Shown here: in pieces, positions 1 through 64,000 of the stretch
How the letters are laid out: each line of letters opens with the position of its first letter
Numbering within the stretch: position 1 is the stretch's first letter
Notes under the pieces: generated by a model
Told to the model about the DNA's origin: nothing
Database searches by the model: none
What the model saw: only the letters and a program-made list of their open reading frames with translations
NCBI GenBank assembly: GCA_050331735.1
Contig: JBHJGN010000016.1
Coordinates: 32,001-96,000 of the forward strand
DNA length: 64,000 bases
Origin: Cyanophyceae cyanobacterium
Lineage (GTDB): Bacteria > Cyanobacteriota > Cyanobacteriia > Cyanobacteriales > JBHJGN01
Direction of reading: 5' to 3'
Position numbers and translations under genes: made by a program

Positions 1-384
1 TAAATGGTAGTAAATGCGTTCCGCTTTTTCGAGATACTGCGGTAGCTTTTCATTCAGGTCTGTAATTGGGTAAGCTTCATCGGCGCCAAACCGTTCTTTA
101 GCGGCTTCAACCCCAACGCGATATCCTGTCCAGGTTTCTTTCTCCAAGTCTTTAGGCTGTACAAACAGCACAAAGCGATGTTCTTCATGGTGAGGCGCTA
201 ATACGGCCACCGCTTCTGCTTCATTAAAGCCCGTCAGGTAAAAGAAGTCACTGTCTTGGCGAAACACATACTCGACATCATTATGCATCACAGCCATCGG
301 AGCGCTGCGAAAAATCGCGGTTCCGCGACCAATCTTAGCCATGAGCTGTTCGCGGCGATCGCGGTATTCTTGGAGATCAACCAT
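1..384 (-). CDS. pepP: Xaa-Pro aminopeptidase (aminopeptidase P), N-terminal part; runs off the window
   Basis: Manual translation from ATG at 384: MVDLQEYRDRREQLMAKIGRGTAIFRSAPMAVMHNDVEYVFRQDSDFFYLTGFNE..., with the AMP_N-type FRQDSDFFYLTGF motif. Not in the ORF track because it is truncated. Confidence 0.9.
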   Translation of the reverse strand, partial: MVDLQEYRDRREQLMAKIGRGTAIFRSAPMAVMHNDVEYVFRQDSDFFYLTGFNEAEAVAVLAPHHEEHRFVLFVQPKDLEKETWTGYRVGVEAAKERFGADEAYPITDLNEKLPQYLEKAERIYYHL

Positions 385-734
385 AGCGGAGGAGAATCAT
401 GAGAACGGTTACTTACTTATTATGTGCATAGGCATAGTTAGCAAATATTATATTTCCTAGAACACCGGATTTCTAATATCAAAGACTAAAATTATCCTGA
501 CAAGGGCAATCGCAAGTATTTAAATTTAATATAGCCAAAGCCCAAAATCTGGTTCTGGCCTATCAAGAAAGCAACTATTTATTACTCAGAAGATAGGAAA
601 CTGAATCAGATCCCGTTGAGTTAGTGGTTTTAGCTGCTTGTCAAACGGCTAAATTGTCCCTCGCTACTGAGATATATTTGTCGCTGAAAATAATTTAAGA
701 TATAAAGCCGAACAACGCCACAGGTGGAGGAGTC

Positions 735-2066
735 ATGCCCAAAATTCGTTTAGCCCTAGCAGTCGGAGTGGCAAAAACAGTGACGGCGATGGTGCGTCGC
801 TTAGGCTTAGGGGCAGCAAGCGTTCTCCCCGGAGAAGTTTCCCGTCGCCTGCATCCTCGCCTTCTCTCTCTGCTCTGCGAACAGGTTCAGGGCGTGATCT
901 TGATCGTGGGCACGAATGGCAAAACCACAACCTCGCTACTGCTGCGCACGATTTTTGAAAATCAAGGCTGGAAAGTCACTCACAATGCGACGGGGGCAAA
1001 CCTCCTCAACGGCTTAGTCACAGCGCTGTTGGCAGACACCAATTTAGTTGGCAAGCTGAACGCCGACTATGCCATCCTAGAAGTAGACGAAAATGTGCTT
1101 CCCCTGGTCTTAAAAGACTGTCACCCTCGATTTATTCTCGGTTTAAATCTCTTTCGAGATCAGCTCGATCGCTACGGAGAGGTAGACACTATCAGTCAGC
1201 GCTGGCAACAGGCCATTTCTGCTTTACCTCCCGACACGGTTGTTGTGCTCAACGCTGACGATCCGGCGCTTTCCTACCTGGGGCAGCAGCTTCCGCAGAA
1301 GGTATTATTTTTTGGCCTCAGCGAACCCGAACTCTATCTTGATGCTATCCCCCATGCGGTAGATTCTATCTATTGCCCTGCCTGCGGTCATCTGCTGGAC
1401 TACCGGGGCGTGTATCTGTCCCACCTCGGAGATTTTGATTGTCCGAACTGCGACTTCGGCAAGAGTCAGCCAGCATTCGATAGTCGTAACTGGCCCCAAA
1501 TCCTGATCGGAGTTTATAACAAGTACAATACCTTAGCTGCGGGTCTAGTCGCCAAAGAAATTGGCGTTGAGGTAGCTGATATTTTCAACACTGTCAAAAA
1601 CTTTCGCGCGGCTTTTGGGCGGGCAGAAGAATTAACGATCGAGGGCAAACACGTCAGGATTTTGCTGTCTAAAAATCCTGTGGGCATGAATGAAACAATT
1701 CGCGCCGTGAACGATATCAAGCAGGCAGGCAAGGCATCCACCACCTTAGTAGTGCTTAATGATCGCATTCCCGACGGCACTGATGTCTCCTGGATTTGGG
1801 ATGTAGATACCGAGAAATTAGTGAGTTTAGGGGGAACAATTGTGATCAGTGGCGATCGCCTCTACGATATGGCGCTCCGTTTAGAATACAGCCGCGATCA
1901 GCAGGGCAATACTGATGATCTAGCTCTCATTGTCGAAGAAGATTTGCAGCAGGCGATTACCACAGCCCTTAAACAGACTCCAGACGATGAAACTCTTCAT
2001 ATTCTGCCGACGTATTCAGCCATGCTGGAAGTCCGGCAAATCCTCACTGGACGCAAGATATTATAA
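735..2066 (+). CDS. murT: Mur ligase family protein with C-terminal DUF1727 (MurT-like lipid II amidotransferase subunit)
   Basis: GTNGKTTT P-loop, NLFRDQLDRYGE, CPACG..CPNC zinc knuckle, KNPVG and DVSWIWDVD motifs. Confidence 0.85.
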   Translation: MPKIRLALAVGVAKTVTAMVRRLGLGAASVLPGEVSRRLHPRLLSLLCEQVQGVILIVGTNGKTTTSLLLRTIFENQGWKVTHNATGANLLNGLVTALLADTNLVGKLNADYAILEVDENVLPLVLKDCHPRFILGLNLFRDQLDRYGEVDTISQRWQQAISALPPDTVVVLNADDPALSYLGQQLPQKVLFFGLSEPELYLDAIPHAVDSIYCPACGHLLDYRGVYLSHLGDFDCPNCDFGKSQPAFDSRNWPQILIGVYNKYNTLAAGLVAKEIGVEVADIFNTVKNFRAAFGRAEELTIEGKHVRILLSKNPVGMNETIRAVNDIKQAGKASTTLVVLNDRIPDGTDVSWIWDVDTEKLVSLGGTIVISGDRLYDMALRLEYSRDQQGNTDDLALIVEEDLQQAITTALKQTPDDETLHILPTYSAMLEVRQILTGRKIL

Positions 2067-2092
2067 AGGGGCCTCTTCTGCTGGTCGTAGTC

Positions 2093-2716
2093 CTAGGCTG
2101 AGTTCGCTTCTTCCCTGGCTTGATTGAGAATTTTCCGAACTCGCTTCTGGATTCGCTTCACTTTCCGAGACCAGTTGGCCCCGCTCGCATAGTTCTCCGC
2201 GAGCTTATCAATGTTTGCCACTTCCCCGTTTGTCAGCTTATCGACGGTTGTCGCAAAGATGTTGAAGCACTCAGAGGGATCGGGACAGGTTTCGTACTGA
2301 ATCGTTCTACCGCGCTTCACCCTAGCCACACAATCGTCGCTGACACAGCGCAGTCCAAAGTGGTTATTTTGGCCAATAACATGCTTTCCCCAACCAGTTT
2401 CCAAGATGGCGATCGCCAACGTCATCTCAACGGGAATGCCTTGCTCTTGCTGAATTCTGGCGGCTTCAGGCAAGAGTTGATTGATGTAGGGTTTAGCGGT
2501 TTCCAACTGGGCAACAGAAAGATGAGGTTGAGAGGAATCGGCACGAGCGCTATTGGAGGAAGAACCGTCTTGGGAGCTGGATGATACTTGTGCATCAGAG
2601 GGGAAAGCCTCTGTTGGCTTAGAAAAGGTTGACTCAGAGCCTGAGCAGGAAGTTAAACCGATAACAATTGTTGCTACACTTACCCACAGAAAAAGCTCAG
2701 ACCGAATCAATTTCAT
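2093..2716 (-). CDS. Lipoprotein with glucosaminidase (GH73, FlgJ-like) peptidoglycan hydrolase domain
   Basis: Lipobox LTSC, Ser-rich linker, AILETGWG (catalytic Glu) and NNHFGL motifs. Confidence 0.7.
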   Translation of the reverse strand: MKLIRSELFLWVSVATIVIGLTSCSGSESTFSKPTEAFPSDAQVSSSSQDGSSSNSARADSSQPHLSVAQLETAKPYINQLLPEAARIQQEQGIPVEMTLAIAILETGWGKHVIGQNNHFGLRCVSDDCVARVKRGRTIQYETCPDPSECFNIFATTVDKLTNGEVANIDKLAENYASGANWSRKVKRIQKRVRKILNQAREEANSA

Positions 2717-2897
2717 CGTTTTCTTGCTGTGACCACAAACTTCTTATACAACAGATTGGGAAAAAAAATAGAGCTGAATTTCCCAGAAAACACTGCTTGA
2801 GCCAATCGTCGTTAAATTTACTCTTCAAAAGTTGAGGCTTTTATTACTAAACTAAGATAGCAGTATTAGCCTGTAGCTTAGCTATCATTGCCTATCA

Positions 2898-4781
2898 ATG
2901 TCTAAATTTGTAGTCAAGCCTCTCGGGGCAGTGCTACAGCAGGCTGGTTTAGTCTCAGCAGCACAACTAGAAACGGCTCTTCAAGAACAAGCTCACTCTC
3001 GTCTCCGGCTCGGAGAAATTCTCGCGGCTCATGGTTGGATAAAACTAGAAACAGCAGAGTTTTTTGTTTTGAAATGGTCTGTTGCCTTAAAAAGACCGAA
3101 GCAGCGGCTCGGAAAGTATTTTAAACAAGCTGCCCTCTTGAGTGAAGCGCAAATTCAGACGATCCTCTTTGAGCAAAAGCAGACTAAGCAAAAATTTGGA
3201 GAAATAGCGGTTGACAAAGGATGGCTCGCTCCAAACACCCTGGACTTTTTTGTGCAGTTCCAGGCTTCTTTACCTAAAAAAAGACTCACTCCAGAACGGC
3301 TGATCCATGATTGGCTCAGTTCTTCTGAAGATCGCGAACTAAGGAATATTCGCGCTCGCCTGCTTTATAGTCAGCAGTGCAATCCTTTTTGGGTGCTAGA
3401 GCTTTATCGACAGATTTTACAGCAGGGGGCCATTGACAGCGATGGTTCCCCAGAGCAGCAGGAGCTGTTGATATCTGGTTTGGTTATCAAACAGCAGGGC
3501 AAATTAACAGTGGCTAAACCCATTTACGCTTCAGTTTTTAATCAAAATTGGGTAGAAAAACAGCAAAAACAACTGCAACCCCATCGACAAATTAAACTGA
3601 GGCTTGAGCAAAAAGTTGAATCTCCCTATAAAATTCTCGAAGAAATCCTGCTCTGGACAAATCGCCAACCTTGGCTAGCCCAAAAGCTGTGTCAAATGGT
3701 CTGTCAATCTCAACACTTCATTGTGTCAGGAGAGGAGGCTCAACGGATTGAGCAGATCGTGCAGACTGCGATGGTGAGGGATTGGCAACATGGGGTAGCG
3801 GCTGAGCACTTATTTGCAGTGCGCGATCGCCTCCTCGACTCTTCTGCTTGTCCCCCCACTCATGTCCTGTTGCACTACCTCCAAATTTGGCAGCAAGGAC
3901 AGGTTTCTGCCGATGGCAGTCTAGAACAGGCAGCGCTGCTCAATTCAGGACTTGTGGTTGAGCAGCAAAATGCTCTCAAAGTGGCTAATCCAATTTATCG
4001 TGCTGTTTTCGATCAAAGCTGGGTCATGCACGAGATGAAGAACCTGCTGCCGGGGAGTGAGCCGCTTAGCATAGCAGAGTCTTCCCCACAGCAGCCAGTC
4101 ACAGCAGCACCAATGCCGAACCGGAGGTGGCTAGAAAGGGCCGTTTTCGTGTTTATTAGTGCCGCCTTAACCGGAATTTTAGCAGCAATGGTCTTCAATT
4201 TTCAGCAAACACAACGCTTCCTCGAGTCACCTTCTCATTCCACCGTAGAACCAGTTCAACCGCCACCAAAAGCGGTTTTTCCCCCGATTCAAGAGGCTTC
4301 TCCAGATACCGAATCTTCATTCTCACCAGCAGAGGTTTCTCCTCTTCCAGAACCCGAGGAAGAAGCAACTGCCAGTAACGTTCCCACGTTTACGATCGGA
4401 ACGCCTGAGAAGGAAGTTTTGCAGGCTTTGGGAGAACCAGACTGGATCAGGAATGGATATTGGGCCAACAGTCGTGCTTGGCTTTACCAAGATATTGTTC
4501 CCGGTCAGGTTGATTTGGGCTATTTGTTTGATGTTGATACGCAAACGCTGCGCCAAACCGAAATTGCTTTTGCTCCAACAGCAGATTTAGAGACAATTCA
4601 GCAAACCCTACAGGCATTACTGCCTGATCGCATTTCAGACTCTGCCCAATCGGGACTTGTACAAGTGTATCAACGGCGAATCAAGCAATACTCGTTTCGA
4701 GCCGGGACTTTAGAAGGAATTATTCAGCGCAACGAAGAAGACCAAATCTATATTGGTATCTGGGATGCTGATTTTCATTGA
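2898..4781 (+). CDS. Membrane protein: tandem MshEN-like motifs, two helical repeats, one TM helix, C-terminal extracytoplasmic domain
   Basis: PLGAVLQQAGLVSAAQLETALQEQ / RLGEILAAHGWI and RLGKYFKQAALLSEAQIQTILFEQ / KFGEIAVDKGWL. Duplicated block LxxSGLVxxQQxxLxVAxPIYxxVFxQxWV. TM segment AVFVFISAALTGILAAMVF. Confidence 0.7.
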   Translation: MSKFVVKPLGAVLQQAGLVSAAQLETALQEQAHSRLRLGEILAAHGWIKLETAEFFVLKWSVALKRPKQRLGKYFKQAALLSEAQIQTILFEQKQTKQKFGEIAVDKGWLAPNTLDFFVQFQASLPKKRLTPERLIHDWLSSSEDRELRNIRARLLYSQQCNPFWVLELYRQILQQGAIDSDGSPEQQELLISGLVIKQQGKLTVAKPIYASVFNQNWVEKQQKQLQPHRQIKLRLEQKVESPYKILEEILLWTNRQPWLAQKLCQMVCQSQHFIVSGEEAQRIEQIVQTAMVRDWQHGVAAEHLFAVRDRLLDSSACPPTHVLLHYLQIWQQGQVSADGSLEQAALLNSGLVVEQQNALKVANPIYRAVFDQSWVMHEMKNLLPGSEPLSIAESSPQQPVTAAPMPNRRWLERAVFVFISAALTGILAAMVFNFQQTQRFLESPSHSTVEPVQPPPKAVFPPIQEASPDTESSFSPAEVSPLPEPEEEATASNVPTFTIGTPEKEVLQALGEPDWIRNGYWANSRAWLYQDIVPGQVDLGYLFDVDTQTLRQTEIAFAPTADLETIQQTLQALLPDRISDSAQSGLVQVYQRRIKQYSFRAGTLEGIIQRNEEDQIYIGIWDADFH

Positions 4782-4879
4782 GCAATCTGAATGCTCTAGA
4801 GACTTATCCTTCCCCCGACAACTGAATCGGGAGATATCTTCGTTATGTGATGCGTTTTCGATTGAAAGACTCAGACTAG

Positions 4880-5653
4880 CTAGGGGAATGTGCGATCACG
4901 CACGTCTGCTGCAAACTCCTGAGCGGCTTGAGTAATAATTTTCCGTAAGTTGACGTAAGCCTTAGCAAAAGGCGGTCTTTTCTGGGATAACCCAAGCAAA
5001 TCGGCAGTGACTAACACTTGACCGTCACAATCGGGTCCAGCGCCGATGCCGATGGTGGGAATGGAGAGTTTAGCGGTAATGTGGGCGGCTAAATCAGCAG
5101 GGACGTGTTCTAGAATGATAGCGAAAGCTCCTGCCTCAGAAAGAGCGATCGCCTCGGCTAGAATCCGCTCAGCCTCCTCTGCTGTTTTGCCCTGCTGCGC
5201 GTACCCTAATCGATGTACCGCTTGGGGAGTCAAGCCCACATGCCCCATCACCGGAATACCGATACTTGTAAGGGTCGCGACTGTTTGGGCGATCGCCGGA
5301 TACCCTCCTTCGACCTTCACGGCCTGGACTCCTGTTTCCTTCAGCGCCCTGCCTGCCGCTTGAATCGCTCGTTCGGTACTGCCTTGATAGCTAAGAAACG
5401 GTAAATCGCACACCACCAGCGCTCGATGAACCCCGCGACGCACCGCCGCCGCATGGTGCAGCATTTCCTCGAGCGTTACTGGTAGAGTTGTTGGATGTCC
5501 TAGCGCGACCATTGCCAGGGAGTCCCCCACCAAAATCACATCCACTCCCGCTTCATCTAAGACCTGGGCGATGCCGTAATCCCAAGCCGTCAGCGTGATA
5601 ATCGGACGACTTTGCTGCTTCCATTTGCTGAGTTGCCCAGGAGTAACCGCCAT
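4880..5653 (-). CDS. panB: 3-methyl-2-oxobutanoate hydroxymethyltransferase
   Basis: [41 protein letters not shown] motifs. Confidence 0.97.
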
Positions 5654-5671
5654 AATGCTCGTTATGTGAGG

Positions 5672-6346
5672 TCAATCGCGAGTCGCTTCTAAAATCCGCG
5701 AGAAGTAAAAGCGTGTACTGGTCATGCCGTTACGTTGCAGGGAAAACCCGTTGCTTTTAAGCATATTAACGATATCGGCTTCCCGATGCTGATAGGCACG
5801 GGTGGTCTTACTCGGTCCCGGGAAAAACTCGCCTACTTTTTTTAGTATAGAAAGCCAGAATGTTTTTGGAGCAAAGCTGATAATCAAGCGCGACTCGGCG
5901 AGCGAGGCTAAATGAGCAATCATCTGGGCGGCATCTTTCTGGGGGTAGTGAATTAGCACATCCAAACAGACAACGGTGTGATATTGACCGCCCAAAGATT
6001 CTAAATCCTGAACGGCGAACGTCACGCCAGCTAAACCCCCGGCGCGGTGCTTCGCTTCCTCGACCATCTTTTCAGAAATATCGCTAGCAAAAACCTTAGC
6101 CCCAGCTTGAGCGAGGGGAATACTCAAGCTGCCTACGCCACACCCGGCATCACAAACAGAAATTGAATCTAAGTTCCCGTCTGCTTTGAGCCAGTCTAGA
6201 ACGGTGTCAATGGTTTGCTGATGGCCAATCCGGATATCGTTCTGGACTTTACTGACCTCGACCTCTCCATAAATGCGTCGCCAGCGTTCAAAGCCAGTGG
6301 TGTTGAAATATTCCTTGACAACGGCTTTATCGTCTACGGTGTTCAT
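5672..6346 (-). CDS. chlM: Magnesium-protoporphyrin IX methyltransferase
   Basis: YFNTTGFERWRRIYG, DAGCGVG SAM motif, CLDVLIHYP, SFAPKT, FPGPSKTTRAY. Confidence 0.96.
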   Translation of the reverse strand: MNTVDDKAVVKEYFNTTGFERWRRIYGEVEVSKVQNDIRIGHQQTIDTVLDWLKADGNLDSISVCDAGCGVGSLSIPLAQAGAKVFASDISEKMVEEAKHRAGGLAGVTFAVQDLESLGGQYHTVVCLDVLIHYPQKDAAQMIAHLASLAESRLIISFAPKTFWLSILKKVGEFFPGPSKTTRAYQHREADIVNMLKSNGFSLQRNGMTSTRFYFSRILEATRD

Positions 6347-6601
6347 GGACAGAGTGGGAATAAATTGGGGACGGATAATTACTTTACCAAGTATTCTTAT
6401 TTCAATTGTTTTTATTGACGAAATAGATATATTTTTGGGCGGACGCAGCGTAGACTAACACAATAGGCTGGTGTTGATTGCTGATGGTTGCTCGTTTGCC
6501 CTCCACTAGATGTTTATTGATTCAAGGAGCGTGAGAGCGATGGACTGGTGATAGGAGGAGAGCCAATGACCACATGATGTTTACCTTAAGCACTGCACCG
6601 C

Positions 6602-6979
6602 TCAGCTAATTCTGTGTCCTGCTTGAGAGAGGACTGCTATTGCTTGCTCCAAATACTCTTCTTTAACCAGGAGGTAGTCTGTGTTGTAAGTCGAGATCGC
6701 AAAAATGGGGATGTTGGCTTCCGCTAAAGGAGAGGCGAGGGCTGCTAAAATTCCGATGAGGGAGAAATCGAGAGGTCCGGCTACTTGCAGACAGCGCCAG
6801 CGATCACCCCGCATTAATTCCGGCACACAAGCAAGGGGACAAACAATCGACAGTTCATCACGGCATCGCGTTATTGACACAAAACTGCCCGTCGCCCAGT
6901 CAGGAATGGCACTGGTGGGTGCAAGTTGACAAATCGTGAATACGTCTGGCAAGACACCAAGGGTAAGTTGAAGCGCCAT
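6602..6979 (-). CDS. ACT domain-containing protein (tandem ACT, CASTOR-like)
   Basis: SITRxxDELSIVC, GPLDFSLIGILA, IPIFAISTYNTDYLLVK. Confidence 0.85.
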   Translation of the reverse strand: MALQLTLGVLPDVFTICQLAPTSAIPDWATGSFVSITRCRDELSIVCPLACVPELMRGDRWRCLQVAGPLDFSLIGILAALASPLAEANIPIFAISTYNTDYLLVKEEYLEQAIAVLSQAGHRIS

Positions 6980-7452
6980 TACTGCTCGAGAATTGCTGCT
7001 GATATACTGCTGACATGGCTCACTTCAAATTTTGGCAGTCCAAGTTAGATGACGCAACGTCATTGTCAAAACACGAATCAAGATATCGATTTATTGAAGA
7101 CACAAGATGAATGACGCGCTCGATTCCAAAATGACTCAGCTAAAGCAGTTATGCCAGCAATACAAAGTGATTCGCATGGAACTATTTGGGCTAGCTCGCT
7201 ACAGCCATTCCCAAGCCGATGATGAGCGTTCCCACAGAATTGGGGGGCAGGGTGGTAACACTGAGGGACAATAGTAGCATTGGGCTGATGAAGCTGCGCT
7301 CTTCAACTTTTCGCCAGAATGTCATATTACTAAAAAAACTGGTATCAATATTTACAACGGTGGGCGAATTTCCTAAAATGACACTCGACCTAAAATTGCT
7401 CTGACTGCGATCGCGGTTGAGCACTGCTCACACTGTTTGCCTGTAGTTAAAG

Positions 7453-10128
7453 ATGCCCACCCTAACCGTTAATATTCTCGCCGATCAAAACGACGGCAGT
7501 TCCGCTGGCGGTCTGTCGCTGCGCGATGCCATTCTCACCGCCAACGCTGACCCCAACACCGCCTACACCATCAATCTGCAAGCCGGACAAACCTATCTCC
7601 TCAGTGCCGGAGAAGCCGACGAAGACCTCGGCGTTGGCGGCGACCTTGATATTACCAACAGCAATATTACCGTGCGCTCAGCCGGGAGACAGCCAGCAAC
7701 CATTGATGCCGGAGGTCTGCAATTTAGCGATCGCGTGTTCCACGTTCTCGAGGGCGGTAATCTCACCCTAGAAAACGTGGTGCTGACGCGCGGCAACACT
7801 GAATTTGGGGGTGGACTGCGCATTGAAGAAGCGGGCACAGCCACGCTTGTTAACAGCACCGTCAGCGGCAACACGGCTGAGGATGGCGGTGGCGGTATCT
7901 ACACAGAAGGAACTACGACGCTCATTCAAAGTACCGTTAGCAATAACAGCACAACGACAAGCAACAGTGGCGGTGCTGGCATCAGGAGCAGCGGGACACT
8001 AACCTTAACTGACAGTACCGTGAGCGAGAACAGCTCTACCGCCAGCTTTAGCAGCGGTGCTGGCATTAGCAGCAGCGGGACCGCAACGCTGACTCAAAGT
8101 AGTGTGAGCAATAACAGCAGCTTCAGCGGCGGCGGCATCAGTAACGGTGGCTCTATGACCTTGACTAATACCACCGTCAGCGATAACACGGCTACAAATT
8201 CTAGTGGCGGCGGCATCCTCAGCAGTGGTTTCAACAATGCTGTCCTAAATTTAATCGACAGTACCGTGAGCGGGAACAGCTCCGATTTAGGTGGAGGAGG
8301 CATTAGTTCTAATGATACTTTAAACCTCCTCAATAGCACCATTAGCAACAATGCCTCAGCAAGAAGAGATGGGGGTGGAGTCGAGATCAGTGGCAATGCT
8401 ACCATCACCAATACTACTATCAGCGGCAACTCCGCCATCAACGGTGGCGGGATTGCTGTTGGCAGCAGTTTTATTAATACAGCCGTTTTGACGAACAGCA
8501 CCGTTAGCGGCAATAGCGCGACAGATAACGGCGGCGGTATTTATCTTCGCGGCGGGACAGCTACGCTCACCAACAGCACCATTGCTAACAACACGGTCAA
8601 CACAGACAGGGATAGCCGAGGCAACGGCGGTGGCATTAGCAACCGTTCTACCCTAACTCTCAGAAACTCGATTGTGGCCGAAAATATCGATCTCCCTGAT
8701 AATGCCGGGGCGGGAGAAATTCACCCCGACCTATCCGGGACGATCAACGGCAGTAACTTTAACCTCATCGGCACTGTCGAGGGAGCAACTGGCAACGTTG
8801 GTTCTGGCAGCGATATTGTTACCTCTAATCCCCTCCTTGGTCCTTTGGCCGAAAATGGTGGACCCACTCTCACCCACACCCCCCTCCAAGGCAGTCCCGC
8901 TATTAACCGAGGCAACAGCGCTCTCGTTGCTCCCGATACCCTTGATATTGATGCCGACAACAACTTTACCGAACCCGTTCCCTCCGACCAGCGCCTCCGA
9001 CAGCGCATTGCCGGACCGTCCGTCGATATTGGCTCTGTCGAAGTGGGAGCCGCCCCTCTGCCCCCAAATTTCATTGCCCGGACTGGCCCTAGTAGCCTCC
9101 TCACCCCAATTGAAACGACTTCCAGCCCAGTCCCCGCCTTTGCCGACCTCGATGCCGACGGCGACCTCGATGCCACAGTGGGCGATATCAACGGTGGACT
9201 GCTCTATTTCCGCAATGACACTAACCGCTTTACCCGCGTAACGGGAGCGCCTAATCCCTTTGCTGGCATCGACGTGGGCTTTGTCAGCACCCCGGCCTTT
9301 GCCGACCTCGACGGCGACAGCGATCTGGATCTGTTTATCGGTGCTTTTGATGGCACTTTCACCTACTATCGCAACACCAACGGACGCTTCGTCGAGCAAA
9401 CGGGTAGTGCAAACCCCTTCAACGGCATCGATGTGGGCAGCTATAGCAACATTGCCTTTGCCAACATCGATGGCGATAGCGATGTCGATGCGTTTCTGGG
9501 ACTGGCGAACGGACGGGTGGCTTACTACCGAAACACCAACGGCAACTTTACTTTAATCCGAGGGACGGGAAATCCTCTCAATGGATTGGATGCCGGAGAC
9601 TTCAGCTTCCCTAGCTTCGGCGACCTGGATGGGGATGGCGATGAAGATGCGGTGGTGGGAGAAGTGTTTGGCGAACTGCGCTACTACCGCAACGACGGCG
9701 GACGCTTGGTGAGCGCTACGGGCACGAACAATCCTTTGAACGGGGTTGATGTTGGGTTTTATGCGGCTCCTAGCTTTGCCGATATCGACGGCGACGGGGA
9801 TGTAGATGGCATCATCGGTGGAGACGTGAGCTTGAGCGGCACGAGCCGAGGACGACTCTCCTTGATTGAAAATACCTTGCCCGTCGGATCAACCACGGTG
9901 CAGCGTGATGCCAACGCTGGGTCAGCCGTTAGGGCTGGGTTAGGAGCTGGTCAACCAGAGGAGTCCCTACTAGGCGGCACGTTGAGCCACATTACCGCCA
10001 CGTCGGAGGGCTTTGAGGAGTTAACCTGGTCAGCCGAGAGTACTGAAAAAGGCTTCATTCAAGAGCAGGAATTCAAATCGGAGTTGAGCGTAGCCGCTTT
10101 AACGAGTTTCGACCATACTGTTATTTAG
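7453..10128 (+). CDS. Large secreted beta-helix protein (CSLREA/choice-of-anchor Q type) with C-terminal FG-GAP/VCBS repeats
   Basis: N-terminal GLSLRDAILTAN, many STVSGNxAxxxGGGI repeats, LGPLAENGGPTLTH..GSPAINRG..DIG, then PAFADLDGDGDLD repeats. Confidence 0.8.
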   Translation: MPTLTVNILADQNDGSSAGGLSLRDAILTANADPNTAYTINLQAGQTYLLSAGEADEDLGVGGDLDITNSNITVRSAGRQPATIDAGGLQFSDRVFHVLEGGNLTLENVVLTRGNTEFGGGLRIEEAGTATLVNSTVSGNTAEDGGGGIYTEGTTTLIQSTVSNNSTTTSNSGGAGIRSSGTLTLTDSTVSENSSTASFSSGAGISSSGTATLTQSSVSNNSSFSGGGISNGGSMTLTNTTVSDNTATNSSGGGILSSGFNNAVLNLIDSTVSGNSSDLGGGGISSNDTLNLLNSTISNNASARRDGGGVEISGNATITNTTISGNSAINGGGIAVGSSFINTAVLTNSTVSGNSATDNGGGIYLRGGTATLTNSTIANNTVNTDRDSRGNGGGISNRSTLTLRNSIVAENIDLPDNAGAGEIHPDLSGTINGSNFNLIGTVEGATGNVGSGSDIVTSNPLLGPLAENGGPTLTHTPLQGSPAINRGNSALVAPDTLDIDADNNFTEPVPSDQRLRQRIAGPSVDIGSVEVGAAPLPPNFIARTGPSSLLTPIETTSSPVPAFADLDADGDLDATVGDINGGLLYFRNDTNRFTRVTGAPNPFAGIDVGFVSTPAFADLDGDSDLDLFIGAFDGTFTYYRNTNGRFVEQTGSANPFNGIDVGSYSNIAFANIDGDSDVDAFLGLANGRVAYYRNTNGNFTLIRGTGNPLNGLDAGDFSFPSFGDLDGDGDEDAVVGEVFGELRYYRNDGGRLVSATGTNNPLNGVDVGFYAAPSFADIDGDGDVDGIIGGDVSLSGTSRGRLSLIENTLPVGSTTVQRDANAGSAVRAGLGAGQPEESLLGGTLSHITATSEGFEELTWSAESTEKGFIQEQEFKSELSVAALTSFDHTVI

Positions 10129-10131
10129 GGT

Positions 10132-10168
10132 AAAGTAGCGGCATCAAAAACGAGGCCGCTACTTTCTT
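10132..10168 (+). terminator. Intrinsic terminator-like hairpin between the two beta-helix genes
   Basis: AAAGTAGCGGC-loop-GCCGCTACTTT followed by CTT. Confidence 0.6.
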
Positions 10169-10228
10169 CTGGAAAATCACACCTGGCCTTGAGCGTCAAA
10201 TTTCAATATCCTTCGTCTACAAAAAACT

Positions 10229-12274
10229 ATGCCGACGCTAACCGTTAACGTCCTTGCCGATCAAAACGACGGCAGTCCCGCTGGCGGTCTCTCGCTGCGC
10301 GATGCGATTCTCACAGCTAACGCTGACCCCAACACCGCCTACACCATCAATCTGCAAGCCGGACAAACCTATCTCCTCAGTAGAGGAGAGGCTGACGAAG
10401 ACCTTGGCATTGGTGGTGACTTAGATATTAGCAGCCGCAACATCACGATTCGCTCAGTCGGTGAACCGGCAACAATTGATGCCGGGGGGCTACAGTTTAG
10501 CGATCGCGGATTTCACGTTCTCGATGGCGCCAATCTCACCCTAGAAAACGTGGTGCTCACCCGCGGCAATAGCGAATTAGGGGGCGGACTACGGGTTGAA
10601 GGCACAGCGACACTCGTCAACAGTACCGTCAGCGGCAACACCGCTGAGGAGGGCGGCGGCATCTACAACGAGGGCACGGTCACGCTCCATCAAAGCACCG
10701 TGAGCAATAATAGCGTCACCAGTAACGGTGGCGGCATTGCCAGCAGCGGCATGTTGACCTTAACCGAAAGCACCGTCAGCGGCAATCGTACGCCCGCAAA
10801 CTTCAGTAGCGGTGGCGGCATCAGTAACGTTAACGGCACAGCAACCCTAACGAAAAGTACCGTTAGCAACAACAGCAGCAGCTACGGCGGGGGCATTAGC
10901 AGCAGTGGCGTTGTTACCTTAACCGAAAGTACCGTCAGCAGCAACTCAGCCAATACGGGAGGCGGAATTGGCAGCGGTGGAGTGAATACAGGAGTTCTCA
11001 ATTTAACCAACAGCACCGTCAGCAGTAACACAGCCGCTGGCGCAGGCGGCGGCATTTTTGCCCGGAACCGGCTCAATTCCCTCGGCAGCACCATCAGCAA
11101 TAATCGGGCTGAGAGCAACGATGGCGGCGGAGTCTATAGCCGAGGCAGCGCCACTTTTGTCAATACGACGATTAGCGGCAATTCCAGTCGTCGCGGCGGC
11201 GGCCTCTTCAGTAGCGGAAGTTCTTTAACCACCACGGCAATTTTGACAAACAGCACTGTTAGTGGCAACGAGGTGACGAGCTCTGGTGGTGGGGTTTACG
11301 TTGGTCTGGGAACAGCCACCATCACCAACAGCACCATTACCGACAACACGGCCAACACAGCTAGCAATACTGTGGGCAACGGCGGCGGGATTTTTAACGA
11401 TGCCACTCTCACTCTCAGAAACTCAATCGTCGCCCAAAATACCGCTCTTCGCGATAATGCCGGGTCTGGAGAAATTCATCCCGACCTTTCCGGGACCGTC
11501 AACGGCAACAACTTTAACCTGATCGGCTCGATTGCAGGAGCAAGCGGTAATGTAGGCACCGGCAGCGATATTGTCAATGCTAATCCGCGCCTTGGTCCTC
11601 TCGCCGACAACGGTGGGCCGACTCTCACCCATGCGCTACTCCCCGATAGCCCCGCCATCGATCGGGGCAATAATGCTTTAGTGGCTCCCGATACCTTAGA
11701 TATCGACACCGATAACAACGTGACTGAATCCGTCCCAACCGACCAGCGCGGAACAGGCTTTTCCCGTATTCAAAGACAGCAAGTTGATATTGGAGCCTTC
11801 GAGGTGGGTTCAGGTAACGCTGGTGAGCAAGATTTCAATGGTGACGGCAACCCAGACCTCCTGTGGCGCAACTCAGTAACGGGAAACAATACCGTCTGGT
11901 ATATGAACACCACCACCCGCATCGGTAGCGTCTCGCTCGCTTCCTTAACCAATCTGGACTGGACCATCGGCGGCGCGGGCGACTTTAATAACGACAATCA
12001 GGATGACCTAGTGTGGCGCAACTCAGCCACCGGACAAAACGTAGTCTGGTATCTCAACAATACCACCCGCATCGGCAGCGCGACCTTAGACCCGGTGAGC
12101 GATCGCCACTGGACCATCAGCGGCGTCGGCGATTTTAATCAGGATGACCAAGACGACCTGGTATGGCGCAACTCAGCCACCGGACAAAACGTAGTCTGGT
12201 ATCTCAACAATACTACTCGCGTCAGCACTGCATCCTTTCCGACCTTGGGTTCTGATTGGACTCTCATTGCCTGA
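10229..12274 (+). CDS. Paralogous secreted beta-helix protein with three DFNxDxxxDLVWRN (FG-GAP-like) repeats
   Basis: N-terminus nearly identical to 7453-10128. C-terminal DFNGDGNPDLLWRNSVTGNNTVWYM-type repeats of about 49 aa. Confidence 0.8.
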   Translation: MPTLTVNVLADQNDGSPAGGLSLRDAILTANADPNTAYTINLQAGQTYLLSRGEADEDLGIGGDLDISSRNITIRSVGEPATIDAGGLQFSDRGFHVLDGANLTLENVVLTRGNSELGGGLRVEGTATLVNSTVSGNTAEEGGGIYNEGTVTLHQSTVSNNSVTSNGGGIASSGMLTLTESTVSGNRTPANFSSGGGISNVNGTATLTKSTVSNNSSSYGGGISSSGVVTLTESTVSSNSANTGGGIGSGGVNTGVLNLTNSTVSSNTAAGAGGGIFARNRLNSLGSTISNNRAESNDGGGVYSRGSATFVNTTISGNSSRRGGGLFSSGSSLTTTAILTNSTVSGNEVTSSGGGVYVGLGTATITNSTITDNTANTASNTVGNGGGIFNDATLTLRNSIVAQNTALRDNAGSGEIHPDLSGTVNGNNFNLIGSIAGASGNVGTGSDIVNANPRLGPLADNGGPTLTHALLPDSPAIDRGNNALVAPDTLDIDTDNNVTESVPTDQRGTGFSRIQRQQVDIGAFEVGSGNAGEQDFNGDGNPDLLWRNSVTGNNTVWYMNTTTRIGSVSLASLTNLDWTIGGAGDFNNDNQDDLVWRNSATGQNVVWYLNNTTRIGSATLDPVSDRHWTISGVGDFNQDDQDDLVWRNSATGQNVVWYLNNTTRVSTASFPTLGSDWTLIA

Positions 12275-12376
12275 CAGGAAGCGCGAAACCAATCATTATA
12301 CCATTTACCGAAAGTAGTCAGATAGTTCCTTAAACTAACTAAGCATTGGAGGTTCAAGGGCAAAGAGCTGCTGTGC

Positions 12377-12410
12377 TTCCCCTTCCCCTTTCCCCCTTCC
12401 CCTTTCCCCC
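12377..12410. repeat. Short tandem pyrimidine-rich repeat (CCCCTT[T/C], STRR-like)
   Basis: ttccccttcccctttcccccttcccctttccccc; related tracts lie near 32898, 49433 and 54192. Confidence 0.6.
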
Positions 12411-12640
12411 GACTCATCAAGTCTCCTATTACTTTTTCCAATTGGTATTAGATACCAGCGTAATTGCCTAGCGCTCGCTTGTGTTCGTCCCACGTCGAGT
12501 TCGCTCAAAAATCACAGGGGTTATACAGTTGGAGAGCAGGGCTATTTCAGCCCATCCCTCTTCTATCAGATTCCGAGTGAAGGAATAGAATCAACCAAAG
12601 ATAAAATCTCCACAAGGCAGAGAGCGCGATCAATGCAGAG

Positions 12641-14356
12641 TCACTTAACCTTTAAACTCCGCAGGCGGTTGAGGGCAGCGGCTAACTCATAGCGGCGAAA
12701 CAGCGCCAAATCTCCTTGAGGATACTCTGTTAGCACATCTAATCCTTGGTCTGCAATGTCTGCCATGACTCGCTCTAATACCTCTGGAATCGGGCGCCGT
12801 CGATCGAGATACTTTTCCTTGGCATAAACAATCGCGGCGGCAACGGCTCGCAACTGTCCGGTATCGACAATCTGCTCAACGGCGGCTAAATCGATCGCTT
12901 CTTGCCCAAACGCCACCTCATCCACATCTCGAACCTTCAATTTTACGGCCCGGCGTCCGCGACTGGGATCGATACTTTCGGGCAGGGGAACGCGCGGGGT
13001 AATATCTCCAAAGTGCTGACCGCCCTCGGCAACCCGTTCAGTCGTGTACTGCTTGGCGATCGCCTGGGCTTTCTCGGTAAGATCGTAGGGCTGAAAATCC
13101 TCCATGCCGATGACGGTATCGGCAACGTCAAAATAATCGCCACTGCCCCCCATCACTAGAATAGTAGACACCCCGTAATCTCCGTATAGCTGGCGAATCT
13201 TATCGATGAACGGCGTGATCGGCTCTTTATCCTTAGCGATGAGCTGCTGCATGCGGCGATCGCGGATCATAAAGTTAGTCGCTGCTGTATCTTCATCGAC
13301 TAGCAACACCTGAGCGCTAGCTTCTAGCGCCTCGATAATATTGGCCGCTTGGGAGGTACTGCCGCTGGCGTTGGCGGTTGAAAAGTTACGGGTAGAACGT
13401 CCTTGGGGAAGCTGATTAATAAACGGAGAAATATCAACTCCGGCAATCGAGCGCCCGTCCTCCGCGCGAATTTTCACCGCCGCCGGATTGGTGACGACCA
13501 GTTCTCGTCCGTCTCCGGGAATATGATTGTATACTCCGAGTTCAATCGCTTTTAGCAGTGTTGATTTACCGTGATAGCCACCGCCGACGATGAGGGTGAT
13601 GCCAGCCGGAATGCCCATCCCTGTAACGACACCGCGATGAGGGCAGTGGAACTCTACTTCTAGAGAGGCAGGAGATTGAAAAGGAATGGCCTCTTTTACC
13701 AACGGGCGCTGATCCACTCCACTACGACGGGGCAAAATCGCTCCATTAGGAACGAACGCCACTAGTCCCTGAGCCGATAACTGCTGGCGCAGCCAGTCGG
13801 CATCTTCTACAGTATTGAGGTGCTGCTGAATCTGTTGAGGATCTAGAGAGGCATACTGAAGGGCTGTGACGACCTTGGGAATGTCATCACACAGCATTTC
13901 TGCTGCCTGACGACCTAAAATGCGTCGTCCTCGCGCTGGCAGTCCCACCAAAAACCGGACTTCCACCTGCTGGTCATCAATCAACACTGAAGTGCGCTCT
14001 AATACTTCCTGTCCGGTGCGGGCGATCGCCATCATGCCACTTTTGCCCGTGCCGCGTGAAGCGAAGCTATCCCGAAGGAAATTGCTGCTGATGCGGTCTG
14101 CTTCAAACTGGCGCGTCAGGTAATCTCTGAGGGCAACCTCCCGCGAGGGAGTTGCGTATAGTTGTCGGGGAAATTGAGCCACCGACTGAGGGACCAACAC
14201 GCGAAATTTACTGGGTGAAGCGAAAGGGTCGGACTGAACGCGATCGATCGCGAGAGTAAAGTCTGGAAAGCGGTAGCTGCCCTTAATATCTTTGTAGGCT
14301 TTGTATCCGCACCCGTCGAGTCTTAGTAGAGTAGAGCGTAATTCTTGATCGGACAT
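12641..14356 (-). CDS. ABC-class ATPase domain protein (ABC_ATPase family)
   Basis: VQSDPFASPS, GGGYHGKSTLL Walker A, IRAEDGR, ASGSTSQAA, LLVDEDTAATNFMIRD. Confidence 0.85.
   Translation of the reverse strand: MSDQELRSTLLRLDGCGYKAYKDIKGSYRFPDFTLAIDRVQSDPFASPSKFRVLVPQSVAQFPRQLYATPSREVALRDYLTRQFEADRISSNFLRDSFASRGTGKSGMMAIARTGQEVLERTSVLIDDQQVEVRFLVGLPARGRRILGRQAAEMLCDDIPKVVTALQYASLDPQQIQQHLNTVEDADWLRQQLSAQGLVAFVPNGAILPRRSGVDQRPLVKEAIPFQSPASLEVEFHCPHRGVVTGMGIPAGITLIVGGGYHGKSTLLKAIELGVYNHIPGDGRELVVTNPAAVKIRAEDGRSIAGVDISPFINQLPQGRSTRNFSTANASGSTSQAANIIEALEASAQVLLVDEDTAATNFMIRDRRMQQLIAKDKEPITPFIDKIRQLYGDYGVSTILVMGGSGDYFDVADTVIGMEDFQPYDLTEKAQAIAKQYTTERVAEGGQHFGDITPRVPLPESIDPSRGRRAVKLKVRDVDEVAFGQEAIDLAAVEQIVDTGQLRAVAAAIVYAKEKYLDRRRPIPEVLERVMADIADQGLDVLTEYPQGDLALFRRYELAAALNRLRSLKVK
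14057..14080 (-). repeat. Putative 24-nt SDR-like in-frame insertion in a degenerate HIP1 site
   Basis: On the minus strand GCAAT|TTCCTTCGGGATAGCTTCGCTTCA|CGC. Removing it restores GCAATCGC (HIP1 with one mismatch) and keeps the frame. Confidence 0.55.
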
Positions 14357-14837
14357 AGAGATAGCGCCATCAACGATACATATAAACTAGCGTTCTACCT
14401 GAAGGAATGATGTCTTCCAAAAGATGATTCTACCGGAGATGTGTAGCAAATGACACCTATTTTTTAATGCCTTCTTAATCTAGCCATTAGCAGAGCTTGA
14501 GGTAGCTTGCCTAGGATAATAGCCGTTCGTCTTTCAAAAAGCGATTTAACGTTGTTCAAATAGCTGAATAGTCCAGCTTTTTGACGGGGTTGTTGAGGAA
14601 TTTGCCTGCGGCTCTTTTTTTTGAGCTTTAGCAAACTTGACGAACTCCAACTCTAGCTTGCTAAAACGCCAGTTTTGTGTTCTAGCTAACTGCAACGCGC
14701 AGTGCTTTCTTTAGCGGCAATGCCACAGTGTGTTGCCTCATTCTAAATCGGTCCAAACGACACTTCCCTAGGGAATATAGAGCGGACAAAGTTGCATCGA
14801 CAGTATCTACATCTAAGGCATAGGAGAAACCTCAATC

Positions 14838-17800
14838 GTGGCGACTATTTTTACAGAAAGCTTTGAAACAGATGGCAACGGCAGCCGTTACACCACATCA
14901 ATCCCGGAATTTACCGACGGTAGTAGCGATTTCTTGACTCGCACCGACGGTAGCAACATCAGCGGTGGCTATGATGTCACTGGTTCAGACGGCAGCTTTT
15001 ACTTTGCCGCCCAGGATATTGACGGTGAAGGGGATGCCTCACAACAAACCCTGATATTCTCTGAGATTGACATCGCCAATTTTACCAACCTCAGCTTTAG
15101 TGCCCTGTTTGCTGAAGATGATTCTAGTGACGGCAATGAAGACTGGGATGCCCCCGATTTTGTAACCGTTGAGTATCAAGTTGACGGTGGCGGATTCCTC
15201 GACTTGCTAGCCTTTGAGAATGACGGCAGTACCTTCAACAGCGCTCCTCTTCAAGACACGGATTTTGATGGCACTGGTGACGGCACCGAGGTTACAGATA
15301 CCTTTGCGACCTTCTCAAACACCATTGATGCAACAGGTTCCACACTAGACCTCCGCATTACCTTTGACCTTGACTCCGGTGACGAGGATATTGCCATCGA
15401 CAACATCCAGCTCATGGGCGACGCTGCTACTTCAGAACTATTAATCAGCGAATTTCAGCCAAATCCCCCCGGCACCGATCCCTCTTCTCAAACATTTGAA
15501 CTGAGCGGAACACCGGGTGAGTCTTTCAGTGGCGTGATTGTCGGTATTGAGAGCGATTCTGGAAGTGCCAACCCAGGAGATATCAATAACTTCGAGTCAG
15601 TTTCAGGAACCTTTGATGCCAATGGTTTGTTGACTGTCAGCATTGATGACTTAGAAAACCCCTCGTTTACCGTTGCTTTGCTCTCCGATTTCACCGGGGA
15701 TACCTCCACGGATATCGACCCTGACGACGATGGAATGGCGGATGACCTCTCCACCTTCGGGACCGTTTTTGATGCGATCGGTGTACTGGACGCAATGAGC
15801 GATCAGTCATTATTGTACGGAGCACAGCTTGGCGGAACGGACTTTGACTTCACAGGGTCTGAACCCGAAATTATCTTTCGAGACGCGAGTGTAGGAGCCC
15901 TATTTGCGGTTAACGAGCTCGGTGTTAATGAAGTTTTTGATACCGCCGGGAACAGCGTAGACCCAAACTCTTTTGACATCAACCCTACTACCGGGACAAC
16001 CTTTGGAGCAATTAACCCCAGTTCCGATAATGGTGGGACAACGCTATCGATTCAGGCTAGCGATGCGGTTCAAGCTGAAGGAGACAGCGGTACGACTAGT
16101 TTCACCTTTACGGTAACTCGCTCCGGCGATACTAGCGGAGCAACCGACGTTGATTTTGCCGTTTCCGGTGAAGCTGATGCGGCAGACTTTGGCGGCACAC
16201 TTCCCTCCGGTACGATTAGCTTCGCGGCTGGCGACACCACTCAAACAATCACCCTTGCCGTATCGGGGGATACAGATACAGAAGCAGACGAAGACTTCAC
16301 TGTTACCCTCTCCAACCCGACTAACGGAGCCACAATTGCGACTGCTACCGCTACAGGCACAATCCAGAACGACGATATTACCGTCACCCCGATCTTTGAA
16401 ATTCAAGGAGCTGCTCAAAGCTCACCGCTCGCAGGACAATCTGTTTCCACAATAGGGATTGTGACAGCAGTGGATACCAACGGATTTTACCTGCAAGATC
16501 CGACTGGAGACGGTGACAGTGCTACCTCTGACGCTCTGTTTGTCTTTACTAGCTCTGCTCCTGGCGTAAGCGTCGGCGACGAACTTCAGGTGAGCGGTAC
16601 GGTTAGCGAGTTTATTCCTGGCGGTGCGGGGACAGGCAACCTATCGATTACTCAAATCAGCGGCAGTCCCACGATTACCACCTTATCTACTGGTAATGCG
16701 CTACCGAACTCGGTGGTTTTAGGGGTCGATCGCACTCCTCCCACAGAAATTATTGATAACGATCAAGACACTCAGTACAACGTTCTGCAAGGCGGCGGCG
16801 ACTACGAACCGACCGCAGACGGCATCGACTTCTACGAAAGCCTAGAAGCGATGAGAGTGACGGTTAACGAGCCAGTTGCCGTTGCTGGAACCTCTCAATT
16901 TGGTGAAATCTTTACGGTGGTGAATGATGGTGCTGGCGCCAGCAATTTGAGTCAGCGCGGCACAGCAAATATTGCTCCTGAAGACTACAACCCAGAGCGA
17001 GTTCAGATTGACAGTGACTCGTTTACTCCAGGCGGAATTCCGGATGTCGCGACCGGGGCTGAGCTTAACAACGTCACCGGCGTAATCAGCTACAGCTTTG
17101 GCAGCTTTGAGGTGCTGGCGACAGAAGCCATTACTGTTACTGAATCAAACCTAGAGCCAGAGATCAGCACCATTGCACCAACGGCTACGAACCTTACCAT
17201 TGCCACCTACAACGTCCTCAACCTCGACCCGAACGATAACGATGGCGATATGGATGTGGCCAACGGACGCTTTGAGGCGATCGCTAACGACATTGTTACT
17301 AACCTGAATACGCCGGACGTCATTGGTTTACAGGAAGTTCAAGATAACGATGGTTCCGACAACACCGGCGTTACTTCTGCCAGCGAAACATTACAGCTAT
17401 TGGTTGACGAAATTGCCGCTGCTGGTGGTCCCCAGTACGAATTTATCGACAATACCTTTATCGAAGATGGCGAGAGTGGCGGTCAGCCGGGCGGTAACAT
17501 CCGCACTGCCTTTTTGTATAATCCGAATCGTGTCAATCTCGTTGATGGTTCGGTTCGTCCGATCGGCGATCAAGAGCCAGGTAGCCCCTTTAATGGGTCA
17601 CGTTTACCTTTAGTGGCCGATTTTGAGTTCAACGGTCAAACAGTAACCGTTGTTGACAACCATTTTTCCTCCAAAGGTGGCAGCAGCCCGCTCTTTGGGG
17701 CGATTCAGCCTGCTAGCGATCTTCAAGAAGATCCAGACATTAACGGGAGCCTAGATGAACGTCGGGAGCAGGCGCAGGCGGTGAATGATTTCGTCGATGG

Positions 17801-19028
17801 AATTTTAGCTAACGATGCCGATGCCAACGTTGTCGTTGTCGGTGACCTCAACGAGTTTGAGTTTATTTCTCCTCTTGATATTTTGGCCGGGACGACAGTA
17901 AGCACCAACGGCGGTCAAGAGACTGCCCCGGGTGGAGAGGCTGTTCTGACCAACCTCGTCAATACCATTTCTGAAGAGGAGCGCTATAGCTTTATCTTCC
18001 AGGGCAACTCTCAACAGATCGATCACATTCTGGTCAGCGATAGCTTGCTAGAGGGAGCAGTTATTGATAATGTTCACGTCAATACTGAATTTGCAGCGAC
18101 CGATGAACGCGCCAGCGATCACGATCCGGTGATTGCGAGCCTGAGTCTCGAAAGCGATCGCACTGTTAACGAGATTAACGGAACTCGCGGAGACGATACC
18201 ATTACCGGGACGAACGAGGATGATTTGATTCGTGGCGATAACGGCAATGACATCGTTAATGCTCGCGGTGGTAACGATACCGTTATAGGCGGTCGCGGCG
18301 GAGATTCTCTGAGAGGAGGGGCTGGCGACGATGTGCTGGCCGCCGATCGCGTTGATCGCTTTGACGACTTCGACGGGACTACTAGCTTCCTCAGCGGCGA
18401 CAGCGGTAACGATACTATCTTTGGCGGTCGTAAAGACGACACTATCGGTGGCGGTAACGACGACGATGTTCTATTTGGCAAGGGCGGCGACGATCTGATT
18501 CGCGGAGGAAGCGGTGACGATCTCCTCAACGGCGGTGTTGGGAATGACACCCTTCGCGGTCAAGGCGGTATCGATACGGCTGATTATTCCGACCTCACCT
18601 TTAATGGAGTCTTCGCCAGCGTCGCGGGTCTGGATGTGAACCTGTCTGACAACAGTGCTCGTCACTCCAGTACTAACAATGCCCTGACTTGGGAAGACAC
18701 GTTGACCACCATTGAAAATATAATCGGGACCAGCCGCAACGATCGCTCGATCGGTAACGGCCAGAACAATGTCTTTGACGGCCAAGGGGAAGTCGGTCGC
18801 AGCGATCGCCAAACCCAATTTACCGCTCTTAATGGGGAAACCTACAGCGTCACGGCTGATGTGGTCGAATACAGCGGCTCCCAGAGCGACTTGACCTTCA
18901 TGGGCAGTGCCGATAGCTTCACCGTCATGGGCAGCGGCATCGGCACAGATACTCTAATAGACATTGAGTTTGTGAGGTTTAATGCAGATAGTGCTGTCGT
19001 GGCAACGTCTGATCTAGCCTTCGCTTAA
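14838..19028 (+). CDS. Extracellular ExeM/NucH-like EEP nuclease with Calx-beta domain and RTX Ca-binding repeats
   Basis: IFEIQG and GFYLQDPTGDGD OB-fold module, ATYNVLNL, LQEVQD, NHFSSKGGS, GDLNE, QIDHILVS, SDHDPV, and GGxGxDxL nonapeptides at the C-terminus. Confidence 0.88.
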   Translation: MATIFTESFETDGNGSRYTTSIPEFTDGSSDFLTRTDGSNISGGYDVTGSDGSFYFAAQDIDGEGDASQQTLIFSEIDIANFTNLSFSALFAEDDSSDGNEDWDAPDFVTVEYQVDGGGFLDLLAFENDGSTFNSAPLQDTDFDGTGDGTEVTDTFATFSNTIDATGSTLDLRITFDLDSGDEDIAIDNIQLMGDAATSELLISEFQPNPPGTDPSSQTFELSGTPGESFSGVIVGIESDSGSANPGDINNFESVSGTFDANGLLTVSIDDLENPSFTVALLSDFTGDTSTDIDPDDDGMADDLSTFGTVFDAIGVLDAMSDQSLLYGAQLGGTDFDFTGSEPEIIFRDASVGALFAVNELGVNEVFDTAGNSVDPNSFDINPTTGTTFGAINPSSDNGGTTLSIQASDAVQAEGDSGTTSFTFTVTRSGDTSGATDVDFAVSGEADAADFGGTLPSGTISFAAGDTTQTITLAVSGDTDTEADEDFTVTLSNPTNGATIATATATGTIQNDDITVTPIFEIQGAAQSSPLAGQSVSTIGIVTAVDTNGFYLQDPTGDGDSATSDALFVFTSSAPGVSVGDELQVSGTVSEFIPGGAGTGNLSITQISGSPTITTLSTGNALPNSVVLGVDRTPPTEIIDNDQDTQYNVLQGGGDYEPTADGIDFYESLEAMRVTVNEPVAVAGTSQFGEIFTVVNDGAGASNLSQRGTANIAPEDYNPERVQIDSDSFTPGGIPDVATGAELNNVTGVISYSFGSFEVLATEAITVTESNLEPEISTIAPTATNLTIATYNVLNLDPNDNDGDMDVANGRFEAIANDIVTNLNTPDVIGLQEVQDNDGSDNTGVTSASETLQLLVDEIAAAGGPQYEFIDNTFIEDGESGGQPGGNIRTAFLYNPNRVNLVDGSVRPIGDQEPGSPFNGSRLPLVADFEFNGQTVTVVDNHFSSKGGSSPLFGAIQPASDLQEDPDINGSLDERREQAQAVNDFVDGILANDADANVVVVGDLNEFEFISPLDILAGTTVSTNGGQETAPGGEAVLTNLVNTISEEERYSFIFQGNSQQIDHILVSDSLLEGAVIDNVHVNTEFAATDERASDHDPVIASLSLESDRTVNEINGTRGDDTITGTNEDDLIRGDNGNDIVNARGGNDTVIGGRGGDSLRGGAGDDVLAADRVDRFDDFDGTTSFLSGDSGNDTIFGGRKDDTIGGGNDDDVLFGKGGDDLIRGGSGDDLLNGGVGNDTLRGQGGIDTADYSDLTFNGVFASVAGLDVNLSDNSARHSSTNNALTWEDTLTTIENIIGTSRNDRSIGNGQNNVFDGQGEVGRSDRQTQFTALNGETYSVTADVVEYSGSQSDLTFMGSADSFTVMGSGIGTDTLIDIEFVRFNADSAVVATSDLAFA

Positions 19029-19054
19029 GCTCAGCCGGGAATTTTACGTCAAGG

Positions 19055-19083
19055 AGCAGGACAGCTACCTGTCCTGCTTGTTT
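19055..19083 (+). terminator. Intrinsic terminator after the nuclease gene
   Basis: AGCAGGACAG-CTAC-CTGTCCTGCT followed by TGTTT. Confidence 0.65.
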
Positions 19084-19240
19084 GCGTGGAGAGAATCTCC
19101 CCATTTGTGAGAGCACAGATACTACAGTTTAGAAGGAAGCTTAATAACAAAGCGTCAACTTCCAACTAACAAGGAAGCAAAGGCTGTCAAAACGACAACA
19201 ACTTCTATTAGCCTGTAAATATCCCTGTATTCGCTTATCC

Positions 19241-22216
19241 TCACTGAGCATCCATCCAGTTTTGCCCGACGCGCACATCCACAACCAAAGGTACGCTTAG
19301 CTCTACCGCATTCTCCATTGTAGAAACAATCTGAGGCTGCAACCCTTCCCACTCATCGGGGGGAACTTCAAACACCAGTTCATCGTGAACCTGAAGCAAC
19401 AACTGGGCCTGATAGTTTTGTAAAATGGAGTGTAGCTTGACCATCGCAATTTTAATAATATCAGCGCTAGAGCCTTGGATTGGGGCGTTAGCGGCGGCTC
19501 TAAGCAACTGGGCATCGCCGTAGTTCATCTTGATTTGGCTCAGGTTGAGCGCATCCGGGTTGCAGCCGCGCAGCTTCATTAAATTTTTGCTGGCAAAGTT
19601 GAAGTAGCGCCGCCGTCCTAAAATGGTGGTAACGTATCCATGAGCGATCGCCTCTCGCTTCATCTTCTCTAAATACGCAAATACCTCAGCATAGCGGCTG
19701 CGGTACTTTTCAATAAACGCTTTACCTTCTTTCGCGCTCACTCCCGCTTCTCTAGCGAATCGCTGCGCTCCCATGCCGTAGATCACGCCGAAGTTAATAA
19801 TCTTGCCAAGGCGGCGTTCTTGAGAAGTTACGGACTCTTTATCAAAAATTAGCTTCGCCGTCACGCCATGCACGTCACTTCCAGTACGATAGGCTTCTAG
19901 CAGCACTGGCTGCTGAGTGAGGTGAGCCAAAATTCTCAACTCAATTTGGGAATAATCCACCGCAACCAATTGCCATCCTGGCTTAGGAATAAATGCCTGA
20001 CGGATTTTGCGCGAGAACTCAGTCCGAATCGGAATGTTTTGCAGATTGGGATCAGAAGAAGAAAGTCGTCCGGTGGTGGTAACGCTTTGATTAAAGTTGG
20101 TATGTACTCTCCCCGTATCTGAACGAACCAGCGCTGGTAAAGCATCAACGTAGGTAGACTTGAGCTTAGACAGCGTACGATGCTCCAGCACCGTGCTGAC
20201 GATGGCGTGGTCATGCTGGAGCTTTTCTAAAGTCGCGTGATCGGTTGAATATCCTGTTTTTGTCTTTCGCGACTTACTGCGATCGAGTCCAAGTTTTTCA
20301 AACAAAATCTCGCCAAGCTGTTTCGGAGAACCGAGATTAAATTCCTCGCCTGCATACTGATAAGCCTGAGCTTCCAGCCTTTGCAAATCCTGTTCTAGCT
20401 GCTGAGACAGTCTGTGCAGATACTCTGTATCAATGCATACCCCGCGATCTTCCATCGCCGCTAAAACTGGTTCTAGTGGTTGCTCAACCTCCAACAGCAG
20501 CTTGCGGAGTTCCGGTTGTTTCAGTTCAGCGTTGAGGACTGAAACGAGGCAAAAAGTAACATACGCATCTAAGCCACAGTAGTCAGCTACTTTCTGAATT
20601 TCTAAATCGGCAATGGTTTTTCCTTTGGGAATTTTTAGCTCTTTATAACTCAGAGATCTGATTCCCGATAAATATTCCTCGGCTAAATCCTCTAGTTTAT
20701 GACTCTGTTCGGGACGCAGCACGTAGCTAGCCAGCATTGTATCAAACACAACTCCGGCTAGCCTAATTCCCTGATGCCACAAAATCACCCGGTCGAATTT
20801 AGCATTTTGAAAGGCTTTTGGGTAGTTTTCATCTTCTAGTATCGGACGCAGCGCTGATAGAACCTGCTCCTTGGCAAGCTGGTGTCCTTGAGTATGTGCG
20901 GTGGGAATATACGCTACATCAGTTGCCCCCCAACAGCAGCCAATGCCAACTAATTCAGCATCTCGCGGATTTAACGACGTTGTTTCTGTATCCCAAGCAA
21001 CGGGATGATTTTTGTCGGTATGAGTTTTAAGAAGCTCAACTAATTCTGTGAGTTGCTCTGAAGTGTCAATAATTTTTGGAGCAACGGACGATGAGTAAAC
21101 GACGGTTTGTTCGGCTGACTCCGGCTGTTCAGAACTTGAATCAGATCCCGCTGCAAATAATGCCAACTGTCCATCTGGATTAGATGTCGCTGAAGGAAGT
21201 GGTTCTTTCCCTGAAATATTAGCACTATCTTCTACGGGGGCAGATGTACCGCCAAATTTTTCCTGTAGCCGGTCAATTCTCTTGAGGAATGTTTTGAGCT
21301 CTAGCTCTTCTAAAATAGGTTTTAATGCTTCACTGTCAAATCCTTGAAGCTTGCACTCTTCTAAAACAACATCTACGGGAGTATCTAAGTGAATCTGTGC
21401 TAGGTACTGGGAGTGCAAAGCGTCTGCTTTGCCCGTTTCTAGCTTTTTCTGAACGGCTCCGCCAATGTTATCTAAGTTTTGATAGATTGTTGCTAGATCG
21501 CCGTATTCTTGCAGGAGTTTGACGGCGGTTTTATCTCCGATGCCGCGAACCCCGGGAATATTATCAGATTTGTCTCCACACAAGGCTTTATAGTCTACAA
21601 CCTGATGAGGCTTGATTCCAAGCTTTTCCTCAACAGCGATGGGATCCATTTCTATGTAGCCTTCGCTGGAGCGGTTTTTTAAAGCACTGTTGCTCAAGTA
21701 GAGAACTTTAATATTATTCTGGTCAACCAGTTGAAATAAATCGCGATCGCCTGTTAAAATCTTGACTCGATACCCAGCAAGGCTTGCCTTTTGGGCTAGT
21801 GTCCCTAAAACGTCATCGGCTTCGTATCCAGGAGCCGTAATCACTGGTAAGTTGAGAGCCGCCAGCAGCTCTTTGAGATTGTTTAAATCAGGAACAAAAT
21901 CTTCTGGAGTTTCTTTTCTGTCAGCTTTATAGTTCGCATCCGCTTCATGGCGAAAGGTTGGTTCTCCACGGTCAAAGGCAACAGCGACGAACTGAGGCTG
22001 CTGGGACTCCACCACCTGAGTCAAAGAATTAAGAAACCCAAAGCAGATGCTGGTGGGAATCCCCGTCGAAGTTTTGAGCGGACCTTTCCTCGATGTCGCA
22101 AACGCATAATAGGCCCGAAAAGCTAGAGAATGACCGTCTATCAAAACCAATAGCGGTGCTGTCTCTGACTCGGAACCGCCGGAGAAGGAAGGAGAGGAAG
22201 GAGAAAATTCAGACAT
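19241..22216 (-). CDS. polA: DNA polymerase I
   Basis: LIDGHSLAFRAYY 5'-3' exonuclease, DTETT 3'-5' exonuclease, TGRLSSSDPNLQNIP, DYSQIELRILAH, KIINFGVIYGM, LLQVHDELV. Confidence 0.98.
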   Translation of the reverse strand: MSEFSPSSPSFSGGSESETAPLLVLIDGHSLAFRAYYAFATSRKGPLKTSTGIPTSICFGFLNSLTQVVESQQPQFVAVAFDRGEPTFRHEADANYKADRKETPEDFVPDLNNLKELLAALNLPVITAPGYEADDVLGTLAQKASLAGYRVKILTGDRDLFQLVDQNNIKVLYLSNSALKNRSSEGYIEMDPIAVEEKLGIKPHQVVDYKALCGDKSDNIPGVRGIGDKTAVKLLQEYGDLATIYQNLDNIGGAVQKKLETGKADALHSQYLAQIHLDTPVDVVLEECKLQGFDSEALKPILEELELKTFLKRIDRLQEKFGGTSAPVEDSANISGKEPLPSATSNPDGQLALFAAGSDSSSEQPESAEQTVVYSSSVAPKIIDTSEQLTELVELLKTHTDKNHPVAWDTETTSLNPRDAELVGIGCCWGATDVAYIPTAHTQGHQLAKEQVLSALRPILEDENYPKAFQNAKFDRVILWHQGIRLAGVVFDTMLASYVLRPEQSHKLEDLAEEYLSGIRSLSYKELKIPKGKTIADLEIQKVADYCGLDAYVTFCLVSVLNAELKQPELRKLLLEVEQPLEPVLAAMEDRGVCIDTEYLHRLSQQLEQDLQRLEAQAYQYAGEEFNLGSPKQLGEILFEKLGLDRSKSRKTKTGYSTDHATLEKLQHDHAIVSTVLEHRTLSKLKSTYVDALPALVRSDTGRVHTNFNQSVTTTGRLSSSDPNLQNIPIRTEFSRKIRQAFIPKPGWQLVAVDYSQIELRILAHLTQQPVLLEAYRTGSDVHGVTAKLIFDKESVTSQERRLGKIINFGVIYGMGAQRFAREAGVSAKEGKAFIEKYRSRYAEVFAYLEKMKREAIAHGYVTTILGRRRYFNFASKNLMKLRGCNPDALNLSQIKMNYGDAQLLRAAANAPIQGSSADIIKIAMVKLHSILQNYQAQLLLQVHDELVFEVPPDEWEGLQPQIVSTMENAVELSVPLVVDVRVGQNWMDAQ

Positions 22217-22319
22217 ACATCTATTTTAGCGAGAGACTTTGGCCACCAAGGAACCCAGAAGGGTGCTGCGACCATAAACTTGTTTTGGTCGTAGGGAAAT
22301 TCTGGGGCAGTAGTGAGAG

Positions 22320-22718
22320 CTAAGCACTATCTTGATTTTTGATATAGTCTTTAATTTTCTCTAAGGTAGCACCGCCGCAGGAGTTGACGGCATAACCCAG
22401 CGACCAAAGAACGGGCTTGCGATAAAACCCCGACAAATAATCGCTAAACTCCTTGCGAACCAGGCGAGAAGAAACCGTTTTAAGGTTGTTGACCAACTTG
22501 CTAGGAGCGACTTTTGGGTTAACGTCGAGCAGGACGTGCAGATGGTCAGCCTCCGTATTGAACTCCAAAACCGAGCAATCCCATTTAGAACAAGTATCGT
22601 GGAAGATTTGTTCTAGCCGTTCATGGATAGCTCGGTTAATCACTTTATAACGATATTTTGTCACTATAACTAAGTGTAGTTTCAAGCTGTAAACAGCTCC
22701 GCTCGTTGACTTGTGCAT
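22320..22718 (-). CDS. tnpA: IS200/IS605 Y1 (HUH) transposase TnpA
   Basis: LHLVIVTKYR, DHLHVL (HUH), LVNNLKTVSSR, LWSLGY, YIKNQ (catalytic Tyr). ATG at 22718 preferred. Confidence 0.93.
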   Translation of the reverse strand: MHKSTSGAVYSLKLHLVIVTKYRYKVINRAIHERLEQIFHDTCSKWDCSVLEFNTEADHLHVLLDVNPKVAPSKLVNNLKTVSSRLVRKEFSDYLSGFYRKPVLWSLGYAVNSCGGATLEKIKDYIKNQDSA

Positions 22719-22745
22719 TATTGGACTAAGTGATACAATCTGTTC
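22711..22745 (+). promoter_or_regulatory. Putative sigma70-type promoter giving a leaderless tnpB mRNA
   Basis: TTGTGC-17 nt-TACAAT with an extended TGn; the tnpB ATG starts 6 nt after the -10 box; no SD. Confidence 0.45.
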
Positions 22746-24125
22746 ATGATACTCGCGCACGTCTACAAGCTCAAGCCCTCGCCCTCCCAATCGGCACTAA
22801 TGCACGACTGGCTGAACATGCTGCGGGCGCACTACAACTTCTCCTTGCGAGACCGTATTGAAGCCTATGAACAGGCAAGAAGTCCTGTGCTAGGTAACTA
22901 CTCTCGACTGGACAACCAGGGGAGGACGCGACACCGGAACTTGGTTCCGGTGCGCGAGTCGTCCGTGGTGTGCTGCCCATTGACTTGCTCAGTTAACAAA
23001 ACAGCAACAGTGGGCTATCCTTGGACAAAAGTGGGGAAGAGGCGCTCTGCGGGGATGCAGCAGGACGCTTACCTACCGGAGATGAAGTCAGCTAGACCTT
23101 GGTATAAGCGAATTAACTCTGACGTTCTGCAAACGAACCTGCGGCGGCTCAACGATGCCTTTAACCGTTTCTTTGACGGACTAGAAAAGTATCCCCAGTT
23201 CAAGACTCGCAGTAAGTTTCGCTCTTTTAGCTACAAGCCCAAGCAGGTCAAGATGGAAGGGAATCGAGTTTATCTGCCAGGGTTGGGCTGGATGCGCTTT
23301 TACCTATCTCGTCCTCTGCCAGAGGGGTTTGAAATTAGAACGGTAACGGTAAGGCGCAAGAGTGACGGCTGGCATATGTCGGTGCGGCTAGAGAACGAGG
23401 ATGTTCCTAGCCTGATGCCAAAAGAAACCAGCCAAATTGGTTCAGCCATAGCAGTAGACTTGGGCATTAGGAAGCTAGCGGCGTTGAGCAACGGGGAGTT
23501 GGTTGAAAATCCTAGATTTTCCAAGCGAGTCGAGCGCCGAAAACGGATTAGGCAAAAAGCCGCTGCCAGGAAGATCAAAGGGTCGAAGAATCGCGCCTCG
23601 GCGTATCGATATTTGGCGAAGCTAGACCAGAAAGTAGCTAGAGGGCGAGCCGACTATCACTGGAAGCTAGCTAACCAGTTAGCCCGTGCTGGAGATGCCA
23701 TTATTTTTGAGGCACTCAACATCCGAGGCATGATGGCAAGGTGCAAGCCGAAGCAGTGTCCAGAAACTGGGAAGTATCTTAAGAACGGGCAGGCGGCTAA
23801 GCGCGGTCTCAATCGCGTTATTGCTGATGCTGGCTGGGGAGAGCTAAAGCTAAAGACGAAAGCCGTAGCTGCGAAGCTAGGCTTGATCGTCTGCGAAGTT
23901 GACCCCAAGTTCAGCTCTCAAGAGTGTAGTGAATGCGGCTATATCTCTCCGGTTAATCGAGACAAGGAGAAGTTTCTGTGCGAGGCTTGCGGGTACTTCT
24001 GCGACGCAGATACTCAGGCTTCGCATAATTTGCTCCAAAGAGGACTAAAATCTCTGGGAATTAGTCCAGCCCAGCTACGGGGAGTCCCCTCGAAAGTTAC
24101 ACCTAGGAGTTCTGCTCAGCCGTGA
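22746..24125 (+). CDS. tnpB: RNA-guided endonuclease TnpB
   Basis: N-terminal HTH (YKLKPS), RuvC-I AVDLG, RuvC-II IFEALN, CSECG/CEACG zinc finger, RuvC-III DADTQASHN; all three catalytic acidic residues present. Confidence 0.95.
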   Translation: MILAHVYKLKPSPSQSALMHDWLNMLRAHYNFSLRDRIEAYEQARSPVLGNYSRLDNQGRTRHRNLVPVRESSVVCCPLTCSVNKTATVGYPWTKVGKRRSAGMQQDAYLPEMKSARPWYKRINSDVLQTNLRRLNDAFNRFFDGLEKYPQFKTRSKFRSFSYKPKQVKMEGNRVYLPGLGWMRFYLSRPLPEGFEIRTVTVRRKSDGWHMSVRLENEDVPSLMPKETSQIGSAIAVDLGIRKLAALSNGELVENPRFSKRVERRKRIRQKAAARKIKGSKNRASAYRYLAKLDQKVARGRADYHWKLANQLARAGDAIIFEALNIRGMMARCKPKQCPETGKYLKNGQAAKRGLNRVIADAGWGELKLKTKAVAAKLGLIVCEVDPKFSSQECSECGYISPVNRDKEKFLCEACGYFCDADTQASHNLLQRGLKSLGISPAQLRGVPSKVTPRSSAQP

Positions 24126-24341
24126 AATGCGGTCGCCCATCTGAATGCGGGACGCTGCATTCCGCAGTTCCCGCATGAGGAGCGACAGAAAACATCATCG
24201 GGGTTGCTCGATGAGCCTAGGAACCCTCGGCAGCTCAGTCTGTTCGAGTGGAGGAATGGTCAAGTAATTGGCTGTTCAGATTCTGCGACTGTAGCTTTAG
24301 CTCAATCGTAGAGTATGTCAAAAGGACAAATGAGACAACCG
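24100..24341 (+). ncRNA. Predicted TnpB omega-RNA (reRNA): right-end scaffold plus about 20 nt of flanking guide; 5' boundary approximate
   Basis: Multiple stems (TTCTG/CAGAA, GTCGC/GCGAC, ATGCGGGA/TCCCGCAT, CATCG/CGATG, RE hairpin). Position matches the known reRNA location at the tnpB 3' end and right end. Confidence 0.6.
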
Positions 24342-24782
24342 CCCCATCTGTTCAGAGACTTTGTTGAGCTTATTCGCCAACCTTTACTGTCTTTTAATAA
24401 GTGTAAAGTCCTGTAAATATCAGGAGCCATGTTTTAAAGAAGGCCTTATCTTAATAAATAAGCACAGAGGCAAGCAAAGCTTAAAGGAAACAGAGATTAG
24501 AACTTGTGCTTCCCGTTCTCAATCTCACCGGCAACTCCTAGAGCTAGCGTCAATTTTAGATAGTTCTGCTTCTAATCTGCTAAGAGATTAATGCTAACAG
24601 ATTAGTCAAAGTAGCCGCTATAAGTATCGCCTGAATCGGTGTTGTGATGCTAGCGAATTAAGAAGCTCTGTTGGTACGTCCACTCTAGTAATAACATTCT
24701 TCCTGTTTAGTTAGGAGTCCAAATCGCTTTTACGTCTTGTACACCCGATCGCCCGCCCTCCCTTGAAGGCGGGCAAATTGTT

Positions 24783-25415
24783 TTAAAGACAAAAGCTCTG
24801 GATTTGCTGCCAAATCGTCGGCAATGTACTGGTTAACGTGTGATCGCTCTTCAGCTCAATTAATTCTACCCAAGGACGCTGACTAGCATAGTCTCGACTC
24901 GCCTGCACTGGAATTACTTCATCCGAGCGTCCGTGAAGAATTAGCGTTGGCACAGGGCGCTGTAGCTGAAGTTCTGGGTACTGCTGGATATCAGGAACGA
25001 ACTGATAGTGAAGCGGGAGACAGCGCCCCTCGCCGTAGTGATAGATTGATAAATACCCAGTTTCCTGCCATTGCTGAAGCCGACCTCCGAGTTGAGGCAA
25101 CCAGTATTCCAGAAAGCTAAAAGCCGGGGCAAGAAGGACCAGTCGCTGTACCTGCTGATGCTGCTGCCCCAACCACGCTGCCGTTAAGCCCCCAAAACTA
25201 GAGCCAATAAGGGTGATTGGGGTAGACGCTGGAAATGCTGCTGCCGCCTGCTGCAATTGCCGGGTTAGCGTCAGATGCGAAAAATCCTCCTGATTCAGGT
25301 CGAGAATCTGAAGGTCAATGTGGCGTTGCCAAAAGCGATCGCGCAAGTACTGAGCCTTTGTTGACCGGGGACCAGAAGCAAAGCCGTGGAGGTAGATGTA
25401 GGCAGGTTGAACCAC
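24783..25415 (-). CDS. YqiA/YcfP-family alpha/beta esterase (UPF0227)
   Basis: YLHGFASGP, GSSFGG nucleophile elbow, HGRSDEVIP, SDH. Confidence 0.85.
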   Translation of the reverse strand: MVQPAYIYLHGFASGPRSTKAQYLRDRFWQRHIDLQILDLNQEDFSHLTLTRQLQQAAAAFPASTPITLIGSSFGGLTAAWLGQQHQQVQRLVLLAPAFSFLEYWLPQLGGRLQQWQETGYLSIYHYGEGRCLPLHYQFVPDIQQYPELQLQRPVPTLILHGRSDEVIPVQASRDYASQRPWVELIELKSDHTLTSTLPTIWQQIQSFCL

Positions 25416-25553
25416 AATTTTATCAACGCTCTTAGCTCTTAGTTTCTAAGTTTTATACTAATCAGTTAGCGAATAGCTAAGGGCTAATCGCTATTCACTA
25501 GCTTGAAAGCCAAAAAGTGCTTAACTAAACTAGGGGAATGTGAGGAACTGCTT

Positions 25554-25841
25554 ATGCGCTGTGCTATTTCCAGTCGGGCTGGACAAATTCTTGCTAGAGG
25601 TCGGCTTGTTGTTCGTTCAGAAGAGGATGGATTAAGACTCTATTTTATGAGCGATCGCGGCACGACGATCGAGGGAGGACTGGCTGATGCTGATGGAGAT
25701 TTAACTTCCGCAGGAGAAGTGCTGTTTGCAAAGCTGTTTGAAACCTGGGGGATGACAGATTTAACCCTGACGGCGATCGCCACAAGCGCCGAGGAAAAGC
25801 AAAAGCTACTGCGAGCTAAAGATGAAATTGAACTTCTCTAA
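25554..25841 (+). CDS. Hypothetical protein
   Basis: Open frame from ATG 25554 (MRCAISSRAGQILARG) after a GAGG-like RBS; no recognisable motif. Confidence 0.55.
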   Translation: MRCAISSRAGQILARGRLVVRSEEDGLRLYFMSDRGTTIEGGLADADGDLTSAGEVLFAKLFETWGMTDLTLTAIATSAEEKQKLLRAKDEIELL

Positions 25842-26044
25842 GAAGAGCCTGTGGAGGTCAGAATTGTGACGACAACGGATCCGGTTCTAAATCTCAGCGA
25901 GATTCTCAACAGAACGAGGTCAAATCCTGTATAGTGCCTAGTTAGCAGCTTGTAGTATGTTCGAGCAGCGATCGCTCCTGATGGAAAATATTCCGCTTCG
26001 GGAGACATAATTGTTCAGTTTTGCATTTTGAACTTTGAATTGAC

Positions 26045-27241
26045 ATGGTTCCGTTCAGCTTGTGCATGATTGTCAAAAACGAAGAGGCAGCTCTACCACA
26101 GTGTTTAGAAAGCGTTCAGAATGTCGTTGACGAGATGGTGGTGCTGGATACTGGCTCTACCGATCAAACCATAGCAGTTGCCCAAAGCTTCGGGGCTAGG
26201 GTCCACACCTTTGAGTGGGACGGTAGTTTCGCTTCGGCACGGAATCAGGCACTTCAGCACGTGCAGGGAGACTGGGTGTTGGTGCTGGATGCCGATGAGG
26301 TTCTCAGACCAGAAGTGGTGCCGCTGATGCAGCAGGCAATGGCAGTGGAAAACAATTTAGTGATTAATCTATTACGACAGGAAATTGGAGCCGTACAGTC
26401 ACCCTATTCTTCGGTGTCTCGCCTATTTCGCCGTCACCCGCAGATTTACTTTTCCCGCCCCTACCACGCCATGATAGATGACAGTGTGGCACAGCTTTGG
26501 CAGCAAGAACCTCACTGGCAAATCGTTGAGCTATCAACCGTAGCCATTTTGCACTACGGCTATCAGCCAGGAGTCATTACCGCTCAAGATAAGTACGCGA
26601 AAGCCAGACAAGCTATGGAAGGGTTTCTGGCGACTCACCCAGACGATCCCTATACCTGTAGTAAGCTGGGAGGACTTTACTTGCAAATGGGTCAAGTTGA
26701 GGAAGCGATCGCTCTCCTGACGCGAGGACTAACCGCCCAGGGAGATGCTCCTGTGCTGTTTGAGCTTCACTATCACCTTGGTAATGCCTATCGTACCCAA
26801 GATTCCAATCAAGCCGTTCAGCACTACCAGCGGGCGATCGCCCAGCCGATTCTGCCGAGATTAAAGCTCGGAGCCTACAATAATCTCGGTGCGTTGCTCC
26901 AGGCAGCCGGCGAAGGCCAAGCTGCCCAGAAAATTTATCAAATGGCGTTAGCAATTGACCCCAGTTTTGCCGTTGGATACTACAACTTGGGGATGACCCT
27001 TAAGGCCCAGGGACGTTATTCAGAAGCGATTACCGCTTATCGGCAAGCCATTCGCCTCGAACCTCACTACGGGTTTGCCTACCAAAATTTAGGAGTCGCT
27101 TTGTTTAAACTGGGTCAGCTTCCGGAAAGTCAGGAGGCCTTCACCACCGCTATCCGTCTTCACGAAGCGCAAAATCCCCCAGAGGCGCAGAGACTCCGCC
27201 AAGGATTGCAGGCGCTCGGCCTGAGTCCTGCTACTTGGTGA
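26045..27241 (+). CDS. Family 2 glycosyltransferase with TPR repeats
   Basis: SLCMIVKNEE, DTGSTD, FASARN, LDADE, ILHYGY; C-terminal TPRs (AYNNLG, GYYNLG, AYQNLG). Confidence 0.9.
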   Translation: MVPFSLCMIVKNEEAALPQCLESVQNVVDEMVVLDTGSTDQTIAVAQSFGARVHTFEWDGSFASARNQALQHVQGDWVLVLDADEVLRPEVVPLMQQAMAVENNLVINLLRQEIGAVQSPYSSVSRLFRRHPQIYFSRPYHAMIDDSVAQLWQQEPHWQIVELSTVAILHYGYQPGVITAQDKYAKARQAMEGFLATHPDDPYTCSKLGGLYLQMGQVEEAIALLTRGLTAQGDAPVLFELHYHLGNAYRTQDSNQAVQHYQRAIAQPILPRLKLGAYNNLGALLQAAGEGQAAQKIYQMALAIDPSFAVGYYNLGMTLKAQGRYSEAITAYRQAIRLEPHYGFAYQNLGVALFKLGQLPESQEAFTTAIRLHEAQNPPEAQRLRQGLQALGLSPATW

Positions 27242-27351
27242 CAGCAAGGACTAACAGCCCTCTTCCTTGCTTCTCTGTGTTCTAGAATAGGCTATCATTC
27301 CCTCTCTCGATCTCTTGTCAGGAACACTTCACAAGCTGGACACTTCCACCG

Positions 27352-28794
27352 ATGCTCAAGCAACTTCTCCCCATCGATCGCCTTGCTCTCTCCTTAATGC
27401 TCGTCTTGAGTGTGATGATTGGAGTATTAGTGTGGGGAGGAGAAGCGTGCGGCACAAACTGCTTGTTCCGTTTTGGATCTCCCATTCAATTTAGCTGGCA
27501 AAATCAAGAGATTAGCGCAGAGGATCAGGCATTTATTTTAACCTTTGAGCGCCCAGTCGATCGAGAAAGCGTTGAGCAAAATTTAGCGCTTGAGCCAGTA
27601 CTCCCCGGCAAGATTAGCTGGGCCGGGAAAAGACTAGCCTACACCTTAGAAACCCCGGCTCCTTACGGCGAATCCTACCGAGTCTTTTTGCAGGGAGTCA
27701 AGGTAGCCGCTAATGAGGAAACACTGCCGCCCTTTGAAGGACAGTTTAGTACCCGCGATCGCGCTTTTGCCTATATCGGGAGCGAAGCAGAAGAACAGGG
27801 ACGATTAATCTTCTTTAACCTCACCAGAAAAGCGAAAACGATTTTAACGCCTGCCGATTTAGTGGTCAGCGATTTCCAGTTCTATTCCCAAGGAAACAAA
27901 ATTCTGTTCTCTGCTGCTCCATCTGATGCTAGCAATACGCTCCAGTCTTTGCGACTGTATACCGTTTCAATGAATGAACAGCCCCAGATAGAGTTACTGC
28001 TAGACAATCAACACTATCAAAATCATCAGTTTGAGATTACCCCGGATGGTCAATCCGTTGTGGTTCAGCGGGTCAATCAACAAAATCCAGCAGATTTTGG
28101 GTTGTGGCTGATTACCCCCGACCGAGAGCCCCGTCCGCTTAACATCTCTGGGGGAGAATTTTTAATTGCGCCGGACGGTCAAACTCTGGCTGTCGCTCAA
28201 GGAGAAGGCATCGGCTTGTTCCCCCTAGAGCCAGGGGCAGAACCGCTCAATTTTCTACCGCAGTTTGGTAAAGTTCTTAACTTTTCTCCCGATGGTTCTG
28301 CTGCCGCCATGGTAAATTTCAACACCAACGATCCGCAGCGTCGCTATACGCGATCGCTCTACTACGTCACTAATCAAGGGGAACAGAAAGAGCTGCTCAA
28401 TATTAAAGGTTCTATTGTCGATTGTCAGTTCGCACCGACCTCCACTGCTCTATACTGTCTGCTGACTGAGCTACTAGAGAAAGAGGAATACCAAGAGCAA
28501 CCTTATTTTGCCAAAATCGATCTCCAAACCGCCACCATTCAGCCAGTGTTCACTCTCCCCGATTACCAAGACATCGAGGTTAGTTTAGCTCCCGATGGTT
28601 TAGGCTTGCTGTTCGATCAGATAGTGACCGCAGACATCCCCATGACTGATGCCCCCATTGCTGATTCTGGTGAAGCGATTGTGAGTAGTCGTCTGTGGAT
28701 GCTGATTCTTCCTGCCGCGCATCTATCTGAGAATAGTCAACCCCAACTAGAGCCCCTACCGCTAGCAGGCATTCGTCCCCAGTGGATGCCCTGA
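27352..28794 (+). CDS. Membrane-anchored protein with Ig-like domain and TolB-like beta-propeller repeats
   Basis: N-terminal TM helix, LTFERPVDRESVEQNL..GKISWAG, repeated xPDG turns. Confidence 0.6.
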   Translation: MLKQLLPIDRLALSLMLVLSVMIGVLVWGGEACGTNCLFRFGSPIQFSWQNQEISAEDQAFILTFERPVDRESVEQNLALEPVLPGKISWAGKRLAYTLETPAPYGESYRVFLQGVKVAANEETLPPFEGQFSTRDRAFAYIGSEAEEQGRLIFFNLTRKAKTILTPADLVVSDFQFYSQGNKILFSAAPSDASNTLQSLRLYTVSMNEQPQIELLLDNQHYQNHQFEITPDGQSVVVQRVNQQNPADFGLWLITPDREPRPLNISGGEFLIAPDGQTLAVAQGEGIGLFPLEPGAEPLNFLPQFGKVLNFSPDGSAAAMVNFNTNDPQRRYTRSLYYVTNQGEQKELLNIKGSIVDCQFAPTSTALYCLLTELLEKEEYQEQPYFAKIDLQTATIQPVFTLPDYQDIEVSLAPDGLGLLFDQIVTADIPMTDAPIADSGEAIVSSRLWMLILPAAHLSENSQPQLEPLPLAGIRPQWMP

Positions 28795-29731
28795 CGGATG
28801 CTGACCGATGTTTGAAAAAACTGAACGACCTCCAGCGAACAACTAGCATTAGCAACTCTTTCCTCCTGCAAAGCTGCACATCACGCCTTCTGCCTTGCAC
28901 CGGAGGGTCAGGACAATCATCCTACAGCCGATGCGATCTCTTTGTTAATGAGAGTAATACCAATTAGAAAAAGTAATAGGAGACTTGATGAGTTGGGGGA
29001 AAGCGTTAAAGGAAGCACAGCAGCTCTTTGCCCTAGAACCTCCAATGCTTCGATAGTTAAAGGATCTATATCACTATTTTCCGTAAATGGTATAACGCTA
29101 TGCCTGCATTTTCCGCTTGCTGAAACATTTTTCCTTTGTTATTCTCTCAACTCACAAAAAAGGAATAAAGACTCTGAGCGCGACAAGAAGAGAGCAGCTA
29201 TCCTTTTGAGCAATAATACTGACAGTGAGCTCTTGCTTATTTTAATTTGCGTGGTATTACAATTGCTCTTTTCCTATCTTGGCTTTGTAATCTGCAATCT
29301 TTTAATGCTTTTGACGAATCAACAAACTCTGTACAAAAGCATTGTTTCTAAAACACTTTTTCTGGATGACAAGTGGCAAGGTTGCCATTCATTTGAATCT
29401 TGCAACTAATTAAGCTTTTAACTTTTTAGGTTTTCAACATTTCCTGATTAGTTTTGTCTTTCTGCTGGTGCAGCGAGCTAAGTAATCCGTGTACGCACTG
29501 ACACATCAAGGTTAAAGCCTGAAAAATCAGTAGTATTACAATTTTTTCTTGCTGGCTCTGTTTTTACGATTGAAACCGAGAAGTGGATCTTTACCGAGTA
29601 TCGGCTATCGAAATATTGAGTTTTCAATTCTTTTCTCATTCAATGGGTGTTCATCGCTGAACGCAGTTTGGGATTTTAATCATTACCAAAAAAAATATTA
29701 ACAAGATTCGTTACTTAAACTATTTGCACCT

Positions 29732-32700
29732 ATGTCTAACAACTCATCTTTTCAAGATTATTTTGAAACTATTGATTCACTTTTTAGCACTAACTTAAGT
29801 GAGGATTTGGCCAATAGTGGCATGAGCGGGGAATTAGACAACGCGAATATTCAGCTCGCCTCATTTCAAGATTCCTCAACTGCTCAGCTTCTTCGTGAAA
29901 TGACTCCTGAAGCACCCAAGCCCAATCCTCTTCAGCAGTCAGAGAAGCGCCGCAATTTAGCATCGATCCAGCCCGAAGCGCTGCTCGACCGTTTCGCTGA
30001 TATTCGCCAACGGGCTCAACAGAATGACTTTCAAGAGCAGCTTAGCGCTAACAATGCCACACAGCGTTCTACAAACATACTAGCCGAAAAGATAGGCTGG
30101 CTCGGCAATGGTGGCCAGTCAACTATGGAGCACTTGCTCATCTGTAGCTGTGCCTATTGCCACAATCCTGTCTTTGAGACTCCAGAAGTTGAGCGATCGC
30201 CTCAGCCAAGTGGTTCTGCTGTTGAGGTGAGTCAGGCGCTAGCAGCACTACCGCTATTGAGCAGCAATCCGAATGCAGACGCTAAAATCTATCTCGACTT
30301 TAATGGACACGTCACCTCTAATACTTATTGGAACTCCAAGTACAAGGACGGTCAAGATTTTACAACTCCCGCGTATGATACTGATTCGGATACCAGTACC
30401 TTCAGTAGCTCTGAACTCGGCAGAATTGAAAAAATCTGGCAGCGAGTAGCCGAAGATTATGCTCCATTTAACGTTGACATTACCACCATCGACCCGGGGG
30501 ATTTTTCTGCCAAGTCAGGATTGCGGGTTGTCATTGGTGGTTCCTCAAAAAGTTGGTTCGGCAAAAGCGCCGGTGGCGTCGCCTTCATCAACTCGTGGCG
30601 GTGGAGTAGTGATACTCCTGTGTATGTTTTTGAAAATCAGTTGGGCAACGGCAACATTAAGTATACAGCCGAAGCTATTTCCCACGAAGTGGGCCACGCC
30701 CTGGGCTTGTATCATCAAAGTTCCTACAGTGCCAGCGGAGAGAAAACGTCTGAATATTATTCCGGTAGTGGTAAGGGAGAGACAGGTTGGGCTCCCATTA
30801 TGGGAAACAGCTACTCCAAAAATCTTACCACCTGGCATAACGGGACTAATAGCAAAGGCTCGGAGTCCTACCAGGATGAGCTCGCCATCATCGCTTCAGA
30901 TACGAACGGATTTGGCTATCGCGCTGACGACCACGGCAATACCAATGCCTCCGCAACACAACTAATCGGCAGTGAGACGGTTAGCGGTGCAGGCATTATC
31001 AGCACCAAAAACGATGTCGATGTATTTTCCTTCCAAACGGGGGCGGGAGACGTTAGTTTTGATATTGACGTGGCGACCGAAGGCGCCAACTTAGATATTG
31101 TTGCCGAGCTGTACCAAGGTAACAAGCGACTGCTGCGCAATAATCCAACGGACAAACTCGATGCGAGCTTGAGTACCTTTCTAGAGGCGGGGACATACTC
31201 CCTCCACATCAAAAGCAACGGCGATTACGGACGACTGGGCCAATACACGCTGCAAGGCAACATTAATCCTCTAAGCCAGCCTGACCCAATTCTCTCCGTC
31301 AGCGACGTCACCATCAGCGAAGGAAACAGTGACGAGGCTCAAGCACTAGTGACGGTAGAGTTGAATCAGCCATCCTCGAAACCAGTAGCTGTAAAGTACA
31401 CCACGGTAGATGGGAGTGCGATCGCCGCTGAAGATTACGTGGCTCAAAACGGCACTCTCACCTTCAATCCCGGTCAGACTCGCCAAACAATTGCCGTTGA
31501 CATCCTAGGCGATTTGCAAGCGGAGGACACCGAGACTTTCTCGCTTCAGTTTAGTCAAGCCACTAACGGACAGCTTTCCGATCCCGTCGCGACAGTTGCG
31601 ATTCTCGATGATGATGTAGCAGACTCCGTTACCGCAACCATCGCTGAAATTGGCCGAGTAGAGGCGATTAACCACCAGCAGCAAACCATTGTGCTTGACC
31701 AACGCTATACCAATCCGGTCGTTTTTGCCCAACCTCTGTCTCGCAATGGCGGTCAAACTGCCACAGTTCGCATCGACAATATTCAAAGCGATCGCTTTAC
31801 GGCCTCCATTCAAGAACCCGGTAATTTAGATAACTGGCATACCTCAGAAAGCTTTAGCTACCTGGTCGTCGAAGCCGGAACTTGGCAGCTAGCAGACGGC
31901 ACTTTTTTAGAAGCTGGCACCTTAAACACCAATGCCACCACCACAGATGCTTGGGCAACGGTTAACTGGGAGACAGACTTCGACGGAACTCCAGTAGTCC
32001 TGAGTAACCTACAGACTGACAATGATGCTGACTTCATGAACCTACGCCAGAAAAACATTGGGGCTGACGGCTTCCAAGTGGCGCTAGAAAAAGAAGAGGC
32101 GCTCAAAGGCTCTTCCTCTGCAACAGAAACGGTTGGCTGGCTAGCCATTTCCTCCGGGCAAGGCCAATTCAACGATCTCACCTACGAAGCAGGCTACACC
32201 GGAGATACTCTCACCCATCGGTGGCATACTTTAAACTTTGAGCAAAGCTTTGCAGAGGAACCAAAACTCTTAGCTTCTATCAGCAGCTTCGACGGTGGCG
32301 ATCCGGTCGGATTGCGCTACGAGAAACTGACCACGACAGGAGTCAAGCTCATGCTTGATGAAGATACTAGCCGAGACACAGAAACGGACCACACCAGCGA
32401 AAACGTGGGCTATTTAGCCATCGAAGGCAGCGGATTACTGACAGGCCAAGCGATTGAGCCTTTGACCGGAAAAGCGAGCACCGCTGAAGCGCTCGTTGGG
32501 GAAGCGGACATTCTCATGGGGTCCGCCAACTCAGATCGGTTTACTCTCCGTCCCAAGGAGCAAAGTGACGATCGTCCTTATCTCATTGTCGACTTCGATC
32601 CCAGTCAAGACATGATTCAACTATACGGCAGTGCAGACGCTTATACCCTACGGGCAGCTTCCGGTATGTCAGGCACCGCTATCTATCATACGCAGCAAGA

Positions 32701-32764
32701 CGAACTTGTTGGGGTAGTGGCAGGAGAAACTCTTGGACTTGATTCCTTGAGCTTTATCTCATAG
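29732..32764 (+). CDS. Large secreted zinc metalloprotease (metzincin) with PPC and Calx-beta domains and C-terminal repeats
   Basis: HEVGHALGLYH zinc motif, WAPIMG Met-turn, DDHGNT, DVDVFSF (PPC), Calx-beta TLTFNPGQT..DTETF, three HxxExxxYLxxE-type repeats. Confidence 0.85.
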   Translation: MSNNSSFQDYFETIDSLFSTNLSEDLANSGMSGELDNANIQLASFQDSSTAQLLREMTPEAPKPNPLQQSEKRRNLASIQPEALLDRFADIRQRAQQNDFQEQLSANNATQRSTNILAEKIGWLGNGGQSTMEHLLICSCAYCHNPVFETPEVERSPQPSGSAVEVSQALAALPLLSSNPNADAKIYLDFNGHVTSNTYWNSKYKDGQDFTTPAYDTDSDTSTFSSSELGRIEKIWQRVAEDYAPFNVDITTIDPGDFSAKSGLRVVIGGSSKSWFGKSAGGVAFINSWRWSSDTPVYVFENQLGNGNIKYTAEAISHEVGHALGLYHQSSYSASGEKTSEYYSGSGKGETGWAPIMGNSYSKNLTTWHNGTNSKGSESYQDELAIIASDTNGFGYRADDHGNTNASATQLIGSETVSGAGIISTKNDVDVFSFQTGAGDVSFDIDVATEGANLDIVAELYQGNKRLLRNNPTDKLDASLSTFLEAGTYSLHIKSNGDYGRLGQYTLQGNINPLSQPDPILSVSDVTISEGNSDEAQALVTVELNQPSSKPVAVKYTTVDGSAIAAEDYVAQNGTLTFNPGQTRQTIAVDILGDLQAEDTETFSLQFSQATNGQLSDPVATVAILDDDVADSVTATIAEIGRVEAINHQQQTIVLDQRYTNPVVFAQPLSRNGGQTATVRIDNIQSDRFTASIQEPGNLDNWHTSESFSYLVVEAGTWQLADGTFLEAGTLNTNATTTDAWATVNWETDFDGTPVVLSNLQTDNDADFMNLRQKNIGADGFQVALEKEEALKGSSSATETVGWLAISSGQGQFNDLTYEAGYTGDTLTHRWHTLNFEQSFAEEPKLLASISSFDGGDPVGLRYEKLTTTGVKLMLDEDTSRDTETDHTSENVGYLAIEGSGLLTGQAIEPLTGKASTAEALVGEADILMGSANSDRFTLRPKEQSDDRPYLIVDFDPSQDMIQLYGSADAYTLRAASGMSGTAIYHTQQDELVGVVAGETLGLDSLSFIS

Positions 32765-32826
32765 GTTCCTCCAGGACGGGGCAAGAATACAGGAGCAAGG
32801 AATAAGCTGAGTCCCCCTCCCTTGGC

Positions 32827-32955
32827 CCTTTTCCCTGCGCCGTGCCTCCTGCGGAAGAACTGCGTAAACGCGTTAGCGTCTCCGCAGGAGAAGGCGCTTC
32901 CCCTTTCCCCGTTGCGGAGCACCTGTTTGCCCCTTTTCCCGCGCTCACGGCGCTA
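32827..32955. repeat. Nested small dispersed palindromic repeats in CCCTTTT-type tracts
   Basis: CCTTTTCCCT-GCGCC..[CTCCTGCGGA..TCCGCAGGAG]..GGCGCT, plus a second unit CCTTTTCCC-GCGCTCACGGCGCTA. Confidence 0.6.
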
Positions 32956-33095
32956 ACGTATTGCCCGATACAAAACCTCGTCAAGAGTCAGTTTTTCCTG
33001 TTCCTCTTTGGCAATCTTTGACTTTTAATTTTAATTATGTACCGGACAGTCATACACTTGACTTGGAAGGTATTGGCAGTCGAGAGGTTTATTTA

Positions 33096-34385
33096 GTGAA
33101 AAACGTATTAGGCATTATCCTGGGAGGAGGCGCAGGAACCCGTCTCTACCCACTAACCAAGCTACGGGCGAAACCTGCCGTTCCTCTGGCAGGTAAATAT
33201 CGACTTATTGATATTCCCGTTAGTAACTGTATTAATTCGGAAATTACAAAGATTTATGTACTAACTCAATATAATTCAGCTTCTTTAAACCGTCACTTGA
33301 CTCGGACTTACAGCTTTCCTGGTTTTACTGAAGGGTTTGTTGAGGTGTTAGCCGCTCAGCAGACGGCTGAGAATGACGGCTGGTTTCAGGGAACGGCTGA
33401 TGCTGTCCGCCAGTATCTGTGGCTGATGCGGGAATGGAAGGTCGATGAACATCTCATTCTGTCAGGCGACCATCTTTACCGAATGGACTATCGCCACTTT
33501 ATCGAGCATCATCGCGCCACCGACGCTGATATTACCCTATCTGTTCTTCCAATCGATGAAAAGCGCGCCTCTAGCTTTGGCTTGATGAAGATCGACGATA
33601 ACGGCAGAATCATCGACTTTAGCGAGAAACCGAAAGGGGACGCTCTCAAGCAAATGCAGGTTGATACGACTACGTTAGGATTATCATCAGAGCTAGCGAA
33701 AGAAAGTCCCTACATTGCTTCGATGGGAATTTACGTCTTCAAAAAAGATGTCTTGATTAAGCTACTCGAAGAAAATCCAGAGCAAACCGATTTCGGGAAA
33801 GAAATTCTGCCTAGTTCTGCTACAGACTACAACGTTCAAGCTTACCTATATAAAGATTACTGGGAAGATATTGGAACCATTGAAGCTTTCTATGAGGCGA
33901 ACTTGGCTCTGACACAACAGCCTCAGCCACCCTTCAGTTTCTACGACGAAACGGCCCCCATTTATACTCGCGCTCGTTATTTACCGCCGACCAAAATCCT
34001 TAACAGCGAAATCACTGAGTCGATGGTTAGTGAAGGCTGTATTGTGAAAAATTGCCGCATTCATCACTGCGTACTGGGTATTCGCAGTCGCGTAGAAGCC
34101 GACTGCACAATTGAAGACAGCTTGCTCATGGGGGCAGACTTCTACGAACCCTTTGCTGAGCGCGAATCCGGAATGCAGAGTGGTCGAGTTCCTGTTGGCA
34201 TTGGTTCTGGATCGACAATCCGTAAAGCCATTGTTGATAAAAACGCTCGCATTGGTCGAAACACGGTTATTACCAATAAAGATAGAGTAGAAGAATCTAA
34301 CCGCGAAGACGAAGGATTCTATATTCGCAGTGGTGTCACCGTCATCTTAAAGAACGCGACTATTCCCGATGGTACTGTCATTTAA
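33096..34385 (+). CDS. glgC: Glucose-1-phosphate adenylyltransferase (ADP-glucose pyrophosphorylase)
   Basis: [47 protein letters not shown] at 33096 after GAGG gives 429 aa. Confidence 0.97.
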
Positions 34386-34475
34386 GGGGATGCTGTAAAT
34401 TGAGTCAGCGTTGGGGTAGAGTGGCCGCTCTGCCCTTTTCTGCTCTTTACCAATGAATGCAGTGGAGTAACTCCT

Positions 34476-34658
34476 TTAGCAAGTTGCATCGAGCCAGTCC
34501 CACAAAAGCTCTAGCTGATTTAAGGTGATTAGCCCATACTGCCAAAGTACGATCGAGAGCTGATGAGGGGTTTCTCCGCCCTGCCTTTGTGCTAGCGTCA
34601 GTGAATCTGCTGAAATAGCTAATTCTTCACGGAGGAACTTCCAGAACTGAGGTGTCAT
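34476..34658 (-). CDS. Small cyanobacterial protein, DUF2949-like
   Basis: FLREELAIS...IVLWQYGLITLNQLELLWDWL pattern. Confidence 0.75.
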   Translation of the reverse strand: MTPQFWKFLREELAISADSLTLAQRQGGETPHQLSIVLWQYGLITLNQLELLWDWLDATC

Positions 34659-35161
34659 TGTCTTCTAAAATTGTAGGCCTTGCCATCTAGTTAGCTTCCA
34701 AGCCATTCAATTTGATGATGCTGAAGAGGACAAGTACTCGGCTGCCACAGCATCATGAGGTGCGCTGAACTAGTTGAGCATGTTCATTAAAGCATTCAAT
34801 CACGACTACCGAAAAGCCAAGTTAGCGAAGTTTTAGTAAAGATTAACCAGAGCAAGACAAAGTTTTTGCAAAGGAATCCGAGGCTAGTCTACTAGGCTCT
34901 TCATCCTACCAATCTAACAAGTAGCACTCCCGAACCTGTTGCGGACTGGCGGCACTGGCTTTTAGGGCAAAACTGTCAAGAATCACGCCACTACAAGCTA
35001 CCGAGCACAGTTAGCGAAAAGATATCAAACCCGGTTTTGTTGAAGGCTGCACTATTGAGCCACTGTGCCGGAATACACATCCCCACTGGCTTTGTTGTTA
35101 GTATCTATTTAACTGTCCAGTAAATTGAAGTATTAACGCGACTGGAATAGCGAGCAAGTTT

Positions 35162-36562
35162 ATGACGATTCAAGTAATTGGTGGCGGACTGGCCGGAACC
35201 GAAGCCGCGTGGCAAATTGCTCAGGCAGGAGTGCCAGTGGTGCTCCACGAAATGCGCCCACTCAAAAAGAGTCCGGCGCATCACAGTGCCGAATTAGCTG
35301 AATTAGTGTGCAGTAACTCCTTTGGAGCCATGTCGAGCGATCGCGCTGCCGGACTCCTCCACGAAGAACTACGTCGCCTCGGCTCGATTGTTATTAGTAC
35401 CGCCAACAAACACGCTGTTCCAGCCGGAGGCGCTTTAGCCGTCGATCGCGCCGTGTTTAGCCGCGAACTCACCGCCACTCTCGCTAACCATCCCCTTATT
35501 GAGCTCCGCCGCTCAGAGGTAACGCACATTCCCACTGAAGGAATTGTCGTTCTTACGACCGGTCCGCTCACCAGTCCCTCCCTGGCCGCCAATTTGCAGC
35601 GTTTAACGGGAATGGAATACTTGAGCTTTTTCGATGCCGCTAGCCCCATTATTGTCGGAGAATCGATCGCTCGAAATGTTGCTTTTCTTGCTTCGCGCTA
35701 CGACAAAGGGGAAGCCGCCTACCTCAACTGCCCCATGAACCGCGAGCAGTACCTCCACTTCAGGCAAGAACTCTGCGCCGCACAGCAGGCAGAACTAAAA
35801 GATTTTGAACGAGACTCCGCCCAGTTTTTTGAAGGCTGTTTGCCCATTGAAGAACTAGCGCAGCGAGGAGAAGATACCATGCGCTACGGTCCCCTGAAGC
35901 CCGTAGGACTGTTTGATGCTCGCCTCGGAGATTTCCGCGACCCGGAAAACCGCTCCAACCGACCTTATGCCGTAGTGCAGCTTCGCCAGGAAGACAAGGC
36001 TGGACAGCTCTGGAATCTGGTCGGGTTTCAAACCAACCTGCGCTGGGGCGAACAGAAGCGCGTCTTTCGGCTCATTCCTGGACTCGAAGCAGCGGAATTT
36101 GTGCGCATGGGTGTTATGCACCGCAACACCTTTATTAATTCTCCTCAGCTTTTGCACCCATCGCTCCAGCTTAAGCAGAGAGCAACCCTGTTTGCCGCTG
36201 GCCAACTGGTGGGCACCGAAGGATACACTGCCGCCGCCGCTGGCGGATGGCTAGCGGGGACAAACGCTGCACGACAAGCGCGAGGATTAGAGCCGCTCGT
36301 GCTGCCGGGAACAACCATGATGGGGGCGCTGTTTGAGTTTATTAGTACAGCTTCTCCAAAGCACTTTCAGCCGATGCCGCCCAACTTCGGCATTCTCCCC
36401 TCGCTACCACAGCGGATTCGCAACAAACGAGAGCGTTACGGAGTCTACCGTGATCGCGCTCTAGCCGATTTGGCCATCTGGCAGTCTCGGTTTGCAGCTC
36501 CCGTGACTCCGGCAGCTAGAAGCGAGGGAGAAAGCCTATCCCCTATAGGATTAGGAGGATAA
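35162..36562 (+). CDS. trmFO: FAD/folate-dependent tRNA (uracil-5-)-methyltransferase TrmFO (Gid)
   Basis: [53 protein letters not shown]. Confidence 0.97.
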
Positions 36563-36617
36563 GTCGCCCCGTTGCTTTGTTACTAGTCATTGGTCGATTG
36601 TCCGAATGACTAATAAC

Positions 36618-36760
36618 GCAAAAGCCCGATGCCGTGTTTGCTCGGGATGAGCTGACTAGTATTCCTGGGGAAATAGCTCTCTCTGGCGACGTGAAGTAAA
36701 CGATGGCGGAACTGCCTTGACTGTTTAAAGCGAGCGAATACCTATCGGCAAAGCTTTTGA
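36618..36760 (+). ncRNA. Putative structured non-coding RNA of about 145 nt, family not identified
   Basis: Nested stems CAAAAGC/GCTTTTG, CCGAT/ATCGG and GTGTTTGCTCG/CGAGCGAATAC close two internal hairpins. G-U pairs favour the + strand. Confidence 0.55.
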
Positions 36761-37136
36761 CCGAAGACGCAATATTACTTTACAAAACTTGTTATAAACT
36801 TAATTAGCGAGATAAATCTAAAGAAACTCTTACGAAAGACCGATGCAGAGAAAAAAGCTGCCATTATATTCTGTAGTTACATAAACAACGGGGTCAGCCA
36901 AAATAAAGACCCTGACTATATTAAAACTTTTAAGATAAGGGCGCTAGCTTTGCTAAAACCAGCGAGTTAGCGCTTTTAGCATTTGAATGAGTGAGGGTGA
37001 CGTTTGCTGTCATACAGGCAGAAAAGCTAATCGATGTTGTCGCGAGGATTTTTAGCGGCCAAAGATGCTCCTTCTAGCAGAAAATAGGAGACAGTTTCAT
37101 TGAGACTCCTTTCTGCTGTTTTAAATTGACTAATTA

Positions 37137-38120
37137 ATGCCTATTCAAACTTTGGAGTTACCGAGCGATCGCTACATTTGGGATTGCTGGTTCGCTCAGC
37201 ACAACTCGGAATATCATCTTTTTTACCTCCACGCTCCCAAAACCATCGCCAACCCCGAACTGCGCCACTGGAACGTCGCCATCGGTCATGCTTGTTCTAC
37301 AGACCTGCAAAAGTGGGAACTGCTGCCGGATGCCCTACACCCCGGTCCTGAGTTTGAAAAGTATACCTGGACGGGAAGCACCCTGTATCACCGTAACCAG
37401 TGGTATTTATTCTTCTCCTACTCCCGCAGTCAAGAGCGCGGTTTAATTCAGCGCGTTGGGGTAGCAACATCGACGGATGCCGTTACCTGGCACGAGCATC
37501 CAGAACCCATTATCGAGGCAGATCCGCGCTACTACGAACAGCTCGACCTCGACCTCTGGCACGACCAGTCGTGGCGCGACCCGTGGGTGTTTCAGCATCC
37601 CTCGGGAGACTTCTACGCCCTGATTACGGCCCGGGCGAATCACGGTCATCCCCAGACGCGAGGCGTGATTGCTCTAGCACGGGCGCTGACACCCGAGCTG
37701 TTGACGTGGGAGGTACTGCCTCCCATAGCGCAGCCGCAGCAGTATGGAGCGATGGAGTGTCCGCAACTGGTGTTCATTGATGGACGCTACTATCTCATCT
37801 TTTCCAGTCTTCCCTTTCATACTTCAGGAGAAATGGGAACTTACTACATGGTCGGAGACGCTCCTCTTGGACCCTTCTCAGAGCCTAGAAAACTGTGTGT
37901 CGATCCGATTGGTCGTTTCTATGCTGGTAAGCTCTTGCAGAGTACTGACGGAGAATGGTACTTTGTCGCCTGGCGCAATTTGGCTAGAGACTGCACCTTC
38001 TTAGGCGATTTGATTGCTCCCGTCCCGGTACGGATTGATCGAGCCGGGTATTTATCATTGCCAGAACTCCAAAACAGGCTGAGCGAACTGCAATCATTCT
38101 CTTGCCCAGTGACAACATAA
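37137..38120 (+). CDS. Glycoside hydrolase clan J (GH32/GH68-like) beta-fructofuranosidase
   Basis: WDCW (nucleophile Asp), WTGS, WRDPWV (RDP), MECPQL (acid/base Glu), FYAGK; no signal peptide. Confidence 0.8.
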   Translation: MPIQTLELPSDRYIWDCWFAQHNSEYHLFYLHAPKTIANPELRHWNVAIGHACSTDLQKWELLPDALHPGPEFEKYTWTGSTLYHRNQWYLFFSYSRSQERGLIQRVGVATSTDAVTWHEHPEPIIEADPRYYEQLDLDLWHDQSWRDPWVFQHPSGDFYALITARANHGHPQTRGVIALARALTPELLTWEVLPPIAQPQQYGAMECPQLVFIDGRYYLIFSSLPFHTSGEMGTYYMVGDAPLGPFSEPRKLCVDPIGRFYAGKLLQSTDGEWYFVAWRNLARDCTFLGDLIAPVPVRIDRAGYLSLPELQNRLSELQSFSCPVTT

Positions 38121-38239
38121 CACGACTTCTTGTGCTGAAGTGTTACACAAATTTAGAGCCTGGGTAAAGGGAAAGGGGGATGGCGCCTCTTCTGTAGTCA
38201 GAGGACAATTAACAATTAACAAGAAACAAATTTTGGCCT

Positions 38240-40123
38240 CTATTTATTGAGCAGTTGCGCCACCACATCGATCAGCTTGTCAATCTCAACAGGTTTAGAC
38301 AGATGCCGGTCGAATCCGGCTGCGAGCGATCGCTTCTCGTCGGTTTCGGAAGCAAAGGCCGTCAGCGAAAGTGCTGGCAGCTCTTTGGCAGAGGCCAAAG
38401 CCCGGACTTTTTTGATGAGTTCGTAGCCATCCATGCCTACCATAGCAACATCGCTAATCAACAGCTCTGGCTGAAACGGCTTAAGGGTCTCTAAAGCTTC
38501 TGCGCCCGATGTCACCCCCTTGACGATCGCTCCCTCCTGCCCTAGAGCAAAAACGAGCAGCTCGCAGGCATCTGGCTCATCATCGACAACCAAGATTCTC
38601 CTGCCCCGAAAATTGGTCGTCTTCTCTGACGCGGTCTGTTGATTCTGAGGCGGTTTGGCAGCGGCAATTGGCAGCATCACGGTAAAGGTGGCTCCCTGTC
38701 CTAGCCCCGGACTGTTTGCACTAACCCTTCCTCCATGCAGCTCCACCAAATGGCGCACAATTGCCAGTCCCAGTCCCAGTCCACCAGAATCTCTCGTTGA
38801 GCTGCTGTCTGCTTGACGGAAATAGTCAAAGACATGGGGTAAAAACTCAGGAGCAATGCCTTTTCCGGTATCGCTAACCTGAATTCGGACCTGGGAACCA
38901 ACCGTTGAGAGGCTAATGTCTACCTGACCACCATCGGGGGTAAACTTAACGGCATTGGAGAGTAAATTCCAGATCACCTGCTGGAGCCGCATCGGATCGC
39001 CATTCACTAAACCGACATTGGCATCGATATTGGTATTGAGATGAATCGATTTGGCTTTCGCCGCTAAATAGGTTGTTTCTAACGCCCCCGCAATGACGGT
39101 TGGTAAATCGACGATTTCCTCGGCCAGAGTCAGCTTACCTCGCACAATGCGAGAAATATCTAGCAAATCTTCGATGAGCTGCACCTGGAGGGTCGCGTTG
39201 CGCTCGATGGTTTCTAGCGCCGTCTCTGCTTGCGCCCGATCGAACTCACGTCGCCGCAGCAGTTGCGTCCAGCCCAGGATGAGGTTGAGCGGGGTGCGAA
39301 GTTCGTGGGAGAGGATGGCGAGAAACTCGTCTTTAGCGCGGTTGGCGGTTTGAGCCTGTTCGAGAAGCTGACTCCGTTCGTGTTCAGCCCGCTTGAGGTC
39401 GGTAATGTCCCTCAGCGAAACCAGATAGGCAGGATTTCCTTGCCACTGAATGTTGGCAACGCGCATTTGCGCGACGCGGTATTCTCCGGTTCTCGAGAGC
39501 AAATCGACTTCTAAAAAGTCGCTGCCAACGACCGGAAACCCAAACGGCTGTCCGAGGAGTTCGTCGGCGTGGCGAGACAGTAGCTCCAGGGCTGCTGCAT
39601 TGATAAACTGGACCTGGCGCTGAGCATCGACGACGATGATCCCGTCAGCATTTTCTGTAATAATGGTTTGGAGCTGGGCTTCACTGCTGCCAGTTGCGGG
39701 TCGAGCTAGCTGCTGGGTTTGGGCTGCCAAAGCTTTGTGAACGGCTAGCGGAAGCGACTGCTCAGCAATTAAATAATCAGTCGCTCCGGCCTGCATGTAT
39801 TCAACCGCCGCCGGAACGCTGGGACTGCCGTTAACAATAATGAAAGGAATGTCGATACCCTGCGCTTGCTTGAGCAGCAGCGCGGCTTTGACCGTTAACT
39901 GAGCCAGGGCAAAGTCGGCAATAATCAGATCAAAACCTTCACCAAGATGCACCCTGTAGTCGGCTTCCGTCGCTACGCAGCGCCAGCGAACCGTGTACCT
40001 CGCTTCCTCGAGCGTTGAGGCGATCGCCTCTGCCTGCTGACGGCAGTTATGCAAAATCAATACCTGAAGCTGAGGCTCAATTGGAGAGGCGGAGACAGCA
40101 GTAAGCCGAGGATTCTGAGTCAT
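38240..40123 (-). CDS. Hybrid histidine kinase: degenerate REC, PAS, HisKA, HATPase, REC
   Basis: FLAILSHELRTPL H-box, NLLSNAVKFT, DTGKGI, GLGLGLAI; C-terminal REC with VVDD, LISD, LTA, SKP. Confidence 0.92.
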   Translation of the reverse strand: MTQNPRLTAVSASPIEPQLQVLILHNCRQQAEAIASTLEEARYTVRWRCVATEADYRVHLGEGFDLIIADFALAQLTVKAALLLKQAQGIDIPFIIVNGSPSVPAAVEYMQAGATDYLIAEQSLPLAVHKALAAQTQQLARPATGSSEAQLQTIITENADGIIVVDAQRQVQFINAAALELLSRHADELLGQPFGFPVVGSDFLEVDLLSRTGEYRVAQMRVANIQWQGNPAYLVSLRDITDLKRAEHERSQLLEQAQTANRAKDEFLAILSHELRTPLNLILGWTQLLRRREFDRAQAETALETIERNATLQVQLIEDLLDISRIVRGKLTLAEEIVDLPTVIAGALETTYLAAKAKSIHLNTNIDANVGLVNGDPMRLQQVIWNLLSNAVKFTPDGGQVDISLSTVGSQVRIQVSDTGKGIAPEFLPHVFDYFRQADSSSTRDSGGLGLGLAIVRHLVELHGGRVSANSPGLGQGATFTVMLPIAAAKPPQNQQTASEKTTNFRGRRILVVDDEPDACELLVFALGQEGAIVKGVTSGAEALETLKPFQPELLISDVAMVGMDGYELIKKVRALASAKELPALSLTAFASETDEKRSLAAGFDRHLSKPVEIDKLIDVVAQLLNK

Positions 40124-40131
40124 GTCTTCAA

Positions 40132-41652
40132 CTATTCATTCTCTTCTAATAAGCTGCTTAAACGATCGATCTCGTTTTGACTGGTCGACGTCGGGTTTCC
40201 CGACAGAATACCGGAGACATTGCGGAACGGCTGCCCTAAGTGCATCCCTTGGTCGTCTATTGTATACTCGCGGATGCCTTTGTCATGAGCGGAACCGCGC
40301 ATTTTTAAAACGGTGAGCCCCCGACGGATTTCTCCGTAAATTTCGATATACCGCAGCAGAATAATCAAGTCAGTGCTGGTCGAAATCTTATTTTGAGTAA
40401 TCGACGCTCCCCCGGTTAAAGTAGCCGTGTTGCAGGTCAAAAACCCAGTAATGCCTCGCTCTTTGAGCAGCGCACTGAGGGTCAACAGAAATTCTCGAAA
40501 TCCCTGGATAGTCGAAGCATTTTCTAACGCCGAAATACTGTCAAGCGCCACTCGCTGCGGCTTAAATTCCTCAATCTCTTCTCTCATCCGCACAAAATGC
40601 GATTCTAAGCCCATCTCTTCTGGACTTCGACAAATGACTTTGAGGAGTCCTTCTTGCTCCATCTGCTCAAAGTTGACTCCCCAGTTGGCCGCATTTCTAA
40701 TCAACTGCTGGCGGTTCTCTTCAAACGCCAGCAGCAAACTCCGCTCGTTGCTGGTGATGCCCCCAACTAAAAACTCCGTGGCCATCAAGGTTTTTCCAGT
40801 TCCGGTGGCTCCTGATACCAGGACGACCGTTTCGCGGAAAAAGCCACCGCCGCATAGTTGGTCGAGTTCAGCATTACCGGACGTGATCCGATTCACTGAG
40901 GAAGTTTGGATCAATCCCTTCGCTGAAAACGGAATGACGACGATGCCTCGGTCGGGAAGAATGGTAAACGGAAATTCGCCTCCTTGGTGTTCTGTGCCTC
41001 GGTACTTGAGGATTTCTACCGTGCGACGGCGCCTCTCCTGAGCCAGTACGTGCCGCAGAATAATCACGTTGTCGGCGACAAACTCTTCCACACCATAGCT
41101 GCTGATTTGACCGTACTCGTCCGTACGTTCTGCTGTCAGCACGGCGGTAATGTCAAGCTCCCGCAGCGCCGCCGAAATTCTGAAGAGATCGCGGCGGACG
41201 CGACCCCGATCCGGAACGTAGCTGAGAATAGAGCTGATGGAGTCTAGAGAGATACGCTGAGCATCAACTTGGTTAATGGCGTATTGAATCCGAGCCAGTA
41301 AAGCACCCAAATCATAATCGCCGCTGATCAGCAGGTCGCTAAAGTCTTCAGCCGTGGCATCCACAATGGCCCACTTGCCTTCCTCTTCCCACTGTTCGAT
41401 ATTCCAGCCGAAGCCGCGGACGTTTTTGCGAACCATCGCTGGCGGTTCTTCAAACGTAACAAATACCCCGTTTTGACCCCGCTTAATGCCCTCTACTAAA
41501 AACTGACAGGCGAAAATCGTTTTCCCTGTCCCCGCCGTTCCGGTCACTAGACTGGTACGACCTTTTGGTAATCCTCCAAGAGAAATTAAATCGAAACCAG
41601 GAATTCCCGTTTGGACCTTTTTCAGCAGCTCTAATTCGTTGGGTGTGCTCAT
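40132..41652 (-). CDS. kaiC: KaiC homologue, KaiC3-like double RecA-fold ATPase/autokinase
   Basis: GGLPKGR, GTAGTGKT (CI) and GATGTGKT (CII), FEE pairs, VEEFVADNVIILR, ISTSTDLIILLRY with ST phosphosites, KMRGSAHDKGIREY. Confidence 0.93.
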   Translation of the reverse strand: MSTPNELELLKKVQTGIPGFDLISLGGLPKGRTSLVTGTAGTGKTIFACQFLVEGIKRGQNGVFVTFEEPPAMVRKNVRGFGWNIEQWEEEGKWAIVDATAEDFSDLLISGDYDLGALLARIQYAINQVDAQRISLDSISSILSYVPDRGRVRRDLFRISAALRELDITAVLTAERTDEYGQISSYGVEEFVADNVIILRHVLAQERRRRTVEILKYRGTEHQGGEFPFTILPDRGIVVIPFSAKGLIQTSSVNRITSGNAELDQLCGGGFFRETVVLVSGATGTGKTLMATEFLVGGITSNERSLLLAFEENRQQLIRNAANWGVNFEQMEQEGLLKVICRSPEEMGLESHFVRMREEIEEFKPQRVALDSISALENASTIQGFREFLLTLSALLKERGITGFLTCNTATLTGGASITQNKISTSTDLIILLRYIEIYGEIRRGLTVLKMRGSAHDKGIREYTIDDQGMHLGQPFRNVSGILSGNPTSTSQNEIDRLSSLLEENE

Positions 41653-41686
41653 CAAGATTAATTGCTTGGTATTTCTGCCCGTAGCC

Positions 41687-41983
41687 CTAGCTACCCTGGG
41701 CTTGCGACTTCGAGGGAATATTTAAGGCAAATAGGATAACTTCTGTATCCGACAAATCGCCAATAATGCGTTCGCAAGGGAGGGGCTGCTCTTTAACGAG
41801 AGTCGGTGTAATCAAGATTTTTTCCTCCTCCGCTACTTTAGGAGTTTTCAGGACATCGATAATGGTAATAGTGTGCTGTCCCGGTAGCTCTTGCTCGCAG
41901 AAACGATTCAGGTTAGCGATCGCCCGTTGCGATCGCAGCGTGTTTCCTGTAACGTACAGCTTAAGGAGATATTGTTCGGACAT
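41687..41983 (-). CDS. kaiB: KaiB homologue, KaiB3-like
   Basis: LKLYVTGNTLRSQRAIANL, IIDVL..P..AEEEKILITPTLVK, RIIGDLSD. Confidence 0.93.
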   Translation of the reverse strand: MSEQYLLKLYVTGNTLRSQRAIANLNRFCEQELPGQHTITIIDVLKTPKVAEEEKILITPTLVKEQPLPCERIIGDLSDTEVILFALNIPSKSQAQGS

Positions 41984-42029
41984 TAAAAATTTACGGCGCA
42001 GAGTCCTGCGTCATGGTTCCCAATCAGGA

Positions 42030-42902
42030 TCAAGACAAGTCATTATAGCTTTTCGCCAGATTAATTTTACTCAAACCAACGTAGTATCTTCGATAATAAG
42101 CTGTCAACTTGCCCATCAGCTCCAACAGCAAAAACCGCCCTTCTTCCGTGTAGGCTTGAGCTTTTTGGGGCTTAGCCGTCTGCGCCTTTTGTTTTAAAAC
42201 CTGCGTATGCAGCTCAATAATATCTCGGGGCGTTGCCTTGAGGTATCCCAACTGTTCGGCAAGAGCATCGAGCTGAGGAGAAATTTGGTACTCGACCTTA
42301 TAAATTTGCCGCTCCAGCGCCCGCTCTAGCAGTTCCTCATACCGCTGCCGTAATTCTTCAAACACGTCTGGCATTCGGCTATACAGTGGCTCTAACCCGA
42401 GCAGTTTACTATCTAAGCTTGCCGAGCCGGTCATAATCTGCTCGAGCAGCTCTAATTCCTGCTCCTGCCGCTGCCGCTGGGGTTGCTCGCGCGCGGCGAG
42501 TTGCCGACTTCGTTCGATTGCGGTGCGAATTGCATATACTAGTAAGTTAGCATCTAGCTTAGCTTTCGGCAGGTAGCCACAGGCTCCTAAATCAAGAGCT
42601 TTCACCGCTACCGTTTCATCTTCGAGGACCGATTGCACAATAATTGGCATTCCTGCCGCTACCTGCTGCACTTCTACTAATGTCCCCATTCCCCGGCTAT
42701 CTGGCAGCATAAGATCGAGGAGAACCACATCAAAGTTTCGCTGTTGCAGTTGTGCTCGCCCTGCTTCTAAAGTGTCAGCTATATCTAAACTAAACCCCTC
42801 TTTAAAAAGAGTCGAGCGAGTGTTGCTCAGAAACTGTTGAATTCTTTGGCTTTCTTCAACATCGTCTTCAATCAGGAGAACCTGGCAGCGATGATTTAAC
42901 AT
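42030..42902 (-). CDS. KaiA3-like chimera: receiver domain plus KaiA-like helical C-terminal domain
   Basis: REC with IEDD, LLDLMLPD, QS, YLPK. C-terminus PRDIIELH..EEGRFLLLELMGKLTAYYRRYY resembles the KaiA C-terminal helices. Directly upstream of kaiB and kaiC. Confidence 0.8.
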   Translation of the reverse strand: MLNHRCQVLLIEDDVEESQRIQQFLSNTRSTLFKEGFSLDIADTLEAGRAQLQQRNFDVVLLDLMLPDSRGMGTLVEVQQVAAGMPIIVQSVLEDETVAVKALDLGACGYLPKAKLDANLLVYAIRTAIERSRQLAAREQPQRQRQEQELELLEQIMTGSASLDSKLLGLEPLYSRMPDVFEELRQRYEELLERALERQIYKVEYQISPQLDALAEQLGYLKATPRDIIELHTQVLKQKAQTAKPQKAQAYTEEGRFLLLELMGKLTAYYRRYYVGLSKINLAKSYNDLS

Positions 42903-43084
42903 TGATCCCTAAGTACGTTCTTGCAGTTGTGAATAGTGCAGATCAGCATTAAGGACGTATAAGCAAATTTAGGTAAGCGTCGGGAGTTAAGCTGAGCTGC
43001 TGCCTCCTCTTAGAATTCTTAAAGATATTTTAAGCTCTGTCAAGAATCGCTAGGAATAAATCAAGAATTAACAAATTACTTTAT

Positions 43085-45502
43085 CTATTGATGGTGGTCC
43101 TCGGACTGTTTGAGCGGGAGGCTGAAGATGATGGTGGTTCCTTGTCCAGGAGCGCTCTGAGCAAGAATGTCTCCGCGATGACGAGCAATAATTTTGCGAC
43201 AGATTGCTAGACCTAAACCAGTGCCTTCGTACTGACTACTAGAATGCAGGCGATGGAAAGGCAAAAACACTTTTTGGTGGTATTGAGGATTAAAGCCAAT
43301 GCCGTTGTCTTCAATCGCAATGTGGCAGCGATCAGGGCTATGGAATTTACTGTTAGGGGAAGCGGGAAGCTGATAAATTTTGATCCGTGGAGCAACATGC
43401 GGCTGATGAAATTTCAAAGCATTGTTGAGCAGATTCTGAAACAGTTGACGCATTTGCAGCGCATCCGCTTCGAGGGTTGGTAGCTCATCGACTGCTACCT
43501 GTCCATCTGTCTTGGCGATTTCCGCTCCCAAATCGGAAACCACTTCTCGAACAATGGTGTTCAGATTCACGGTCGCAAAAGGCTGTACCTGAGTGGCAAC
43601 GCGAGAAAAAGTCAGCAAATCTTTGATGAGAATCTGCATCCGATGAGTCAGCCTCCCCATGCGTTCAACATAGTCGCGCCCGTCGAAATCTAGCACTTCG
43701 CCATATTCCTCGATGAAGATGTCGCTTAACATTTGATGCTTATATAGAGGAGCCAGCAAATCGTGAGACACAACGCTAGCAAATTCTTCTAAATCGCTGT
43801 TGCTGCGCTCCAGTTCGGCAACGAGATTCTCTGATTGAGATTCTACTCGCTTGCGCTGGCTAATATCCTGAATTTGAGAGACAAAATAGAGCGGTTGCGC
43901 CTCCGTATTTTGAACCAGGGAAACGTTTAGTAACACCCACACGAGATGCCCTTGTTTGTGGATGTAGCGTTTCTCCATCTGATAGGTGCGAATGTCTCCC
44001 GCAAGCATCTGCTGCACGTAGGCAAGATCGATATCGAGATCGTCAGGATGAGTGAGGTCTTGAAACGTTTTTGCCAGCAGCTCTTTCGTGTCATAGCCCA
44101 ATAGTTCGCATAACGAGCGATTCACTCGCAAGAAGCGTCCGTCGGGAGCCACCAGTGCTTCTCCGGTGGCGGCATCGTCGAAGGCGCGACGAAAGCGTTC
44201 TTCGCTCTGGCGCAGTTGCTCTTCGACCTGCTTCATTTTAGTAATCTCTCGTCCTTCGGCAATGAGCCAGTTAACGTCGGTCTCTCCCACCGGACGCAGA
44301 GAAAAATCAATAGTAATAATCTGCTGATCGGCTCCCTGAACGTCCACTTCGTAGCGCACAAAGTTTCCTTGAGCAGCAGCGGCGATCGCCTCTTGCAGTC
44401 GCTCCTGAGCCTGACGTGATATCCGCCACCAGTGAGCCTCCCAAAAGGGTTTACCCACCACATCTGAGCGCTGCATTCCCCCAAAGTCGAGAGCCGTTTG
44501 ATTGACTTCTAACAGCAGTCCCTGCGGAGTCAGCAGCCCGATAAACTGAAACGTTTGATTAAATATAGCGCGAAAGCGGCGTTCGCTCGCTGACAGGGCA
44601 CGGGTCATCTGCTGCTGCTGGCGGTCCAGCTCATTGAGTTTTCTAGCAACCCACCAGACAACCCACCCTAACAGCAATACCTCCACAATACTTCTGAGGG
44701 CAATGCCAAAATCTGCTCCATAGAAATTGTGGCGCAATCCCAACAGCACTAGCCAGCCGACAATCACTGGCATCCCTAAAACAATGGGGAGAAAGGTCCG
44801 GGCCATAATGCCTCCGGCTGCGTCGGTGGTGATCACTCTCATCCATCCTCGCTCCGGGTAGGTTCCTAACAGCGCCAGAGCGAGCAACACAAAATTGATT
44901 CCAGTAGGAATGGCCATCCCGGTGTAGGAATCGATACCGTAGAGGATCGTGAGGTCGTAAGCATGACCGACGAGACCCAAGAACGCAATCAGAAAAACGA
45001 GGTAAGCTAAACTCTGAGCAGCCCAGTAGCGCTGTCGGGTCAGCAACACGACTGCTGCACTCCACAAGAGAAAGTTGCTCGCCGTATTCGGAGCCATCTG
45101 ACCCCGTGCTGTCTTGGCGATCGCCTCAGAAGAGCGAAAGAGAACTTCCTCGATGCCTAGATTGATATTTAAGGTGTACTGAATCAGGGTCAGCAGGCTC
45201 AAGAACACCACGCCAGCAGGAAGTGCGTAAACGAGCGGAAATAAATGGCGGTGTCTGCTGCTCTGGTGACGGACTTGGTGCTGATACCTCCCCAAAAACA
45301 AGCTGCTGCTGATAAAACTGAAGGCGGTACTGACGGCCATCGTTACCCGTTCCGGCAGAAAGCTTGTTAAAACGGCCACATCAAAGAGCCAGCCCAACAG
45401 CACCAAGCAGCTTATCCCCAATACCACAAAACAGGCCGCGTGAGCCGCAAACATCAGCTTGCTGTTCAAGGAATCGACGGTTGACGGGGTTTGCTTAGAC
45501 AT
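43085..45502 (-). CDS. Multi-TM sensor histidine kinase with two PAS/PAC domains
   Basis: About 7 hydrophobic helices, two SE(E/R)RFR-PAS blocks, FASVVSHDL H-box, QLFQNLLNNALKF, DNGIG, GTGLGLAIC. Confidence 0.92.
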   Translation of the reverse strand: MSKQTPSTVDSLNSKLMFAAHAACFVVLGISCLVLLGWLFDVAVLTSFLPERVTMAVSTAFSFISSSLFLGRYQHQVRHQSSRHRHLFPLVYALPAGVVFLSLLTLIQYTLNINLGIEEVLFRSSEAIAKTARGQMAPNTASNFLLWSAAVVLLTRQRYWAAQSLAYLVFLIAFLGLVGHAYDLTILYGIDSYTGMAIPTGINFVLLALALLGTYPERGWMRVITTDAAGGIMARTFLPIVLGMPVIVGWLVLLGLRHNFYGADFGIALRSIVEVLLLGWVVWWVARKLNELDRQQQQMTRALSASERRFRAIFNQTFQFIGLLTPQGLLLEVNQTALDFGGMQRSDVVGKPFWEAHWWRISRQAQERLQEAIAAAAQGNFVRYEVDVQGADQQIITIDFSLRPVGETDVNWLIAEGREITKMKQVEEQLRQSEERFRRAFDDAATGEALVAPDGRFLRVNRSLCELLGYDTKELLAKTFQDLTHPDDLDIDLAYVQQMLAGDIRTYQMEKRYIHKQGHLVWVLLNVSLVQNTEAQPLYFVSQIQDISQRKRVESQSENLVAELERSNSDLEEFASVVSHDLLAPLYKHQMLSDIFIEEYGEVLDFDGRDYVERMGRLTHRMQILIKDLLTFSRVATQVQPFATVNLNTIVREVVSDLGAEIAKTDGQVAVDELPTLEADALQMRQLFQNLLNNALKFHQPHVAPRIKIYQLPASPNSKFHSPDRCHIAIEDNGIGFNPQYHQKVFLPFHRLHSSSQYEGTGLGLAICRKIIARHRGDILAQSAPGQGTTIIFSLPLKQSEDHHQ

Positions 45503-45672
45503 CAGTGCCAGTGAAGGCTGCTTTCTCTATTGTCCAACATCCTTTTCCAGATTGGCTTCTCAAAAAGCGCTCGCCCCTTTTGCCTGGATATAAATAGTTC
45601 AACAGCTTTCGATCTATCCTAAGACATATTAATATTCTCTAACTCTAGAGAGAGCAGCGGCTCACTTTTGCA

Positions 45673-45819
45673 ATGGAAGACTTCAGCCAAGCCCTCATTA
45701 GCAAATGTGTAGATTCGTTTCGCCTTCAGCAAATTGTCTCAAATTTAGTCGGTAACGCGATCCGTTACACCGACTCAGGAGCAGTAACCGTTGAGCGTCT
45801 AGTCCGCCCGCGAGCTTAG
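45673..45819 (+). pseudogene. Histidine kinase HATPase fragment
   Basis: 48-aa frame containing DSFRLQQIVSNLVGNAIRYTDSGAVTV (N-box); no H-box or G boxes. Confidence 0.7.
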
Positions 45820-45854
45820 TCGTTCAGTTCTACTGAAAGTAGGATGAAGCAACG

Positions 45855-46055
45855 ATGATTTATTCCCACAATAAAGGCGATACGATCGCTTTTATTGCTA
45901 TGGACCCCCAAACTCAGAAAGAAGATATCAACGCTAGACCTGTTCTCACTCCAGACAAAACGCCCTCTTGGAAGTTTGGCATTACTTTAACAGTGGTCGT
46001 CGCGCTGCCTCTCCTCATCATCGCTGGATTTTACTTTGGTCTTTTTAACCTGTGA
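45855..46055 (+). CDS. Small single-TM membrane protein (start may be ATG 45900)
   Basis: C-terminal hydrophobic helix FGITLTVVVALPLLIIAGFYFGLF. Confidence 0.55.
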   Translation: MIYSHNKGDTIAFIAMDPQTQKEDINARPVLTPDKTPSWKFGITLTVVVALPLLIIAGFYFGLFNL

Positions 46056-46183
46056 TCCGGCTGAAGGAGTGAAGCGCGGCTAGGGGCATGAGACACAAGT
46101 TAGCAAACGCAGACAAACAGCGATAACTGCGGTCAGAACCTATACAATATTTGGGACTGAAATATCATTCCCGGTGATAGTCT

Positions 46184-49100
46184 ATGCCCCGCCGCGACGA
46201 TCTGCACAAAATTTTGCTTCTCGGTTCTGGTCCCATCGTGATCGGCCAAGCCTGCGAATTTGACTACTCTGGAACCCAAGCCTGTAAAGCCCTGCGAGAA
46301 GAAGGATATGAGGTGGTGCTGGTTAATTCTAACCCGGCCTCAATTATGACTGACCCGGAAATGGCGGATCGAACCTACATCGAACCGCTGACTCCGGATA
46401 TCGTTGAAAAAATCATCGCCAAAGAACGACCCGATGCTCTGCTGCCGACGATGGGCGGACAGACAGCGCTGAACGTTGCTGTCACTCTCGCCAAACAAGG
46501 TGTACTGGACCGCTACAAAGTCGATCTGATTGGAGCCAAGCTTGGGGCCATCGAAATGGCCGAGGATCGTCAGCTCTTTAAAGAAGCGATGGCGCGGATT
46601 AGCATACCAGTGTGCCCTTCAGGAATCGCGAGTAGTTGGGACGAAGCCAAGGCGATCGCCCAAGTCATCGGCTCCTACCCCTTAATTATTCGGCCCGCCT
46701 TTACCCTCGGCGGCAGCGGCGGCGGCATTGCCTACAACCAGGAGGAGTTCGAGGAAATTGCTCAGCTTGGGCTAGATGCCTCTCCGGTTTCCCAGATTTT
46801 AGTGGAAAAGTCTCTGCTGGGGTGGAAAGAGTACGAACTAGAGGTGATGAGGGATCTGGCCGATAACGTGGTGATTATCTGCTCGATCGAAAACGTCGAT
46901 CCGATGGGCGTACATACCGGAGACTCGATTACCGTGGCCCCGGCTCAAACCCTAACCGATAAAGAGTATCAGCGACTGCGGGATGCGTCTCAGAAAATCA
47001 TCCGCGAGATTGGAGTCGAAACGGGTGGCTCGAACATTCAGTTTGCCGTGAACCCCGTTAACGGCGAAATCGTGGTGATTGAAATGAACCCACGGGTGTC
47101 TCGCTCCTCGGCCCTCGCCTCGAAAGCAACGGGATTTCCCATTGCTAAGTTTGCCGCTAAGTTGGCTGTAGGCTACACCCTCAGCGAAATCAACAACGAC
47201 ATTACTAAAAAAACGCCCGCTTCGTTTGAGCCAACCATCGATTATGTCGTCACGAAAGTGCCCCGCTTTGCCTTCGAGAAATTCCCCGGCACCAAAGCCA
47301 TCTTGACCACGCAGATGAAGTCCGTCGGAGAAGCGATGGCGATTGGACGCACCTTCCAGGAATCCTTTCAAAAAGCCCTCCGCTCCCTCGAAACGGGTCG
47401 CTACGGCTTCGGGTGCGATCGCGCCCAAACCCTGCCGTCTCTGGGGCAAATCCGCTCTCAGTTGCGCACCCCAAATCCAGAACGCATCTTTACGATTCAC
47501 CAGGCGCTCCGGTTGGGAATGTCGGTAGAGGAAATCCACGAACTGACCGCCATCGATCTTTGGTTTTTAGACAAACTGGCGGAATTACTGGAAACGGAAA
47601 AATTCCTCAAGCGCACTTCCCTCAAGCAGATTACCGGAGAGCAGATGCGCTCTATTAAACAGCAGGGATTTTCCGATCATCAGATTGCCTTTGCCACTAA
47701 AACCGGCGAAGACGAAGTCCGCTCGACCCGTAAACAATTGGGAGTCGTGCCAGTTTACAAAGTAGTCGATACCTGCGCTGCCGAATTTGAAGCCTTTACA
47801 CCCTACTACTACTCCACCTACGAACCGGAAGAATCAGAAGTCACGCCCTCGGATAAACGAAAAGTGATGATCCTCGGCGGTGGTCCCAACCGCATCGGTC
47901 AAGGCATCGAGTTCGACTACTGCTGCTGCCATGCCGCCTTTGCCCTCAGCGATGCCGGATTTGAAACCATTATGGTCAACTCTAACCCCGAAACGGTTTC
48001 GACCGACTACGATACGAGCGATCGCCTCTACTTTGAACCCCTCACGAGGGAGGACGTGCTTAACATTATTGAAGTCGAAAATCCGGAAGGCATTATTATT
48101 CAGTTTGGGGGGCAAACGCCCCTCAAGCTAGCCGTGCCGCTAGAAAACTATCTCAACGCACCCGAGGGCCAGGTCCATACCAAAATTTGGGGAACCGCTC
48201 CCGACTCCATTGATGCCGCAGAAGATCGCGAACGCTTCGAGAAAATCCTCCGAGAACTCGACATCAAGCAGCCGCCCAACGGCATTGCCCGCAGCTACGA
48301 GGAAGCGTTGGCAATATCGGGGCGCATCGGCTATCCGATCGTCGTGCGTCCCTCCTACGTCCTCGGCGGCAGGGCGATGGAAATTGTCTACTCCGACGAA
48401 GAGCTACAGCGCTACATCACCTACGCCGTTGAAGTCGAGCCAGAACATCCCATTCTCATCGATAAGTTTCTGGAAAACGCCATTGAGGTCGATGTCGATG
48501 CCCTCGCTGACCAAACTGGGCAAGTCGTCATCGGCGGCATTATGGAACACATCGAGCAAGCAGGGGTTCATTCTGGAGATTCGGCCTGCTCCATTCCCTA
48601 CACCTCTCTGTCTGCCTCCATTGATACAATTCGTCGGTGGACTGAACAGCTCGCCCGAGCGTTAAAAGTGGTGGGATTAATGAATATTCAGTACGCGGTG
48701 CAGGGCGAACAGGTGTATATTCTAGAAGCGAACCCCCGCGCCTCTCGCACTGTTCCCTACGTTTCCAAAGCGACCGGAGTGCCGCTGGCCAAGCTAGCCT
48801 CTCAAATCATGTCTGGTAAAACGCTGAAGTCGCTAGGAGTGACTCATGAGCCCGTGCTTGAGCATATCGCGGTCAAAGAGGCCGTACTCCCGTTCAGTAA
48901 ATTTCCCGGTTCCGATACGCTGCTGGGTCCAGAAATGCGCTCAACCGGGGAAGTAATGGGCATTGATACCGAGTTTGGGCGGGCCTTTGCCAAGGCTGAA
49001 ATTGCGGCAGGGGTAGATTTAGCGCTGGAGGGCACGGTGTTTGTATCGATGAGCGATCGCGATAAAGCAGCAGCGGTGCCCGTTGTTAAAGACCTCATTG

Positions 49101-49429
49101 ACCTTGGATTCACAATCGTCGCCACCTCCGGTACGCGACAGGTTCTCCAGGAAAACGGCATCGCTGACATTGAACTAGTTCTGAAGCTCCACGAAGGTCG
49201 TCCCCACGTGATCGACTGGATCAAAAACGAGCAGATTCAGCTCATCATCAATACGCCTTCCGGGGAAGAATCTCAAACCGATGGCCGGAAAATTCGCCGT
49301 ACTGCCCTCGACTACAAGCTCCCCATCGTCACCACCATTGCCGGAGCCAAAGCAACGGTAGCCGCCATCCGCTCATTGCAGTCTCAGCCGTTAGAGGTAA
49401 AAGCGTTGCAGGATTATATTATGCCGTAG
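46184..49429 (+). CDS. carB: Carbamoyl-phosphate synthase large subunit
   Basis: [52 protein letters not shown]-terminal MGS domain. Confidence 0.98.
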
Positions 49430-49634
49430 GCGCGGGAAAAGGGGAAAGGAAAACGAATCCAGTTGTTGGAAAAGTTGAATTGGCTTGACTATCCCAGAGG
49501 AAACGTCGCGATCGCCGCTGACTGCTAACAGCAGCCGCTCTCGCGGAGAGAGCACCCGAAGGGCCGGTCAATGTTGATCTGGTGTTCTCTTCCGTCCTGG
49601 AAAGATTTCCCTTTTCCCTACGCCTACGGCGCTA
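49423..49634. repeat. Intergenic region bracketed by about 25-bp imperfect inverted repeats with an internal multi-hairpin
   Basis: GCCGTAGGCGCGGGAAAAGGGGAAA (49423) versus TTTCCCTTTTCCCTACGCCTACGGC (ending 49630). Confidence 0.6.
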
Positions 49635-49898
49635 CTCCTCAATAATTCTATGATGAGCTGAGTGATGGTCTTGATGGCGCTCGAGGGAGTCTGGAGCATT
49701 GGCGTTGATAGCGGCTTCAATCACGGATAGGCGCTGCTCGATCTCTGTTAGTCTTTCTTGATAGGAAGAGAGTCCGAGGTAACTCTTCAACGCTTCGATG
49801 ACTATCTCTGACTTTGACTGCCCGGTTTCGTGTACGCGAGCGGTCATCGCCTCGTTCAGTTCGGTCGGGATTCTGACGCCGATAAATGGGTTTGGCAT
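49632..49898 (-). CDS. Ribbon-helix-helix (CopG-like) DNA-binding protein with coiled coil
   Basis: FIGVRIPTELNEAM..GQSKSEIVIEALKSYLG followed by ERLTEIEQRLSVIE. Confidence 0.7.
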   Translation of the reverse strand: MPNPFIGVRIPTELNEAMTARVHETGQSKSEIVIEALKSYLGLSSYQERLTEIEQRLSVIEAAINANAPDSLERHQDHHSAHHRIIEE

Positions 49899-50196
49899 AT
49901 CATCAGTCCCACTACTGCCTAACATTTACTCTTTGAAGATCGTATCAGCCATTGACGATCGGCAGAATGCTTCTAAATATGAATTTAAATTAAATTCATT
50001 TACATAAAAGCAAGAACTCAAAAATCTGTATACGAAACTTAATATAATTCTGGATAGCCGCTTTTCTGGGAACGAAAGACTGTTGAGTGCTCAGACGAGT
50101 GGGTATCCGCAGGGTTCAATGAATATTTTTGTTATCATATTGATAATAATTCCACATTTTCTAGCTGAGGATCAAAACTAATCTAAGGAACAAGAC

Positions 50197-50922
50197 GTGG
50201 AACACCTGGAAAAAATCCTGGTGGTGGACGATGAGTCTGCCGTCTGTCGAATTTTAAAAACTCGCCTGTCTATGGTTGGCTATGAGGTTGTTACGGCTGG
50301 TGACGGTCAACAGGCACTGCAAGCTTTTTCTGAAGAAAACCCCGATTTAATTGTGTTAGACGTAATGATGCCTCACGGAGACGGTTATTACGTCTGTCAG
50401 GAGATTAGAAAACACTCTGACGTTCCCATTATTATGCTAACTGCCCTGGCCGATGTTGCCGATCGCATTACGGGGCTTCAGTTTGGAGCGGATGATTATC
50501 TGATTAAGCCGTTTTCTCCCAAAGAGCTGGAGGCTCGCATCAATTCGATCCTGCGTCGGGTGCGCAAGCGTCCGGCTGAGCTGTACGAATCTGGAGTCGT
50601 TCAGGTTGGTAACTTGCAGCTCGACAACAATCGGCGACGAGCTACCCTCGGCGATCGCCAACTACAGTTAACCGACCTAGAGTTTAATCTCCTTCAGCTT
50701 CTGGTCAGTCATTCCGGAGCCGCCATTAGCCGCGCCGATATCTTAACCGCGATTTGGGGCTACGTGCCCAAGCGACATCGAGATCTGAGGATTGTAGACG
50801 TTTATATTTCTAGGCTACGGGCCAAAATTGAAGCCGACCCCAAGCAGCCAGAGTTTATTATTACCGAGCGCGGCACTGGCTACTTATTTCGACGGATAGC
50901 CGAAGCACCGGAGTTGGTCTAG
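50197..50922 (+). CDS. OmpR-family response regulator, diverged RpaB/Ycf27-like paralog
   Basis: KILVVDDE, TRLSMVGYEVVTAGDG, VLDVMMP, DVADRITGL, KPFSPKELEARI, VDVYISRLRAKIE, RGTGYLF. Confidence 0.85.
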   Translation: MEHLEKILVVDDESAVCRILKTRLSMVGYEVVTAGDGQQALQAFSEENPDLIVLDVMMPHGDGYYVCQEIRKHSDVPIIMLTALADVADRITGLQFGADDYLIKPFSPKELEARINSILRRVRKRPAELYESGVVQVGNLQLDNNRRRATLGDRQLQLTDLEFNLLQLLVSHSGAAISRADILTAIWGYVPKRHRDLRIVDVYISRLRAKIEADPKQPEFIITERGTGYLFRRIAEAPELV

Positions 50923-50930
50923 GTTGATGG

Positions 50931-51983
50931 TTAATGGTGGACTGGCTCAGTCTCGTACAGTGTCATGACTTCTGTAATGGGGAGTCGAGATTGAACGCCC
51001 AGCGAGAGTGAGGAAGTATGACCGCGATTGAGATGGTCAGCCGCCGCACAGCCAATCATAGCGGCGTTGTCTGTACACAGAGAAAGAGGCGGGAAATGAA
51101 CGCTGAGATGATGAGCAGCAGCAGCGGACTGGAGATGGTGTCTTAAACCGCTGTTGGCGGCTACGCCACCGCCGACGGCAATTGCCTTTACACCATAGTC
51201 GAGGGCGCAGGCAATGGTTTTGTTGGTGAGCGATCGCGCGACCGTCTCCTGAAAACTAGCAGCGAGATCGCTCACCGGTACGTTGTTCTCTGGGAGAGCC
51301 TGCACCAGCCGCAGCACCGCTGTTTTTAAGCCACTAAAGCTAGAATCGTAGGGATGATAGCCACCGCCGGGAAGAGAAATTTTGCCTTCTGGCAGGGCAA
51401 AGGCTTGAGGGTTGCCCGACTGAGCGAGGCGATCGATCGCGGGTCCGCCAGGATATCCCAAATCCAGCAGCCGCGCTACTTTGTCAAATGCTTCCCCGGC
51501 AGCATCATCGCGAGTTGCTCCAAGCTGACTATACACCCCACAGTCCTTGACGTAAATTAGGCTAGTATGTCCGCCGGAGACTAACAAACACAAGAAAGGC
51601 GGCTCTAGCTGGGGCTGACTAAGATAGGAGGCATAGATGTGTCCTTCTAGGTGGTGAATGCCGACAAAGGGTTTGTCGTGAACAATCGCTAAGGTTTTAG
51701 CGGCACTCGCTCCCGCCATTAAGGCTCCTACCAAACCAGGAGCGACCGTGGCCGCAATGCCGTCGATTTCTGACCAGTCACAATTAGCTTCTACAAGGGC
51801 TTGAGCAAGGCAGTGATTAATGGTTTCTACATGCTGGCGCGAGGCGATCTCAGGAACTACCCCTCCGTACTGGCGGTGAACGTTAATCTGCGAGGCCACA
51901 ATACTGCACCGAACTGCCCTGTCTTGAACAATGGCGACGGCTGTTTCATCGCAACTGGTTTCTATGGCTAGGATGGTTGCCAT
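50931..51983 (-). CDS. tsaD: tRNA N6-adenosine threonylcarbamoyltransferase
   Basis: [52 protein letters not shown]. Confidence 0.97.
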
Positions 51984-52132
51984 TTTATTTTCTAGTTTGC
52001 TACAAAATACAACTTTATAGTTACTTAATCTTTACTGAGATCCCGCCTCAGAGTAAGATTGCTTCGTGTACAGATGAAGATTTCGTTTTTGTACAAAAAA
52101 CTTTTTCTTTTGTAATAAAAGGAAACAAATTT

Positions 52133-52645
52133 ATGCGACGATTGTTGGCTTTAGTAACAGTATTCATGCTGTGGTTTGGTTTAGTCTCTAGTGCTTATGC
52201 CGAACCAGTTAATGATGTTGGTTTGCAGCGGCTCGTTCCCTGTAGCGAATCTCCAGCTTACCAGGAACGGGCAAAGAACTTCCGCAACACCATTGGCGAT
52301 CCCCAGTCTGGTCAGAAAAGAGCAGAGCGATACGCCAAGCAGCTTTGCGGTCCAGAGGGTTTGCCCTATCTGGTTGTCGATGGCCGTCCCGGTAGTGCCG
52401 GAGACTTCATCGTTCCTAGTTTAATCTTTCTCTACATCGCTGGCTGGATCGGTTGGGTTGGCCGGTCTTACATTATCGATGTCCGAGATGATAAGAACCC
52501 CGAAATGAAAGAAATTCAGATCGATGTTCCGTTAGCGTTGACGAAGATGTTTAGTGGCTTCCTCTGGCCCGTAGCCGCCGTTCAGGAACTTTTGTCTGGA
52601 GAATTAACGGCCAAAGAAACCGAAATTCCGGTTTCCCCCCGCTAG
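52133..52645 (+). CDS. psaF: Photosystem I subunit III
   Basis: Signal peptide MRRLLAL.., [34 protein letters not shown]-terminal IPVSPR; ATG 52133. Confidence 0.96.
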
Positions 52646-52689
52646 GCTTAGCTCTAGCTCAGCATTGCAAATATATTGGAGAATAATTG

Positions 52690-52818
52690 ATGGAGAATTT
52701 TACCAAGTTTCTTTCTAACGCCCCGGTGCTGCTGTTTGCCTTCCTCTCTGTGCAGGCAGTGTTGTTAATTTTTATTAACTGGTTCTTGCCCGATCGCCTA
52801 TTTTTTACCCTGAACTAA
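52690..52818 (+). CDS. psaJ: Photosystem I subunit IX (42 aa, below the ORF-track cutoff)
   Basis: MENFTKFLSNAPVLLFAFLSVQAVLLIFINWFLPDRLFFTLN; GGAG RBS; directly after psaF. Confidence 0.9.
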   Translation: MENFTKFLSNAPVLLFAFLSVQAVLLIFINWFLPDRLFFTLN

Positions 52819-52852
52819 CTTGCTGATTTCCCAGTCTGGGACTGATCGGCTC

Positions 52853-52887
52853 AAAAAAGCTCGCGTTTTGGCGCGGGTTTTTTATTT
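52853..52887 (+). terminator. Intrinsic terminator of psaFJ
   Basis: AAAAAAGCTCGCG-TTTTGG-CGCGGGTTTTTT. Confidence 0.7.
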
Positions 52888-52943
52888 CCGAAAATTTCAC
52901 AATGGCTGAATATACTCTACCTTTACGAAACAGTTTTTCAAAA

Positions 52944-53129
52944 ATGAGCTATCAAAAAGGCGATCGCGTCAGAATTACGACGGGTATTTTGAGAGGTCAG
53001 GTCGGAGAAATCGCTGATTGCCGGTTCAATCTTTACTTTGTCAGAGCAGAATACACCAGAGAAGCTGATCTGATTCACTCCTACGGTCCGTTCCTCAATG
53101 AGGATATTGAACTTTTACAGAAAGCTTAG
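52944..53129 (+). CDS. Small KOW/SH3-like protein
   Basis: YQKGDRVRITTGILRGQVGEI fits the KOW motif. Confidence 0.55.
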   Translation: MSYQKGDRVRITTGILRGQVGEIADCRFNLYFVRAEYTREADLIHSYGPFLNEDIELLQKA

Positions 53130-53249
53130 ATTTGTTGACCAAGTTAAGCTTTTAATGGCAATCAGCTTGGCTCGTGCTGGAAACACTAATTTTCTGAGCG
53201 AATACCGCCAATTGGGGCATTGCTCCTCTAAAATGACAGGGAGGATTCG

Positions 53250-54182
53250 TTGCGACCGGGCGTACAGCGATTTCAAGCTGTGGAATTTTTGGCGATCGAT
53301 CAATACGTTGGCGAACTGGCGGCGTTGAGTGCCGCCTTTCTGTGGGCCGCTTCTTCAGCGGTTTATGGGCTTCTTGGTCAAAGAATTGGCCCTCTCCAGC
53401 TCAATTTGTATAAAGGGCTGGTGGCGCTAGTGCTAATCGCAATTACCTTAGCGCTAAGAGCGGAATTACCCCAACTAGAGGCAGTACCCGCCGGAATCTT
53501 GCTGTTGAGCGGTGCAGCCGGGATTGGCTTCGGAGATACGGCCTATTTCGCGGCACTCAACCGCCTCGGACCTCGGAAAACCTTGCTAATGGAGACTTTG
53601 GCTCCTCCATTCACGGCTGTACTCGCTTTAGTCTTCTTGGGAGAACAACTCAGCGCGATCGCCTGGTGCGGCATTCTTGTCACCGTTCTAGGTGTTGCCT
53701 GGGTGATTGCTGAACGTACGCCGTCTACCACCGCTGACAGTAACGTTCGCGGAATCATCTGGGGCGTTTTCTCGGAGATAGCTCAAGCCGTTGGCGCGGT
53801 GCTCTCTCGGTTTGCCCTCGTGGAGTCGGCCATTACTCCCTTGGGGAGTACGCTGCTGCGGTTGACCGCCGGGACAGTGGTGGTGCTACTGCTTCTGTGG
53901 GTGCGTCCTCGCCGCGATCGCCCCACTGCCGTCGCTTGGTCGGTGCGTCTCGTCAGCATCATTGCGATCGCCTCCTTTGGCAGTACCTATCTGGGCATTT
54001 GGCTTCAGCAAGCCTCTCTCAAGTTCGCCCCAGCCGGGATTGCCCAAACTCTGCTCGCTACCAGTCCTCTGTTTGTGCTGCCGATTGCAGCAGCGATGGG
54101 AGATAAAATTAGTCCAAGAGCGTTGTTAGGGGTTATCGTGGCGATCGCTGGGATTGCTCTTTTGTTTAACTCTAGTCAATGA
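53250..54182 (+). CDS. EamA/DMT-family transporter (true start probably GTG 53280)
   Basis: GELAALSAAFLWA, GIGFGDTAYF, two EamA repeats, about 10 TM helices. Confidence 0.88.
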   Translation: MRPGVQRFQAVEFLAIDQYVGELAALSAAFLWAASSAVYGLLGQRIGPLQLNLYKGLVALVLIAITLALRAELPQLEAVPAGILLLSGAAGIGFGDTAYFAALNRLGPRKTLLMETLAPPFTAVLALVFLGEQLSAIAWCGILVTVLGVAWVIAERTPSTTADSNVRGIIWGVFSEIAQAVGAVLSRFALVESAITPLGSTLLRLTAGTVVVLLLLWVRPRRDRPTAVAWSVRLVSIIAIASFGSTYLGIWLQQASLKFAPAGIAQTLLATSPLFVLPIAAAMGDKISPRALLGVIVAIAGIALLFNSSQ

Positions 54183-54331
54183 GTCCGAGACGGGGAAGGG
54201 GAAAATTGTCCCCGGCGGGACGGGGAAAGGGGAAGGGGGAAAGGGAAATTAGCTGATATTTCCACGAGACTCCCCTAAAGAAAGATGAAGGGATGGAGTG
54301 GTCAGCTACACGATCTCACTATATTACTCTT

Positions 54332-55129
54332 ATGACACCTTCTCAGTATCTATCAATGAACAGCCGAGATACAGTGCGGCAGATTCTTACTCTGGCTGCT
54401 ATTCTGGCCGCTATTATTGTCAACACCGTCACTAATTTGGCTCCGCCTAGCGGACAGAACGTTGGGGAAATTGCCAATACCATTCTGCAACCCGTTTTGA
54501 TCATTCCAGCGAACTATGCCTTTGCGATTTGGGGAGTGATCTACTTAGGCTTAATTTGCTTGGCAGTTTATCAAGCACTCCCTGCTCAAAAGCGTAAACC
54601 CAATCTGCGCAAGCTGGACCATCTATTGGTCATTGCTAGCCTAGCCCAGATTGTTTGGATCTTCCTCTTTTCCTATCAATTATTTGCCCTGTCGATTGTG
54701 GCAATGCTGTTGATTCTCATTCCTCTGATTGTGCTCTATCTACGCCTCGGCATTGGTGTCGAACGAGTTCATCGCCAGGAGAAGTGGTTTGTAAATATTC
54801 CGGTGAGTATTTATCTAGCCTGGATCAGCGTCGCCACGATTGTTAATGTGGCGAGTGCTCTTTACATCAGCAACTGGAACGGATGGGGATTAAGCGATGA
54901 GGTTTGGACCGTGGTGATGCTGGTGGTGGCGGCGCTGATTGGAGCAACGGTGGCCGTTCAGCGGCGTGACCTGGCGTTTGTGCTCGTTTTTGCCTGGGCT
55001 TTCGTCGCGATCGCTGTGGCCAATCTCAGTATCGTCACCATTGCCGCCACGGGAATCGGACTAGCCGTTGTCCTGATTCTCCTCGGGTTATTTCGGCAAG
55101 GTCGCCGTCGGTCAATGCAGCCTCAGTAA
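54332..55129 (+). CDS. Tryptophan-rich sensory (TspO/MBR-like) membrane protein
   Basis: IIPANYAFAIWGVIY, SIYLAWISVATIVN; multiple TM helices; start uncertain (54293, 54332 or 54356). Confidence 0.75.
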   Translation: MTPSQYLSMNSRDTVRQILTLAAILAAIIVNTVTNLAPPSGQNVGEIANTILQPVLIIPANYAFAIWGVIYLGLICLAVYQALPAQKRKPNLRKLDHLLVIASLAQIVWIFLFSYQLFALSIVAMLLILIPLIVLYLRLGIGVERVHRQEKWFVNIPVSIYLAWISVATIVNVASALYISNWNGWGLSDEVWTVVMLVVAALIGATVAVQRRDLAFVLVFAWAFVAIAVANLSIVTIAATGIGLAVVLILLGLFRQGRRRSMQPQ

Positions 55130-55134
55130 CCACC

Positions 55135-55725
55135 ATGCAGGACAAGGAACAGTTTTTCGACCGCTGGGCTCCTCACTACGATGCATTGCTGACGACGGTC
55201 GTGTACCAGGCAATCCACAAGCGGCTGCTCGCAGAGGTGGAACTCCCCCAACAGCCCTGTGTGCTCGATCTCGGCTGCGGCACAGGTCGCCTGTTAAAGC
55301 GTCTGGTTGCTCAGTTTCCCACTCTCCGGGGAACCGGACTTGATCTCTCCGCCGCCATGCTGCGGCAAGCGCGACGCGATCGCCATCCTCATCTCATTTT
55401 TATTCAAGGTAATGCTGAATCACTGCCGTTTGCAGAGGGTCAGTTCGATGCCGTCTTTAACACCATGAGCTTTCTGCACTATCCTCATCCTGAGCAGGTG
55501 TTGGCAGAGGTAAGCCGCGTACTGCGTCCGGGAGGATGCTTCTATTTAGCAGATGCCACCTTTAAAATTCCGATAGCCTATATTCCCTTTTCTCCTGGCG
55601 GATTGCGCCTGCATACTCCTCAGCAGCGCGAGCAATTGGGGAAAACAGTCGGTTTAGAATTGGTGAAACATGCTGATCTTCTTGGACCCGTTATGCTGAC
55701 TATTTTTACTCGCAGTCGTGAATAA
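55135..55725 (+). CDS. Class I SAM-dependent methyltransferase
   Basis: FDRWAPHYD, VLDLGCGTG, GNAESLPF, RVLRPGG. Confidence 0.9.
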   Translation: MQDKEQFFDRWAPHYDALLTTVVYQAIHKRLLAEVELPQQPCVLDLGCGTGRLLKRLVAQFPTLRGTGLDLSAAMLRQARRDRHPHLIFIQGNAESLPFAEGQFDAVFNTMSFLHYPHPEQVLAEVSRVLRPGGCFYLADATFKIPIAYIPFSPGGLRLHTPQQREQLGKTVGLELVKHADLLGPVMLTIFTRSRE

Positions 55726-55728
55726 TAC

Positions 55729-56346
55729 ATGGATACTCAAGAATGCCTGCTCATTTTTACTCGCTACCCAGAACCCGGAAAAACCAAAACCCGACTGATT
55801 CCAGCACTCGGGGAAGCAGGCGCAGCCAATCTACAGCAGCAAATGACTCAGCATACTCTGAAGCAGGCCAAGGAACTGCGATCGCAGCGTCCTTTATCCA
55901 TCCAGGTATATTACGCTGGCGGGAGTTCAACGGTAATGCAGGCATGGTTAGGCCCTGACTTGACCTATTGCCAGCAGGGAGTAGGAGATTTAGGACAGCG
56001 GATGAAACAGGCGTTTCAGTCTGCCTTGGCTGCGGGGATGGAGCGAGTGGTGGCCATTGGCACTGATTGCCCCGACATCGATGCAGCAATACTTGCTAAA
56101 GCCTTGACCGCGCTCAAGCAGCATGACTTAGTGCTAGGTCCGGCAGAGGACGGAGGCTATTACCTCATCGGGCTAAAACGCTTAGTGCCAGAACTGTTTA
56201 CCGGAATCGACTGGGGAACCGAAACGGTTCTTCGGTCAACTCAACACATTGCTCAAACACTTGGACTTACTGTATATTCCTTACGCCTACTTAATGATGT
56301 CGATCGCCCAGAGGATTTATCAATTTGGGAACCATATCAACAGTGA
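55729..56346 (+). CDS. DUF2064/TIGR04282-family CofC-like transferase
   Basis: FTRYPEPGKTKTRL, GDLGQRM, IGTDCP, LGPAEDGGYYLIG, DVDRPEDL. Confidence 0.85.
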   Translation: MDTQECLLIFTRYPEPGKTKTRLIPALGEAGAANLQQQMTQHTLKQAKELRSQRPLSIQVYYAGGSSTVMQAWLGPDLTYCQQGVGDLGQRMKQAFQSALAAGMERVVAIGTDCPDIDAAILAKALTALKQHDLVLGPAEDGGYYLIGLKRLVPELFTGIDWGTETVLRSTQHIAQTLGLTVYSLRLLNDVDRPEDLSIWEPYQQ

Positions 56347-56408
56347 CCAGTGTCCGACAAGGTTCGCAAGCGGGATAGTCAGAAAACCATCAACAATCAA
56401 CAACCCAA

Positions 56409-57104
56409 TTAAAGTAAATACGAAACCCACTCTTGTGTTGCTTCAGGAGAACCATACCACATCCCCGGAGACTTCGGCGAGTGCCACACTCCTTCAAGGG
56501 TAAGATTGGTGGCTCCTGCTAAATGGGCGGCAGCAATGGGGGTAATGCCGTCTCCCCAAGAATTTCCCTCGCCAATTGTGAGCTGATAGCTGTTGTAAGC
56601 CAGCCAGCTTTGGAAGCGTTTGCCATAAACAGCCTTGCCAGCAACACAGACGTAGCGAATGTGAGGATAGAAAGCGCCCGGGTAATTGTCCTTGACAAAA
56701 TCCAAATTCCGTTTGGTCCAGCGTTCTTGACTGACGTGCGGAGTTCCCAGAGTAACTAGCGTAGCGACATGGGCGTGAGCATTCCAGACCCCTTGGGTTT
56801 GAGCGACATCGTTATGAATGGTGTAGGGAATGTCGCCTAAATAGATCCGAGCAATCCAGCCACCAGCAGAATGTCCAATCACATTGATCGGAGACTGATA
56901 CTGTTCCCGCATCGCCTGCACCGTATCCTCGATTCGGCGCAGAATGGGTATCATGGAGCGGCCACCGACGGTAGGCAACCAGTCTCGTAATTTGAGCGGT
57001 ACGGTCGTAGTCGGAAACCCGCGGGCAGTGAGTAGCTGTTGCAGAGCACAGTATTCGTTTGAGCGAGCAAAATAACCCGGTACAATAACGGTCGGTAGTG
57101 ACAT
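56409..57104 (-). CDS. Lipase/esterase (alpha/beta hydrolase)
   Basis: GHSAGG, LVTLGTPH, GDGITP, GVWHSP. Confidence 0.85.
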   Translation of the reverse strand: MSLPTVIVPGYFARSNEYCALQQLLTARGFPTTTVPLKLRDWLPTVGGRSMIPILRRIEDTVQAMREQYQSPINVIGHSAGGWIARIYLGDIPYTIHNDVAQTQGVWNAHAHVATLVTLGTPHVSQERWTKRNLDFVKDNYPGAFYPHIRYVCVAGKAVYGKRFQSWLAYNSYQLTIGEGNSWGDGITPIAAAHLAGATNLTLEGVWHSPKSPGMWYGSPEATQEWVSYLL

Positions 57105-57118
57105 TCTAAAAGCAAGCG

Positions 57119-57826
57119 GTGGGAATAGGGACTCTCTACGGAATTAGCGTTGGGACAGGAGATCCGGAACTGATTACGGTCAAGGGATTACGCCTGTTAC
57201 AGAGCGTTCCGGCGATCGCCTTTCCGGCTGGCGTTGGTAACAAACTAGGGATTGCCCAGCAAATTATCTCATCGTGGCTTACTCCCGCTCAGCACAGCCT
57301 GCCGTTGCGCTTTCCCTACGTCCAGGACGAGCAGATTCTCGCTCAGGCATGGCAGACCGCAGCCGCTACTGTCTGGCACTACCTTCAAGAAGGCGATGTG
57401 GCTTTTGCCTGTGAGGGAGACATCAGTTTTTACAGCACCTTTACTTATTTAGCACAAACGCTACACCAACGGTACCCAGAGGTTGCAATTCAAACAGTAC
57501 CAGGAGTGTGTTCGCCAATGGCAGCAGCGGCAGCGTTAGGCATTCCGTTGACAGTCCGCAGCCAAAATCTAGCGGTGTTGCCGACTCTCTACAGCGTTGA
57601 GGCATTAGAATCGGTGCTACAGTGGGCCGATGTCGTGGTGCTGATGAAGGTCAGTTCGGTATACAGGCAAGTATGGTCACTGCTCAACCAGCATCACTTG
57701 CTGAAGCAGTGTTATGTCGTAGAACGAGCCACTCAGCCCCAGCAAGTAATTTACCGCGACTTGCGCGATCGCCCAAATCTAGAGCTGCCCTACTTTTCCT
57801 TACTGATCGTACAGGTTCGTCAATGA
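57119..57826 (+). CDS. cobI: Precorrin-2 C20-methyltransferase
   Basis: LYGISVGTGDPELITVKG, EGDISFYSTF, VPGVCS, VVLMKV, PYFSL. Confidence 0.9.
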   Translation: MGIGTLYGISVGTGDPELITVKGLRLLQSVPAIAFPAGVGNKLGIAQQIISSWLTPAQHSLPLRFPYVQDEQILAQAWQTAAATVWHYLQEGDVAFACEGDISFYSTFTYLAQTLHQRYPEVAIQTVPGVCSPMAAAAALGIPLTVRSQNLAVLPTLYSVEALESVLQWADVVVLMKVSSVYRQVWSLLNQHHLLKQCYVVERATQPQQVIYRDLRDRPNLELPYFSLLIVQVRQ

Positions 57827-57996
57827 GGAAAGTTGCCGATAATATAAAGAAATTCAAAAGTTTTAATCTTTGTTTAAGTTCTCTGCCAGATATATGTAGA
57901 AATATTTAGACTTGGAAAGGAAAGCGCCTGATGTCTTCTGGTGGCGTGATAACGTCTATACTGAGTAATCTGAATACCAAGGAGAAAGAAGTTTTG

Positions 57997-58191
57997 ATGC
58001 AATCTGCTCCCTCACCAAATTTGTTTCGTGAAGATATCAGCGAGTACGTCGCCCAGCTCCAGCTTCACATGACGCTACAGGCACGCAATCTAGTGCCAAC
58101 GCTAACCAGGGCCAACGATAGCCGAGAGCAGCTTTTGCAGGAAACTCAAGCCAATATCGAAAAACTGGTTTCTCGACAGGAAGCTGAGTAA
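57997..58191 (+). CDS. Small hypothetical protein
   Basis: AGGAG RBS; ISEYVAQLQLHMTLQARNLVP..LLQETQANIEKLVSRQ helical protein. Confidence 0.65.
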   Translation: MQSAPSPNLFREDISEYVAQLQLHMTLQARNLVPTLTRANDSREQLLQETQANIEKLVSRQEAE

Positions 58192-58291
58192 TAACCGGAA
58201 TTGAGACGGGCAGAATCAGTTCTGTCTTTGTCTAGTCGCAATTCTTAAACTCGCACTTCTCCAGCCGGTTTTTTTGAACTGAAACAGTTAG

Positions 58292-58323
58292 AGCAGTAGG
58301 TAAGCGCCCTACTGCTTTTTTTA
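58292..58323 (+). terminator. Intrinsic terminator
   Basis: AGCAGTAGG-TAAGCGC-CCTACTGCT followed by a T run. Confidence 0.7.
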
Positions 58324-58379
58324 CTCAACTCTCAGCGAGTAGTGTTATAAATATTGAGTCAACGACAAACGATACAGCC

Positions 58380-58910
58380 GTGAAGATTCTAGATTCTAAA
58401 GGGCGCTTATTCGGCAAAGTTTCAGTTTTAGATCTTGGCGCTGCCTGCGTCATTGCGTTAGCCATCGTTGGGATTGTTTTTTTTCCCGGCACTTCTGGGT
58501 CAATCGCTCAGCAGGTGAGCGGCAATCGACCAGTAGAAGTTGATGTGCTGGTCCGCGGGCTCAGTGTACGAGAACCCCAGGCCTTACTTAACCAGTTGCA
58601 AGAAGAAAAAACGGCGAGCATTGTTATTCGTAATCAACCGGCTGGTCAAATAGAAGTGGTGGCGGCTGAAGTCCTGCCGCGAACCGTGAGCGTACCTCAA
58701 CCGGATGGTTCAGTCAAAGCGCTTCCCGATCCCAGACCAGAAGTAGCTTTTGTCACTGATATGATCGTCAAAATCGTGGGAGATGGCCAGATCACCAGTA
58801 ATGGTGCTGTTCTCGGCAATCAAAAGGTCAAGATTGGCAGCGTCATCGAAATTGACGGTTCTGACTACAATTTCAGAGGAAGCGTCATGGATGTTAGTTC
58901 TGGGAGCTAA
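58380..58910 (+). CDS. DUF4330-like membrane-anchored protein
   Basis: ILDSKGRLFGKVSVLD, N-terminal TM helix, IRNQP, QPDGSVKALPDPRP. Confidence 0.8.
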   Translation: MKILDSKGRLFGKVSVLDLGAACVIALAIVGIVFFPGTSGSIAQQVSGNRPVEVDVLVRGLSVREPQALLNQLQEEKTASIVIRNQPAGQIEVVAAEVLPRTVSVPQPDGSVKALPDPRPEVAFVTDMIVKIVGDGQITSNGAVLGNQKVKIGSVIEIDGSDYNFRGSVMDVSSGS

Positions 58911-58940
58911 TGGCGTGAAGGAGCAAGGAGGCGAGGACGA

Positions 58941-59876
58941 CTAAAATGTGCTATTTACTCCTTCCTTCTCCCCAAGAATTCCTAAGTATTTTTGAATTAA
59001 GCCAATCGTGACTTCCGGCAGTTCGAGCTGAGGAGTTAAGCCAACATCCTCAATTTCTTGAAACAGGACTTTTGTATTCAGAGCCGCCAGCCTTTTACCA
59101 ATTTCAGGTCCGGTGAACTGAGATTTCTCTCCCCAAATTATGGCTGTTGGCGTGGTCAACTGCGCTATATATTTGGATAAATCGAAGCAGAGGTCGCCAC
59201 GGACAAAGGAAAGGGCGGCATATTCAGCGTTGGGTTGTTGAGCCGACTCTAGATAAGCACGCACGATTTCTGGATAAACCCGTTCAGGACGAGCAAACTG
59301 CCGCGATCGCAAAAAATTGAGAATGCCGTTTTCAGTGGCCACGCCAGCACTGTAGAAAAACTTATCTAGAATAGGGGTACTGACTAACTGAGCAAAGAAG
59401 CTCCGGGTGTAGTCTTCGCCAAAATCCGATAATCCGGCTGGCGCACTGAGAATGAGCCTCTGAAAAAGCTCCGGACGCAGAACCGCAGCTCGAATGGTGA
59501 GGGCCCCCGTCAGGGAGGAGGCGACAACGGCGGCGGGTCCGTCGCTTGCTTGTTCTAGGAATTCAATAATGGTGTTGATATAGTCGTCCGGCTGATAGTT
59601 GCGTTCTGGGTGTTCGGAGCGTCCCCAGCCGATTAAGTCGGGGGCAAGCACACGATAGTTAGAAGCAAACGCCGGATATACTTTAGACCACTCATAGGCC
59701 GAAGAACCGCCACCAAAGCCGTGTAAAAAAATCAGTATAGGGCGGCTTTGAATGCTCTCGTTCTGCCAAGGCGGTTGAGTCGGCGTATAGTAGCTCATCT
59801 TCCCCAAGGAAGTCAGCAGAGACTTTTGTTCAACACCAGGCGGGTTAATCATGGCTTTTAGGATTTCATCGCGCAA
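58941..59876 (-). CDS. Alpha/beta fold hydrolase
   Basis: FLHGFGGGSSAYEW, APDLIGWGRS, ASSLTG. Confidence 0.85.
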   Translation of the reverse strand: MRDEILKAMINPPGVEQKSLLTSLGKMSYYTPTQPPWQNESIQSRPILIFLHGFGGGSSAYEWSKVYPAFASNYRVLAPDLIGWGRSEHPERNYQPDDYINTIIEFLEQASDGPAAVVASSLTGALTIRAAVLRPELFQRLILSAPAGLSDFGEDYTRSFFAQLVSTPILDKFFYSAGVATENGILNFLRSRQFARPERVYPEIVRAYLESAQQPNAEYAALSFVRGDLCFDLSKYIAQLTTPTAIIWGEKSQFTGPEIGKRLAALNTKVLFQEIEDVGLTPQLELPEVTIGLIQKYLGILGEKEGVNSTF

Positions 59877-60064
59877 TCTATGTGTTTTAGTCTATCTGCT
59901 GTGAATGTTAGGACACGTCGATACAGAGAGATACTTTTGGCCCTAGAGGAGAACTTCCATGAGCGTCAAACGCCAGACTTGAATCAGTCAGCACTATGCA
60001 ACAATAGTAAGGTTGCCTAGTGAGAGTCTAGGCATTTGTGCTAATTAGCAGGGAGAACAAATGT

Positions 60065-60286
60065 ATGAAAATTGGCGATCGCGTCCGAGTCGTTAAATCT
60101 GTCGTCGTCTACCATCATCCTGAACACAAAAAAGAACCGCACGATATCAAAGGTTTAGAAGGAGAAGTGATTGACATTGTTACCCAATGGCAGGGAAGGC
60201 CAGTCAGCGCTAATCTGCCAATTTTGGTTCAGTTTAGTAAAAAATTTAAAGCTCATCTGCGCGAGGACGAGCTCGAGGTCGTTTGA
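60065..60286 (+). CDS. ftrV: Ferredoxin-thioredoxin reductase variable chain
   Basis: MKIGDRVRV..VYHHP..GLEGEV..WQGRPVSANLP..FKAHLREDELE. Confidence 0.93.
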   Translation: MKIGDRVRVVKSVVVYHHPEHKKEPHDIKGLEGEVIDIVTQWQGRPVSANLPILVQFSKKFKAHLREDELEVV

Positions 60287-60394
60287 TGGTTGCTAGCTGC
60301 TCAACCTGAATACAGGTCTCATCGCCGCCATCGCTGTTTACAATAAAAAAAGCATTTAAATTTTGTGTAGTCTCTCTAGACAAAAGCATAATCT

Positions 60395-61414
60395 ATGGCT
60401 CCTGCCGTTTTAATTGAAAATCTCCAAAAGCGCTACGGCTCCGTAGAAGCCGTTAAAGACATCTCCTTTAAAGTCCAGTCTGGAGAAGTGTTTGGCTTGC
60501 TGGGTCCGAATGGTGCTGGCAAGACCACCACGATTCGCTGCCTCTGCACCTTAGCCAAGCCTGATGCCGGAAAGCTTACAGTAGGCGGTGTATCGGTACT
60601 GGACAATCCCAGAGCAGCACGACGACGGCTCGGCTACGTGGCGCAAGAAGTGGCGCTGGATAAAGTCCTAACGGGGCGAGAGTTGCTGGCTTTGCAGGCG
60701 GCGCTGTACCACTTACCCAAAGCAGCAGCTCAAGAACGCATCGAGCAGCTACTAGAGTTATTAGGGCTAAGCGAATACGCCGACCAAAAAACCGGAACCT
60801 ACTCTGGGGGGCTGCGCAAGCGCCTCGATTTAGCGGCTGGTCTGCTGCATCAACCAGAAGTGCTCGTCTTAGATGAACCGACGGTCGGACTCGATATTGA
60901 AAGTCGCCGCGTCGTTTGGGATTTTCTGCGTCGGCTGCGGGAAGCGGGAACAACGGTGCTGATTACCAGCCACTACCTCGAAGAAATCGATGCCCTAGCC
61001 GATCGCTTGGCCATTATCGATCGGGGAGTGGTGATCGATGAAGGTACGCCAACCCAGCTCAAAGATCAGCTTGGGGGCGATCGCGTAACGCTGCGGATTC
61101 GGGAATTTTCTCCGACCGCAGAAGCTGAACTCGCTAAAGACCTCTTACAGTCTCTGCCCTTTGTTGAAGAAGTCATTGTTAATACCGCCCAAGGAAATTC
61201 CCTGAACTTGGTGGTCGCTCGTCAAAGTAATCCGCTCAGTAAGATTGAGCAGTCTTTAGAAACGGCTGGACTGCCGATTTTTAGCATGGCTCAGTCCCGT
61301 CCCAGTCTCGATGATGTATATCTAAAAGCAACCGGACGCACCATTATGGACGCAGAGGTGGCGGCAGCAGGAACCCGCGACCTCAAGGCAGAAAAGAAAC
61401 AGCAGATGAAATAA
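60395..61414 (+). CDS. ABC transporter ATP-binding protein (DrrA-like)
   Basis: GPNGAGKT, YSGG signature, LDEPTVGLD, TSHYLEE. Confidence 0.92.
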   Translation: MAPAVLIENLQKRYGSVEAVKDISFKVQSGEVFGLLGPNGAGKTTTIRCLCTLAKPDAGKLTVGGVSVLDNPRAARRRLGYVAQEVALDKVLTGRELLALQAALYHLPKAAAQERIEQLLELLGLSEYADQKTGTYSGGLRKRLDLAAGLLHQPEVLVLDEPTVGLDIESRRVVWDFLRRLREAGTTVLITSHYLEEIDALADRLAIIDRGVVIDEGTPTQLKDQLGGDRVTLRIREFSPTAEAELAKDLLQSLPFVEEVIVNTAQGNSLNLVVARQSNPLSKIEQSLETAGLPIFSMAQSRPSLDDVYLKATGRTIMDAEVAAAGTRDLKAEKKQQMK

Positions 61415-61462
61415 ATTCGGAATTCACTTTGAGCTAAATGAATTAAGTTTAGAGGAAATAGT

Positions 61463-62347
61463 ATGAGTCAAACGATTACACCCGATCAAGTCAGTTTGTC
61501 GCCGGGGGCAGTTGGACCGACCATTGAGCCGAACCGTCCGGTGAGCGATTTTGTGCAGGAAACCGGAGCGTTAACTAAGCGCCTGTTTATTCAGCTTCAG
61601 CGCCGTCCTTCAACGTTAATCGCTGGCGTGATTCAGCCTTTCATGTGGCTGGTCCTGTTTGGCGCTCTGTTTGACAACGCCCCCCAAGGGCTGTTTGGCA
61701 ACGAGCTGGGATACGCCAAATTTTTAGCGCCTGGAGTGATTGTCTTTACGGCCTTTTCTGGGGCGTTAAATGCCGGACTCCCCGTGATGTTCGATCGGGA
61801 ATTTGGGTTTTTAAATCGTCTGCTGGTGGCTCCTTTGGCCTCTCGCTTCTCGGTTGTGGCGGCTTCAACGATTTATATTATTAGCCTCAGCTTCATTCAA
61901 ACTGCCGTCATTGTAGCCGCTAGTGCCTGTTTAGGGGCAGGGTTGCCCAGCTTATCGGGGCTAGGAGCGATCGCCGTTATTGTCTTCCTCATTGTTCTGG
62001 GAGTGACGGCGCTAAGTCTGGGCTTGGCGTTTGCGCTTCCTGGACACATCGAGCTGATTGCCGTTATCTTTGTGACGAATCTGCCGTTGCTGTTTGCCAG
62101 TACGGCGCTAGCGCCGCTCTCGTTTATGGCAGGTTGGCTACAGGTTGTCGCCTCGTTTAATCCGTTGACCTACGCTATTGAGCCGATTCGCTACCTGTAT
62201 CTGCATGGCGACTGGGCCTTGAGCAGCACCGTGATGCAGGCTCCTTGGGGTTCAGTGAGCTTTGGGGGAGTGCTGCTAGTCTTGCTGGCTTTCGATGCGT
62301 TGGTGTTGCTGCTCATCCAGCCACTGCTACGTCGTCGATTTGCTTAA
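61463..62347 (+). CDS. ABC-2 permease (Ycf38-like)
   Basis: QLQRRPSTL, FDREFGFLNRLLVAP, NPLTYAIEPIR. Confidence 0.9.
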   Translation: MSQTITPDQVSLSPGAVGPTIEPNRPVSDFVQETGALTKRLFIQLQRRPSTLIAGVIQPFMWLVLFGALFDNAPQGLFGNELGYAKFLAPGVIVFTAFSGALNAGLPVMFDREFGFLNRLLVAPLASRFSVVAASTIYIISLSFIQTAVIVAASACLGAGLPSLSGLGAIAVIVFLIVLGVTALSLGLAFALPGHIELIAVIFVTNLPLLFASTALAPLSFMAGWLQVVASFNPLTYAIEPIRYLYLHGDWALSSTVMQAPWGSVSFGGVLLVLLAFDALVLLLIQPLLRRRFA

Positions 62348-62422
62348 ATTGTCGGCAGTAGCTCCGAGAATCTAGAATTGTCGTTAAGGTAAAGGTTTCT
62401 TGATATTGTTTACAGGGTTGGA

Positions 62423-62755
62423 GTGATGAATAGATTTTACTTAACTGCCTTAAGGGGCATTGGAATGATTAGTTTCGTCGGCCTGGCGATCGCGTTGGGT
62501 TTAGAACCAGTACTGGCTCAAACCTTTCCCAATTCGGACAGTACGGAAGTCCAAAGAAATGAGTATGACCCGAACAGCAATAGCTCCCTCGGTACGTTAA
62601 ACCCAACGGATCTAATCCACCGGGCTAACTTAAGCAGAAGCCGCAATCTGCAAGAGTTCAGTGAAGACTCTCAGATAAATCTTGGCAATGCAGCCGAGGA
62701 GTATAAGCGTCTCCAGCAAGAACGCCTCCAGCAGACGACAACGCCAGACAACTAA
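62423..62755 (+). CDS. Hypothetical exported protein
   Basis: Signal peptide ending VLA-Q; DLIHRANL motif. Confidence 0.65.
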   Translation: MMNRFYLTALRGIGMISFVGLAIALGLEPVLAQTFPNSDSTEVQRNEYDPNSNSSLGTLNPTDLIHRANLSRSRNLQEFSEDSQINLGNAAEEYKRLQQERLQQTTTPDN

Positions 62756-62808
62756 ATCTTGACTGAGGCAAAGGGAATTTTGTTGTCCTTTGCCTCGGGG
62801 GAAAGAAA

Positions 62809-63243
62809 CTAACCGAGCTTGGCTAGAATGTCTTGAGCGTGGGTGCTGGTGTTGACCTGAGCATCCACCGAACTAATTTTCCCGTCGGTATCGATCACGT
62901 AGGTAACGCGCTTAGAGTAACCCGGTCCCTCGACATCGTAGGCTTTGGTAATCGCGCCGTCGCTATCGACTAAGAGGGGAAACGGTAAACCGTACTTCTC
63001 TTTAAACTGCTGGTGAGAAGCTTGGTCATCCATGCTGACCCCGAGAACAATAACGTCTTTATCCTCATACATTTTGTAGTTGTCTCGAAAGCCCTGAGCC
63101 TCTTTGGTACAGCCCGGGGTGTCGTCTTTTGGATAGAAGTAGAGCACGACAACCTTGCCCTTGAAGTCAGAGAGGGAGACAGTTTTGCCTGTGTCATCTA
63201 CAGTTGTAAAATCAGGAGCCATTGTCCCTGTTGCCAAAGCCAT
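62809..63243 (-). CDS. bcp: Peroxiredoxin, BCP/PrxQ family (single Cys)
   Basis: APDF, LYFYPKDDTPGCTKEA, LGVSMD, KRVTYVI; ATG at 63243. Confidence 0.9.
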   Translation of the reverse strand: MALATGTMAPDFTTVDDTGKTVSLSDFKGKVVVLYFYPKDDTPGCTKEAQGFRDNYKMYEDKDVIVLGVSMDDQASHQQFKEKYGLPFPLLVDSDGAITKAYDVEGPGYSKRVTYVIDTDGKISSVDAQVNTSTHAQDILAKLG

Positions 63244-63340
63244 AGCGAGTTCATCTTGATTGTCAGTACACATTTAAAGATACCTGTTAAAGCCGTTATT
63301 TGCTTTTCCATTCGTCAAATTTAGTTGTAGTTCAGCGTTC

Positions 63341-63733
63341 ATGTCTTCAGCGAAGCAGTCTATCAGCTATTCTCCCGCCACGCTCTCCAGAGCCAAGCGA
63401 GCCCTTGGCTGTGCTCCATTCCGCCTGGGTCTGTTTGTCGCTATGCGCAACGAGAGTGTTCCCCTTCAAGAGATCGCAGCGGAATCACGGATGGGTCAGT
63501 ATACGCGATTGACTCTTTCAGAAGGACAAATTGAGCGAGAATTAGGGTGGCTGATCAAAGTAGGGGTGCTTCGGCGTGAAGTAGATGGGCAGGGAATTAC
63601 CGATAGCTTCCGGCTCACCCCTCTAGGCAGAAAATTAGTGGAAACTTGGGAACCTCAAGGAGAAATTCCCCCTCCTTCACGACAGGAGCGCTTCAGGAAT
63701 CTCTGGAATCGCTGGTTGAGAGGGCTACCCTAG
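63341..63733 (+). CDS. Conserved cyanobacterial winged-helix-like protein (Npun_F0494 type)
   Basis: WLIKVGVLRREVDGQGITDSFRLTPLGR. Confidence 0.75.
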   Translation: MSSAKQSISYSPATLSRAKRALGCAPFRLGLFVAMRNESVPLQEIAAESRMGQYTRLTLSEGQIERELGWLIKVGVLRREVDGQGITDSFRLTPLGRKLVETWEPQGEIPPPSRQERFRNLWNRWLRGLP

Positions 63734-63782
63734 AGCGCTGCTAAGGGCTATAACAGAGAAAGGTTCAAGCCGGGATTGATTT

Positions 63783-64000
63783 ATGAAAGCAATTATGGTA
63801 GTTGGGACCACTTCCCATGCAGGCAAATCTTTTCTGACCACTGCCCTCTGCCGAATGCTCACGCGACGAGGCTGGCGCGTCGCTCCATTTAAAGGTCAAA
63901 ACATGGCTCTGAATGCCTACGTAACGGTGACAGGAGGAGAGATTGGTCATGCCCAGGCAGTGCAGGCGTGGGCTGCCAAAACAACTCCTCGGGTAGAAAT
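63783..64000 (+). CDS. cobQ: Cobyric acid synthase, N-terminal part; runs off the window
   Basis: Manual translation: [54 protein letters not shown]. Confidence 0.93.

Follow-up and report, generated by a model that had tools for sequence, protein, structure and literature searches.

Gene Organization of the kai Locus

The window analyzed here is a stretch of 64,000 nucleotides from a Cyanophyceae cyanobacterium (contig JBHJGN010000016.1). It contained five co-oriented genes on the minus strand in the order HK1-kaiA3-kaiB3-kaiC3-HK2, and all five ORFs described in an earlier note on this DNA were present. The features are as follows.

43085..45502, minus strand: HK1, a candidate for the kinase that provides input to KaiA3; a membrane sensor kinase of 805 aa with an unnamed multi-TM domain, two PAS domains, HisKA (H580), and HATPase
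43015..43043, minus strand: sigma70-like site TTGACA-17-AAGAAT in the HK1-kaiA3 gap, called from a 10/12 consensus match alone
42030..42902, minus strand: kaiA3, 290 aa, REC plus KaiA-like helical bundle, with E12, D13, D63, S91, and K113
42033..42410, minus strand: KaiA-like C-terminal domain of KaiA3 (aa 165-290), from profile and predicted-fold searches
41687..41983, minus strand: kaiB3, 98 aa
40132..41655, minus strand: kaiC3, a fast-evolving copy of 507 aa, with S425/T426 present and N379 at the R385 position
38240..40123, minus strand: HK2, a soluble hybrid kinase of 627 aa that may read the state of KaiB3-KaiC3, built from a pseudo-receiver, PAS, HisKA (H273), HATPase, and an intact receiver (D558)
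39719..40072, minus strand: N-terminal pseudo-receiver of HK2 (about aa 18-135)
39374..39679, minus strand: PAS domain of HK2, KidA PAS-C type (aa 149-250)

The short gaps noted earlier among the last four genes were 46, 31, and 8 bp; KaiC starts at TTG or at an ATG one codon later, and the gap before it, the third of the locus, is 34 bp if ATG is used, which is the value given in the earlier note. The gap between HK1 and kaiA3 was 182 bp and ranged from 83 to 2086 bp in relatives. Because of this spacing and the sigma70-like site within the gap, co-transcription of HK1 with kaiA3 appears doubtful from the gene layout. The site was not conserved among 29 relatives, and the region contained 8 promoter-like sites vs. 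6.2 +/- 2.6 expected by chance; therefore, a conserved internal promoter before kaiA3 was ruled out. Recent horizontal arrival of the locus was also rejected, as the GC content across 38-46 kb (0.47-0.53) was like that of the remaining window. The earlier note had called the system self-contained, and this was not supported: HK2 is a hybrid kinase, neither an HPt nor an output regulator or effector was found within the locus, and the next gene beyond HK2 encodes a convergent GH32 hydrolase.

Identity of the KaiA3, KaiB3, and KaiC3 Proteins

Orthology, the KaiC3 clade, and gene order all identify the middle three genes, at the level of sequence, as a kaiA3-kaiB3-kaiC3 cluster, which is an already published system. 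The window KaiA3 was 37% identical to Sll0485 over 284 aa (E 2e-62) and 54% identical to its Stanieria orthologue; Data S1 of PMC11372060 includes this Stanieria member and Rivularia members of the same KaiA3 subclade. The order kaiA3-kaiB3(-kaiC3) was the published one. The KaiA3 domain occurred as a single copy in this genome and was matched in 30 of 401 genomes with a patchy distribution, and it had no match among plasmids. The N-terminal receiver of KaiA3 (PF00072, E 2e-16) retained E12/D13, D63, S91, and K113, that is, every phosphorylation residue that had been claimed for it.

The KaiA-like nature of the C-terminus had been set as a check, and KaiA topped both the sequence and the fold searches. 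A profile search of the PDB with this domain returned KaiA as its top three matches (E 0.003-0.011), whereas a single-sequence PDB search did not find KaiA. A model of the domain (pLDDT 87) placed KaiA at ranks 1-7 in Foldseek with weak E values, and the full-length model returned receiver domains alone. VIA also ranked KaiA as the top three (Z 11.1-11.5, next Z 9.5; rmsd 2.4-3.5 over 90-107 residues), values that are not decisive by themselves, as is the case for helical bundles at Z <13. An RsbU-type phosphatase activator was rejected, since the RsbU_N match was sub-threshold (E 0.009) and is explained by the shared fold. KaiA-type domains formed 1,709 clusters at 50% identity and were fused to REC, PAS, GAF, or MEDS inputs.

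The window KaiB shared 56% identity with the KaiB encoded next to Sll0485 and 48% with KaiB1 of its own genome, and its KaiB3 type was assigned from identity and synteny alone rather than from a KaiB tree. The window KaiC was 63% identical to Slr1942, 50% to KaiC1, and 37% to KaiC2, and it clustered with Slr1942, separate from KaiC1, in quick trees that, like the others used here, were supported by SH-aLRT alone. The KaiC motifs proposed earlier were all recovered, including both P-loops (39-46 and 282-289), the EE pairs (69/70 and 312/313), the phosphosites T420/S425/T426 (corresponding to T426/S431/T432), and the A-loop-like GILSGNP at 482. Another cluster of this genome, on contig C19, was rejected as the true KaiC3 system because it lacked kaiA3 and its long branch was of unsure placement.

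HK1 as the Candidate Input Kinase

Pfam resolved HK1 as PAS-PAS-HisKA-HATPase preceded by six strongly hydrophobic segments. No Pfam family matched the membrane domain; in the Atlas, it matched clusters without a name at 0.92-0.96, and MASE3-like ones reached at most 0.82, a lead only. Within the 30-row KaiA3 subclade of the window (clade K), the upstream kinase was present in 22 of 25 assessable loci and absent from three, vs. 0/27 and 0/5 loci in the two KaiA3 sister clades. Several loci of clade K are broken. The upstream kinases formed one clade (20 rows, SH-aLRT 99) and a single orthologous group, and their H-box was HDL[LIM][SA]PL[HYR][KR], compared with the usual HDL[QR]EPLR. The earlier suggestion that both kinases are conserved beside kaiA3B3C3 was thus borne out for one subclade only. 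All 30 KaiA3 receivers of clade K carried the full set of phosphorylation residues vs. 13/36 in kinase-free clades, with zero and four inferred receiver losses, respectively. This input correlation gave p about 0.04-0.07 on branch length; since all kinase-flanked loci fall in one clade, it is nearly a single contrast. Neither kaiA3 nor an HK1-type kinase was matched in two clade-K genomes, nested at different places in the clade, that kept kaiB-kaiC-HK2. Comparative evidence alone points to HK1 as the most likely KaiA3 kinase, as had been proposed.

HK2 as the Candidate Output Kinase

HK2 was resolved by Pfam as REC-PAS-HisKA-HATPase-REC, and HK2 followed kaiC3 in 26 of 27 clade-K loci. This genome contained 67 generic PAS matches and two strong copies of the HK2 PAS type, each directly behind a kaiC gene. 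Among distant metagenome groups, 13 of the 15 that could be assessed had the same PAS type behind kaiC, with outputs that varied between kinase and GGDEF. A kai-operon-exclusive subtype was ruled out, as the type is common outside kai loci: it had 81 matches in 54 of 401 genomes, and kaiC lay within 1.5 kb at just 3 of the 30 best loci.

The known protein with this type of domain is KidA (Synpcc7942_1859; Kim et al., 2022, PMC9478674), whose PAS-ABC binds fold-switched KaiB and whose period effect requires PAS-C, and also PAS-A (PMC9478674). The profile of the HK2 PAS type matched PAS-C (residues 253-361) of P0342 from PCC 11801 at 80.9 bits, a protein taken as the KidA orthologue from its architecture, the neighboring heme oxygenase, and matching domain boundaries. 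KidA PAS-C matched only the two kaiC-adjacent kinases of this genome (41.2 and 38.5 bits, the next match at 13.0), and its reciprocal best matches were HK2 and the C19 kinase; PAS-A and PAS-B had no match in this genome. Three Synechocystis proteins with the HK2 PAS type, two of them searched under names that we take to be theirs, were not found in the KaiC3 pull-down table, which is shallow (two peptides for KaiA3).

Proposed Mechanism and Alternative Explanations

Gene anatomy, orthology, synteny, residue patterns, and domain homology give about an even chance that the locus encodes a two-component-gated KaiA3-KaiB3-KaiC3 module wired to kinases at both ends. HK1 would probably sense a membrane or periplasmic cue and pass phosphate from H580 to D63 of KaiA3. 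With slightly better than balanced likelihood, the state of the KaiA3 receiver would then set how far the KaiA-like domain stimulates the autophosphorylation of KaiC3 at S425/T426. KaiB3 would bind KaiC3 and promote its dephosphorylation, as shown for orthologues. HK2 could plausibly read the resulting state through its KidA PAS-C-type domain and tune its own autokinase, a step that is about evenly poised, with fold-switched KaiB3 as the most likely contact and the pseudo-receiver as a possible aid. Phosphate may finally move from H273 to D558 of HK2 and then reach an HPt or regulator whose gene lies outside the locus. For such a module, a slow switch or damped timer gated by a signal is more likely than a stand-alone 24-h clock, because the R385 brake is lost in most of the subclade and a separate, canonical kaiA1B1C1 cluster is present in the genome (contig C56).

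A self-sustained second clock of roughly 24 h, entrained by HK1 and read by HK2, is an unlikely reading. The window KaiC has all catalytic and phosphosite residues, and the R385A mutant of S. elongatus retains a rhythm of 36-48 h; however, the mutation lowers the response to KaiA from 18-fold to about 5-fold. In the window KaiC, N379 occupies the R385 position and K423 the H429 position, which had been overlooked in the earlier note. Arginine occurs at the former in only 5 of 25 clade-K rows vs. 39 of 39 other KaiC3-type rows, and clade K has changed H429 in 10/25 and I433 in 25/25 rows. The window KaiC also departs at 25 columns that are conserved at 90% or more, similar to two KaiC copies without KaiA3 (26 and 24 columns), and the locus provides no effector.

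Signaling that bypasses the Kai core or follows a different order is somewhat less likely still. HK2 might act as a kinase or phosphatase of KaiA3 in feedback, or HK1 might pass its signal to HK2 or to a receiver in trans; the presence of the Kai genes in the operon would then reflect only co-regulation or descent. Leptolyngbyaceae-type loci fit this explanation, as they have intact KaiA3 receivers (6/6) and a downstream kinase (4/4) and lack the upstream one (0/5), as does the occurrence of the PAS type outside kai loci. In distant loci, a small single-domain receiver often adjoins the upstream kinase, between it and kaiA3, and could be its true substrate. On the other hand, the N-terminal receiver of HK2 is degenerate (H25/N26, D70, N98, A120), a feature missed in the earlier note, and fails the canonical residue set in 29/29 orthologues; therefore, it would be a poor substrate for HK1. 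HK2 also has its own intact receiver in cis and remains with kaiB3C3 where kaiA3 is missing, whereas HK1 does not. An inherited accessory module in decay, with little or no present function in the window copy, is improbable: the long KaiC branch (0.66, median 0.086), the patchy distribution of KaiA3, and deletions, insertions, or frameshifts in L002, L013, L015, L016, L018, L019, L020, L022, L027, and L046, some of which may be assembly errors, are set against five whole ORFs in the window, intact catalytic motifs throughout both kinases, the KaiA3 receiver, and KaiC, and a gene order shared by named records of Coleofasciculus, Pleurocapsa, Rivularia, and Calothrix.

If true, the two-component-gated module would, to our knowledge, be the first example of a KaiA protein gated directly by His-Asp phosphorylation, and KidA would become a general Kai read-out module instead of a single case. 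A broader and more tentative view is that KaiA3B3C3 is fundamentally a cassette for signal processing in two-component networks, with the KidA PAS-C subtype as a portable KaiB-reading adaptor. In such a cassette, a kinase writes to the KaiA-type domain, KaiC3 holds or delays the signal, and the adaptor reads fold-switched KaiB and fits kinases or diguanylate cyclases. The locus would then be a complete cyanobacterial instance in which the input kinase and the output of the second clock are both named, and KidA-type PAS proteins elsewhere (e.g., Slr0359) would be predicted to read Kai systems in trans.

Comparison with Known Kai Systems

The closest known system is the KaiA3-KaiB3-KaiC3 oscillator of Synechocystis sp. 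PCC 6803 (Sll0485, Slr1942; Koebler et al., 2024, PMC11372060), in which KaiA3 stimulates KaiC3 phosphorylation and KaiB3 promotes dephosphorylation, with a cycle of roughly 24 h. That paper gives the input kinase and output path as unknown, and a 2026 review repeats the statement; the earlier remark that KaiA3 has no characterized cognate kinase agrees with both. The synteny figure of the paper (Fig. 1b) may already include the two flanking kinases. The locus shares with Synechocystis orthologous KaiA3, KaiC3, and KaiB (37, 63, and 56%), the receiver-KaiA chimera, the gene order, and the S/T sites. Unlike that system, it is flanked by two conserved kinases, its KaiA3 receiver is fully intact where Sll0485 has Leu at the invariant Lys, and its KaiC3 lacks the equivalents of R385 and H429. 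Synechocystis is a poor place to seek the KaiA3 kinase because no kinase flanks its kaiA3 or kaiC3, its genome has no HK1-type match above 39%, and Sll0485 lacks this Lys. The KaiA3 subclade of the window offers candidates instead, namely the residue pair HK1 H580 and KaiA3 D63 and the KidA PAS-C-type domain, and named isolates, among them Calothrix parasitica NIES-267 (L026), have all five genes.

The PAS domain of HK2 is of the same subtype as PAS-C, which lies within the fragment of KidA that binds fold-switched KaiB. KidA has four PAS domains plus GGDEF-EAL and acts on the canonical clock. In HK2, a single PAS of this type follows a pseudo-receiver, the output is a kinase, and the gene sits in the kaiC3 operon. 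As a candidate reader, HK2 resembles the histidine kinases CikA and SasA, which read the Kai state. CikA, a known interactor of fold-switched KaiB, binds it through its pseudo-receiver and has a GAF domain and a C-terminal pseudo-receiver, and SasA has an N-terminal KaiB-like domain. Neither HK1 nor HK2 had a KaiB or GAF domain in Pfam and NCBIfam scans; in HK2, the pseudo-receiver is N-terminal and the C-terminal receiver is intact. The locus also differs from canonical KaiA1B1C1 in its intact receiver, which is a pseudo-receiver in canonical KaiA, its KaiC in the KaiC3 clade, and N379 at the R385 brake position.

Kinases beside kai clusters are already in print (PMC3164672, PMC10931921, PMC9478674). 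De Luca et al. (2011, PMC3164672) noted PAS kinase or GGDEF/EAL genes adjoining kaiC or kaiB, with cyanobacteria excepted; in Rhodospirillum rubrum (Rru_A3293-A3296), a PAS kinase or GGDEF/EAL gene lies beside the kaiA3-kaiB-kaiC cluster (PMC10931921). The passages concerned in PMC3164672 and PMC10931921 describe adjacency alone, with input and output kinases not separated and the PAS subtype unnamed, and the present locus adds comparative evidence on the partner kinases of Kai systems.

Gene order and identity of the Kai core

The window contained a run of five ORFs, all on the minus strand, in the order HK1 (a membrane sensor kinase), kaiA3, kaiB3, kaiC3, and HK2 (a soluble hybrid kinase), which confirmed the five co-oriented genes described in the earlier note. 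The intergenic gaps were 182, 46, 31, and 8 bp, the third being 34 bp when KaiC is counted from its ATG. HK1 consisted of six hydrophobic segments followed by PAS, PAS, HisKA, and HATPase domains, and HK2 of REC, PAS, HisKA, HATPase, and REC domains; the set of kinase boxes was complete in both. No HPt or output regulator was encoded at the five-gene locus. The membrane domain of HK1 (44600-45502) had no Pfam family and corresponded to a widespread unnamed sensor domain, which was also present on kinases, GGDEF, and EAL proteins. Elsewhere in the window, an ORF of 1010 aa (29732-32764) displayed, by eye, a zinc-protease-like HExxH motif together with repeats of extracellular-type domains. The gene next to HK2 was as follows:

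37137-38120, convergent with HK2 with 119 bp between them: GH32 glycoside hydrolase

The 290-aa KaiA3 of the window shared 37% identity over 284 residues with P0121, named as a NarL-subfamily protein of Synechocystis PCC 6803, whose start matched Sll0485 of PMC11372060 Data S1, and 54% identity with P0031 from Stanieria, a KaiA3 orthologue according to the same Data S1. A 48-row profile of its C-terminal domain returned KaiA as the top three matches in the PDB, and a structural model of the domain (pLDDT 87) placed KaiA at ranks 1-7 in Foldseek and 1-3 in VIA, bearing out the KaiA-like C-terminus proposed earlier. The KaiC3-like assignment also held, as the window KaiC was 63% identical to Slr1942 (KaiC3), 50% to KaiC1, and 37% to KaiC2, and clustered with Slr1942 in the tree. 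Because of the KaiA3 identities, the KaiA-like C-terminal fold, and this KaiC grouping, the core is the published KaiA3B3C3 system.

The source genome (G000) harbored a canonical kaiA1-kaiB1-kaiC1 cluster elsewhere (contig C56:37314-40226) and a third kaiB-kaiC pair, without kaiA, on contig C19 (L124:7921-12128). The C19 KaiC was 51% identical to that of the window and lay on a long branch; 13 bp further on, a hybrid kinase contained an intact-looking receiver and a domain of the KidA PAS-C type (one of the PAS domains of the clock-binding protein KidA).

Distribution of KaiA3 and the upstream kinase

The KaiA3 loci comprised those on 55 named genome contigs, 27 of the other 29 matches of a 401-genome phylum sample, and 4 further matches. 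Five duplicates and seven loci lacking a whole receiver-KaiA protein (L046, L052-L054, L074, L075, and L125) were left out, and the tree comprised 75 rows. The window fell into clade K (30 rows, support 99), together with Coleofasciculus, Pleurocapsa, Waterburya, Rivularia, and Calothrix, and the remaining tree was composed of clade S (30 rows, including Sll0485), the six-row clade R, a Leptolyngbyaceae-type clade, also of six rows, and three single rows on long branches. The module was partly lost or broken at L002, L013, L015, L016, L018, L019, L020, L022, L027, L046, and L075: HK1 was absent, kaiC or HK2 had internal deletions, kaiC had an insertion of ~1 kb, or there were frameshifts; some of these may be assembly errors. 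In another class of the phylum, three genomes encoded KaiA3-type proteins with no kaiB or kaiC nearby (L074:9274-11028, L125:9325-10215, and L126:8799-9755), two of them located among receivers and a kinase.

A same-strand kinase was located within 2.5 kb upstream of kaiA3 at 22 of the 25 assessable clade-K loci, and at none in clade S (0/27), clade R (0/5), or the Leptolyngbyaceae clade (0/5). The clade-K upstream kinases formed a single group (20 distinct rows, support 99) separate from five paralogues of the source genome, with subgroups resembling those of KaiA3 and KaiC, and had an unusual H-box region in common. The specificity residues of histidine kinases are located in the H-box region. 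The sensor part differed among them: the window, Coleofasciculus, and Pleurocapsa had membrane-PAS, and Rivularia and Calothrix had PAS only.

All five receiver residues of KaiA3 were kept in 30/30 rows of clade K, 13/30 of clade S, 0/6 of clade R, and 6/6 of the Leptolyngbyaceae clade. By parsimony, clade K showed no receiver loss on 5.6 branch units, versus four losses on 4.5 units in the kinase-free clades (6.1 with Leptolyngbyaceae); this contrast (p ~0.04-0.07) is only suggestive of a link between receiver retention and the clade-K kinase. The Synechocystis KaiA3 (P0121, L072:9304-10203) kept the Asp and carried Leu at the invariant receiver Lys. This Lys was absent from all 15 rows of its subclade, some of which also lacked the Asp. 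Synechocystis KaiA3 may not be phosphorylated in the normal way.

Two genomes, G225 and G097 (99% complete), retained kaiB-kaiC-HK2 at a locus from which kaiA3 and HK1 were absent, and their KaiC nested in clade K at two separate places. The KaiA3 profile, which detects the domain in other genomes, had no match in either, and their best HK1 matches were one at 41% and a 50% protein bearing the ordinary H-box. Because the kaiB-kaiC-HK2 part is kept without kaiA3 and HK1, HK1 went with KaiA3 and HK2 with KaiB3C3 in these two cases. However, L002, L016, and L027 lacked HK1 and yet had an intact receiver, and the distance between HK1 and kaiA3 ranged from 83 to 2086 bp.

The downstream kinase and its PAS domain

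HK2 followed kaiC3 at 26 of the 27 assessable clade-K loci, and a kinase in its range was found at 1/28 loci of clade S and 0/5 of clade R. The synteny of both kinases, a check proposed in the earlier note, therefore stood for clade K (22/25 upstream, 26/27 downstream) and failed for clades S and R, which were largely kinase-free. A dissimilar kinase lay immediately 3' of kaiB at L068 and L070 (clade S, no adjacent kaiC), and a different kinase class followed kaiC in the Leptolyngbyaceae clade (4/4). At the Leptolyngbyaceae-type loci L042, L044, L047, L048, and L053, kaiC3 was followed by a short PAS-kinase whose H-box, HDLWN, is unusual, in several cases with a receiver-kinase after it.

The N-terminal receiver of HK2 failed the canonical residue set in 29/29 orthologues, and the C-terminal receiver was intact-looking in all 23 aligned. 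The short PAS of HK2 constituted its own subtype, with two strong copies in the source genome, at 155 and 145 bits against 30 for the next match, each lying directly 3' of a kaiC; generic PAS matches in this genome numbered 67. At least 81 matches to the subtype occurred in 54 of the 401 genomes, a lower bound with 12 candidates scored per genome. A kaiC was located within 1.5 kb at 3 of the 30 best loci, the window's own included, and the subtype is not exclusive to kai loci.

Clustering at 75% identity sorted the best 80 of 288 metagenome KaiA3 loci into 37 groups, of which 30 were not close to cyanobacterial KaiA3. The gene after kaiC was visible in 15 distant groups (leaving out L151, which has a second kaiA3 behind kaiC and a last kaiC that is cut off), and by hand count it carried a KidA PAS-C-type PAS in 13, with a kinase (9) or GGDEF (3) as the output behind it and one cut. 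In 11 of the 15 groups that could be assessed, an HK1-class kinase lay at most three genes upstream, often with a small receiver between. The five-part layout therefore reaches far beyond cyanobacteria and probably predates clade K. L151 and L169 each contained two tandem kaiA3-kaiB-kaiC units, the first KaiC being divergent (47-48%).

Clock or switch

The window KaiC retained the catalytic glutamates and phosphosites. Position 379, which corresponds to R385 by alignment, was R in only 5 of 25 clade-K rows versus 39/39 other KaiC3-type rows, and K in 13 of the 25. In published work, R385 restrains the catalytic base until KaiA acts, and R385A reduces the KaiA effect from 18-fold to ~5-fold, with rhythms of 36-48 h. 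Of the 63 rows compared, the window KaiC was one of the three that deviated most.

At a threshold of E 0.001, 1,709 clusters contained the KaiA3-type domain. REC, PAS, GAF, or MEDS domains were present on 46/46 longer clusters scanned (of the 150 best; P0167-P0315). Ten of these 150 had a KidA PAS-C-type domain in the same chain, and of 69 fully aligned receivers 51 were intact. Judged by domain architecture, this spread and these fusions are typical of a signalling output domain. Because of this pattern, the changed R385 position, and the deviant KaiC, a gated switch or damped timer is favoured for the module.

Comparison with known systems

The PAS subtype of HK2 is that of KidA PAS-C. P0342, a 914-aa protein of S. 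elongatus PCC 11801 taken as the KidA orthologue, contained four PAS domains and GGDEF-EAL; this layout and the adjoining heme-oxygenase-like gene agree with the description of KidA, and the gene lies away from kai genes. A profile of kaiC-adjacent PAS domains matched P0342 at residues 253-361 (80.9 bits), and KidA PAS-C spans residues 270-350 (PMC9478674). Reciprocally, PAS-C matched nothing in the source genome except HK2 and the C19 kinase. KidA PAS-ABC binds directly to fold-switched KaiB, and constructs without PAS-A or without PAS-C lose the period effect, although the paper does not establish PAS-C as the KaiB contact; the discussion proposes that PAS genes adjoining kai genes may bind Kai proteins (PMC9478674).

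Three large Synechocystis-type signalling proteins away from kai, P0316 (L212:5149-8883), P0331 (L213:3518-7633), and one at L214:5133-8684, also carried a KidA PAS-C-type domain and are candidate Kai readers in trans. One is named Slr0359; under the names that we take the other two to bear, neither is in the KaiC3 pull-down table. Slr0359 is likewise absent from that table in PMC11372060, for which the bait was KaiC3 and not fold-switched KaiB.

Judged by listings and the opening lines of abstracts in the open-access literature, no paper was found that names a KaiA3 kinase, in agreement with the earlier note, or that connects kaiC3 operons with the KidA PAS-C subtype. Kinases adjoining kai clusters are already in print (PMC3164672, PMC10931921, PMC9478674); the comparison also drew on PMC13421787, PMC8113500, PMC2777353, and bioRxiv 10.1101/2024.03.21.584037. 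We infer every functional link at the locus from comparison. The locus is a genuine member of the known KaiA3B3C3 system, in a variant retaining candidate input and output kinases.
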